Assembly (NCBI RefSeq): GCF_044704955.1
Contig: NW_027253860.1
Coordinates: forward strand, 310,001-374,000
DNA: 64,000 nucleotides
Origin: Pristiophorus japonicus
Lineage: Eukaryota
Direction of reading: 5' to 3'
The notes beneath the pieces are model-generated. The model saw nothing but the letters and a program-made list of their open reading frames with translations, was not told the DNA's origin and ran no database searches. How positions within the stretch are numbered: position 1 is the stretch's first letter; every line of letters begins with the position of its first letter. Below, piece after piece: positions 1 to 64,000 of this stretch. Both the position numbers and the translations under genes were made by a program.

Positions 1-30
1 CCAGTGGCCTGGGAAAACATTCCAGCTGTT

Positions 31-277
31 ACATAAGAACATTAGAAATAGGAGCAGGAGTCGGCCATTCGGCCCCTCGAGCCTGCTCCGCCATTTAATG
101 TCATGGCTGATCTGATCATGGGCTCAGCTCCATTTCCCCGCCCGCTCCCCATAACCCTTTATATTCCTTTATCGCTCAAAAATCTGTCTATCTCCACCTT
201 AAATATATTCAATAACCCAGCCTCCACAGCTCTCTGGGGCAGAGAATTCCACAGATTTATAACCCTCTGAGAGAAGA
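31..277 (-). mobile_element. CR1 LINE 3' end fragment
   Basis: acataagaac tail plus ggagcaggagtcggccattcggcccctcgagcc 3' UTR, matching the other CR1 ends in the window. Confidence 0.8.
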
Positions 278-394
278 TCACCTTCTGTGTGAAGAAGCCG
301 ATCCCAATGTCTGTCCTAAGGTTACCCTCTTTTCCTGGTGTATCTGAAAGTGTTGTTCCGATGTTTATGCAGCTCCTCTAATGGCCTCAGGATG

Positions 395-1135
395 TTCCAA
401 ACTGCTTTACAGCCAATGAAGTAGTTTTGAAGTGTAGTCACTGTTGTAATGTAGGAAACATAGCAGCCAATTTACACACAGGAAGCTCCCACACACAATA
501 ATATGATAATGACCAGATAATCTTTTTAGTGATGTTGGTTGAGGGATAAATATTGGCCAGGATACCGTGGATAACTCTCCTGCTCTTCGAAATAGTGCCA
601 TGGGACTGTTTACATACAACGGCCTTATGGTGAGAGATTGTGTAGAATGGGCCGATACTCTCTGGAGTTTAGAAGAATGAGAAATGATCTCATTAAAACA
701 TAAAAGACTTTGAAGGGGATTAACAGGGCAGATGCTGAGAGGTTGTTTCCCGTGGCTGGAGAGTGTGGAAGTTGGGTCATTGAATATATTTAAGACAGAG
801 ATCGACAGTTTCTTCACCGATAAGGGAAGAAGGGGTTATGGGAAGCGGGCGGGGAAGTGGAGCCGAGTCCATGATCAGATCAGCCATGATCTTATTCAAT
901 GGCGGAGCAGGCTCGAGGGGCCGACTCCTGCTCCTATTTCTTATGTTCTTAAGAGGACAGACGGGGCCTCCGTTTAACATCTCATCCAAAAGACAGCACC
1001 TCTGACAGTGCAGCACTCCCACAGTACTGGGAGTGCCAGCCTCCATTATGTGCTCAAGTCTCTGGAGTGGGGCTTGAACCCACAACCTGCTGACACAGAG
1101 GCGAGAGAGCTGCCCATTGATCCACGGCTGACACT
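395..1135 (-). mobile_element. DeuSINE (SacSINE1/AmnSINE-like), split by a plus-strand CR1 3' fragment at about 630-950
   Basis: Reverse complement of the SINEs at 43690-44487 (tRNA-like head, gtgctgcactgtc...gaggccccgtctg core, cattggctgtaaag tail). The CR1 tail ttatgttctt ends near 950. Confidence 0.75.
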
Positions 1136-1641
1136 GGAAATGTGTCTGATTTGAGGTCGCTCTTTGGAAGCCGATGAGCTGAGCTATCCTTACACTCATT
1201 ATTTTAACTTTTATTTGCCATTTGATAAATGCATCGCTTTAAGCTTTTTATTGTAAATTTAAATAACCTTTCTCCCAGATGCTTTAAACCAGTCTCTGAT
1301 TGGCTCAAATCCTGCATCAATTTAATGTTTTATTTATTCCGGACACTAAACATCAGCCCATTGAAGTGACCAGATATCGCTATTTGGCAAAACTCAGGTC
1401 ATTTCTCTCTCCGTTAACACAAGACCTGGGCGATGTGGATATAGCAATTCATTACCGTAAAGCCAATTGAATCACAACCAGACTCGTGCTCCCAGATTCT
1501 AGTCAAGAAGCATGTTATTGCTCACTGGCACAGTTAGAGAACATTCAATTTTATTTATTCAATTTTAGTAACAGTGAATCACCCCTGATGGTTTGGTGGG
1601 AAAGTGCACTGTGTGGTACTGAAGCAAACAGACCAGGGAGA

Positions 1642-4600
1642 TCCCAGTGGTGTATGTGGGTCTCACTATCTATCCTGAGACAGGGTCCCAGTGGTGTGTG
1701 TGGGTCTCTCTATCCTGAGACAGGGTCCCAGTGGTGTATGTGGGTCTCACTATCTATCCTGAGACAGGGTCCCAGTGGTGTGTGTGGGTCTCACTATCTA
1801 TCCTGAGACAGGGTCCCAGTGGTGTGTGTGGGTCTCACTATCTATCCTGAGACAGGGTCCCAGTGGTGTGTATGGGTCTCTCTATCTATCCTGAGACAGG
1901 GTCCCAGTGGTGTGTGTGGGTCTCACTATCTATCCTGAAACAGGGTCCCAGTGGTGTGTGTGGGTCTCTCTATCTATCCTGAGACAGGGTCCCAGTGGTG
2001 TGTGTGGGTCTCACTATCTATCCTGAGACAGGGTCCCAGTGGTGTGTGTGGGTCTCACTATCTATCCTGAGACAGGGTCCCAGTGGTGTGTGTGGGTCTC
2101 TCTATCTATCCTGAGACAGGGTCCCAGTGGTATGTGTGGGTCTCACTATCTATCCTGAGACAGGGTCCCAGTGGTGTGTGTGGGTCTCACTATCTATCCT
2201 GAGACAGGGTCCCAGTGGTGTGTGTGGGTCTCTCTATCCTGAGACAGGGTCCCAGTGGTGTGTGTGGGTCTCACTATCTATCCTGAGATAGGGTCCCCCA
2301 GTGGTGTGTGTGGGTCTCTCTATCCTGAAACAGGGTCCCAGTGGTGTGTGTGGGTCTCTCTATCTATCCTGAGACAGGGTCCCAGTGGTGTGTGTGGGTC
2401 TCACTATCTATCCTGAGACAGGGTCCCAGTGCTGTATGTGTGTCTCACTATCTATCCTGAGACAGGGTCCCAGTGGTGTGTGTGGGTCTCACTATCTATC
2501 CTGAGACAGGGTCCCAGTGGTGTGTGTGGGTCCCACTATCTATCCTGAGACAGGGTCCCAGTGGTGTGTGTGGGTCTCTCTATCTATCCTGAGACAGGGT
2601 CCCAGTGGTGTGTGTGGGTCTCACTATCTATCCTGAGACAGGGTCCCAGTGGTTTGTGTGGGTCTCACTATCTATCCTGAGACAGGGTCCCAGTGGTGTG
2701 TGTGGGTCCCACTATCTATCCTGAGACAGGGTCCCCCAGTGGTGTGTGTGGGTCTCTCTATCCTGAAACAGGGTCCCAGTGGTGTGTGTGGGTCTCTCTC
2801 TCTATCCTGAGACAGGGTCCCAGTGGTGTGTGTGGGTCTCACTATCTATCCTGAGACAGGGTCCCCCAGTGGTGTGTGTGGGTCTCTCTATCCTGAAACA
2901 GGGTCCCAGTGGTGTGTGTGGGTCTCTCTATCTATCCTGAGACAGGGTCCCAGTGGTGTGTGTGGGTCTCACTATCTATCCTGAGACAGGGTCCCAGTGC
3001 TGTATGTGTGTCTCACTATCTATCCTGAGACAGGGTCCCAGTGGTGTGTGTGGGTCTCACTATCTATCCTGAGACAGGGTCCCAGTGGTGTGTGTGGGTC
3101 CCACTATCTATCCTGAGACAGGGTCCCAGTGGTGTGTGTGGGTCTCTCTATCTATCCTGAGACAGGGTCCCAGTGGTATGTGTGGGTCTCACTATCTATC
3201 CTGAGACAGGGTCCCAGTGGTTTGTGTGGGTCTCACTATCTATCCTGAGACAGGGTCCCAGTGGTGTGTGTGGGTCCCACTATCTATCCTGAGACAGGGT
3301 CCCAGTGGTGTGTGTGGGTCTCACTATCTATCCTGAGACAGGGTCCCAGTGGCGTGTGTGGGTCTCTCTATCTATCCTGAGACAGGGTCCCAGTGGTGTG
3401 TGTGGGTCTCTCTATCTATCCTGAGACAGAGTCCCAGTGGTGTGTGTGGGTCTCTCTATCCTGAGACAGGGTCCCAGTGGTGTATGTGGGTCTCACTATC
3501 TATCCTGAGACAGGGTCCCAGTGGTGTATGTGGGTCTCACTATCTATCCTGAGACAGGGTCCCAGTGGTGTGTGTGGGTCTCACTATCCTGAGACAGGGT
3601 CCCAGTGGTGTGTGTGGGTCTCACTATCTATCCTGAGACAGGGTCCCAGTGGTGTGTGTGGGTCCCACTATCTATCCTGAGACAGGGTCCCAGTGGTGTG
3701 TGTGGGTCTCACTATCTATCCTGAGACAGGGTCCCAGTGGTGTGTGTGGGTCTCACTATCTATCCTGAGACAGGGTCCCAGTGGTGTATGTGGGTCCCTC
3801 TATCTATCCTGAGACAGGGTCCCAGTGGTGTGTGTGGGTCCCACTATCTATCCTGAGACAGGGTCCCAGTGGTGTGTGTGGGTCTCACTATCTATCCTGA
3901 GACAGGGTCCCAGTGGTGTGTGTGCATCTCACTATCTATCCTGAGACAGGGTCCCAGTGGTGTATGTGGGTCTCACTATCTATCCTGAGACAGGGTCCCA
4001 GTGGTGTATGTGGGTCTCACTATCTATCCTGAGACAGGGTCCCAGTGGTGTGTGTGGGTCTCACTATCCTGAGACAGGGTCCCAGTGGTGTGTGTGGGTC
4101 TCACTATCTATCCTGAGACAGGGTCCCAGTGGTGTGTGTGGGTCCCACTATCTATCCTGAGACAGGGTCCCAGTGGTGTGTGTGGGTCTCACTATCTATC
4201 CTGAGACAGGGTCCCAGTGGTGTGTGTGGGTCTCACTATCTATCCTGAGACAGGGTCCCAGTGGTGTGTGTGGGTCTCACTATCTATCCTGAGACAGGGT
4301 CCCAGTGGTGTGTGTGGGTCTCACTATCTATCCTGAGACAGGGTCCCAGTGGTGTATGTGGGTCCCACTATCTATCCTGAGACAGGGTCCCAGTGGTGTG
4401 TGTGGGTCCCACTATCTATCCTGAGACAGGGTCCCAGTGGTGTGTGTGGGTCTCACTATCTATCCTGAGACAGGGTCCCAGTGGTGTGTGTGGGTCTCAC
4501 TATCTATCCTGAGACAGGGTCCCAGTGGTGTGTGTGGGTCTCACTATCTATCCTGAGACAGGGTCCCAGTGGTGTGTGTGGGTCCCACTATCTATCCTGA

Positions 4601-5487
4601 GACAGGGTCCCAGTGGTGTGTGTGGGTCTCACTATCTATCCTGAGACAGGGTCCCAGTGGTGTGTGTGGGTCTCACTATCTATCCTGAGACAGGGTCCCA
4701 GTGGTGTGTGTGGGTCTCACTATCTATCCTGAGACAGGGTCCCAGTGGTGTGTGTGGGTCTCACTATCTATCCTGAGACAGGGTCCCAGTGGTGTATGTG
4801 GGTCCCACTATCTATCCTGAGACAGGGTCCCAGTGGTGTGTGTGGGTCCCACTATCTATCCTGAGACAGGGTCCCAGTGGTGTGTGTGGGTCTCACTATC
4901 TATCCTGAGACAGGGTCCCAGTGGTGTGTGTGGGTCTCACTATCTATCCTGAGACAGGGTCCCAGTGGTGTATGTGGGTCTCACTATCTATCCTGAGACA
5001 GGGTCCCAGTGGTGTATGTGGGTCTCACTATCTATCCTGAGACAGGGTCCCAGTGGTGTGTGTGGGTCTCACTATCCTGAGACAGGGTCCCAGTGGTGTA
5101 TGTGGGTCCCACTATCTATCCTGAGACAGGGTCCCAGTGGTGTGTGTGGGTCTCACTATCTATCCTGAGACAGGGTCCCAGTGGTGTGTGTGGGTCTCAC
5201 TATCTATCCTGAGACAGGGTCCCAGTGGTGTGTGTGGGTCTCACTATCTATCCTGAGACAGGGTCCCAGTGGTGTGTGTGGGTCTCACTATCTATCCTGA
5301 GACAGGGTCCCAGTGGTGTGTGTGGGTCTCTCTATCTATCCTGAGACAGGGTCCCAGTGGTGTGTGTGGGTCTCACTATCTATCCTGAGACAGGGTCCCA
5401 GTGGTGTGTGTGGGTCTCACTATCTATCCTGAGATAGGGTCCCAGTGGTGTGTGTGGGTCTCTCTATCCTGAGACAGGGTCCCAGTG
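1642..5487. repeat. 44-bp minisatellite, roughly 88 copies
   Basis: Unit GAGACAGGGTCCCAGTGGTGTGTGTGGGTCTCACTATCTATCCT, with 40-bp variants lacking TATC. Confidence 0.97.
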
Positions 5488-5744
5488 GAAACGCATACAT
5501 TTACCTCAGTGTAGCTGAGTCAGGGAGCGGGTGAGGATTCCTGTTTCTAACCACAACCTATTTTCCCCTGACAGAAAGTGTGGGCAGTGAGTGAGGATAG
5601 AATGATGCCCCAAAGGCTCACGTGTGAAGAATGGTCACCTGGGGCGAGGGAGGGATGGGCCCCGGGACCTATGGGACTTCAGTCCGACAGGGCTCTGCAC
5701 CTTTGGTGAGGAAATTCGACAATAATTATTGAGCAGAAATACCA

Positions 5745-5960
5745 ATAAACCCCAGTGAACACCTCTCTACCACTCTTTCCTCCTTTAAGACGCTCCTTAA
5801 AACCTACCTCTTTAACCAAGCTTTTGGTCATCTGCCGCAATTTCTTCTAATGTGGCTCAGTGTCAAATTTATCTGTTTTGTCTTATCACGCGCTGGGAAG
5901 TGCCTGGGACGTTTTACTACGTTAAAGGTGCTATATAAATAAAAGCTGTTGTTGTTGTTG
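5745..5960 (+). mobile_element. L2 LINE 3' end
   Basis: ctttaagacgctccttaaaacc...ggtgctatataaat...(gtt)n; reverse complement of the L2 end at 33985. Confidence 0.75.
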
Positions 5961-6045
5961 AGGTCCTGTGGGATCGGAGGTACCGGCCACAAACACTGTC
6001 CTTCACCAAACCACTTGTAGGTGCTAAAGAATGTATTCCCAGTCA

Positions 6046-6162
6046 CTATGGGCGTTTGATGGCAGCATATTCGGTTGTCTCCTCACTGATTATTAATGTC
6101 GGGCCCACGGTTTTCTGTCGCAGGAACTGAGTATCGGCGTAATACAGCTCTCCTTCCTCCGA
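6046..6162 (-). CDS. Receptor gene terminal coding exon with ITIM-like and ITSM motifs
   Basis: Acceptor tatgtcactgtgtttcag|. Reads SEEGELYYADTQFLRQKTVGPTLIISEETTEYAAIKRP-TAG, the ExLxYAxxxF...TEYxxI layout of Siglec/SIRP-type inhibitory tails. Confidence 0.85.
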   Translation of the reverse strand, partial: SEEGELYYADTQFLRQKTVGPTLIISEETTEYAAIKRP

Positions 6163-6559
6163 CTGAAACACAGTGACATACATAAATACACAGATTACCA
6201 CACGGAAACAGGCCTCTCCCCCAACCCACGCACTTACTTAAAGCACAAACCCATCAACCCACATCAGAGGCAGAGCCGGGATCCCCTCTCATTTATACAT
6301 AAGCTGAGGTTCCGTCAGTGTCCTGCTAAAGGCACTGGCCCTCAGTAACGTTCCTGGGGCCTCTGGTACCTGGCCTCAGTGGCCTTTGCTCACGTCTGAC
6401 CCTCGACATTAACTCGAGGCGGGAGTAGTGAGAACTGGGGGCTGGGACGTACGGCAGACCATCAGGCCCTTCACACCGTGAGGCCCGGGAGACTCTAACT
6501 CTCAGGCCTGCTCTGCACAGGCCCCGTCGCTGTCCTGCCCAAACATGGCGGGAGGGTGA

Positions 6560-8918
6560 GCTGGCAGGCGGGAGGGGGGGAGGGGATTACTGGCGGGAGG
6601 GAGGGGAGGGGGGGGGGGGGATTACTGGCGGGAGGGGGATTACTGGCGGGAGGGGGATTACTGGCGGAGGGTGGGGGGGGGGGAAAGGGGGGGAGGGGGA
6701 TTACTGGCGGGAGGGAGGGAGGGAGGGGGATTATTGGCGGAGGGAGGGAGGGAGAAGGATTACTGGTGGAGGGATGGAGGAAGGGGGATTACTGGCGGAG
6801 GGAGGGAGGGGGGAGGGGGATTATTGGTGGAGGGAGGGAGGGGAATCACTGGCGGAGGGAGTGAGGGAGGGAGATTATTGGCGGAGGGAGGGAGGGAGGG
6901 AGATTACTGGCGGAAGGAGGGAGAGGGATTACTGGCGGAGGGAGGGGGAGGGGGATTACTGGTGGAGGGAGGTAGGCAGGGGGATTACTGGCGGAGGGAG
7001 GGGGAGGGGGATTATTGGTGGAGGGAGGGAGGGGAATCACTGGCGGAGGGAGGGAGGGAGGGAGATTACTGGCGGAGGGAGGGAGGGAGATTACTGGCGG
7101 AAGGAGGGAGAGGGATTACTGGCGGAGGGAGGGGGAGGGGGATTACTGGTGGAGGGAGGTAGGCAGGGGGATTACTGGCGGAGGGAGGGAGGGGGAGGGA
7201 GATTATTGGCGGAGGGAGGGGGAGGGGGATTACTGGCGGAGGGAGGGAGGGGGGAGGGGGATTACTGGCGGAGGGAGGGAGGGGGGAGCGGGATTACTGG
7301 CGGAGGGATGGAGGGAGGGTGATTACTGACAGGAGGGAGGGAGGGAGGGAGTGGGATTACTGGCGGAGGGAGGGAGGGAGTGAGATTACTGGCGGTGCAA
7401 GGGAGGGAGCGGGATTAGTGGCGGAGGGAGGGAGGGGGGGAGGGGGATTACTGGCAGAGGGAGGGAGGGGGAATACTGGCAGAGGGAGGGAGGGGGATTA
7501 CTGGCGGAGGGAGAGAGGGAGGGAGCGGGATTACTGGTGGAGGGAGGGAGGGGGATTATTGGTGGAGGGAAGGAGAGGGATTATTGGCAGAGGGAGGGAG
7601 GGGGGGGATTATTGGCGGAGAGAGGGAGGGAGGGAGGGAGATTACTGGCGGAGGGAGGGGGAGGGGGATTATTGGCGGAGGGAGGGGGAGGGTGATTACT
7701 GGCGGAGGGAGGGAGGGGGAGGGGGATTACTGGCGGAGGGATGGAGGGAGGGTGATTACTGGCAGGAGGGAGTGAGGGAGGGAGCGGGATTACTGGCGGA
7801 GGGAGGAAGAGGGGAGGGGGATAACTGGCGGAGGGAGAGAGGGGGAATACTGACAGAGGGAGGGGAGGGAGGGGGATTACTGGAAGAGGGAGGGAGGGAG
7901 GGAGCGGGATTACTGGCGGAGGGAGGGAGGGAGGGGGATTACTGGCAGAGGGAGGGAGGGAGGGAGGGGGATTACTGGCAGGAGGGAGGAAGGGAGTGGG
8001 ATTACTGGAAGAGGGAGGGAGGAGGGGAGGGGGATTGCTGCCGGAGCGGGGGAGGGGGATTACTGGCAGAGGGAGGGAGGGAGGGGGATTACTGGCGGAG
8101 GGAGGGAGATTACTGGCAGAGGGAGGGAGGGAGATTACTGGCGGAATGGGGGAGGGGGATTATTGGCGGTGCGGGGGGGAGGGAAATTACTGGCGGAGGG
8201 AGGGAGGGAGGGGGATTACTGGCGGAGGGAGGGAGATTACTGGCAGAGGGAGGGAGGGAGATTACTGGCGGAGGGATGGAGGGGAGGGGGATTACTGGCA
8301 GAGGGAGAGAGGGAGGGGGTTTACTGGCAGAGGGAGGGAGGGGGATTACTGCCGGAGGTAGGGGGGGAGGGGGATTACTGGCAGAGGGAGGGAGGGAGGG
8401 GGTTTATTGGCAGAGGGAGGGAGAATACTGGCAGGAGGAAGGGAGGGAGGGGGATTACTGGTGGAGAGAGGGAGGGAGGGGGTTTACGGAGGGAGGGAGG
8501 GAGGGGGTTTATGGAGGGAGGGAGGGAGGGGGTATACGGAGGGAGGGAGGGAGGGGGATTACTGGCGGAGGGAGGGAGGTAGGGAGATTACTGGCGGAGG
8601 GAGGGAGCGGGGAGGGAGATTACTGGTGGAGGGAGGGAGGGAGGGGGATTACTGGCGGAGGGAGGGAGGGAGGGGGATTACTGGCGGAGGGAGGGAGAGA
8701 GGGGGATTACTGGCAGAAGGAGGGGGAGGGGGATTACTGGCGGAGGGAGGGAGGGAGATTACTGGCGGAAGGAGGGGGATTATTGGCGGAGGGAGGGAGA
8801 GAGGGGGATTACTGGTGGAGGGAAGGAGGGAGGGAGGGGGATGACTCGCGGAGAGAGGGAGGGGGATTACTGGCGGAGGGACGAGGGGAGGGGGATTACT
8901 GGCGGAGAGAGGGTGGAG
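6560..8918. repeat. G-rich polypurine degenerate minisatellite (ggagggagggggattactggcgg)n
   Basis: Recurring GATTACTGGCGG core between GGGA runs. Confidence 0.95.
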
Positions 8919-9166
8919 GGACCTTCCTGTTCCTCCAGCCCCACAAGTCAAATTTATAGCAAGTCCCTTTCTCACTTTAAACCCTTGATTAAATCATCCC
9001 TCAACCTTCGAAACCCCAGACAATACAAGCCAAGTTCATGCAACATATCCTCATAATTGCACTGTGACAAAGCACTCAGACCGGTTCCTGCTCTTTTAAA
9101 GCTTCCTGTCCGAGGCCTCACTGCAACACGCACAGACTCTGGCTGCTGTCTGTCACTGGCACTGAG

Positions 9167-9655
9167 CCACACACACACACACACTCCCCCCACACACACA
9201 CACAAACACTCTCCACAAACACATACACATACACTCCCCACCCACCCACACACACACTCCCCACCCTCACACACACTCACCACCCTCACACACACTCACC
9301 ACCCACACACACACTCACCACCCACACACACACTCACCACCCACACACACACTCCCCACACACACACACTCCCCACCCACACACACACACACTCCCCACC
9401 CACACANNNNNNNNNNNNNNNNNNNNNNNNNNNNNNNNNNNNNNNNNNNNNNNNNNNNNNNNNNNNNNNNNNNNNNNNNNNNNNNNNNNNNNNNNNNNNN
9501 NNNNNNNNNNNNNNNNNNNNNNNNNNNNNNNNNNNNNNNNNNNNNNNNNNNNNNNNNNNNNNNNNNNNNNNNNNNNNNNACGCACACTCCCCCCCCCACA
9601 CATACACACACACACTCCCCCCACACACACACATTCCCCACACACACGCACACAC
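9167..9655. repeat. CA-rich simple repeat containing an assembly gap (N 9407-9579)
   Basis: Seen directly. Confidence 0.95.
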
Positions 9656-10660
9656 ATAAGAACATAAGAACATAAGAATTAGGAACAGGAGTAGGCCATC
9701 TAGCCCCTCGAGCCTGCTCCGCCATTCAACAAGATCATGGCTGAGCCAGATCGAGCCAGTTCTATCTCCATGCTAATACATTTCCTCTGACTCCGCGTAC
9801 CTTTATCTTCTGCAGTCACCTTTTGTGTGGCACCTTATCGAATGCCTTTTGGAAATCTAAATATACCACAACCATCGGTACACCTTTATCCACCATGCTC
9901 GTTATATCCTCAAAGAATTCCAGTAAATTAGTTAAACATGATTTCCCCTTCATGAATCCATGCTGTGTCTGCTTGATTGCACTATTCCTATCTAGATGTC
10001 CCGCTATTTCTTCCTTAATGATAGTTTCAAGCATTTTTCCCACTACAGATGTTAAACTAATCGGCCTATAGTTTCCTGCCTTTTGTCTGCCCCCTTTTTT
10101 AATAAGAGGCGTTACATTAGCTGTTTTCCAATCCGCTGGTACCTCCCCAGAGTCCAGAGAATTTTGGTAGATTATAACGAATGCATCTGCTATAACTTCC
10201 GACATCTCTTTTAATACCCTGGGATGCATTTCATCAGGACCAGGGGACTTGTCTACCTTGAGTCCCATTAGCCTGTCCAGCACTACCCCCCTAGTGTTAG
10301 TGATTGTCTCAAGGTCCTCCCTTCCCACATTCCCGTGACCAGCAATTTTTGGCATAGTTTTTGTGTCTTCCACTGTGAAGACCGAAACAAAATAATTGTT
10401 TAAGGTCTCAGCTATTTCCACATTTCCCATTATTAAATCCCCCTTTTCATCTTCTAAGGGACCAACATTTACTTTAGTCACTCTTTTCCGTTTTATATAT
10501 CGGTAAAAGCTTTTACTATCTGTTTTTATGTTTTGCGCAAGTTTACCTTCGTAATCTATCTTTCCTTTCTTTATTGCTTTCTTCGTTATTCTTTGCTGTC
10601 GTTTAATATTTTCCCAATCTTCTAGTTTCCCACTAACCTTGGCCACCTTATACGCATTGG
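9652..10660 (-). mobile_element. CR1 LINE, 5'-truncated and internally deleted
   Basis: ORF 9816-10703 contains KSPGPD, NYRPISLTS and YLDFQKAFDKV. The 3' UTR (9652-9742) follows after a large deletion. Same subfamily as 44640-47833. Confidence 0.9.
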
Positions 10661-11260
10661 TGGCCAAGGTTAGTGGGAAACTAGTAGATTGGAAAACACA
10701 CAAAGGGTTTCACAGAGACAATCCCTTTGAACAAAACCCAGCCTCGTGTCGGGTGCCCACACACACCGATAATCTGCGGCACCTGCTCCTGACCCTTCCA
10801 GCAGCTCACCGTCCCTCTGCCTGCACAATAAGGTGCGACTTAACAGGAGAGAGGAGGCCGGGACAGGAGGGCCCACAGACACAACCCCGAGAGCCTTTGG
10901 AGGGGAGCCGCTTGGAAATGATTGTGCCTGGGAGCAGAGGGATTGGGACAGGCTGAAGCCGGAGGCTTCGCCCTCACTCAGGGACAGGAGCACCTTACGT
11001 TATCCCTTCTCTCCCTGCTGACATCCTGACCCACCATCACCCAGGGTCCAGTCACACCCAGCGGGCTCAGAGTATTCCCACCGCAGTAATAGTCACAATG
11101 TCATTGGGACCCCGATTGCCATTTCGGGTGGGAGCGGGCAGGAGCCTGGGCTGTGCTCACACCGACCCGACCCGACCCACGGGCCATGGAACGACAGATT
11201 TAAATGAGGCCGGTGGCTCACAATCGCAGGGAGGAGGGGGAACTCGGCACCACTGGAACA

Positions 11261-11652
11261 GTCACCTGACCATCGCTCCCCCAGTCAGTCAGCTGACCAT
11301 CACTCCCCCAGTCAGTCACCTGACCATCGCTCCCCCAGTCAGTCACCTGACCATCACTCCCCCAGTCAGTCACCTGACCATCACTCCCCCAGTCGGTCAC
11401 CTGACCATCACTCCCCCAGTCAGTCAGCTGACCATCACTCCCCCAGTCAGTCACCTGACCATCGCTCCCCCAGTCAGTCACATGACCATCACTCCCCCAG
11501 TCAGTCACCTGACCATCACTCCCCCAGTCGGTCACCTGACCATCACTCCCCCAGTCAGTCACCTGACCATCACTCCCCCAGTCAGTCACCTGACCATCAC
11601 TCCCTCAGTCAGTCACCTGACCATCACTCCCTCAGTCGGTCATCTGACCACT
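11261..11652. repeat. 27-bp minisatellite, about 14 copies
   Basis: Unit GTCAGTCACCTGACCATCACTCCCCCA. Confidence 0.95.
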
Positions 11653-11739
11653 AGTCCCCGGCCCGGGAGTCAAACTAGACCCCAACCTGTGAAAGTCACG
11701 TGAGTTCAGGATCAGGCTGGGCCTATTATTAGGGAGGGT

Positions 11740-12900
11740 CGCTGAGCACTTGGACAATATGAGCTGGTCAGAGAGAGCCAGCATGGATTTGTAAAGCAGA
11801 ACTCATGTCTAACAAACTTAGTTGAATTTTTTGAGGTGGTAGCTAAGGTGCTCGATAAGGGAGAGTCTGTAGATGTTGTTTATATGGACCCAGGCATTGA
11901 AAAAGCTTCCACTTTCGAACGGCTGGAGCTGGTCAGTGACATTATCAGAGTCGCCTAGTGACCCAGATGACAGGCTTTGCTACAGCAGGAAATTCAATAT
12001 TAGTTTTTATAAATGACAACGAATTCAATGCTTGTTCAGAGTCACACGATCACACTGATGAATTTCTGTTTCCGTGAACAAGGTATGGCAATTCGACCTT
12101 ATGGCTTTAAAGGGATGCACCACGTGTTACTCAGCTCCACCCGAGCTCCACCTGAGATAGATCAGAATATCTTTAAATGGCGAGAAGCTAGGAACTGTGG
12201 AGGAGCGAGAGATTTAAGGGTCCATGCACAGAAATCATAAAACCCAGGGGACTGGTACAAACAATAATTACAAAGGCTGATGGAATGTTGGCCTTTATCT
12301 CAGGGGAGCTGGAATACAAAGGGCGGAAGTTATTCTACACTTGGATAAAACTCTGGTTACAACACATCAGGGGCACTGCGTTCAGTTCTAGGCACCGCAG
12401 CCCAGGAAGGATATTGGCCTCGGAGGGGGTGCAGTGGAGATTCACCAGAATGATTCGGGGACTAAAAGGGTTAGATTATGAGGACAGGTTGCACTGACCA
12501 GGCTTGTATACCCGAGTATAGAAGATTAAGGGGTGATGGAATTCAGGTGTTTAAGATGATCCGAGGAATTGATAGGGAAGGTACTGTGGGAAACTATTTC
12601 CTCTGGATGGTGGAGTCCGGACATGACCTTAACATTAGAGCTCGGCCGTTCAGGGTGAAATCAGGAAACACTTCTTCACACAGAGGGCAGTGGGAATCTG
12701 GAACTTACCCAAAAAAGCTGAGGCTGGGGGGGTCAATTAAACATTTCAAAACTGAGATTGATAGATTTTCGTTGGGCAAGGGTATTAAGGGTTACGGAAC
12801 CAAGGCGGGTAGCTGGAGTTGAGATACAGATCAGCCCTGGTCTAATTGAATGGCGGAACAGTTCGAGGGGCTGAATGGCCTGCTCCTGTTCCTATGTTCC
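11740..12900 (+). mobile_element. Degenerate CR1 fragments (about 11740-11910 and 12170-12900)
   Basis: SQHGF..CLTNLVEFF-like codons, LEGVQ/RFTRMI-like C-terminal region and CR1 3' UTR ending ttcctatgttcc. Confidence 0.75.
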
Positions 12901-13139
12901 CTCACTCACTGCCATGGTTACTGGTACTGTCCAAGCTACACATGATAAACAGTTGCTTGGTGTGATATCGGGAGGGGCTGTTGCCATTTGTAAACTGTTT
13001 CCCAGCAAGAGTCAGCTCCTTCAGAAGAACATTGGTCATAAGTAAAAGAAACACACTATAACGTCCAGGGCTGGAGAGGAAGTGATGAGGTGTATTTAAC
13101 AGCAGGATATCGGTATAAAAGCTGTTGCTCAGTACTCAC

Positions 13140-13183
13140 CACAGTCGAGGTTGCGGCTGCCTGTTTATTAGTCTGGGTTGCAG
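13140..13183 (-). CDS. Receptor gene cytoplasmic exon 2 (phase 1-0, 44 bp)
   Basis: Acceptor gttcttatatttcag| and donor |gtgagt. Reads (A)ATQTNKQAAATSTV and supplies the phase 1-to-0 bridge needed to reach the last exon. Confidence 0.7.
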
Positions 13184-14109
13184 CTGAAATATAAGAACCT
13201 GTGTGAGTTTATTATAGCTGCCACATGTATGACTGATAATCACAGTGAAACCAGTGTGGTCAAATACTCTTCGACTGTATCCCACTCAGCAACCTGCAGC
13301 AAACCATGCAGCACACATGTGGTGATAAGCCACACACTCTGTCAGTGCTCTACACTGTACACCACGGGAGTCAGGTGTGGCTCAGTGGGTAGCACTCTCA
13401 CCTCGGGGTCAGAAGATGGTGGGTTCAAGCCCCACTCCAGGGACTTGAGCCCATAATCCAGGCTGTCACTCCAGGCTGGACTGGTGCACATTCCCCTGAA
13501 TGATCCTGTACTTGTGGTCTGACACACCCTGTACAATGATGGATAGAAGCCTTTGCTATAGATGCCCACCTTGGGATAGTCATTATGGGTCTTGTTGGCT
13601 GTGTATGTGCCATCGATGAGACTCTGCACTTTACAGAAGCTGCAACAGGTAAAAGTGCTGTGCCCACTCGAGCTGTTGCCTCCTTTCAATGGACAAAGTG
13701 ACGAAGGTGTTTCCCCTGCAAACCTCGGCTCCCGGGGCCTGCTTGCGGCATCAGCGGACTGAAGTAATACTAATGTTACAAATGTCTCCAGTGGTGGCTT
13801 GAAAGGATCTGAACAAAAGCTCAATGTTGTGATGTTCACCCACAATGGCCATGTCTGTCCCTGTGCTCGGCCCACTCTGGATTCCTGGCTTCAGTACGTG
13901 GCATAACTCTGTCACAGACTGCTTCGTGAGTGGAGACAGAAAAGACGGGTCTCCTCAGGTATGGCCAAGTAGGTGTGAAAGTGTAGTAGCTGGGCAGAGT
14001 CAGAGTGGGTGCCAGACTCGAGATATAAGCACATCTGTGCTTTTTCTCTCTGTGACACCCTCCACCTCCTCGATCTCCAGGCCAGCCGCTGACAGACCCA
14101 ATGCAACGT

Positions 14110-14699
14110 CCATGTTTATCACCAAAATGGCCCAAGCCAAAGTCATCACCAGCATTCTGTGTGACTGTGTCCATGCTGCATTCTCCCTCCTCGGCCTCTA
14201 TGCAGCCTTTGACACAGTCGACCCACACAATCATCGTCCAACATCTCTCCTCCAGCTCAGTGCTTCCACTTATCTGCATCAATGGCTTCTCTTCTCAAAC
14301 CTCCCCCAAAGCTGGATCCTTGGCCCCCTCCTTTCTCACATCTACATGTTACTCCTCGGCAACATTACCCAGACGTTGTACCTCACTACCACTTCGCTCG
14401 AGCCCTCCTTGGTCTCTAAATTGTCAGACTGCTTGTCCCACATCCAGCTCTGGATGAGCAGAAATTTTATCCAATTGAATATTGTTTTCGGTCCCCGCCA
14501 CAAATTCCGTTCCCCCCTCTCCTCTCCCCCTCCTCTCCCTCCCTCCTCTCACCCCCTTCCTGACCCCTCTCCCCCTCCCTCCCCCTCTCCCTTCCCCCTC
14601 TCTCCCTCCCCTTCCCCATCCCTCTCCCCCCTCCCGCACTCCCCCTCCTCTTCCCCCCTCCATTCCTCTCCACAATTCCTGTCTGAGGCTGAACCAGAC
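14110..14699 (+). mobile_element. L2 LINE fragment; continues at 19418-19690 and 20341-20440
   Basis: AAFDTVD, ILGPLL and IQLWMSRNF motifs; resumes after the LTR element as QTVRNLGVIF...HAFVTSRLDYSN. Confidence 0.8.
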
Positions 14700-17600
14700 T
14701 GTCATGTATTCAACTATCATTGTAACCCATATATAAGCTGACCCAAGTTGTACACCTTGAGAACATTGACCACAAAGGAGTGAACTTGTGGGAGACACTC
14801 CTAACCTGGACTTTCAGGTATAAAAGGGGAAGCTCCACCCACCTTCATCACTTGAGGTCTTGGTAATAAAGGTAACTGGTCACAGAATGACCTTCTCTCA
14901 ATTATGTGCATTTATACTGTAGAGTAAAGATATATCATTGGTGACGAGAAACTGGGATTTAAACCACGCGAGCATGGCCACTAGCAGCACAGAAGAGAGG
15001 TACTGTGTTGGTGATGATTGGGACGACTTTATTGAGAGACTACAGCAAAGTTTTGTCACTAAAGAATGGTTGGGACAGGATTCGGTCGACAAACGCAGGG
15101 CTCACCTCCTGACGGTTTGTGGATCCAGAACGTACTCCCTGATGAAGGACGTTCTAGCGCCAGAGAAGCCGGCGGACAAGACGTTCGAAGAGCTCAGTAA
15201 CTTAATCGGGGAACACCTTAAACCGGCAAGCAGCATGCACATGGCGAGACACCGGTTTTACATGCACCGGCGGCGAGAATGGCAAAGCGTTCCAGACTTC
15301 ATGGCAGACCTCCGGCGACTGGCGAGCCTATGTAAGTTCCCAGATGCATGCAGAGCGGAGATGCTGCGAGACTTTTTTATTGAGGGCATCGGGCACGCTG
15401 GGGTTTTCAGGAAACTGATTGAGACCAAAGACTTGACCTTGGAAGCGGCAGCTCTGATAGCCCAGACATTTATCTCAGGGGAGGAAAAGACAGGAATGAT
15501 GTATGACAAAAATCTTGGCTCAAATGCGGCAAACGACCAGGGAATCAACATTGTTAACGCGGCACACAGTTCTCCAGGCAGACAGGAGCAATCGGACATG
15601 CCCGAGCATGTAGTCGAACCCAAAGGGGGCATTCAACAGAGACAATGGCTAGTTAACGGCAATTCATGCCATCGCAATGGACAATGCGGCCAGTAATGGG
15701 GCCATCAACACCTGTTAATGGTGCGCTTAAGGACAGTTGCAGAGACAGTCAGAGACGATCGACTGGTAATGGACCTTTTGTTTTCAACAACGGGGCCTCC
15801 AGCTCATGTTGGAGGTGTGGAGGCAAACACCCAGCCAGAGCTTGCAGGTATCAGCAATATACCTGCAGAAACTGCAACGTCAGCGGTCACTTGGCGCATA
15901 TGTGCAGGAAGCCTGCAGCCAGGTTGATGTACGAGGAGGACGGGCCCAATGTAAGCCCTACGAGGCCAAATGAATACTGGGGTAAATCGCTGGAAGCTGA
16001 AGTTCAGCGAGTTCATGTGGAGCACATATACAGTTCATATACCAGGACGCCACCGATAATGATGAAAGTGCTCCTCAATGGCATCCCAGTATTAATGGAG
16101 CTAGACACGGGGTATCAAACAGTTCGAAAGGTTGTGGGTGTCCAAGGGCAGGAGGCCAAAATTATTGCCGATTGACGCACAGCTACGGACATATACAAAG
16201 GAGATCATTCCGGTGCTCGGCAGCGCCACGGTAGTCGTGACCCACAAAGATTTGGAGAACAGGTTGCCATTCTGGATTGTCCCGGGGGACGGTCCCGCAC
16301 TACTGGGGAGGAGTTGGCTTGCTGTCATGAACTTGAAATGGGGCGATGTCAATGCAATATCTTCTGTGGAGCGAGTATCATGCTCACAGGTCCTGGACAA
16401 ATTTGACTCATTATTTCAACCCGGAATCGACACTTTCATGGGGGCCAATGTCGTGATTCACATAAACCCGGACGCCAGGCCAGTACACCACAAGAGCGGT
16501 GCCGTACATGATGCGGGAAAAGATAGAACGCGAATTGGACCGCCTGCTGAGGGAAGGCATCATCTCACCAGTTGAATTCAGTGACTGGGCGAGCCCGATC
16601 GTGCCGGTGCTCAAGACGGATGGGTCGGTCAGGATATGTGGCGATTACAAGGCCACCATCAATCGGGTATCACTCCAAGACTAATACCCGCTACCGAGAG
16701 CGGAGGACCTCTTTGCGACGCTATCCGGTGGCAAACTTTTTTCAAAATTGGATCTGACCTCAGCTTACATGACCCAGGAGCTGGCGAGTAAGTTGAAGAA
16801 ACTGACCACCATCACGACACACAAGGGGTTGTTTGAGTATAACAGATGTCCGTTCTGGATTCATTCGGCCGCCGCGATCTTTCAGCGAAATATGGAAAGC
16901 CTCCTCAAGTCGATTCCAGGGACGGTGGTTTTTCAGGACGACATCCTCATCACGGGTCGCAATACTGAAGAACACCTCCACAACCTGGAGGAGGTGCTAC
17001 GCAGACTGGACCGGGTAGGGCTGTGACTGAAAAAGGCGAAGTGCGCCTTCTTAGCTCCAGAAGTAGAATTCCTGGGGAGGAGGGTAGCAGCTGACGGGGA
17101 TCAGACCTACTGCGTCCAAAACAGAAGCAATCCAGAGAGCACCCAGACCCCGTAACACGACGGAGCTGCGTTCGTTCCTGGGGCTCCTGAACTATTTTGG
17201 TAACTTTCTTCTCAAATTGAGCACGCTGCTAGAGCCACTACATGTGCTCCTACGCAAAGGTCGCGATTGGGTCTGGGGGGACAGCCAGGAAAGGGCTTTT
17301 GATGGAGCACAACAAATTGCGTGCTCTAACAAACTGTTAACGTTATATGACCCGTGTAAGAAACTTGTTTTAACGTGCGATGCGTCGTCCTATGGAGTCG
17401 GGTGTGTGTTGCAGCATGTGAATGCCCAATGGGCAGTTACAGCCAGTAGCTTATGCCTCCAGAAGTCTGTCCCAGGCAGAAAGAGGCTACGGGATGGTAG
17501 AAAAGGAAGCGCTCGCATGTGTATATGCAGTAAAAAAAAATGCACCAGTACCTGTTTGGCAGCAAATTTGAGCTGAAGACAGATCACAAACCACCAATGT

Positions 17601-19417
17601 CCCTTTTGGTCGACAACAAGGCCATAAATGCGAATGCATCGGCCCGCATACAGAGGTGGGCACTCACGTTAGCCACCAATGACTACACAATTCGGCACAG
17701 ACCGGGCACTGAAAACTGCGCCGATGCACTGAGCAGGCTCTCACTAGCCACCACTGAGGGGACAACTGAGCATGATGCTGAGATGGTCATGGCTGTTGAA
17801 GCTTTCGAAAGCGAAGGCTCACCTGTGACAGCCCGTCAGATCAAAGTCTGGACAAATAAAGACCCGCTATTGTCCTTAGTTAAGAAATGTGTCCTGAATG
17901 GGGACTGGGCAGCCACGTACAGGACATGCCCTGAGGAATTTAAACCGTTTGATAGGCGCAAGGATGAACTCTCGATTCAGGCTGATTGCCTACTGTGGGG
18001 AAACCAAGTAGTCATGCCCCAGAAGGGCAGAGAGGTGTTTATCAGAGAACTTCACAATGAGCACCCAGGCATTGTCATGATGAAGGCAATTGCCAGGTCA
18101 CACGTTTGGTGGCCAGGAATCGATGCAGACCTGGAACTTTGTGTTCGCAAGTGCAACAGGTGTGCTCAGCTGGGCAATGCACCCAGGGAAGCCCCCCTTA
18201 GCCCCTGGTCCTGGCCCGCCAAGCCATGGTCATGCATCCATGTGGACTACGCAGGTCCTTTCATGGGAAAAATGTTTTTGGTTGTCGTAGACGCCTACTT
18301 CAAATGGATTGAGTGTGCCATTTTAAATTCAAGCACATCCTCTGCCACGGTAGAAAGTCTACGGGCAATGTTCGCCGCCCATGGTCTACCGGATGTCTTG
18401 GTCAGCAACAATGGCCCGTGCTTCACAAGCACTGAATTCCAGGACTTCATGGCAGGCAATGGAATTAACCATGTCAGAACGGCACTGTTCAAGCCGGCCT
18501 CAAACAGCCAGGCGGAACGAGCAGTGCAGATAATCAAACAGGGGATGCTCAGAATCCAAGGGGGTTCCCTACAAAGCCGCTTGTCATGCCTCCTGTTGGC
18601 CAATAGATCCCGACCACACTCGCTCCACCCGCAGAGCTGCTAATGAAAAGGACGCTCAAAACCAGGTTATCCCTTATACACCCCACCATGAAAGAAATTG
18701 TTGAGAGCAGGCGTCAGTTACAATGTGACTACCATGACAGGAATGTGAGGGCGCGATGTATTGATGTCAATGACCCTGTTTTTGTCCTTGATTACGGTGC
18801 AGGGCCCAAATGGCTCGCAGGCACTGTGATTGCCCAAGAGGGGATTAGGGTTTTGGTAGTTAAACTTACCAATGGACAAATCTGCCGCAAACACGTGCAT
18901 CAAACTAAAAGGAGCTTCAGCAACCTCATAGAAGAAGCAGAGGAAGAACATGACGTAGAGTTTACTCCACCACAGGTGACCGAACACCGGAACCAAGTGG
19001 AGGAGAGCCCAGTCACTGTGGGCAGTCCGGACAGGCCTGAGGCACCGCAAACAGCAGACACTCAGGCCAGCGCCCAACAACCGGAGCCCCAACTCAGGTG
19101 CTCTACAGGGGAGCGTTAACCACCAGAGAGACTTAATCTGTGATCCCAACAAGACTGTGAGGGGGTGGTGATGTCATGTATTCAACTATCATTGTAACCC
19201 ATGTATAAGCTGACCTAAGTTGTACACCTTGAGAACATTGACCACAAGGGGGTGAACTTACGGGAGACGCTCCTAACCTGGACTTTCAGGTATAAAAGGG
19301 GAAGATCCGCCCACCTTCATCACTTGAGGCTTGGTAATAAAGGTAACTGGTCACAGAGTGACCTTCTCTCAAGTATGGGCCTCGTGTGCAATTATACTGT
19401 ATAGTAAGGACATATCA
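14700..19417 (+). mobile_element. Full-length Gypsy (Mag-like) LTR retrotransposon with decayed gag-pol
   Basis: LTRs at 14700-14937 and 19172-19417 (TG...CA), 5-bp TSD CAGAC, PBS TGGTGACGAG, PPT at 19159-19171. Gag zinc knuckles, protease ELDTG, RT FQDD, RNase H DASSYG and integrase HVDYAGPF are present, with frameshifts and a stop near 16682. Confidence 0.96.
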
Positions 19418-19755
19418 CAGACTGTTCGCAACCTTGGTGTCATATTTGGCCCTGAAATGAGCTTTCGACCACATATCCACAGCATAACTAACACCGCCTA
19501 TTTCCATCTCCGTAACATCACCCATCTCCACTCTTGCCTCAGCTTATCTGCTGCTGAAGCCCTCATCCATGCCTTTGTTACCTCTAGGCTTGACTATTCC
19601 AACGCACTCCTGGCTGGCCTCCCACATTATACTGTACGTAAACGAGAGGTGATCCAAAACTTGACTGCCCGTGTCCTAACTCGCAACAAGTACCCCCCTC
19701 ACACACACACACTCTCCCTCATATACACACACTCTCTCTCTCACACACACTCTCC

Positions 19756-20340
19756 NNNNNNNNNNNNNNNNNNNNNNNNNNNNNNNNNNNNNNNNNNNNN
19801 NNNNNNNNNNNNNNNNNNNNNNNNNNNNNNNNNNNNNNNNNNNNNNNNNNNNNNNNNNNNNNNNNNNNNNNNNNNNNNNNNNNNNNNNNNNNNNNNNNNN
19901 NNNNNNNNNNNNNNNNNNNNNNNNNNNNNNNNNNNNNNNNNNNNNNNNNNNNNNNNNNNNNNNNNNNNNNNNNNNNNNNNNNNNNNNNNNNNNNNNNNNN
20001 NNNNNNNNNNNNNNNNNNNNNNNNNNNNNNNNNNNNNNNNNNNNNNNNNNNNNNNNNNNNNNNNNNNNNNNNNNNNNNNNNNNNNNNNNNNNNNNNNNNN
20101 NNNNNNNNNNNNNNNNNNNNNNNNNNNNNNNNNNNNNNNNNNNNNNNNNNNNNNNNNNNNNNNNNNNNNNNNNNNNNNNNNNNNNNNNNNNNNNNNNNNN
20201 NNNNNNNNNNNNNNNNNNNNNNNNNNNNNNNNNNNNNNNNNNNNNNNNNNNNNNNNNNNNNNNNNNNNNNNNNNNNNNNNNNNNNNNNNNNNNNNNNNNN
20301 NNNNNNNNNNNNNNNNNNNNNNNNNNNNNNNNNNNNNNNN
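19756..20340. other. Assembly gap (N run)
   Basis: Seen directly. Confidence 1.
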
Positions 20341-21084
20341 TCACTGACCTACATTGGCTTCCGGTTAATCATGGCCCCGATTTCAAAATTCTAATCCTTA
20401 TTTTCAAATCCCTCCATAGCCTCATCTCTCCCTCTATCTGTCAAACGTCCCGTGGTTGCATGGATATGAAATTGGCTAAGTGACAGGAAAAAGAGCGCAT
20501 CAGAGAGTCATAGGGGGACACAATGCCCCCCGCACGCACCCCGTTTTTTACCATCGGTATGTCACGTGTCACCACAACTGTCCCCTTCAACTTCAGTCCA
20601 CAGGGGCACCAGGGAGGGTCTCGACCGGGCCAGCGGCCCCCATGCTGCCTGTTGGTGGCCCGGCCGAACCCGCGGTATAACTGTCGGGCTGACCTGGCAG
20701 TCGGCCGACAAGAAAAACATGGCGGCAGCGGCAGTGGGTCCTCCCCTTTAAGGGAAGCTGCACGGCCGCTGCAAAAGGCCACAGCCTCACCGGGCCACCG
20801 GGAAAAGGTTGTTTTGGCACCGCCGAGTGGGCCGAAGATTTTCCCAGGGGAATGTCGCTATCGGGGGGTTGGATCGGCAGTGTGCACGGTGATGATGTGT
20901 TTAACACCGATCGGCAGCAGAGGGGTGGTAAGGGTGGGATCGGGGCACCGCCGGGAAAACTCGGGAGAGCAATTGGGCTAGCAGCAGCCATTCCAGCAAA
21001 AGTCCCCGGCCACTCCACTCCGCAGTGGGGCCGCTGATTTACGGTGGTAACAGGCCTTCAGGAGAGGGGCGAATTTCAGCCCCA

Positions 21085-21293
21085 TAGAATCATCAAAATT
21101 TACAGCACAGAAGGAGGCCATTCGGCCCATCGTGTTGGCGATGGCCGACAAAGAGCTATCAGCCTAATCCCACTTTCCAGCTCTAGGTCCGTAGCCCTGT
21201 AGGTTACAGCACTTCAAGTGTACATCCAAGTACTTTTTAAATGTGGTGAGGGTTTCTGCATCGCCCGCCCTTTCAGGCAGTGAGTTCCAGACC
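21085..21293 (-). mobile_element. CR1 3' end fragment
   Basis: catagaatc tail followed by cagcacagaaggaggccattcggccc. Confidence 0.7.
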
Positions 21294-24200
21294 TGTTATG
21301 TATGCAATAAAGGTTCAAGCTGAGTATTGTTTTACTAAGCAAGGTCCAACCTTGGCTCTGCTTTATTTAGGCCCAAAGTGCCTGACTCGCAAAATGGCTG
21401 GCCTTTTATACCTGAGCAGCACCATGAGCGTGCTGCTCAGTGTCCTCCAATAGTGACAATAGAATGTACATACATGACAATACCCACCTCTGAGATCTTA
21501 TCACAGACTTTCACAGGTTGAGACGGTCCGATGCTTTGTGCTTCCAGGTTGACCGTCTCAGTTCAATTCCAGCCTTGGGTGAGTGTGCGGGGTCTGTTGT
21601 GGCTGATGGCTGGATGACTGACTTGTTGGGGGTGGCAGTGGCCATGTCAGGAATTGCAAGTCCATTTTTATTGAACATGTCTGTGATGGAAATTCCAGGT
21701 TCACTGATGCCCCTTGAACCCACTGAAGACTGCTGGTAGGTTGGTTGGTCGTCGATGGTTTCTTCGTCCGACTGCTCTGGCTCATCTGTGTGCCTCAGCT
21801 TTGTCTGATCCATGTGGTTCCTGCAAGTTTGCCCATTCTTGAGCTTAATAACAAATACTCTGTTGCCCTCCTTGGCCATGAGCGTGCCAGCGATCCATTT
21901 GGGACCTTGACCATAGTTCAACACATATACAGGATCATTAACAGAAATCTCGCGTGACACAGTTGCGCGATCGTGGTAACCTTGTTGACTTTGTCTTCTG
22001 TATTCAACATGATTATTTAAATCCAGGTGTACCAGAGATAGCTTGGTCTTAAGACCTCTTTTCATCATGAGTTCAGCAGGCGAGACCCCTGTGAGTGTGT
22101 GGGGTCTTGTCCTGTAACCAGCAGTATGCAGGACAAGCGGGTCTGCAGTGACCCTTAGGTTACTCTCCTCATGCTTTGCTTGATAATTTGTACTCCATGT
22201 TCAGCTTGCCCGTTGGACACAAGCTTGAACGGTGCTGACTTTACATGTTTTATGCTGTTAAGTTTCACAAACTCCTGAAACTCATGACTGGTGAAACACG
22301 ACCCATTGTTGCTCACCACTATGTCAGGCAGACCACGTGTCGCGAACATGACATTGAGATCCTCTATGGTTTCCGTGGACGTGCTGGATGACATGATTAT
22401 GCATTCTATCCACTTCGAATAAGTGTCCAACACCACTAAAAACATCTTGCCCAAAGGGACCTACAAGATCTACATGGATCCTGGACCAAGGTTTGGATGG
22501 CCATGACCACAGACTCAGCGGCGATTCCGCTGGTGCTTTGCTGAGCAGCATGCAGATGTTGCACTGATGCATGCATGCTTCCAGCTCAGAATCAATTCCT
22601 GGCCACTATACGTGGGACCTGGCGATGGCCTTCATCATCACTATACCAGGATGTGTGCTGTGTAACTCACGCACGAACTTCTCTCTCCCTTTTTTGGGCA
22701 TTACAACACGATTGCCTCACAATATGTAATCTGCTTGAATAGACAGTTCGTCCTTGCGATGAATGTATGGTTTGGCCTCCTCGCACATTTGCTTAGGTAT
22801 GGCAGACCAATCCCCTTTGAGGATGCAACCCTTTACCACCAATAAAATTGGGAAATGGCTGTTCCAGGTCTTAACTTGTTGAGCCGTGACAGGGGTTCCT
22901 TCACTCTCAAAAGCATCCATGATTAACATTAGATCCGCCGGTTGTGGCGTTTCCACCTCCGGTGTGGGCAACGGCAACCGGCTCAAAGCATCGGCACAAT
23001 TCTCTGTGCCAGGTCTGGGGTGAATGATATAATCATAGGCAGATAATGTCAGCGCCCACCTTTGGATGCAGGATGAAGCATTGGTATTGATATCTTTGCT
23101 CTCGGAAAACAACGAAATGGGCGGCTTGTGATCGATCTCTAATTCGAACCTCAGACCAAACAGGTATTGATGCATCTTTTTAACACTGTACAACACGCTA
23201 AAGCTTCTTTTTCCACCATGCCGTAGGCTCTTTTTGCTTTGGACAAACTTTTGGATGCATATGCGACAGGTTGAAGTATCCCCGACTCATTGGCTTGTTG
23301 GAGTACGCAACCAATTCCATATGACGATGCGTCACAGGCCAAAACTAAATGCTTACATGGGTCATAATGTACCAGCAGCTTGTTTGAGCAAAGCAGATTG
23401 GTGGCTTTCTCACAAGCTCTGTCTTGCGATGTGCCCCACACCCAGTTGTTGCCTTTTCTCAATAGCATGTGCAGTGGTTCTAGTACTGTGCTCAATTTAG
23501 GTGGGAAGTTACCAAAGTAGTTGAGTAGGCCCAGGAACAAATGCAGCTCCATCACATTCTGCGACTTGGGTACATTCTTGATGGCCTTGGTTTTCACGTC
23601 AGTAGGTCTGATGCCATCAACAGCGATTTTCCTCCCGAGGAATTCGACCTCCAGTGTCATGAAGACGCACTTCGAGCATTTCAGTCTGAGTACCACTCTA
23701 TCCAAATGCAATAGAACCTCTTCCAGGTTGTTCAGATGTTCCTTGGAGTCACGACTGGTGATCAGGATGTCATCTTGGAACACGACGGTTCTGGGAACGG
23801 ACTTCAGTAGACTTTCCATATTCCTCTAGAATGTTGCTGCAGCCGAGTGAATTCCAAACGGGCACCTGTGGTAAATAAACAGTCCTTTGTGCGTGTTAAT
23901 GCACCTAAGTCTCTTCGGTGTCTCAACCAACTCCTGCATCATACCGGCCGACGTCAAGTCCAGTTTTGTGAACAACTTCCCTCCAGCTAGCATCGCAAAC
24001 AAGTCATCAGCCTTTGGTAACGGGTACTGATCTTGTTTCAAAACCCTGTTGATCGCAGCCTTGTAGTCTCCACAGATTCTGACTGTGACATCACTTTTCA
24101 GCACAGGAACAATGGGGCTGGCCCATTCATTAAATTTGACCGGTGATATGATCCCTTCACGCCGGAGTCTGTCCAGTTCAATTTCGACCTTCTCCCTCAT

Positions 24201-25107
24201 CAGATACGGCACTGCCCGAGCTTTATGATGGACAGGTATTGCATCTGAGTCCAGGTGGATCTGCACCTTGGCTCCTGTGAAGTTGCCGATACCCGGTTCA
24301 AACAGTGAGGGGAACTAGCTCAATACTTGATCACATGTATCTTCCTCCGATGACAACGCCTTTATGTCGTTCCAGTCGCATCTGATTTTCTCCAACCAGC
24401 TCCTGCCGAGCAGCGTTGGGCCATTGCCTGGAACAATCCACAGCGGTATCTCGTGAAGCGCACCATTATATGACACATTAATTTGTGCACTGCCAATCAC
24501 CTTTATCAGTTCTTTGTACGTGTGCAGCTTGGTGTTAACAGGGCTCAGCTTGGGCCTCACAGTCTTAGTATCTCACAGCTTATTACATGCCCTCTCGTTC
24601 ATGATCGTTTGACTCGCCCCCGTGTCCAGTTCCATCGATACCGGTATCCCATTAAACTTCACATTAATCAACATTGGTTTACTCTTGGTTATGAAAGAGT
24701 ACAGTCCATACACTTCCTCCTCTGGCATCTCGGGTTGTGTATCCGGATCAGCGCTAGTCTGACTCTCATCCTCCACATGGTGTGTCGCAGCTCACTTGCT
24801 CATCTGCGGACACTTGCGCTGGAGATGCCCCACTCTCAGACAGCCTTTGCAACTATATTGCTTAAATCGGCACTGCTGGTGCCGATGATTTCCCCCACAA
24901 CGCTAACACGGAGAAGTCGGATAAATTCCCGCTGGCGGACTTAGGGCAGCCACAGGTTTCGTGAACGCAGCCAGATAGGCCCTGCCATGTGCCGCTCTGC
25001 CGAACACCGAATCAATCGTATTTACAGTACTTGAGGAGGTTTCGTTCTTCACCGCTATTTGCTTCAGACTCCTGTCCATCATCGACTGCGTCGGCGGCAC
25101 TCGGGAG

Positions 25108-25895
25108 CAGCGTCGGAGGTGCGTGGAGAGGCCTATAAAAGGCACAGCAGGGAGTCCGGGGCCCAGCGTCGAGGAGGTGCGTGGAGAGGCCTATAAAAGG
25201 CACAGCAGGGAGTCCGGGGCCCAGCGTCGGAGGTGCGTGGAGAGGCCTATAAAAGGCACAGCAGGGAGTCCGGGGCCCAGCGTCGAGGAGGTGCGTGGAG
25301 AGGCCTATAAAAGGCACAGCAGGGAGTCCGGGGCCCAGCGTCGAGGAGGTGCGTGGAGAGGCCTATAAAAGGCACAGCAGGGAGTCCGGGGCCAGCGTCG
25401 AGGAGGTGCGTGGAGAGGCCTATAAAAGGCACAGCAGGGAGTCCGGGGCCCAGCGTCGAGGAGGTGCGTGGAGAGGCCTATAAAAGGCACAGCAGGGAGT
25501 CCGGGGCCCAGCGTCGAGGAGGTGCGTGGAGAGGCCTATAAAAGGCACAGCAGGGAGTCCGGGGCCCAGCGTCGAGGAGGTGTGTGGTGAGGCCTATAAA
25601 AGGCACAGCAGGGAGTCCGGGGCCCAGCGTCGAGGAGGTGCGTGGAGAGGCCTATAAAAGGCACAGCAGGGGGTCCGGGGCCCAGCGTCGAGGAGGTGCG
25701 TGGAGAGGCCTATGAAAGGCACAGCAGGGAGTCCGGGGCCCAGCGTCGAGGAGGTGCGTGGAGAGGCCTATAAAAGGCACAGCAGGGAGTCCGGGGCCCA
25801 GCGTCGAGGAGGTGCGTGGAGAGGCCTATAAAAGGCACAGCAGGGAGTCCGGGGCCCAGCGTCGAGGAGGTGCGTGGAGAGGCCTATAAAAGGCA
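25108..25895 (+). promoter_or_regulatory. Array of 14 monomers of about 58 bp, each with a TATA box, in the CR1 5' UTR
   Basis: Unit GAGGAGGTGCGTGGAGAGGCCTATAAAAGGCACAGCAGGGAGTCCGGGGCCCAGCGTC; one copy has TATGAAAG. CRE palindrome TGACGTCA at 25951-25958. Promoter function is inferred. Confidence 0.7.
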
Positions 25896-26079
25896 TGACT
25901 TGTGCAGCTACAGGGAGAAGGCAAAAAAGAAGTAGAAAGAAATCAAAAGGTGACGTCACAGCCAAGAGGGTAAGTGAATGGCTGGTGATTGGTGAGTAGT
26001 TTTTCTTTTTTCTCTTCTATATCAGTGAGTAACTTTTAACATTGTTGTTGCCAATTTAAGTGTATCTAAGGGTTAAGTC

Positions 26080-27027
26080 ATGGCAGGAGAGCTCGGTCGG
26101 GTGTTATGCTCCTCCTGTACCATGTGGGAACTCAGGGACGACACCAGTGTCCCTGACGACTATATTTGCAGGAAGTGTGTCCACCTCAAGCTCCTGACGG
26201 TCCGCGTTGCGGAGTTGGAGCTGAGGGTGGATTCACTCTGGAGCATCCACGATGCTGAGAATGACATGAGTATCACGTGTAGCGAGTTGGTCTTACCGCA
26301 GGGAAAGGGTCCACAGCCAGATAGGGAATGGAAGACCAACAGGAAGAGCAGTGCAAGGAAGGTAGTGCAGGAGTCCCCTGTGGTCATCCCCCTGCAAAAC
26401 AGATACACTGCTTTGGGTACTGTTGAGGGGGATGACTCATCAGGGGAGGGCAGCAGCAGCCAAGTTCATGGCACCATGGCTGGCTCTGCTGCACAGGAGG
26501 GCAGGAAAAAGAGTGGGAGAGCGATAGTGATAGGGGATTCAATGGTGAGGGGAATAGATAGGCGTTTCTGCAGCCGCAACCGAGACTCCAGGATGGTATG
26601 TTGCCTCCCTGGTGCAAGGGTCAAGGATGTCTCGGAGCGGGTGCAGGACATTCTAAAAAGGGAGGGAGAACAGCCAGTTGTCGTGGTGCACATTGGTACC
26701 AACGACATAGGTAAAAAAAGGGATGAGGTCCTACGAAACGAATTTAAGGAGCTAGGAGCTAAATTAAAAAGTAGGACCTCAAAAGTAGTAATCTCGGGAT
26801 TGCTACCAGTGCCACGTGATAGTCAGAGTAGGAATCGCAGGATAGCGCAGATGAATACGTGGCCTGAGCAGTGGTGCAACAGGGAGGGATTCAAATTCCT
26901 GGGGCATTGGAACCGGTTCTGGGGGAGGTGGGACCAGTACAAATCGGACGGTCTGCACCTGGGCAGGACCGGAACCAATGTCCTAGGGGGAGTGTTTGCT
27001 CGTGCTGTTGGGGAGGATTTAAACTGA
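26080..27027 (+). CDS. CR1 ORF1p: zinc finger/leucine zipper plus SGNH esterase domain
   Basis: CSSC...CRKC, heptad LTVRVAELELRVDSL, and the SGNH blocks IGDSM, HIGTND and DGLH; 315 aa uninterrupted. Confidence 0.9.
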   Translation: MAGELGRVLCSSCTMWELRDDTSVPDDYICRKCVHLKLLTVRVAELELRVDSLWSIHDAENDMSITCSELVLPQGKGPQPDREWKTNRKSSARKVVQESPVVIPLQNRYTALGTVEGDDSSGEGSSSQVHGTMAGSAAQEGRKKSGRAIVIGDSMVRGIDRRFCSRNRDSRMVCCLPGARVKDVSERVQDILKREGEQPVVVVHIGTNDIGKKRDEVLRNEFKELGAKLKSRTSKVVISGLLPVPRDSQSRNRRIAQMNTWPEQWCNREGFKFLGHWNRFWGRWDQYKSDGLHLGRTGTNVLGGVFARAVGEDLN

Positions 27028-28158
27028 TATGGCAGGGGGATGGGAACCAATGCAGGGAGACAGAGGGAAACAAAAAGGAGGCAAAAGCAAAAGACAGAAA
27101 GGAGATGAGGAAAAGTGGAGGGCAGAGAAACCCAAGGCAAAGAACAAAAAGGGCCACTGTACAGCAAAATTCTAAAAGGACAAAGGGTGTTAAAAGAACA
27201 AGCCTGAAGGCTTTGTGTCTTAATGCAAGGAGTATCCGCAATAAAGTGGATGAATTAACTGTGCAAATAGATGTTAACAAATATGATGTGATTGGGATTA
27301 CGGAGACGTGGCTCCAGGATGATCAGGGCTGGGAACTCAACATCCAGGGGTATTCAACATTCAGGAAAGATAGAATAAAAGGAAAAGGAGGTGGGGTAGC
27401 ATTGCTGGTTAAGGAGCAAATTAAGGCAATAGTTCGGAAGGACATTAGCTTGGATGATGTGGAATCTATATGGGTAGAGCTGCAGAATACCAAAGGACAA
27501 AAAACGTTAGTGGGAGTTGTGTACAGACCTCCAAACAGTAGTAGTAATGTTCGGGAGGGCATTAAACATGAAATTAGGGGTGCGTGCAATAAAGGTGCAG
27601 CAGTTATAATGGGTGACATAAATATGCACATAGATTGGGTTAACCAAACTGGAAGCAATACGGTAGAGGAGGATTTCCTGGAGTGCATAAGGGATGGTTT
27701 CTTAGACCAATATGTCAAGGAACCAACTAGGGGGGAGGCCATCTTAGACTGGGTGTTGTGTAATAAGAGAGGATTAATTAGCAATCTCGTTGTGCGAGGC
27801 CCCTTGGGGAAGAGTGACCATAATATGGTGGAATTCTGCATTGGGATGGAGAATGAAACAGTTAATTCAGAGACCATGGTCCAGAACTTAAAGAAGGGTA
27901 ACTTTGAAGGTATGAGGCGTGAATTGGCTAGGATAGATTGGCGAATGATACTGAAGGGGTTGACTGTGGATGGGCACTGGCAGACATTTAGAGACCGCAT
28001 GGATGAACTACAACAATTGTACATTCCTGTCTGTCGTAAAAATAAAAAAAGGAAGGTGGCTCAACCGTGGCTATGAAGGGAAATCAGGGATAGCATTAAA
28101 GCCAAGGAAGTGGCATACAAATTGGCCAAAAATAGCAGCGAACCCGGGGACTGGGAGA

Positions 28159-28654
28159 GATTCCCGGGATGACGGGACTGACCTATCAAGAAAGACTGGA
28201 TCAACTGGGCTTGTATTCACTGGAGTTCAGAAGAATGAGAGGGGACCTCATAGAAACATTTAAAATTCTGATGGGTTCAGACAGGTTAGATGCAGGAAGA
28301 ATGTTCCCAATGTTGGGGAAGTCCAGAACCAGGGGACACAGTCTAAGGATAAGGGGTAAGCCATTTAGGACCGAGATGAGGAGAAACTTCTTCACCCAGA
28401 GAGTGGTGAACCTGTGGAATTATCTACCACAGAAAGTTGTTGAGGCCAATTCACTAAATATATTCAAAAAGGAGTTAGATGAGGTCCTTACTACTAGGGG
28501 GATCAAGGGGTATGGCGAGAAAGCAGGAATGGGGTACTGAAGTTGCATGTTCAGCCATGAACTCATTGAATGGCGGTGCAGGCTAGAAGGGCCGAATGGC
28601 CTACTCCTGCACCTATTTTCTATGTTTCTATGTTTCTATGTTTCTATGTTTCTA
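28159..28654 (+). mobile_element. CR1 3' fragment nested in ORF2 of the same CR1 family
   Basis: Near-duplicate of 30110-30583, inserted within ctgggagaa/actcagcagagg (compare the uninterrupted copy at 38390-38420). Confidence 0.9.
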
Positions 28655-31276
28655 ACTCAGCAGAGGAGGACAAAGGGTTTGATTAGGGCAGGGAAAATGG
28701 AGTACGAGAAGAAGCTTGCAGGGAACATTAAGACGGATTGCAAAAGTTTCTATAGATATGTAAAGAGAAAAAGGTTAGTAAAGACAAATGTAGGTCCCCT
28801 GCAGTCAGAATCAGGGGAAGTCATAACGGGGAACAAAGAAATGGCGGACCAATTGAACAAGTACTTTGGTTCGGTATTCACTGAGGAGGACACAAACAAC
28901 CTTCCGGATATAAAAGGGGTCGGAGGGTCTAGTAAGGAGGAGGAACTGAGGGAAATCCTTATTAGTCGGGAAATTGTGTTGGGGAAATTGATGGGATTGA
29001 AGGCCGATAAATCCCCAGGGCCTGATGGACTGCATCCCAGAGTACTTAAGGAGGTGGCCTTGCAAATAGTGGATGCATTGACAGTCATTTTCCAACATTC
29101 CATTGACTCTGGATCAGTTCCTATGGAGTGGAGGGTAGCCAATGTAACCCCACTTTTTAAAAAAGGAGGGAGAGAGAAAACGGAATTACAGACCGGTCAG
29201 CCTGACATCGGTAGTGGGTAAAATGATGGAATCAATTATTAAGGATGTCATAGAAGTGCATTTGGAAAGAGGTAATATGATAGGTCCAAGTCAGCATGGA
29301 TTTGTGAAAGGGAAATCATGCTTGACAAATCTTCTGGAATTTTTTGAGGATGTTTCCAGTAGAGTGGACAAGGGAGAACCAGTTGATGTGGTATATTTGG
29401 ACTTTCAGAAGGCTTTCGACAAGGTCCCACACAAGAGATTAATGTGCAAAGTTAAAGCACATGGGATTGGGGGTAGTGTGCTGACATGGATTGAGAACTG
29501 GTTGTCAGACAGGAAGCAAAGAGTAGGAGTAAATGGGGACTTTTCAGAATGGCAGGCAGTGACTAGTGGGGTACCGCAAGGTTCTGTGCTGGGGCCCCAG
29601 CTGTTTACACTGTACATTAATGATTTAGACGAGGGGATTAAATGTAGTATCTCCAAATTTGCGGATGACACTAAGTTGGGTGGCAGTGTGAGCTGCAAGG
29701 AGGATTCTATGAGGCTGCAGAGCGACTTGGATAGGTTAGGTGAGTGGGCAAATGCATGGCAGATGAAGTATAATGTGGATAAATGTGAGGTTATCCACTT
29801 TGGTGGTAAAAACAGAGAGACAGACTATTATCTGAATGGTGACTAATTAGGAAAAGTGCAAAGACACCTGGGTGTCATGGTACATCAGTCATTGAAGGTT
29901 GGCATGCAGGTACAGCAGGCGGTTAAGAAAGCAAATGGCATGTTGGCCTTCATAGCGAGGGGATTTGAGTACAAGGGCAGGGAGGTGTTGCTACAATTGT
30001 ACAGGGCCTTGGTGAGGCCACACCTGGAGTATTGTGTACAGTTTTGGTCTCCTAACCTGAGGAAGGACATTCTTGCTATTGAGGGAGTGCAGCGAAGGTT
30101 CACCAGACTGATTCCCGGGATGGCGGGACTGACCTATCAAGAAAGACTGGATCAACTGGGCTTGTATTCACTGGAGTTCAGAAGAATGAGAGGGGACCTC
30201 ATAGAAACGTTTAAAATTCTGACGGGGTTAGACAGGTTAGATGCAGGAAGAATGTTCCCAATGTTGGGGAAGTCCAGAACCAGGGGACACAGTCTAAGGA
30301 TAAGGGGGAAGCCATTTAGGACCGAGATGAGGAGGAATTTCTTCACCCAGAGAGTGGTGAACCTGTGGAATTCTCTACCACAGAAAGTTGTTGAGGCCAA
30401 TTCACTAAATATATTCAAAAAGGAGTTAGATGAAGTCCTTACTACTAGGGGAATCAAGGGGTATGGTGAGAAAGCAGGAATGGGGTACTGAAGTTGCATG
30501 TTCAGCCATGAACTCATTGAATGGCGGTGCAGGCTAGAAGGGCCGAATGGCCTACTCCTGCACCTATTTTCTATGTTTCTATGATACATGATTGAGCGAT
30601 CTGGATGGCCCTTTTTAAATCCAACTCCTCCACCGCCAGAAGTTTGTGCAGGATCACCTCGTGGTTGATACTGAGAACAAAGAAGTCCCGCAGCATGTCT
30701 GCCAACACCGTCCTGAACTTACACAGTCCCGCTAGACGTCTCAGGTCAGCAACGAATTCCGCCGTGCTCTGGCCCTCCGATCGAACGTGTGTATAAAACC
30801 TGTATCTCGAGATGATGATGCTGTCGTCTGGCTTGAGGTGCTCCCGTACCAATGTACGCAACTCCTCGTACGTTTTCTCTGTTGGATCACTAGGCATGAG
30901 TAGATTCTTTATCAGACCACAGATCTTCTAGGTGCCGATCTGCATCGTTGACCCACTTCATTTTGTTGGCCATGAAGTACTGGTTCAAATGGCTCACAAA
31001 GTCTGCCCAATCTTCTCCCTCCACGACTCGCTCTAAAAATCCAATCGTGTTCATTTTGCAAACAAAGGTTCTTGTATTCTCGTCGCCAAATGTAATGTAT
31101 GGAATAAAGGTTCAAGCTGAGTACTGTTTAACTAAGCAAGGTACAACCTTGGCTCTGTCTTATTTAGGCTCAAAGTGCCTGACTCTCAAAATGGCTGGCC
31201 TTTTATACCTGAGCAGCACCATGAGCGTGCTGCTCAGTGGTCTCCAACAATGACGCCATCTGGTGGCTACAAACAG

Positions 31277-32232
31277 AATGACTTGGACGTGGGTGCACAG
31301 GGCACAATTTCAAAATGTACAGATGACACAATATCTGGAAGTACAGTGAACAGTGAGGAGGATAGTGACAGACCAGGAAGACATACACAGGCTGGTGAAA
31401 TGGGCGGACAGGTCGCTGATTAAATTTAACACAGAAAAGTGTGAAGTGATACATTTTGATCGGAAGAATGAGGAGAGGAAATATAAACTAAAGGGTACAA
31501 TCCTGAAGTGGGTGCATGAACAGAGAGACCTGGGGGTACATGAGCACAAATCGTTGAAGGTGGCAGGATGAGAAAGTGGTTAAAAAAGTATTTGGCATCC
31601 TGGGCTTCATAAATAGAGGCATAGAGTACAAAAGCAGGGAAGTTATTATGAACCTTTATAAAACACTGGTTCGGCCTCAACTGGAGTATTGTGTCCAATT
31701 CTGGGCACCGCACTTTAGGAAGGATGTGAAGGCCTTAGAGAGGGTGCAGAAAATATTTACAAGAATGGTTCCAGGGATGAGGGACTTCAGTTACATGGAC
31801 AGACTGGAGAAACTGGGGTTGTTCTCCTTGGAGCAGAGAAGATTGAGAGGAGATCTGAGAGAGGTGATCAAAATCATGAGGGGTCCAGACAGAGTAGATA
31901 GAGAGAAACTGTTCCCATTGGTGGAAGGGTCGGGAACCAGAGGTCACAGATTTAAGGTGATTGTCAGAAGAACCAATGAGGTAAAACCTTTTGACGCAGC
32001 GAGTGGTTATGATCTGGAATGCAGTGCCTGAAAGCTTGGTGGAGGCAGATTCAATCGTAGCTTTCAGAAGGGAATAGGTCAGTACCCGAAGGGAACAGGT
32101 TTACAGAGCTACGGGGAGAGGGCGGGAGAGAGGGACTCACTGAAGTGCTCTTACAGAGAGCCAGTACGGGCTCGACGGGCCGAATGGCCTCCCTCTGTGC
32201 TGTAACCATTCTAGGATTCTATTCTATGGTTC
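31277..32232 (+). mobile_element. CR1 3' fragment, older subfamily
   Basis: KFNTEKCEVIHF and LEYCVQFWAP motifs; attctat tail. Confidence 0.88.
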
Positions 32233-32237
32233 TAATT

Positions 32238-32492
32238 AAATAAATCTGGAATAAAAATCTAGTATCAGTTATGGTGACCATGAAACTACCAGATTCTGGT
32301 TCCCCAATGTCCTTTGGGGAATGAAATCTGGCCGATATGTGACTCCAGACCACAGCAATGTGGTTGAGTTCTAACTGCCCTCTGACATGACCGAGCAAGA
32401 CACACAGTTGTAACAAACTGCGACCAAGAAATATACTCACTGTGGGAGTAGCATCACCTCACGGGCTGCACCTTCCCAAGGGCAATAAATGC
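32238..32492 (+). mobile_element. Ancient SINE-like fragment, resembling MER131
   Basis: tgtgactccagaccacagcaatgtggttga..taactgccctctga...gggcaataaatgct. The family name is from recall and was not searched. Confidence 0.45.
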
Positions 32493-32677
32493 TCTTTGTG
32501 AACGATTAAAAAATCATCGGCCATCTCTGGCCACCTGCTGCAGACACTCTCACCCTGACTTTATCACTTTAAGACTCGACTATTGCAGTGCTTTCCTGGT
32601 TGGCCTCACATACTCCGCCGAACATAAACTTTAGCTCATCCATAACTCTGCTTGCCTATCCTACACTGCAGCACTTC

Positions 32678-32995
32678 CCACACACACACACTCCCCACAC
32701 ACATACACCCCATACACATACATACACTCCCCACACACACACACTCCCCACGCGCGTGCACACTCCCCAAACATACATTCCCCCCCAGGCACACACTCAC
32801 ACTCCCCGCACACACACACACACTCCCCGCACACACACACACTCCCCGCACACACACACACTCCCCGCACACACACACACTCACACCATACACACACACA
32901 CACTCCCCACACGCGTGCACACTCCCCAAACATACACTCCCCCCCCGACACACACACACACACCCACACACACAGTGTCGCTCCCCACACACACT
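32678..32995. repeat. CA-rich simple repeat
   Basis: Seen directly. Confidence 0.9.
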
Positions 32996-33610
32996 GCGTC
33001 GCTCCCCAAGTGTACTACATCATGAGTCCGGTTTGTGTGGTATAAATGCAGCATTAAATGTTTACATATGAAGTAGCTTGACCCTGTGTCCGTTGCTTCA
33101 CCTGGGAGCAGTGAGCTGCAACACATCTACACAGCACCAACTCCAAGGTTAACGTTCCAATGGGGGTAACTGAACTCTGTCTGCTCACCAGTGGGAGTGG
33201 GTTTGAAATCGGCCGCGGCTGGAGGGATGGAGATTGTGTCTGTGTGTCCGTCTCCACGTGGCTCTTACAGACCTCAGTACAACACATCCCTCACTGGACA
33301 CTAAACATCAACATTGCTGAGAGAGGCGGCAAGAATTGAAGTAGAAATTGTTCCAGTGGTGAGCTCTGTTCCAAGTCTGAGGGTGAGGCACATTAGTGAT
33401 GCCCGACAGAGGGAGCTTTACTCCACAGCTGACTCTCCTATATCTTCACCAGCTTGATGCAGCTATTGAGTGCTTGAAATGGGAAAGTATTCCATTTTTC
33501 AGAGATAACAATAAGTAGAAGATTCATCCGATTGATTTTTAGAAACATCACAAAACAATAAACATTATTCGGACTAATCAGCGGAATGAGTAATGAATTG
33601 GGTTTCTTAC

Positions 33611-33654
33611 CACTGACTGTTGCATACACCGTGTTAAACTCTCCAGCGGGGGGC
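33611..33654 (-). CDS. Receptor gene cytoplasmic exon 1 with ITSM TVYATV (phase 2-1, 44 bp)
   Basis: Acceptor ctttctgtttctgcaccatctccctag| and donor |gtaaga. Phase matches the TM exon; reads (G)PPAGEFNTVYATVS. Confidence 0.8.
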
Positions 33655-33698
33655 CTAGGGAGATGGTGCAGAAACAGAAAGTCAATGATTCATTTACA

Positions 33699-33860
33699 GC
33701 ATAAATATCAGTGAATGTTTCTGTACAACAACTTCACACTGGCACTGCTGTGAGCATAAATATCAGTGAATGTTTCTGTACAACTTCACACTGGCACTGC
33801 TGTGAGCATAAATATCAGTGAATGTCTCTGTACAACTTCACACTGGCACTGCTGTGAGCA
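33699..33860. repeat. Tandem repeat of about 52 bp, 3 copies
   Basis: gcataaatatcagtgaatgtttctgtacaacttcacactggcactgctgtga. Confidence 0.9.
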
Positions 33861-33984
33861 GGAAAGAGCACAGAAGCTTCAAAGAACGTCTCTCTCTTAA
33901 AATGAAATTCTGCACAAGTCATGACCGTTTGGTTGATGTTCGATCGACTCCTGATTGAAGTGGGTTATGTTTGTCTCCTATACA

Positions 33985-34615
33985 TAACAACAACAACTTG
34001 TATTTATATAGTGCCTTTAACGTAGTGAATGTCCCAAGGTGCTTCACAGGAGTATTATTTGAGATAAAGAATTTGACACTGAGCCACATAAGTAGAAATT
34101 GGTGCAGGTGATCAAAAGCTTGTTCAAAGAGTTAGGTTTTAAGGAGCGTCTTGAAGGAGGAAGGAGAGGTAGAGAGGCGGAGAGGTCTAGGCAGGGAGTT
34201 CCAGAGCTTGGGGCCCAGGCAACAGAAGGTCAGCGAGCACAGGGGTGATGAGTGAGCAGGACTTGGTGCGAGTTCGGACACGGGCTGCCGAGTTTTGGAT
34301 CACCTCTAGTTTACGTCGGGTATAATATGGGAGGTCAGCCAGGAGTGCTTTGGAATAGTCAAGTCTAGAGGTAACAAAGGCATGGATGAGGGTTTCAGCA
34401 GCGGATGAGCTGAGGCAAGGGCGGAGATGGGTGATGTTACGGAGGTGGAAATAGGCGGTTGTAGTTATGCTGTGGCTATGTGGTCGAAAGCTCATTTAAG
34501 GGTCAAAAATGACACCAAGATTGTGAACAGTCTGGTTCAACCTCAGGCAGAAGTTGGAGAGAGGGATGGAGTCAGTGGCTAGGGAACGGAGTTTGTGGCA
34601 GGGACCGAAAACAAT
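33985..34615 (-). mobile_element. L2 LINE 3' part
   Basis: ORF with HAFVTSRLDYS...IQNSAAR; (aac)n tail. Confidence 0.88.
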
Positions 34616-34616
34616 G

Positions 34617-35300
34617 AACATAAAAACATAAGAAATAGGAGCAGGAGTAGGCCATACAACCCCTCGAGCCTGCTCCGCCATTTAATATGATCATGGCTGA
34701 TCCGATCATGGACTCAGGTCCACTTCCCTGTCCGTTCCCCATAACCCCTTATGCCCTTATCAGTTAAGAAACTGTCTATCTCTGTCTTAAATATATTCAA
34801 TGCCCCAGCTTCCACAGCTCTCTGAGGCAGCGAATTCCACAGATTTAAAACCCTCTGAGGGAAGAAATTCCTCCTCATCTCAGTTTTAAATGGGCGGTCC
34901 CTTATACTAAGATTATGCCTCCTAGTTCTCGTCTCCTGTATCAGTGGAAACATCCTCTCTGCATCCACCTTGTCATAGAAAAACATAGAAACATAGAAAA
35001 TAGGTACAAGAGTAGGCCATTCGGCCCTTCGAGCCTGCACCACCATTCAATGAGTTCATGGCTGAACATGCAACTCCAGCACCCCATTCCTGCTTTCTCG
35101 CCATACCCCTTGATCCCCCTAGTAGTAAGGACTACATCTAACTCCTTTTTGAATATATTTAGTGAATTGGCCTCAACAACTTTCTGTGGTAGAGAATTCC
35201 ACAGGTTCACCACTCTCTGGGTGAAGAAGTTTCTCCTCATCTCGGTCCTAAATGGCTTACCCCTTATCCTTAGACTGTGGCTTACCCCTTATCCTTAGAC
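34617..35300 (-). mobile_element. Two stacked CR1 3' fragments (34617-34972 and 34974-35300)
   Basis: Two RRNFF..RVxNLWNSLP C-terminal regions, each with its own tail. Confidence 0.88.
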
Positions 35301-35643
35301 TATGCCTAAGAAAGGCAGAGAGAAATTTGTACATGATCTACATAGCACTCATCCCGGTATTGTCATGATGAAAGCCATTGCCAGGTCTCATGTATGATGA
35401 CCTGGAATTGACTCTGATCTGGAATCATGTGTGCATCAGTGCAACACTTGCATGCAGCTAATTAAAGCATCAGCGAAATTGCCGCTGAGTCTGTGGTTGT
35501 GGCCATCTAAACCACGGTCCAGGATCCACATTGACTTTGCAGGTCTCTTCCTGGGAAAGATGTTTTTAGTTGTGGTGGATGCATATTCCAAGTGGATATA
35601 GTGTATAATCATGTCATCCAGTACATCCACAGCTACCATTGAA
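35300..35643 (+). mobile_element. Gypsy integrase fragment
   Basis: HPGIVMMKAIARSHV...IHIDFAG..GKMFLVVVDAYSKW; homologous to 18060-18340 and 22370-22700. Confidence 0.85.
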
Positions 35644-36516
35644 ACATAGCAACATAGAAAATAGGTGCAGGAGTAGGCCATTCGGCCCCTCGAGCCCGTA
35701 CTGCCATTCAACGAGTTCATGGCCGAACATGCAACTCCAGCACCCCACTCCCGCTCCCCCGCCACACCCCCCAATCCTCCCAGTAGCGAGGACCACATCT
35801 AACTCCTTCCCGAACACATTTAGTAAATTGGCCTCAACAACTTTCCGTGGTAGAGAATTCCACAGGTCCACCACCCCCCGGGCGAAGAAGTTTCCCCCCC
35901 ATCTCGGCCCCAAATGGCCCACCCCCATCCCTAGACCGTGACCCCCGGTCCCAGACCCCACTAACACCAGGAACATCCCTCCCGCATCCAACCTGTCCAA
36001 ACCCGCCAGAACCCGAAACATTTCCATGAGATCCCCTCTCACTCCTCCGAACTCCAGCGAATACAAGCCCAGTCGATCCAGCTCCCCCCCCTCACCCAGA
36101 CACGTCAGTCCCACCATCCCGGGAATCAATCCGGTGAACCCTCGCTGTACCCTCTCAACAGCAAGAGTGTCCCCCCTCAAGTCAGGAGACCAAAACTGCA
36201 CACAACACTCCAGGCACAGCCTCACCAGGGCCCTGCACAACCGCAGCAACACCTCCCCACCCCTGCACTCAAATCCCCCCGCCATGAAGGCCAACACGCC
36301 ACCCGCCCTCCCAACCGCCTGCCGTATCTGCATGCCAACCCCCAGTGACCGATGTCCCACGACACCCAGGTCTCGTTGCACCTCCCCTTTTCCTAATCTG
36401 TCACCATTCAGATAATAGTCTGTCTCTCTGTTTTTACCACCAAAGTGGATAACCTCACATTTATCCACATTATACTTCATCTGCCATGCATTTGCCCACT
36501 TACCTAACCTATCCAA
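35643..36516 (-). mobile_element. CR1 3' fragment with A-to-G hypermutation
   Basis: Aligns with 59824-60690 and shows dense T-to-C changes on the plus strand between about 35685 and 36360. Confidence 0.92.
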
Positions 36517-37149
36517 GTTCGCAGCAGCCTACCAAACTGTGCTCCAGCAAATTGTTGGGGATGTTGAGGTGCTGCCCCGGGGGAGTGGCACTGGGTCAGT
36601 GGAGCAGGAACCTGCTGTCCTTTCTCAGAATGACAGCTATCCTGATCCCACCACTGCCACTCCGCCATTGCACTTGTCGCTGGCCGTCATCCAGCCAGCC
36701 CAGACTGCTGCTGCCCAGCCTGAGGTGGTGGAGTCTACAGCCGAGCCTTCCAGGCCCAGAGCTGGTCGAGGGTGTCCTGCAAGGCCTTCTGTAGTATCTG
36801 GCCCTGACACGCAGCAGTCTTCCACCAGCCGTGCCTCAGCGGAGGAACGCTAGACTAGTTAAAGCAAAAAGGGGATAGAAGGAAATGCACAAGGGTGATT
36901 AGTAAATATATTATGTTGTTCTGATATAAATTTGGATTGGAATTTTTAATCTTTGCTGTTGTCTCTCATTTCAGTTTTGGGGCTTTGGAATGGAAGGGAA
37001 AATGGATGTGGTCATGGGGACGTCCAAAGGAACCGGGAAGTGGGATGGAACTCTGATGAGACGGTCACGGATCTCAGAATCTTATACGTATTGAAACGAT
37101 CACCTCTCATTCTTCTGAATGCCAATGAGTAGAGGCCCAACCTGTGATG

Positions 37150-37680
37150 CAGACAGTTTCCATCTGACAGTGCAGAATTAGGTATTAGCAGGCAATAGGC
37201 TGGGCCGCTGTGGTAGTTGAGTTAGTGCAGAGGTCTATGTTGGTAAGGGTGTATTGGGCCAGTGTATTTTGTAGATGGGGTCAGGACTAGAAAAGCATTG
37301 GTGCATCTTGGAGATGAATGATCCCGGTGACTGCGTGCATCATGTTGTGTCTTTGATCCCGCTTGTCACAATGATGTCAGGAACCAGAGCTCAGAGGATA
37401 GCCTTTGTCTTTCAGGAGCCATGATCCCAGTCTGCCTTCTCCTTGAAAGAGTTTAGGCACAGTGGATGGTCTTAAAATGGAGGGATCAGAACATTCACCG
37501 TATGATGAGCTGGTCACTGAACTGCACATTGAGGGGGTTAGAAACCCCCGGAGTTCAGGAAGACCGTGGTGTAATGTGTAGGGTCCAAGGTGGGCACGGA
37601 TACCAACAACAATGTCTTGGACTTTGGCGAATCCTGTGATGTGGAATAATTCCAATGCAGTGCATCACAACAAATAAAAC
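37150..37680 (-). mobile_element. PIF/Harbinger transposase remnant
   Basis: ORF 37377-37655 has ITGFAKVQ, DPSILRPSTVPKLF and WLLKDKGYPL, resembling HARBI1-type IAGFPxVQG, DSFILR and WLLGDKGYPL. Confidence 0.6.
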
Positions 37681-38044
37681 AAAACTGCACTTTAAAAAAT
37701 ACAATCACCAGCCGCAGCTCTCAAATCCCACGTCCATCATCAAAAACGCTGCTGTGGAAAAGCCAGAAGCCCTTTGCGTACCGACCTGCTGAAAGCACTG
37801 GCTCACTTTATGTGGGTGAGCAGAGCACAATGGACATTGCTCCTGGGAAAACTGGGGAATGCTGCTAGCCACCATTAGCATTCATTTCCACAGATTACAA
37901 GATGTAAAATGGGCTCCTGCACATTTTCTACACGTGCGTTAGAGCGGTCTAACAGGATTCCCCGCACTATTTCCTGGCCCAGGTGCCATTCCGTTATGAC
38001 CCACTGACTGGGAAGTATGGCACCAGATATTCCCAGAGTTACCA

Positions 38045-40610
38045 GGGGAAGAGTGACCATAATATGGTGGAATTCTGCATTGGGATGGAGAATGAAACAG
38101 TTAATTCAGAGACCATGGTCCAGAACTTAAAGAAGGCTAACTTTGAAGGTATGAGGCGTGAATTGGCTGGGATGGATTGGCGAATGATACTTAAGGGGTT
38201 GACTGTGGATGGGCAATGGCAGACATTTAGAGACTTTTGGATGAACTACAACAATTGTACATTCCTGTCTGGCATAAAAATAAAAAAGGGAAGGTGGCTC
38301 AACCGTGGCTATCAAGGGAAATCAGGGATAGTATTAAAGCCAAGGAAGTGGCATACAAATTGGCCAGAAATAGCAGTGAACCTGGGGACTGGGAGAAATT
38401 TAGAACTCAGCAGAGGAGGACAAAGGGTTTGATTAGGGCAGGGAAAATGGAGTATGAGAAGAAGCTTGCAGGGAACATTAAGACGGATTGCAAAAGTTTC
38501 TATAGATATGTAAAGAGAAAAAGGTTAGTAAAGACAAACGTAGGTCCTCTGCAGTCAGAATCAGGGGAAGTCATAACGGGAAACAAAGAAATGGCGGACC
38601 AATTGAACAAGTACTTTGGTTCGGTATTCACGAAGGAGGACACGAACAACCTTCCGGTTATAAAAGGGGTCGGGGGGTCTAGTAAGGAGGAGGAACTGAG
38701 GGAAATCCTTATTAGCCGGGAAATTGTGTTGGGGAAATTGATGGGATTGAAGGCCGATAAATCCCCAGGGCCTGATGGACTGCATCCCAGAGTACTTAAG
38801 GAGGTGGCCTTGGAAATAGTGGATGCGTTGACAGTCATTTTCCAACATTCCATTGACTCTGGATCAGTTCCTATGGAGTGGAGGGTAGCCAATGTAACCC
38901 CACTTTTTAAAAAAGGAGGGAGAGAGAAAACAGGGAATTATACACCGGTCAGCCTGACATCGGTAGTGGGTAAAATGATGGAATCAATTATTAAGGATGT
39001 CATAGCAGTGCATTTGGAAAGAGGTGACATGATAGGTCCAAGTCAGCATGGATTTGTGAAAGAGAAATCATGCTTGACAAATCTTCTGGAATTTTTTGAG
39101 GATGTTTCCAGTAGAGTGGATAAGGGAGAACCAGTTGATGTGGTATATTTGGACTTTCAGAAGGCGTTCGACAAGGTCCCACACAAGAGATTGATGTGCA
39201 AAGTTAGAGCACATGGGATTGGGGGTAGTGTACTGACATGGATTGAGAACTGGTTGTCAGACAGGAAGCAAAGAGTAGGAGTAAATGGGTACTTTTCAGA
39301 ATGGCAGGTAGTGACTAGTGGGGTACCGCAAGGTTCTGTGCTGGGGCCCCAGCTGTTTACACTGTACATTAATGATTTAGATGAGGGGATTAAATGTAGT
39401 ATCTCCAAATTTGCGGATGACACTAAGTTGGGTGGCAGTGTGAGCTGTGAGGAGGATGCTGTGAGGCTGCAGAGCGACTTGGATAGGTTAGGTGAGTGGG
39501 CAAATGCATGGCAGATGAAGTATAATGTGGATAAATGTGAGGTTATCCACTTTGGTGGTAAAAACAGAGAGACAGACTATTATCTGAATGGTGACAGATT
39601 AGGAAAAGGGGAGGTGCAAAGAGACCTGGGTGTCATGGTACATCAGTCATTGAAGGTTGGCATGCAGGTGCAGCAGGCGGTTAAGAAAGCAAATGGCATG
39701 TTGGCCTTCATAGCAAGGGGATTTGAGTACAGGGGCAGGGAGGTGTTGCTACAGTTGTACAGGGCATTGGTGAGGCCACACCTGGAGTATTGTGTACAGT
39801 TTTGGTCTCCTAACCTGAGGAGGGGACCTCATAGAAACATATAAAATTCTTTGTTCCCCGTTATGACTTCCCCTGATTCTGACTGCAGAGGACCTACGTT
39901 TGTCTTTACTAACCTTTTTCTCTTTACATATCTATAGAAACTTTTGCAATCCGTCTTAATGTTCCCTGCAAGCTTCTTCTCATACTCCATTTTCCCTGCC
40001 CTAATCAAACCCTTTGTCCTCCTCTGCTGAGTTCTAAATTTCTCCCAGTCCCCAGGTTCACTGCTATTTCTGGCCAATTTGTATGCCACTTCCTTGGCTT
40101 TAATACTATTGAGGGAGTGCAGCGAAGGTTCACCAGACTGATTCCCGGGATGGCGGGACTGACCTATCAAGAAAGACTGGATCAACTGGGCTTGTATTCA
40201 CTGGAGTTCAGAAGAATGAGAGAGGACCTCATAGAAACATATAAAATTCTGACGGGGTTAGACAGGTTAGATGCAGGAAGAATGTTCCCAATGTTGGGGA
40301 AGTCCAGAACCAGAGGTCACAGTCTAAGGATAAGGGGTAAGCCATTTAGGACCGAGATGCGGAGGAACTTCTTCACCCAGAGAGTGGTGAACCTGTGGAA
40401 TTCTCTACCACAGAAAGTTGTTGAGGCCAATTCACTAAATATATTCAAAAAGGAGTTAGATGAGGTCCTTACTACTAGGGGGATCAAGGGGTATGGCGAG
40501 AAAGCAGGAATGGGGTACTGAAGTTGAATGTTCAGCCATGAACTCATTGAATGGCGGTGCAGGCTAGAAGGGCCGAATGGCCTACTCCTGCACCTATTTT
40601 CTATGTTTCT
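38045..40610 (+). mobile_element. 5'-truncated CR1 with an intact RT core and an internal inverted duplication
   Basis: ORF 38237-39844; inverted segment at 39847-40109; 3' end at 40107-40610. Confidence 0.93.
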
Positions 40611-41005
40611 GTGAGGGGGTCTGTGTTACAAGGATAGGCTAGAGCGACTGGGATGGAATTTTCTTCAAACAGGAAGATTGAGGGAGGATTTGATCGAGAT
40701 GTTCAAAGTGATAAAAGGAGTAGATGAGTTACAGACAGACAGAAGCTTTACATTGGCAGTTATATGGAAGACACAAGGCCGTGAGCACATGGACCCCCGG
40801 CTGAGCGCACAGCCTGAAGTAGCGCTCCCACCCTGGAAAATTCCAGCCGTAAAATTTCAAAGGTGCAGAAGGAGGGAAGGGCAGAGAGAGAAAACACAAC
40901 AACAAGAGCACGGGACAGAGATACAGAAGGACAATAAGAGAAAGGGAGGCAAAGGTTGAGATACAGTCACATGGAGAAAACAGGTGGGACAATGAGAGTG
41001 TGTGG

Positions 41006-41040
<35 letters not shown>

Positions 41041-41312
41041 GGCGATACAGATGGACAGAGAGAGGCAGAAGGAGAAGGAGAGAAACACTGAAAGAGAGGG
41101 TGTAAAACACAAAACTCCTTTAATCACCTGAGAAATTGCAGTGTATTTTATAACTGGGTGATTTAATGCTGTTTATGTTTGCATTTATTTATCCGTACAG
41201 CAAGAGAAAACCCTCAGTCCCCAGCTAGTCTGCCCCCATTCTTGGGCTGATTCCATCCCCTGCACCAATCAATATCAGACTGAAATGAGACAGGAAATGA
41301 AATTGTATTTAC

Positions 41313-41457
41313 CCTTCCGCTTTTAATCTGCTTTGAAAACATGCCCATTTTTTCACGTAGAATACTGCGGCTATGAAGATGCAGAGTAAGGCGGCTAATA
41401 CCAGGGCACAGACTGCAATGCTGATGATGATATTCAGAGACCACTTTTCAGATAACT
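41313..41457 (-). CDS. Receptor gene exon: short stalk plus transmembrane helix (phase 1-2, 145 bp)
   Basis: Acceptor ttttgatattttacag| and donor |gtaaat. In frame with V2 it reads ELSEKWSLNIIISIAVCALVLAALLCIFIAAVFYVKKWACFQSRLKAE(G): a long uncharged hydrophobic stretch followed by KK. Confidence 0.88.
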
Positions 41458-41536
41458 CTGTAAAATATCAAAAGGTGACGTATAGTTCAATAGCAGTAAG
41501 GTGAATCGAGTAAAGACTCGGATTCCTGTCCTTCAG

Positions 41537-41797
41537 AAAACCAGGTTTAATATAAGCACAACCGAAACAGGCAACTCTCCCTCGGTATAACATTAAAACC
41601 AGGTTTAATATAAGCACAACCGAGACAGGCAACTCCCCCTCGGTATAACATTAAAACCAGGTTTAATATAAGCACAACCGAGACAGGCAGCTCTCCCTCG
41701 GTATAACATTAAAACCAGGTTTAATATAAGCACAACCGAGACAGGCAGCTCTCCCTCGGTATAACATTAAAACCAGGTTTAATAATAAGCACAACCG
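41537..41797. repeat. 58-bp tandem repeat, about 4.5 copies
   Basis: aaaaccaggtttaatataagcacaaccgagacaggcaactctccctcggtataacatt. Confidence 0.92.
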
Positions 41798-41804
41798 TTA
41801 AGTT

Positions 41805-42347
41805 CCCTCAGTAACCTTTTCCTGCTTTCTCTCCATACCCCTTGATCTCTTTAGCCGTAAAGGCCATATCTAACTCCCTCTTGAATATATCCAATGAACT
41901 GGCATCAACAACTCTCTTTGGCACGGAATTCCACAGGTTAACTACTCTCTGAGTGAAGAAGTTTCTCTTCATCTCAGTCCTAAATGGCCTACCCCTTATC
42001 CTAAGATTATGTCCCCTGGTTCTGGACTTCCCCAACATCGAGAACATTCTTCCCACATCTAACCTGTCCAGTCCCGTCAGAATCTTATACGTCTCTATGA
42101 GATCCCCTCTCATCCTTCTAAACTCCAGTGAATTAAGGCCCAGTTGATCCAGTTTCTCCTCATATGTCAGTCCAGCCATCCCTGGAATCAGTCTGGTGAA
42201 CCTTCGCTGCACTCCCTCAATAGCAAGAATGTCCTTCCTCAGATTAGGAGACCAAAACTGAACACAATATTCCAGGTGATGCCTCACCAAGGCCCTGTAC
42301 AACTGCAGTAAGACCTCCCTGCTCCTATACTCAAATCCTCTAGCTAT
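41805..42347 (-). mobile_element. CR1 3' fragment
   Basis: IARGFEYRSREVLLQ...KGYGEKAGKGY. Confidence 0.9.
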
Positions 42348-42350
42348 GCA

Positions 42351-42690
42351 CTTGGACTGGGGTAAGGTACTTTGGCTGGGGGAGGGATGTACTTGGTCTG
42401 GGGTAAGGTACTTTGACTGGGGGAGGGATATACCTGGACTGGGGTAAGGTACTTTGGCTGGGGGAGGGATATACCTGGACTGGGGTAAGGTACTTTGACT
42501 GGGGGAGGTATATACTTGGACTGGGGTAAGGTACTTTGGCTGGGGGAGGGATATACCTGGACTGGGGTAAGGTACTTTGGCTGGGGGAGGGATATACTTG
42601 GTCTGGGGTAAGGTACTTTGACTGGGGGAGGGATATACTTGGACTGGGGTAAGGTACTTTGGCTGGGGGAGGGATATACCTGGACTGGGG
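42351..42690. repeat. 41-bp minisatellite, about 8 copies
   Basis: cttggactggggtaaggtactttggctgggggagggatata. Confidence 0.93.
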
Positions 42691-43257
42691 TCAGGCCCTT
42701 GCTGTCTTCTGGGGAGCTCTGTCCTCTGTCGCTTCAGGAAGTCAAAGTGGATCGAATTACAATTTGCAAAGTCAGTGAGACCTTGGGATGGGCGGTTCCA
42801 GTTACACATTCCAGTGAAACTTCAGGGTGTGGCTTATCCTCCACAAGGACCAATCATTGACAAAGAGTGGAGCATGGCGGCCATTTTTGCAGTACAAATA
42901 AGTGTGCCCATTTCTTTTCCCATGTCTGTTTTCCCCTCTCCCTTCTCTTTTGTTCTGAGTGGCCCACACCCAAAATGTCAACTCCTCCGTTTTCTCCACA
43001 AAAAACAGACTGGCCGAGACATTCCGTATGTTCTGTTGTTGTTCCAGAGTTTTGATCCATTCTTACATCGCCACTATTCAACTCTGGCATTTCGCACATC
43101 ACTAACAACATTCCCACTCTCTGTTCCACAGCACGACAGTAACGACTGTGTCTGACGGTATATTTCCACTGGTCCACCCCACTGTGTGAAGGTTACACAT
43201 GTTCCCAGTAAGGAGCTGTTACTGTGACCCTGCCAGTGTGAGCTAACATTGACTTAC

Positions 43258-43605
43258 CGGTTACATTGAGCTGGGTCCCTGCTCCATAGATGTAGCTCCA
43301 CACACTGCAGCTGTAGGCAGCAGTATCACTAAGGGACACATTCATGATGGTCAGAATGTAACTGTTACTGGTGATGTTCCTGGAAGGCAGAAAACGGTCG
43401 TGGAAACCCCAGGACTTGGTAATGGTGCCATTCACAAACTGGCTCATCACCCACTCGCTGTTGTTCCCGGGTCGCTGGCAGTGCCAGTGGACATCAGCGT
43501 CACTCACACTGGCATTGTACATGGCACATTGTAACTGCACGGTTTCACCCTCTGGGACCTTGCTGACTGTTGGATGCTGAACAAGGACCGGATCAGCCAA
43601 TGGAT
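43258..43605 (-). CDS. Receptor gene exon: Ig V-set domain 2 with joined J-like G strand (phase 1-1, 348 bp)
   Basis: Acceptor tttcccatgtacag| and donor |gtaagt. Translation PLADPVLVQHPTVSKVPEGETVQLQCAMYNASVSDADVHWHCQRPG...DTAAYSCSVWSYIYGAGTQLNVT; 60/111 residues identical to V1 in an ungapped hand alignment. Confidence 0.93.
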
Positions 43606-43689
43606 CTGTACATGGGAAATATATGGAGCTTAACACAAAGAAATATATTTCTCCAGCTTTCAAAGTTTAACAATTTATAACATTTGGAG

Positions 43690-44487
43690 TTAGAAGGTTA
43701 TGGGTTCATGTCCCACTCCAGAGACTTCAGCACATATCTAGACATTCCAGTGCAGTATGGAGTGCAGTAGGCTGACACTCCCAGTGCAGTGCTGAGGGAG
43801 CGCTGCACTGTCCGAGGAGCCAGCTTTTGAATGAGTTGTTAAACCGAGGCCCCGTCTGCTCTCTCAAGTGGATGTAAAAGATCCCACGGCACTATTTTGA
43901 AGAAGAGCAGGGAAGTTATCCCCAGTGCCCTGGCCATTATCACATTGCTGTTTGTGGGAGCTTGCTGTGTGCAAAGTGGCTGCCATGTTTCCTACATTAC
44001 AACAGTGTCTACATTTCAACAAGTACTTCATTGGCTGTAAAGTGCTTTGGGACATCATGAGGTCATGAAAAGCACTGTAGAAATTCAAATCTTTCTTTCT
44101 CAGAGTCACAATGTCGTGGGTTCAAGTCCCACTCCAGAGATCCCAGCACATATCTAGACACTCCAGTGCAGTATGGAGGGTGTGCTGCACTGTTGGAGGT
44201 GCTGTTATTGAAATGAGATGTCAAACCAAGATTGGCATCTCAGTTGGATGTAAAAGATCTCACGGCATTATTCGAAGATTAGCAGGGGAGTTCTCCCAGT
44301 GTCCAGGCCAACATTTATACCTAAAACACATGATCTGGCTATTTATTTAATCGCTGTTTGTGGGACCTTGTGTGTTTCCTAAATTACAACAGAGACTACA
44401 CTTCACATGTACTTCATTGGCTTATGTAAAGTGCTTTGGGACATCCCGAGACTGAAAGGCACTATAGAAGTGCAGGTTCTTTCTCTT
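43690..44487 (+). mobile_element. Two tandem DeuSINE (SacSINE1-like) copies
   Basis: gggttca.gtcccactccagaga head, gctgcactgt..gagg..g...gatgtaaaagat core and cattggct..taaagtgctttgggacatc tail, each occurring twice. Confidence 0.8.
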
Positions 44488-44639
44488 AGTGTCTATCCCT
44501 GATGCCTCCAAAAGGCCAATGGAAGGCTGGGACCAGGCATATCCGGGTCCAGGAATAATTTGCAGCCCTCCCATGCACTCCAGGCAGAGTTATAGCAGCA
44601 GAGTGGCCGAGAGCTGTGGATAAGAACATAAGAAGTTAC

Positions 44640-47600
44640 GGACATTGGAACAGGTTCTGGGGGAGGTGGGACCAGTACAAACCAGGCGGTCTGCACATAG
44701 GCAGGACCGGAACCAATGTCCTGGGGGGAGTGTTTGCTCGTGCTGTTGGGGAGGAGTTAAACTAATATGGCGGGGGATGGGAACCAATGCAGGGAGACAG
44801 AGGGAAACAAAAAGGAGACAAAAGCAAAAGACAGAAAGGAGATGAGTAAAAGTGGAGGGCAGAGAAATTCAAGGCAAAAAACAAAAAGGGCCACTGAATA
44901 TAAAGGGGCTGGAGGAAGGGTCAAAACTAAAAATCATGCTTTAAAAACTAGTCTTAAAACAGTCTACCTAAAAGCACGCAGCATTCGAAATAAAGTAAAT
45001 GAGTTGACGGCACAAATCATTACAAATGGGTATGATTTGGTGGCCAATACAGAAATGTGGTTGCAAGACCAAGACTGGGAATTAAACATACAGGGGTATC
45101 TGACGATTCGGAAAGATAGACAAGAAGGGAAAGGAGGTGGGGTAGCTCTGTTAATAAAGGATGATATCAGGGCAGTTGTGAGAGACGATATTGGCTCTGA
45201 TGAACAAAATGTTGAATCATTGTGGGTGGAGATTAGAGATAGTAAGGGGAAAAAGTCACTTATAGGCCCCCAAATAATAACTTCACGGTGGGGCAGGCAA
45301 TAATCAAGGGAATAATGGAGGCATGTGAAAAAGGAATGGCAGTAATCATGGGGGATTTTAACCTACTGATCGATTGGTTAAATCAAATCGCACGGGGTAG
45401 CCTGGAGGAGGAATTCATAGAATGCATATGGGATTGTTTCTGAGAACAGTATGATACAGAACCTACAAGGGAGCAAGCTATCTTAGATCTGGTCCTGTGT
45501 AATGAGACAGGAATAATAAATGATCTCCTCGTAAAAGATCCTCGCGGAACGAGTGATCACAGTATGATTGAATTTGTAATACAGATTGAGGGTGAGGAAG
45601 TAGTGTCTCAAACGAGCGTACTATGCTTAAACAAAGGGGACTACAGTGGGATGAGGGCAGAGTTGGCTAAAGTAGACTGGAAACACAGACTAAATGGTGG
45701 CACAATTGAGGAACAGTGGAGGACTTTTAAGGAGCTCTTTCATAGTGCTCAACAAAAATATGTTCCAGTGAAAAAGAAGGGCGGTAAGAGAAGGGATAAC
45801 CAGCCGTGGATAACCAAGGAAATAAAGGAGAGTATCAAATTAAAAACCAATGCGTATAAGGTGGCCAAGGTTAGTGGGAAACTAGAAGATTGGGAAAATT
45901 TTAAACGACAGCAAAGAATGACTAAGAAAGCAATAAAGAAAGGAAAGATAGATTACGAAGGTAAACTTGCGCAAAACATAAAAACGGATAGTAAAAGCTT
46001 TTACAGATATATAAAACGGAAAAGAGTGACAAAAGTAAATGCTGGTCCCTTAGAAGATGAGAAGGGGGATTTAATAATGGGAAATGTGGAAATGGCTGAG
46101 ACTTTAAATAATTATTTTGCTTCGGTCTTCACAGTGGAAGACACAAAAACCATGCCAAAAATTGCTGGTCACGGGAATGTGGGAAGGGAGGCCTTGAGAC
46201 AATCACTATCACGAGGGGGGTAGTGCTGGACAGGCTAATGGGACTCAAGGTAGACAAGTCCCCTGGTCCTGATGAAATGCATCCCAGGGTATTAAAAGAG
46301 ATGGCGGAAGTTATAGCAGATGCATTCGTTATAATCTACCAAAATTCTCTGGACTCTGGGGAGGTACCAGCGGATTGGAAAGCAGCTAATGTAACGCCTC
46401 TGTTTAAAAAAGGGGGCAGACAAAAGGCAGGTAACTATAGGCCGGTTAGTTTAACATCTGTAGTGGGGAAAATGCTTGAAACTATCATTAAGGAAGAAAT
46501 AGCGGGACATCTAGATAGGAATAGTGCAATCAAGCAGACACAACATGGATTCATGAAGGGGAAATCATGTTTAACTAATTTACTGGAATTCTTTGAGGAT
46601 ATAACGAGCATGGTGGATAGAGGTGTACCGATGGATGTGGTGTATTTAGATTTTCAAAAGGCATTCGATAAGGTGCAACACAAAAGGTTACTGTAGAAGA
46701 TAAAGGTACGCGGAGTGAGATGAAATGTATGAGCATGGATCGAGAATTGGCTGGCTAACAGAAAGCAGAGAGTCGAGATAAATGGGTCCTTTTCAGGTTG
46801 GAAATCGATGTTAGTGGTGTGCCACAGGGATCGGTGCTGGGACCACAACTGTTTACAATATACATAGATGACCTGGAAGAGAGGACAGAGTGTAGTGCAA
46901 CAAAATTTGCAGATGACACAAAGATTAGTGGGAAAGCGGTTGTGTAGAGGACACAGAGAGGCTGCAAAGAGATTTAGATAGGTTAAGCGAATGGGCTAAG
47001 CTTTGGCAGATGGAATACAATGTCGGAAAGTGTGAGGTCATCCACCTTGGGAACAAAAACAGTAAAAGGGAATATTATTTGAATGGGGAGAAATTACAAC
47101 ATGCTGTTAGGCAGAGGGACCTGGGGGTCCTGTGCATGGATCCCAAAAAGTTAGTTTGCAGGTGCAGCAGGTAATCAGGAAGGCGAATGGAATGTTGGCC
47201 TTCATTGCGAGAGGGATGGAGTACAAAAGCAGGGAGGTCCTTCTGCAACTGTATAGGGTATTGGTGAGGCCGCACCTGGAGTACTGCGTGCAGTTTTGGT
47301 CACCTTACTAAAGGAAGGATTTACTAGCTTGAAGCGGGTGCAGAGACGATTCACTCGGCTGATTCCGGAGATGAGGGAGTTACCTTATGATGATAGATTG
47401 AGTAGACTGGGTCTTTACTCGTTGGAGTTCAGAAGGATGAGGGGTGATCTTATTAGAAACATTTAAAATAATGAAAGGGATAGACAAGATAGAGGCAGAG
47501 AGGTTCGGGGAGACTAGAACTAGGGGGCACAGCCTCAAAATACGGGGGAGCAAATTTAAAACCGAGTTGAGAAGGAATTTCTTCTCCCAAGGGTTGTGAA

Positions 47601-47833
47601 TCTGTGGAATTCTCTGCCCAAGGAAGCAGTTGAGGCTAGCTCATTGAATGTATTCAAGTCACAGATGGATAGATTTTTAACCAATAAGGGAATTAAGGGT
47701 TATGGGGAGCGGGCAGGTAAGTGGAGCTGAGTCCACGGCCAGATCAGCCATGATCTTGTTGAATGGCGGAGCAGGCTCGAGGGGCTAGATGGCCTACTCC
47801 TGTTCCTAATTCTTATGTTCTTCTGTTCTTATG
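44640..47833 (+). mobile_element. CR1 LINE, from the end of ORF1 to the 3' tail, frameshifted
   Basis: APE and RT ORF fragments at 44767-46696 and a recognisable C-terminal region; tcttatgt tail. Confidence 0.93.
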
Positions 47834-49045
47834 TAGGAGGAGGAGTAGGCCATTTGGCTCCTCGAGCCTGCTCCGCCATTCAATAAGATCATGGCTAATC
47901 CGATCATGGACTCAGCTCCACTTTCCTGCCCATCTCCGGAATCAACCTGGTGAACCTTCTCAGAACAGCCTCCAATGCAAGTCTATCCTTCCGTAAATAC
48001 GGAGACTAAAACTGCACGCAGTACTCCAGGTGTGGCCTCACCATACCCTGTGTAGAAGTGTGATGATAGAATTAGATTAGTTCTCACTGGAGCAGGGATA
48101 TTTCATTGAGAGAGGACATGAAGCAGGTTTTTTAAATGCTGAAAATAGACTGGGGTATAGAGGGCATAATTTCAAAGTTTGCAGATGAGGAGGAAAGCAG
48201 CAGCCTCCAGGAGGACTGGTGAAATGAGCAGATACATGGCAGATGCAATTTAATGCAGAGAAGTGTGAAGTGATGCATTTTGGAAGGAAAAATGAGGAAC
48301 GGTAATATGAACTAAATGGTGCAATTATAAAGTGGGTGCAGGAACAGGGAGCCCTGGAGGTTCACATACAAATCTTCATAGTGGCAGGACAAGTTGATGA
48401 GGCTTTAAAAGAGCTAAAAAACCCTGGGTTTATAAATCGAGGTGTAGAGTACAAAAGCAAGGAAGTGATGCTAAACCTCCATACATCACTGGTTAGACCT
48501 CAGCTGGACTATTGTGTCCAATTCTGGGCACCACACTTTAGGAACAATGTCAAGGCCTTGGTGAGGGTGCAGAGGAGATTTACTAGAATGAGACCAGAGA
48601 TGAGGGACTTCAGTTATGTGGAGAGACTGAAGAAGTTAGGATTGTTCTCCTTAGAGCAGTGAAGTCACAGGGGGATTTAATCGAGGCGTTCAAAATTCTG
48701 AGGGGTTTTGCTGGAGTAAATGAGGATGAAATGTTTCCAGTGTGGGGAGGATCAGTAACCAGAGCACACAGATTGACGATAATTAACAAAAGTACCAGGG
48801 GGGAGGGGGGAAAGAGATGAGAATTCCTTTTTACGCAGCGAGTTGCTGTGATCTGGAATGCGCTGCCTGAAAGGGCGGTGGAAGATTCAATAGTAACTTT
48901 CAAAATGGAATTGGATAAATATTTGAAAAGGAATAAAATTGCAGGGCTGTGGGGAAAGAGCAGGGGCAGTGGGAACAATTGGATCGTTCTTTCAAAGAGC
49001 CAGCACGGGCACGATGGGCCGAATGGCCTCTTTCTGTGCTGTAAG
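47834..49045. mobile_element. CR1 fragments (minus strand 47834-48050, plus strand about 48140-49045)
   Basis: LVRPQLDYCVQFWAP and IWNALPERAVE motifs. Confidence 0.8.
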
Positions 49046-49429
49046 ATTTATATAAAAGCTTGGATAATACAAGTGTAAACTTTATCAAAGTTTGATTCAA
49101 ACAGAAGGAAGTCGGAGCATAAAACTGGTCAATGGGACTGTGGAGCGAGAACAGCTTGTATTGTGAGACAGCAAGTACCTAAAATATACAGCGCATGGTG
49201 TTTGTCTCAATGTTATACCAGTGATGGTCATCCCTGCCCTACTTCAATAACTGCACTTGGTGCGAGGGGGAACACATCCTCTGCCCAGAACATCGCAAAT
49301 CCAGCCAAACAATTTTTATAGAATTAACCACAAATCATTATTTCAGGTGAATTTACAAAGAATGAACAAATCCTGTCGGGAGCGGAAAGGAGCAGCATAA
49401 AAATCAACTTAGGAATTAAATCGAGGGTA

Positions 49430-49967
49430 AGGGAGGGATATGTGGGTGGGGGAGGGGAGGGGATGTGCGGAGACATGGGGATGTGGGTGGGGGAGGGGGG
49501 ATGTGGGTGGGGGAGGAGACGTGGGGGAGGGGGGATGTGGGTGGGGGAGGGGGGAAGTGGGTTGGGGAGGGGACGTGGGGGAGCAGGATGTGGGTGGGGG
49601 AGAGGGGGCGTTGGTGGGGGAGGGGACGTGAGGGAGGGGGAGGGGACGTGGGGGAGGGGGAGGGGACGTGGGGGAGGGGACGTGGGGGAGGGGGAAGGGA
49701 CGTGGGGAGGGGGAGGGGTGATGTGGTTGGGGGGGGACGTGGGGGAGGGGTGATGTGGGTGGGGGACGACGTGGGGGAGGGGTGATGTGGGTGGGGGAGA
49801 GGACGTGGGGGAGGGGGAGGGGTGATGTGTGTGGGGGAGGGGACGTGGGGGAGGGGGGTGATTGGATGGGGGAGGGGACGTGGGGGAGGGGGAGGGGTGA
49901 TGTGGGTGGGGGGGACGTGGGGGAGGGGGAGGGGTGATGTGGTGGGGGGGATGTGGGGGAGGGGGAG
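49430..49967. repeat. G-rich repeat (ggggaggggacgtg)n
   Basis: Seen directly. Confidence 0.92.
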
Positions 49968-50584
49968 ATCAGCACAGCCCGGGTTCAGCTTTCCCGATGT
50001 GAAACTTTGAATGGGCCGCGCCGCCCGTTAAAGGGACCACGCATCAAAAAGCAAATGCAGGGTAACACTGATGGGGATATGTGTGGGTGTGAATGGTAAC
50101 TTGGGCAAGGAGTCAGGGCCTGTGGACTGGACCATCACGAGGAGAAAATAGGTGCAGATAAATGTGAGAAATTATTGCAAAACTATCTGCTGCTGAGTTG
50201 CACTGTGACGGATTACTGGCACTTCAACGTTTAGTAATGTTGAATTTTAAAAGAATCAAATCGCCTTAGAATTCCTAATCCCTGTCAGTGTAAGTGAAAT
50301 CACACTTTAGGCGAAACAATATATTTCCATCAAGTTTGGGAAGCTCCTGTGTTCTATTGAGAAGTGAAGTGTGTATAAGAGGGATCCCACAATGCCGTGC
50401 TCCCAGTGAGAAGCTACAGTCCCATGGAATGTGGGTCAGATATAGGGCCACAACATCACAGCCCCAATTCTCCAGTCCATGCTCCCAGTGTGTGTGTGCC
50501 TCTCGACTGGGAGTGTATTGTTGTAAAATTACCCTCTCTGTAGTAATGCTATTATGAATAAAACCAAATGTAACTTATACTTAC

Positions 50585-50929
50585 TGGTTACATTGAGCTG
50601 GGTTCCGTTCCCGCTGATATCGCCCCACACTTTACAGTAATAGGCGGCAGTGTCACTGGGCTGCACGTCTGTGACTGTCAGAATGAAGCTGTTATTGGAG
50701 GTGTCTCTGGAAGGCTGGAGACGGTCAGTGGAACCTGGGCTCCCTCGTGTGCTGCCACTTGCCTCATGTGTTAAAACCCACTCCATATCTTGCCCCGGTA
50801 GTTGCCGGTACCAGTGGACATCGGTGTCACTCACTCTGGCGTTCCGCATGGTGCACTGTAACCTCGCCGTGTGACCCTCTGTGACACGTTCCAGGCTCGG
50901 AGACTGGGTCAGGACAGGGACAACTGCAC
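50585..50929 (-). CDS. Receptor gene exon: Ig V-set domain 1 with joined J-like G strand (phase 1-1, 345 bp)
   Basis: Acceptor ttttcccattaaag| and donor |gtaagt. Translation (G)AVVPVLTQSPSLERVTEGHTARLQCTMRNARVSDTDVHWYRQLPGQDMEWVLTHEASGSTRGSPGSTDRLQPSRDTSNNSFILTVTDVQPSDTAAYYCKVWGDISGNGTQLNVT has the canonical Cys, WYRQ, DxAxYYC and GxGTxLxV motifs. Confidence 0.93.
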
Positions 50930-51278
50930 CTTTAATGGGAAAATATCAATCACTTAAAAACCGGTCTGAAGGTTGATAAATGTCTGAAATGTTTCAATGA
51001 AAACTGCAGGCAGCTCACCTGAGCTTCAGTAAATTCTAAACAACTGATCATTATATGGCCTGATATGAAAAGCTCCAGGATTTCTTTGCTTCATGCATAC
51101 AGCTGCCTCTGCCACTTCCTCCACAACCTCCCCGAGTCTTCCTCCCTGATCCCCATCACTGCAGATTCTCCCCAATCTCCCTCCCATGCCTTCTCTTCAC
51201 TTATTTCCCAAATGATGCTCACACCCTGGCCAAGTGATTTCTTCTCCATACACCTCCTGACTCCTCTTTATCCCTTAC

Positions 51279-54003
51279 TGTCATGTGTCTGACATGTTAC
51301 TGCTTACACTATTACAAGGTGTGCCACCAGAGGTCACCGCAATGGGAGACTTGCAGGTTCCCTGTACAGGTGTGCCTGACCTTGTATAAAAGGCAGATCA
51401 CCAGGTGTGATCCTCACTCTGGAGTTACCAATAAAGGACTAAGGTCACTACAGTTCAAGTACAACACATTGCCTCATGCAATCATTGTCAGCGTATCTAA
51501 AGACAACAATTGGCGACGAGATTAGGAACCTTCACGTGAAAATGGCTACCCTTGGTACATTGCAGCAGTTTGCCGATGCTGATGATTGGGATGTCTTTGT
51601 GGAGAGGCTCGATCATTTCTTCACAGCAAAGACCTGGCAGGAGAAACCCGGCCACACTGGCTGATAAGTGCAGAGCTATCCTGCTAACCAGTTGTGGGCC
51701 CATCATCTATGACCTCGTCAGGGACTTGCTGGCACCAGCGAAGACAACGACCAAGACGTACAAGGAGCTTGTAACGCTGATCCAAGAGCAACTGAAGCCC
51801 AAGGAGAGCATCCTCACAGCCAGACACTGGTTCAGCACCCACCGACGGCCAAGAAATTGCAAAATATGCTGCAGACCTCAGGAGGCTGGTGGCACCGTGT
51901 GATTTTGGCGACCACATCACTGAAGCGCTGCGAGACATTTTTGTCATTGGAATCGGCCATGAGAGCCTTCTTCATTAGCTACTGTCTGCGGATACCACAG
52001 TCACACTGCAGAAGGCCATCTCTGTGAGCCAGACATTCATGACCTCGACCTGCGTTTCTAGGCAGATGGCCCATCCTCAGGACTCAAACCCTGCAAGTAC
52101 TATGCACAGAGTGGCGTCTTTTAGAGGCTGGACTGTAGAACGTGAACCTTCTCAGGGAAGAGAGAACAGACCCCTGAGGCCCTTAACTCAGAGTTCGCCG
52201 AGGGGCACTAACCGAGTAGCTCCATTCTGGCGTTGTGGAGGGAATCACAGGGCTCACCAGTGCCGTTTTAAAGACTGTGTGTAAAGGCTGCAGCACAAAG
52301 GGCCACCTCAAGCGAATGTGTAAGAGAAATATGACTCACTGTGTCGATGAAGAGTCTGCAGATGGCCATGAATCCAGCGTAGATTATGAAACGATAGGCA
52401 GAGAGGCAGCTCAGCCCCATGATGAGGTATATAGCACGTTTACCTACACCACCGAAGGTTCCCCATTGAGGATGGAAGTCGAGATAGATGGTGTTCCAGT
52501 CTTCATGGAAGTGGACACAGGGGCGAGCCAGTCAGTAATGAATCAAGAAACCTTTGAGAGGTTATGGGACAATCAGGCTGAATGAACCAAGTTGGTCCTG
52601 GTTCAGGCAAAGCTGCGCACCTGCACCGATGAACTTATCCCAGTTGTTGGTACTGCGAATGTAAAGGTACTCCATGATGGCGTGGTGCACAAGTTACCTC
52701 TGTGGATTGTTGCAGGTGATGCACCAATGCTACTCGGAAGAAGGTGGATGGAGAAGATCCATTGCAAGTGGGAGGACTTCATCCCTCCAGCAATCGACAT
52801 CCTCCGCGCTCGGAGGCACAGCAAGCCCTCACTTGAGGGTGGACCCGGCATCAGCAAGCAGACCAGCACAGCACCCGAGGCACAGACCGCTCAGCACGTG
52901 GAGATGATCCAGCTGAGACAACCCAAACACACCTTCCAGGCTCCAGTGGCAGGACTCCGGAGGAAGAAAATTGGATCCGAAGGCGACTTCCCAGCTTCGG
53001 TGGCAGATCCCGGGGAGAAGAGGATCACCGCAGTCGACATCGTGGATGGAGGGAAGATGGCGCCTAAACCACGAGGTGATGCACTGAAGAAAAAGATGGC
53101 GACGGCCAGACGACGAGGTGCTGCGCTGATGGAGCAACACGTGGCACCAGAGAAGAGGATTGGGGTAAAGATGGCAAAGCTCTCTTAAAGGAGGCCTGCA
53201 ACCCACCACACTTAAAGGGACTGTTTCACATTTTCAAACAATGTAAAGTCAACGGTGAGCCAGATGTAAGATGTGAAATTGATGATCAGCGTTGTGTACA
53301 TGCAATAAACAAAGAAAAGGTGCGTGATCACGATCGGAGCTACAAGTTATTTATAATGAGTAATGAAACGTTGTGCGATGTAGGATTTCAACTGCACTCA
53401 ACCAATGCAGTGGGCAGACACCAATCGGGAGCACACAGGTCCAGTGAGCTACCCAATGTAGTAGCCTGCGTCCCTGGGGCCAGAGTTGTGCACCATGGCG
53501 TGTCACCTCAAATGTAATGCAAACTTGTTTTTCTGGACTTGAATGTATATGAATGCAATGAACCTCCAGCATAATCTATATGTGGGGGGAGAGAATGGAG
53601 TGGTCATGGACACACACACAAACAGTAACCACCAGCACTCTACTGCCAACGAAACACCAACCACTCACCCAAAATAGAAACGACCCGCCAAGGGTCAACC
53701 AGATAGAGCTAAGCCCAGAGCACAGTCAATGCAGAGGCGATTTGCACTAAAGGCTTGGGGGAGAGCGATGTCATGTACCCTACATGGTTACTGCTTGCAC
53801 TATTACAAGGTGTGCCACCAGAGGGCACTGCAGTGGGAGACTTGTAGGTTACCTGTACAGGTGTGCCTGGCCCAGTATAAAAGGCAGGCCACCAGGTGTA
53901 ATCCTCACGCTGGAGTTATCAATAAAGGACTAAGGTCACTACAGTTCAAGTACAACACACTGCCTCGTGGAGTCATTATCAGAGCATCGAAAAAGACATA
54001 ACA
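51279..54003 (+). mobile_element. Non-autonomous Gypsy LTR element (gag and protease only)
   Basis: LTRs at 51279-51508 and 53769-54003, TSD CTTAC/TTTAC, PBS TGGCGACGAG at 51511, PPT before 53769. Gag DDWDVFVERL and protease EVDTGA are present; no RT or integrase. Confidence 0.9.
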
Positions 54004-54618
54004 TTTACTGTGTAGCTCACACTACTAGTGACTTTCCTCAAACATTCAAAACCAGTCATCAATCCCCTCCTCAAACAAGCCACCCACCCGCCTGTCCTCT
54101 CTGCCTGCTGACCCATCTTCACCTAAACTCCAAGCCCAACCCTCTCAATGCTGCCTGTTCCAATCTGTCCAGTCCAATTCCAGCTCACAGCATTGAAGTG
54201 GCCCTGCCCAAGGTCACACCTGATACCCTACAACACTGACATCCTTATCCATGCTCCTGTCACCTCTGGTCTTGATGGCTCCAATGCTCTCATTGCTGGC
54301 CTCACATCCTCAGTGAACTCGACTGATTTGTCCAAAATACAGTCGCTCATATCCTGTCCCACAGGAAATCCTCCTCACTGTCATCGTACAGAGGCTCCCT
54401 GTCCCTCAATGCACTAAATATAAACTCTTGTCCTCAGCTTCAAATCTCTGACTGGCCTTGTCCCACCTCCAACCTTCTGTAACCTCCTCCAGGCCGATAA
54501 CCCCGGCACTCTTTGCTTCTTTAACTGTGCATTCACTCCCCCTTCCCCTCCCCCCATTGGTGGAAAAGCCTTTCATTGCCTCAGCCCGACTCCCTCGAGC
54601 TCCCTCGCTAAACCCCTC

Positions 54619-54857
54619 TGTAATGCATTTACTTCTTGGGTTCTTTGCTTTAAGAATTCATAGCAACACATTGCTATCAAGAACTAGTTGGTTTATTAAC
54701 AAAGGTTTAACAATCCCACTACACATTACCAGTTCATCCACGAGGCTCACAACTGCATACCTCATCGTGGATGACCTGGGCCCAACTGATTGGGGTTTTA
54801 TTGAGTCTTGTCAACATCACATGACTGGCTAAGCCACTCACAATGCAACAGTTCTAC
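54619..54857 (-). mobile_element. Possible solo LTR within L2 remnants (about 54230-54618)
   Basis: TGTA...TACA termini and an internal minus-strand AATAAA; no TSD found. Confidence 0.35.
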
Positions 54858-57800
54858 ACTATTTTAAGTAGAAACTTTAAATCAAGTTCCTGGAACAGCT
54901 CCACAATTATTTTTGTGAACCTATAAATCAAGTGACCCTTGTTAACGGGGGATACTAAAAGCGGCAAATTAAACAAATTAACTTTTAAACTTTAATGATC
55001 AAATTAAAATTTGGTTGCTCGGGGTGATGATACACTCCAGTTCCTTTGGTGTCCACCTCTTGTGGAAGGCCGTGAGCGTATCGGTGGACACTGCGTGCTC
55101 CATCTCCAGGGACACCCTGGCTCGGATGTAACCGCGGAAGAGAGGCAGGCAGTCAGGCTGAACGACCCCGTCGACCGCCCGCTGCCTGGACATGCTGATG
55201 GACTCCATGGCCATGCCCAGGAGCAGTCCTATGAGGAGGCCCTCCGACCTGCCCGCTCCCCTCTGCACAAGGTGCCCAAAGATCAGGAGTGTAGGACTGA
55301 AGTGCAACCAGAATTTGAGGAGCAGCCCCTTCAAATATTGGAACAGGGCCTGCAACCTCACACACTCAATATAAATATGGAACACGGACTCTTCCAGACC
55401 GCAGAAATTACAGGCGGCCTGGGAGTCCGTGAACTGACTTAAAAATCGATTGCACGGGACTGCTCCGTGCAACACCCTCCTGGCCAAATCCCCAATAAAT
55501 AAAGGGAGGACTCCTGCATAGAGTGCACTCCATTGGGGACCCCCGCCTCATCCGGACGGGAAGATGGTGCACCATTGCATGTCCAGACGGCAGACGAGGA
55601 TGGCAAGGTAGAGAGTGTGCAGGAGCAGCCCATACAGGAAACCCCTCCGCGCAGAACTGAAAGGCACGGAGGGGATTTCCCAGAAGAGGCTCAAATTGTG
55701 AGGCGCCGGCTCCTGAAGGAGGTTTCGGGACTTGGTGCCGATGAGGAATTCCGTCCGGACGGGGGTCAGTTTGGACGGGATCGCCCCTCGTGCTTGAGCA
55801 TCCTCGACACACCTAACGGAGTCAGGGCCCAGTGCCGTTTTTAGCGACTCGATGGCATTGGCCACATGCCAGACCAGGATAGGTGCCGTGCCAGCTCTTC
55901 AGGCACCATCCAGCACGCTCCTCGCCATCGAGCAGGTCCCTGACCCTGGTCACCTCGCCAGACACAGCCCTCTCGTCCGCCTGCCACCGAAAACCGCGGT
56001 GGTGGAGGTACAGATTCCTGAGCAGCGGCTCCCAAAGGACAGCCGCCACTCCAGACGGGGGAGAGCTGCGCTTGGTGGCGACTCTGTTCCAGACCCTGAT
56101 GAGTTCCTGGTAAAAGGTGGGCAGCCCCCACATGGTGGTCCTGACACCCCCCAGGCTCACAAACAGGAACTGCGTATCATAATTGAGGCTGTACTGCTGG
56201 CGGAAGAAATACATCGCCAGCACACACCACCTAGGAGGGGGCTCAACATACAGCTATCTCTGCAGGGTCTGAAGATGGAAAGTCGCGTGCTGGGTGCTGA
56301 TGCACACCAATGCCTGCCCTCCTTCAGCAGGAGACTCAGAACCGCAGCAGAGAACCAGTGCTTCCTGTTGTTCCAGAAGAAGTCCACCAGTTTTTTCTGC
56401 ATCTTGGTGACAAATGCAGGGGGAGGGGTCAAAGTGACCAGCCAGTACCACAGCATAGCGGCCACCAGCTGGTTTATGACTAGCGCTCGACCCCTGTAGG
56501 ACAGCACTCGGAGCAGTCCTGTCCAGTGCCCTCGGCAAGTGGCAATTTGGCCTCCAGCTCTTGCCAGTTCGCCGGCCAGGCTTCCTCGGCAAGGCTAAGG
56601 TAGACTCCCAGATAGAGGAGATGGGTCGTGCTCCTCTGAGCTCCTCCGGCAGGGAGTCCACCTGCCACTCACCCACCAGGAGTCCGGAACATTTCTCTCA
56701 GTTGATCCTGGCGGAGGATGCGGCCGAGTAAATCTCCTGGCACTCACGCATCCTCCGCAGTTCAATGGGATCCTCGACCATGAGGAGCAGATCATCGGCG
56801 TAAGCCGAGAGGACGACCTCCACGTCCGACCCTTGCAGAGCCAATCCCGTCAACCTCTTCCGCAAGAGGCGCAGGAAAGGCTCCACTCATATGGCATATA
56901 ACTGGCTGGACATGGGGCATCCCTGGCGCACACCTATCCCAAAGCGAAGGGGTGCCGTCAAAGATCCATTAACCTTAATCAGACACTCCGCGGCCACATA
57001 CAAAAGTCAGATCCAGGCAACGAAATGCGTCCTGAACCTGACAGTGTGCATAGTTCCGAACAGATACTCGTGATCCATCCTGTCGAACGCCTTCTCCTGT
57101 CGAGGGAAAGGAAGGCGATCGACAGACCAGCCTCCTGGGAATGGTGGACCAGGTCCCGGACCAGATAGATGTTATCGTGGATTGCCCGGCCCGGGACCGT
57201 GCAGGACTGGTCGGGTGGATCATGTGGTCTAGCACGGCCCCAAGGCGAGCAGACACAGCCCTGGCAAAAATGTTGCAATCCGTCCTGAGCAGGGAGACCG
57301 GGCGCCAGTTCTCAAGTAGGCGGAGATCGCCCTTCATAGGCCGCAGGACGATGACTGCCCTGCGCCAAGAGAGGGGCATCTCCCCGGTCGCCGGACTTTC
57401 CCCCAGGACCCGCACGTAGTCGGCCCCAAGGATGCCCTGTGGAATTCCACGGTCAGCCCATCCAGCCCCAGGGACTTTCCCCTCGAGAGCTGGTCGAGGG
57501 CACCGGTCAGCTCCGCCAGGCCCAGCAGATCATCCAGATTCTCGGCACCATCCAGCCCGACCTTCGGCAGGTCCTCCCACAAAACTCTACACGCTTCTTC
57601 GCTGGACGGATCCGGGGAGAACAGAGCCCTGCAATAGTCTCAGGCCCTGTGGCTGATGCCCTCCGGATCTGAGACCAGAGATCCGTCGTCGGCCAGCAGC
57701 GTGAAGAGCTGCTTACGGACCCCGTCTTTTTTCCAGCGAGTAGAAGGGGGAGCCGCGGTCCAGCTCCCGGAGGAACAAGATACGTGACCTCACGAATGTG

Positions 57801-59822
57801 CCTCGGGACCCGATGAGCTGCAGGTCCTTCAGCGCGGCCTTCTTCGCTTTGTACACGGTCCACAGGGCCGGGTCCTCCACGACTTGACCGAGATGGGACT
57901 CCAGGTCGAGCATCTCCTTCTCCAGGCGCCCCACCCTGGCCTCCCGCCTCTTGGTCGACCCCTTCGCGTACTCTTGACAGAAGAGACGGAAGTGAGCCTT
58001 GCCCACGTCCCACCATAACCTCAAGGAGGGGAACCCCCCTGCTTCCTTCTCCAGTCGGACCAGAACCGATGGAACAAATCCTGGAACCGCTTGTCCCCCA
58101 GCAGCAGGTTGTTAAAATGCCAGTACGCGGACCCCACCCGCACACGGAGCGAAGCAAGCTCCGCCCACATCAGGTGGTGGTCCGAGCACGGCACCGGCCG
58201 CATGGAAGCTGCCGGAACTCAGGAGACGTACGCCCGGGAAATGTACAAGCAGTCGATTCTGGACCTTCCTCTTCCAGGCCTCACCCAAGTGAAGGTGCTG
58301 GAGTCGGGATGGAGATTTCGCCAGACGTCCACCAAGTCGAAGGACCCGACCAGATCCCTCAACGTTTCTATCACCGCCAAGCTCTGCAAGGCACCGGAGT
58401 GGTCCCTCGCCTCGAGGGTGCAATTAAAATCCCGCCCCGAGGACAATGCAGTCGCCGACGTTGACGGAGCCTAGAAGAGTGGACACTTCTTCTCGGAAAC
58501 GCACTTGCTCACTAAATGGAGCGGCACGTCCCCCAGGCGAACCATGACATGGAGCAAGCGGCCTGGCACAGGCTTCTCGACCCACAAGATCTCCGGCTGA
58601 AAATGTGGGGCCAGCAAGATAGCCACCCCACAAGAAGTGGCAGTGAGGTGGCTCATGCGAACCTCTCCTTGCCATTCCAGGAGTCACGTGGCCCCATCTC
58701 CCGGCACGGTGTGGGTTTCTTGCAGGAAGCACACCAGATATTTCCCCTCCCGAAGGAGCGAAAAATTATTAAATTCTCAGCGTGCCTCTCTGCCGCCATT
58801 GATGTTGAGGCTGGCTACGGTTATCTTCATGACAAGAGCATCGTGCAATCTCTAAATAACGTACTGTGGGGAGGGACGGAGTCATGAGATGACCTCCACT
58901 CCCTCAGCAACCCAGTGAGGAACGTTCTGAGCCGGTGCAGCTGAAGATGACTTTTTTTGGTCAGGTCCTGTCCGCGCCCATGGTTCTGACGGCGGACGGA
59001 CCTGATGAGCAGCACCGACTTGGACCATTGGTCCAGGGACAGGTGGGCTCTATTGCGGTGACCCTGGCATTGCACCAAAAATCCCGGAGTTCCTTGGCAG
59101 GAATGAGGGTGGACTCAGCGGCGGGCACGAGGAGATCCATTGCCTCACTGCCGATGGACTCCAAATCCTCTCCCGCGTCCACCACCGAGTCCCCGTCCTC
59201 CTCCGGGAGGTTGCCACCAGCGGCCAGTCCGTCGACCGCACAGGGTACGGTGAACGGCCCGGCCGCACCATCCGGCCCTACCTCTGTCACAATCCTATCC
59301 CCAGGATCATTGGCAGAGCAGTCCCCCCTGGGCTCTTCCTGGAATACTGGGTCGGGAAGTGGCAGCGGACGGGGGTCCCCCTCCGCCCCAGGCACCGGGG
59401 AGCACGGAGAGACCGGGCCGAAGAACTGCTCCAGGTTCTCCAAGTACCCCGGCTCCAACATCAGGGACAGAGATTGGTGTTCCTCACCCTCCCCACCACC
59501 ACCCTCTGACCCAGTGGGCGGGGGTTCTTGTGATACTCTTCTGCCGGGTCGGGCAGATCCCGGGGGATGCTGATGTTTGACTGGGCGAGCTCGGACTCTT
59601 CGGCCTTGCCCGCCTCAGTCCCCAGGACACTCGATCCTGCGGCGATACTTTCTTTTTGCTGCACGGCGGCCTCCGCAACAGACAGTTCTTCTTCCCCATC
59701 CCCAGGAGGCTCAGGCTAGACAGCCTTGGCTGTCTCACCCCCCTGAGGGACAGACTCCCCCCGCCTTCGGCACACGTTGGGAGCACTGGTGGGGGACGCG
59801 GGACCCTCACCAGGCACCAACT

Positions 59823-62032
59823 TAGAAACATAGAAACATAGAAAATAGGTGCAGGAGTAGGCCATTCAGCCCTTCTGGCCTGCACCGCCATTCAATGAGT
59901 TCATGGCTGAACATTCAACTTCAGTACCCACTTCCTGCTTTCACGCCATACCCCTTGATCCCCCGAGTAGTAAGGACTTCATCTAACTCCCTTTTGAATA
60001 TATTTAGTGAATTGGCCTCAACTACTTTCTGTGGTCGAGAATTCCACAGGTTCACCACTCTCTGGGTGAAGAAGTTTCTCCTTATCTCGGTCCTAAATGG
60101 CTTACCCCTTATCCTTAGACTGTGACCCCTGGTTCTGGACTTCCCCAACATTGGGAACATTCTTCCTGCATCCAACCTGTCCAAACCCGTCAGAATTTTA
60201 AACGTTTCTATGAGGTCCCCTCTCACTCTTCTGAACTCCAGTGAATACAAGCCCAGTTGATCCAGTCTTTCTTGATAGGTCAGTCCCACCATCCCGGGAA
60301 TCAGTCTGGTGAATCTTCGCTGCACTCCCTCAATAGCAAGAATGTCCTTCCTCAAGTTAGGAGACCAAAACTGTACACAATACTCCAGGTGTGGCCTCAC
60401 CAAGGCCCTGTACAACTGTAGCAACACCTCCCTGCCCCTGTACTCAAATCCCCTCGCTATGAAGGCCAACATGCCATTTGCTTTCTTAACCGCCTGCTGT
60501 ACCTGCATGCCAACCTTCAATGACTGATGTACCATGACACCCAGGTCTCGTTGCACCTTCCCTTTTCCTAATCTGTCACCATTCAGATAATAGTCTGTCT
60601 CTCTGTTTTTACCACCAAAGTGGATAACCTCACATTTATCCACATTATACTTCATCTGCCACGCATTTGCCCACTCACCTAACCTATCCAAGTCACTCTG
60701 TAGCCTCATAGCATCCTCCTCGCAGCTCACACTGCCACCCAACTTAGTGTCATCCGCAAATTTGGAGATACTACATTTAATCCCCTCGTCTAAATCATTA
60801 ATGTACAATGTAAACAGCTGGGGCCCCAGCACAGAACCCTGCGGTACCCCACTAGTCACTGCCTGCCATTCCGAAAAGTACCCATTTACTCCTACTCTTT
60901 GCTTCCTGTCTGACAACCAGTTCTCAATCCACGTCAGCACACTACCCCCAATCCCATGTGCTTTAACTTTGCACATTAATCTCCTGTGTGGGACCTTGTC
61001 GAAAGCCTTCTGAAAGTCCAAATATACCACATCAACTGGTACTACTTTGTCCACTTTATTGGAAACAGCCTCAAAAAATTCCAGAAGATTTGTCAAGCAT
61101 GATCTCCCTTTCACAAATCCATGCTGACTTGGACCTATCATGTCACCATTTTCCAAATGCGCTGCTATGACATCCTTAATAATTGATTCCATCATTTTAC
61201 CCACTACTGAGGTCAGGCTGACCGGTCTATAATTCCCTGCTTTCTCTCTCCCTCCTTTTTTAAAAAGTGGGGTTACATTGGCTACCCTCCACTCGATAGG
61301 AACTGATCCAGAGTCAATGGAATGTTGGAAAATGACTGTCAATGCATCCGCTATTTCCAAGGCCACCTCCTTAAGTACTCTGGGATGCAGTCCATCAGGC
61401 CCTGGGGATTTATCGGCCTTCAATCCCATCAATTTTCCCAACACAATTTCCCGACTAATAAAGAATTCCCTCAGTTCCTCCTCCTTAATAGACCCTCTGA
61501 CCACTTTTATATCCAGAAGGTTGTTTGTGTCCTCCCTAGTGAATACTGAACCAAAGTACTTGTTCAATTGGTCTGCCATTTCTTTGTTCCCAGTTATGAC
61601 TTCCCCTGATTCTGACTGCAGGGGACCTACGTTTGTCTTTACTAACCTTTTTCTCTTTACATACCTATAGAAACTTTTGCAATCCGCCTTAATGTTCCCT
61701 GCAAGCTTCTTCTCGTACTCCATTTTCCCTGCCCTAATCAAACCCTTTGTCCTCCTCTGCTGAGTTCTAAATTTCTCCCAGTCCCCAGGTTCGCTGCTAT
61801 TTCTGGCCAATTTGTATGCCATTTCCGTGGCTTTAATACTATCCCTGATTTCCCTAGATAGCCACGGTTGAGCCACCTTCCCTTTTTTATTTTTACGCCA
61901 GACAGGAATGTAGAATTGTTGTAATTCATCCATGCGGTCTCTAAATGTCTGCCATTGCCCATCCACAGTCAACCCCTTAAGTATCATTAGCCAATCTATC
62001 TTAGCCAATTCATGCCTCATACCTTCAAAGTT
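59823..62032 (-). mobile_element. Young 5'-truncated CR1 with an uninterrupted RT-to-stop frame
   Basis: ORF 59921-62380 from NFEGMRHEL onward; tagaaaca tail at 59823. Confidence 0.95.
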
Positions 62033-63255
62033 CTCCACGGAGGGATCTTGGTCCTCCTCCCTTTCCGTGGAGCGGTGCCTCCTTTTCTGTCTGGAGGGAC
62101 GCGGAAGCTGGGAGACCTCCATATCTGCCGAGGCCTCTGCCTCCACTCCCTCCTTCCGGGTTTCTTGCCCGCGCCCGACCACAGGTGGCAAAATCTCCGC
62201 AGATGTGGGTATGGTCAAGGGCTTGGGCACAGAATGCCCCGCGCTCGCCGGTGGTAAGTTGGGGCTAGCGCAGTGATAGGGCTGTTTAGCCCACTGAGGG
62301 GACTCGGCTGAAGGTGTTTGTCTTTCCCTCCAACCTGCCAGAGGCCGAGATGGCATTGGCCCCCGACGATGCCCGCGCATCTTTGGTTCCTAACACACAG
62401 ACGGTAACGGGGGGAGGACTGGCGGCGGCACCAGCCGAGGCCACTTTAGGTGTTTTGGCGGCCTTGGAGGCGGGGCAGTTCACTGCGGACATGCCCCACC
62501 TCTCTACAGGCATGGCACCACACGCTGTCCAGAAGAAGCGGTAGGCTGTCCCCTCGTGGACCACATTGAATGCACCTTCTGTTACCTCCTCCCGGACCAG
62601 CTGAACAAAAAGCTGGCGCCGGACGGAGAACACAAGGGAGGCTGGCCTCCCTGAAGCCGAGCGGGATCGGCATTATCCCCGCCCTCATCTCCACCAGTTG
62701 ACGTAGGTGGGGGAGGAGGAGCTCACCGGGAACAAAGGGCGGAACGTTGGAGATGACAATTCTCTGTGCGGTGGTCTCGAGTCCCACCCACCGTGAGCCC
62801 CTTATTCAGGGCCAGGGACACTCCCTGCTCTGACCCCAGGAAGAACATAGTCTTCATGTGCATTTTTGAGGTGGCGAGAATGGCCAAGTGGCTGACTACC
62901 CCAGCCATTGCCCTCACGCACTCCACAATCGTCATGTTGGGGTGGGTGTAGCTCTAGACCCCATTCTTTTTGGTCAATAATGTAAAAGGTGGCAGGGCAG
63001 CAGTGACCACCATGTGCGCATGTTTTTGCTGGCCCCGCCACCGGCGAAGGTGGACTCGCCATATCAGGGTCCCTTTAAAGGCCACACCCACCCCAATGTC
63101 ACAGGCCTTCAGGGCCTCTTTAATTGAGCAGCGGGAGCTCTTAATTAGGCACACCTCTCCCCTGCTTCTTTAACAATTGGGGAGGGGCCTCTTTCTCTCT
63201 GCTGGGTAGTTTTAATTAATAATAGTAATTGCAATTGAGAGTAGGAAAGAGGGGC

Positions 63256-63257
<2 letters not shown>

Positions 63258-63298
<41 letters not shown>
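63258..63298. repeat. (AG)n microsatellite; another lies at about 41010-41038
   Basis: Seen directly. Confidence 0.95.
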
Positions 63299-63301
<3 letters not shown>

Positions 63302-64000
63302 GGGGTGGGAAAGAGGGAAGCTGTGAGGGCAGGGTCACCCCTCAGTGTTGGGTGGGTGCTGGCAGGGGTGCACTCTCCGAAGGTAAACAAAGTCTTTATC
63401 GATGGTCTTCGGGTGGGGGAAGAAGATGTCTTCACCCAGGATAGCTGGAACTACCCAGGTACCATCCTCCACCAGGTCTTAATGATGTTAATTAAGGGAG
63501 TTAATTACCCAGGCAGCTCGAGCTGTCCTGGGCCAGGCAATGGGGAGAGGGGTGTTTTAGTGGTGTGTGGGGCTTAGTTATTCACAAGAACCCCACACCC
63601 TTACACACACACAAACCCCCACAATGTTCCGGCCTAAATGGTCTCTCCTCCCCCCACCTACAAACTGAAGTATTTTTTGGAGAGTGCAGCCACCTGTCGG
63701 TGTTGTAAATGGCTCTGCCTCCTTTCACACAGATGTTGTTACAGTTTGTAGTTTGTTCTCTTCCCCTCTCTCCAACTCTGTCGCAGGGGTGTTGAAGCTA
63801 GCAGCTCTTGGTCCTCCTCCCTCTCAAGGTGTTAATCCAGCAGGCCTCTTCCTCCTCTCCGAGAGACTCTGGTGGCAGGCAGACAGATAGTTGTAGCAGC
63901 TCCTTCTCCACAGGCTCCCAACTCACAAATGGCTGAAACACTCCCATAAATATATTAGCAACTATTTTATAGAAAACAATCAAGTGCCCCCTGATTAAAG

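Follow-up and report, generated by a model that had tools for sequence, protein, structure and literature searches.

The two V-type exons lying within positions 43,258 to 50,929 of the DNA analysed here (the window: 64,000 nucleotides of an unplaced contig of the sawshark Pristiophorus japonicus) encode the second and third domains, VB and VC, of a spliced, non-rearranging membrane protein with three V domains. The gene is probably an inhibitory member of a chondrichthyan paired-receptor family whose V+J exon probably came from the sigma-2 (type I) light-chain lineage. The wider proposal, that in the shark-ray-chimaera ancestor a light-chain exon founded an innate paired-receptor family, passing from adaptive to innate use and giving rise to an NITR/KIR-type counterpart with a fast-evolving outer domain, is in our judgement evenly balanced.

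When database proteins were mapped to the window and to 200 kb of surrounding sequence, an intact gene of eight exons over 83 kb emerged, in the order leader, VA, VB, VC, transmembrane (TM) and three tail exons. The leader exon (projected 89203-89254) and the exon of the first V domain, VA (projected 76935-77288), fall past the window end (G000:C3248). The remaining exons lie inside the window on the minus strand: the VB exon (50585..50929; 345 nt, phase 1-1; Pfam V-set, E 1.8e-17), the VC exon for the membrane-proximal domain (43258..43605; 348 nt, phase 1-1; Pfam V-set, E 6.9e-15), the TM exon (41313..41457), which has both VC-TM and TM-tail splices and a predicted helix at 374-411 with no charged residue in its core, and the three tail exons. 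The first of these (33611..33654) carries TVYATV, an ITSM-type motif; the second (13140..13183) is joined in frame at GT-AG sites; and the third (6046..6162) carries LYYADT, a degenerate ITIM, followed by the ITSM-type TEYAAI and the stop codon. The preliminary description, made from the letters of the window, had the leader and VA exons beyond its view and missed the TM and tail exons inside it. Joined at GT-AG sites, the eight exons form a single frame of 482 aa, the same sequence as P0330, which UniRef lists under Pristiophorus japonicus as an 'uncharacterized protein'. Three of the seven splices (VB-VC, VC-TM and TM-tail, the joints examined) are seen in contigs of public runs that carry no recorded run type. 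The VB-VC splice occurs in contigs of three runs (X18, X19, X20), with a shifted joint in a fourth, other-organism run; the VC-TM splice occurs in two of four runs and the TM-tail splice in two of three. In the predicted model, three V-type sandwiches are followed by a TM helix and a tail that is disordered (pLDDT 76, pTM 0.34).

VB and VC had been described as single-exon V+J domains related by exon duplication, and their structure stands as given. The CDR3 and J end reads C-KVWGDI-SGNG-TQLNVT in VB and C-SVWSYI-YGAG-TQLNVT in VC, each followed by a phase-1 gtaagt donor. A recount returned the same gap-free identity of 60/111 residues (217/333 nucleotides), and the motif atattt(t)cccat was again found at both acceptors; outside it, the 300-nt flanks give weak local alignments only (scores 20-21). 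The duplication is real but ancient. In the trees, VA, VB and VC each form a cross-species group that includes skate, with chimaera domains joining VB, and the VB/VC duplication thus predates the shark-ray split. The VC exon holds six N-glycosylation sequons. The intron between VB and VC (window 44700-49000) is full of high-copy repeat sequence, which we take to resemble decayed LINE fragments.

Neither exon is flanked by recombination signal sequences (RSS), as had been reported. The best heptamer-spacer-nonamer in VB or VC, or up to 500 nt away, has 4-6 mismatches, whereas a signal with 0-3 accompanies every one of the 15 split V segments from this genome that served as controls. Over the gene span, two hits at three or fewer mismatches were found, on par with shuffled sequence (0-2). 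Contigs span the V-J junctions without gaps, and the somatic rearrangement that had been named as counting against a germline-joined exon is not seen. A rearranging Ig or TCR locus is ruled out by these gapless contigs together with the lack of RSS-flanked split V and J segments.

Judged by sequence comparison, the gene is part of a multigene family that extends across chondrichthyans, in sharks, rays and Callorhinchus. Of 114 longer protein hits, 113 have several V domains, carry automatic names only and come from sharks, rays, skates and Callorhinchus, the remaining hit (P0114) being a type I-like light chain; a Callorhinchus protein (P0318) has the plan leader-V-V-V-TM. The sawshark assembly contains at least 55 near-full VB-type exons at 88% or more, at least 20 VC-type exons, at least 31 full-length VA exons and at least 18 copies of this TM exon, counts that may include haplotype duplicates. 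The copies are located on C9 (0.6-6.1 Mb) and on unplaced contigs. CDR3 is six residues long in 289 of 290 family domains. The J-like GxGTxLxV is kept, and the phenylalanine at position 118 is mostly replaced (F in 47 of the 290, Y in 90, S in 105), which suggests that the Fv-like pairing seen in antibodies has been lost in these domains. A TM segment is clear in 98 of 124 family proteins, and among these 98 an ITIM pattern is present in 61 and an ITSM pattern in 34.

Several individual copies depart from this plan. Thirteen VB copies cease matching at residue 110, and the one that was read (L179, C1414:136020) has a frameshifted J-like end. Among the VC paralogs (L181-L199), 8 of 19 have a GC donor and 1 of 19 a GA donor. 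Database models P0006, P0036 and P0037 read through the VC donor intron to a stop, so secreted forms are possible. At C9:4433000-4442208 (L021, L128), a VB exon without a donor continues into an open frame of 3056 aa built of units of about 13 residues similar to the J-like end; the 2982 aa that were read contain 206 N-glycosylation sequons. The skate protein P0085 (1999 aa) has the same plan of V-V-long repeat-TM, and a giant stalked family member may be conserved.

The nearest relatives of the family domains are sigma-2 light chains. P0114 is 62% identical to a skate record named 'type I immunoglobulin light chain', and type I is sigma-2 (PMC5985310, in excerpt). VB is on average 48% identical to type I (maximum 52), as against 34% to kappa, 32% to sigma, 32% to IgH, 30% to lambda, 26-28% to TCR and 18% to nectin-like domains. 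When a profile of eight family domains was searched over 1.84 billion representatives, the best 150 hits comprised full-length family domains at 99-154 bits, light chains of the sigma-2 clade at 71-96 and other Ig and TCR domains below 68. The top solved-structure matches of the domains are antibody V domains; a fold search yielded engineered antibodies with several V domains and did not tell the isotypes apart.

Trees agree with this placement. The family grouped with sigma-2 in three of three trees, with support of 92/87 (87 rows), 84 (79 rows) and 92/80 (45 rows), on a branch that was never starred. These trees were built from alignments of 96-106 columns in which PRARP, UrIg, UrIg2, TCR beta, IgNAR and SIRP are absent, and seven of the rows are called sigma-2-like by tree position rather than by source name, only type I being a named record. 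The 79-row set gave a quick tree, for which eight rows had been dropped (five long branches, two badly cut domains and one divergent family domain), and the 45-row set was picked after the first trees had been seen. In the 45-row tree, the family is one starred clade (97/98) within a starred clade of Ig and TCR gamma (100/98), with TCR alpha/delta outside; in the 87-row and 79-row trees, it is not a single clade.

From FR1 to the second cysteine (96 aa), the family aligns with sigma-2 (type I, sigma-cart, NS5) without gaps, the D-strand motif R-F-x-P-S-R-D occurs in seven of eight type I rows, a short leader remnant stands at the exon start, and the donor after J is in phase 1. The CDR1/CDR2 lengths of VB and VC are 8/7, matching those given for this isotype (PMC5985310, in excerpt); shark VH of this genome also has 8/7, and the match may therefore be ancestral rather than exclusive to sigma-2. 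Joined sigma-2 genes occur in skates, gar, turtles and coelacanth. There are also differences: the family has no C1 exon and has instead tandem V domains, a TM segment and a tail with tyrosine motifs; its CDR3 is fixed at six residues where type I mostly has 8-11; F118 survives in the minority noted above; and the CDR1 of VA has 12 residues. A search for linkage between the family and type I genes found none in the species compared, where contigs of both are listed. When the type I light chain of another shark was used as query, no close ortholog was present among 150 candidates scored in the sawshark genome, the best V hits being VB exons of the family, at 52%; the canonical sigma-2 gene may be absent from this genome or have diverged.

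PRARP is a VJ receptor with ITIM and ITSM motifs. It is unlikely, but deserves weighing, that the source of the family was not a working light chain but a non-rearranging VJ(-C1) gene of the PRARP/VJC1 kind near sigma-2, or that the family is itself the shark version of such a gene. Joined VJ-C rows (P0298, P0305 and L121) do sit at the base of the same group and have GNG-type G strands in common with the family. The family is nevertheless nearer to type I than to these three rows (38% mean identity, maximum 44), and no bony-vertebrate family member was named among the 20 profile hits (10 + 10) that were looked up. A PDB search with P0298 found no UrIg chain among the best 60 matches.

The preliminary description had offered either a relic of the unsplit VJ exon from before RAG or a co-opted germline-joined exon, with V-domain phylogeny as the check. 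Co-option, with the sigma-2/type I lineage as its source, is favoured by the profile scores, the identities and the grouping in the trees; a relic that never rearranged, like NCR3 or UrIg, has a rather small probability, and a tree that places the family outside all Ig and TCR was not rejected by AU tests (p 0.227 and p 0.112). A single CDR3 length suits a never-split exon as well as it suits one joining event, and several sigma-2-clade genes are joined too, among them L121 on C23, whose sigma-2-like V is joined and whose C exon is frameshifted, and the sigma-2 genes of gar, turtle and coelacanth (PMC5985310, in excerpt). The sigma-2 group, however, also has a rearranging member with a 12-RSS (L122), and the horn shark type I light chain is split (PMC2193156, in excerpt); with split, RSS-bearing members inside the group, the joined state is secondary by parsimony. 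Moreover, in all three best trees the family sits inside the Ig V domains and TCR alpha/delta is excluded, so a relic would require more than one RAG split. An identity of 48% to one light-chain isotype far exceeds the 28-32% between the V domains of UrIg and UrIg2 (PMC12227049, in excerpt), and all named family hits are chondrichthyan. Genomic position likewise argues against a relic: C9, which is chromosome-scale, has no PBX or BET marker, these being on C8, C19, C20, C24 and one unplaced contig, and TCR alpha/delta-IgH hits are on C23 and not on C9, unlike the known relic candidates (PMC12227049 and PMC10751288, both in excerpt).

Comparison with described receptors separates the family from each of them. 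None of the 124 family proteins carries the C1 motif that was searched for, and VC splices directly to the TM exon, which rules out membership of IgL. A row of the 87-row tree labelled NITR-like, which we take to be such, fell far outside the family on a long branch. Like NITR, the family is a clustered, multigene, lineage-specific expansion with germline-joined J-like ends and with both ITIM and charged-TM forms (bioRxiv 2021.06.11.448072, in excerpt); a J-like sequence is present in the V exon, and the inhibitory and charged-TM forms are recognised by their motifs. It differs in that its V domains, which number from one to many, are of the Ig light-chain type, and in lacking the six-cysteine I domain (there are two cysteines each in VA and VB and three in VC); NITR membership is ruled out. 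Cartilaginous fish are reported to be without NITR homologs (cited in the same excerpt). UrIg and UrIg2 are elasmobranch, non-rearranging, single-exon VJ genes with a split leader; their products have 3-11 C1 domains, and their loci are in the MHC or beside IgH/TCR alpha-delta (PMC12227049, in excerpt). The family has no C1 domain and is found on another chromosome, on C9 and unplaced contigs without MHC or IgH/TCR linkage, so membership here is ruled out as well.

Joined VJ domains are also found in a set of immunoglobulin-superfamily members comprising PRARP, NCR3/NKp30, SIRP, CD8 and CD79 (PMC11599192, in excerpt), and the family resembles this set in having such a domain in a non-rearranging surface receptor. 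In the 87-row tree, rows of this genome labelled CD8-like and NCR3-like fall outside the group of family and sigma-2. These rows are presumably what their labels say. SIRP and PRARP signal via tyrosine motifs. The family is absent from the known joined-VJ receptors in the part of PMC11599192 that lists them, and no description of it was found in the full-text literature covered, a scope outside which most subscription journals lie.

The tail motifs of this copy are TVYATV, LYYADT and TEYAAI, and most relatives read LYYADI at the middle position; from these predicted motifs, the gene is likely an inhibitory receptor. Short-tailed forms with an arginine in the membrane segment exist in Scyliorhinus and Chiloscyllium, and a matching Arg-TM exon is found on C9. 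There, at about 640500-688600 (L216, L119), lies a divergent family member with two V domains whose TM exon encodes an arginine; it matches Scyliorhinus P0198 and Chiloscyllium P0200 and is a candidate activating receptor. In the mechanism proposed, a single germline V-J joining before the chimaera-elasmobranch split would have produced the phase 1-1 exon; loss of its C exon, acquisition of exons for the TM segment and the tail, and tandem duplication would have followed. Variable ligands, either of pathogens or polymorphic self, would be bound by VA, the outermost domain, with VB and the glycan-rich VC as spacers holding VA off the membrane. Tail tyrosines would recruit SHP-type phosphatases, and the Arg-TM member, pairing with an ITAM adaptor, would oppose the inhibitory form. 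These binding, spacer, phosphatase and adaptor roles are modelled on paired receptors generally.

The divergence between VB and VC across the C'-C'' region had been put forward as a ligand-contact surface. The count of 3/16 matches there is confirmed, yet it comes from the 16-residue window with the fewest matches, and a value as low was reached by 7.9% of 20,000 shuffles (p 0.08). In each of six comparisons, conservation is lower in the C'-C'' region than elsewhere (0.53 vs 0.70 between type I chains), and the VB loops are near-fixed across paralogs, leaving that proposal unsupported. The suggested comparison of dN/dS by region did reveal loop diversification, located in VA, outside the window, and not in the VB loops. 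The VA loops (CDR1, C'-C'' and CDR3) have 42 replacement and 6 silent changes, against 6 and 4 in the VB loops (Fisher p 0.0007). Under a codon model, omega is 4.75 for the VA loops (LRT 19.3 vs omega=1) and 1.09 for the rest of VA, and 0.60 for the VB loops and 0.97 for the rest of VB; these values come from recent paralogs, among which gene conversion can inflate the estimate. The sample comprised 30 VA and 30 VB loci, in each case the closest among about 50-55 (VA 26/30 intact, with 2 bearing stops and 2 unparsed, 23 unique; VB 30/30 intact, 23 unique), and 19 VC loci, 10 unique. On this pattern of codon change, the diversifying domain is VA and not VB or VC.

Framework omega near 1 in both VA and VB suggests that many copies may be weakly constrained, and many are broken by stops or truncations. 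Both observations would suit a family of the same origin whose members serve non-immune adhesion or self-recognition, or are mostly neutral by-products of segmental duplication. Such an outcome is improbable: the same domain types and tail motifs recur from sawshark to skate, both tail types are present, and the excess of replacements is restricted to the VA loops. That the protein is an ordinary V-set adhesion protein whose J-like strand arose by chance is scarcely credible. Some automatic names do read 'junctional adhesion molecule-like' or 'V-set and Ig domain protein 1-like', and a feature search gives TIGIT-, MPZL- and JAML-like clusters at 0.93-0.95. Nectin-like V domains, however, are just 18-20% identical against 42-48% for type I, the best solved-structure matches are antibody V domains, and the grouping with V-set adhesion proteins that the preliminary description had set against its own proposal is not observed.

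Single-exon VJ genes are the main evidence for reconstructing the gene that was split by the RAG transposon (PMC12227049 and PMC10751288, both in excerpt). If co-option of a sigma-2 exon is true, such genes can also arise after RAG and need not be pre-RAG relics, and the direction from adaptive to innate would reverse the usual story. The family would also supply named candidates for variable inhibitory and activating leukocyte receptors of cartilaginous fish, with VA and its loops as the place to seek a ligand. Separately, a large kappa-like light-chain cluster was observed at C8:138.9-148 Mb, about 5 Mb from a PBX gene, a marker of the MHC paralogon.
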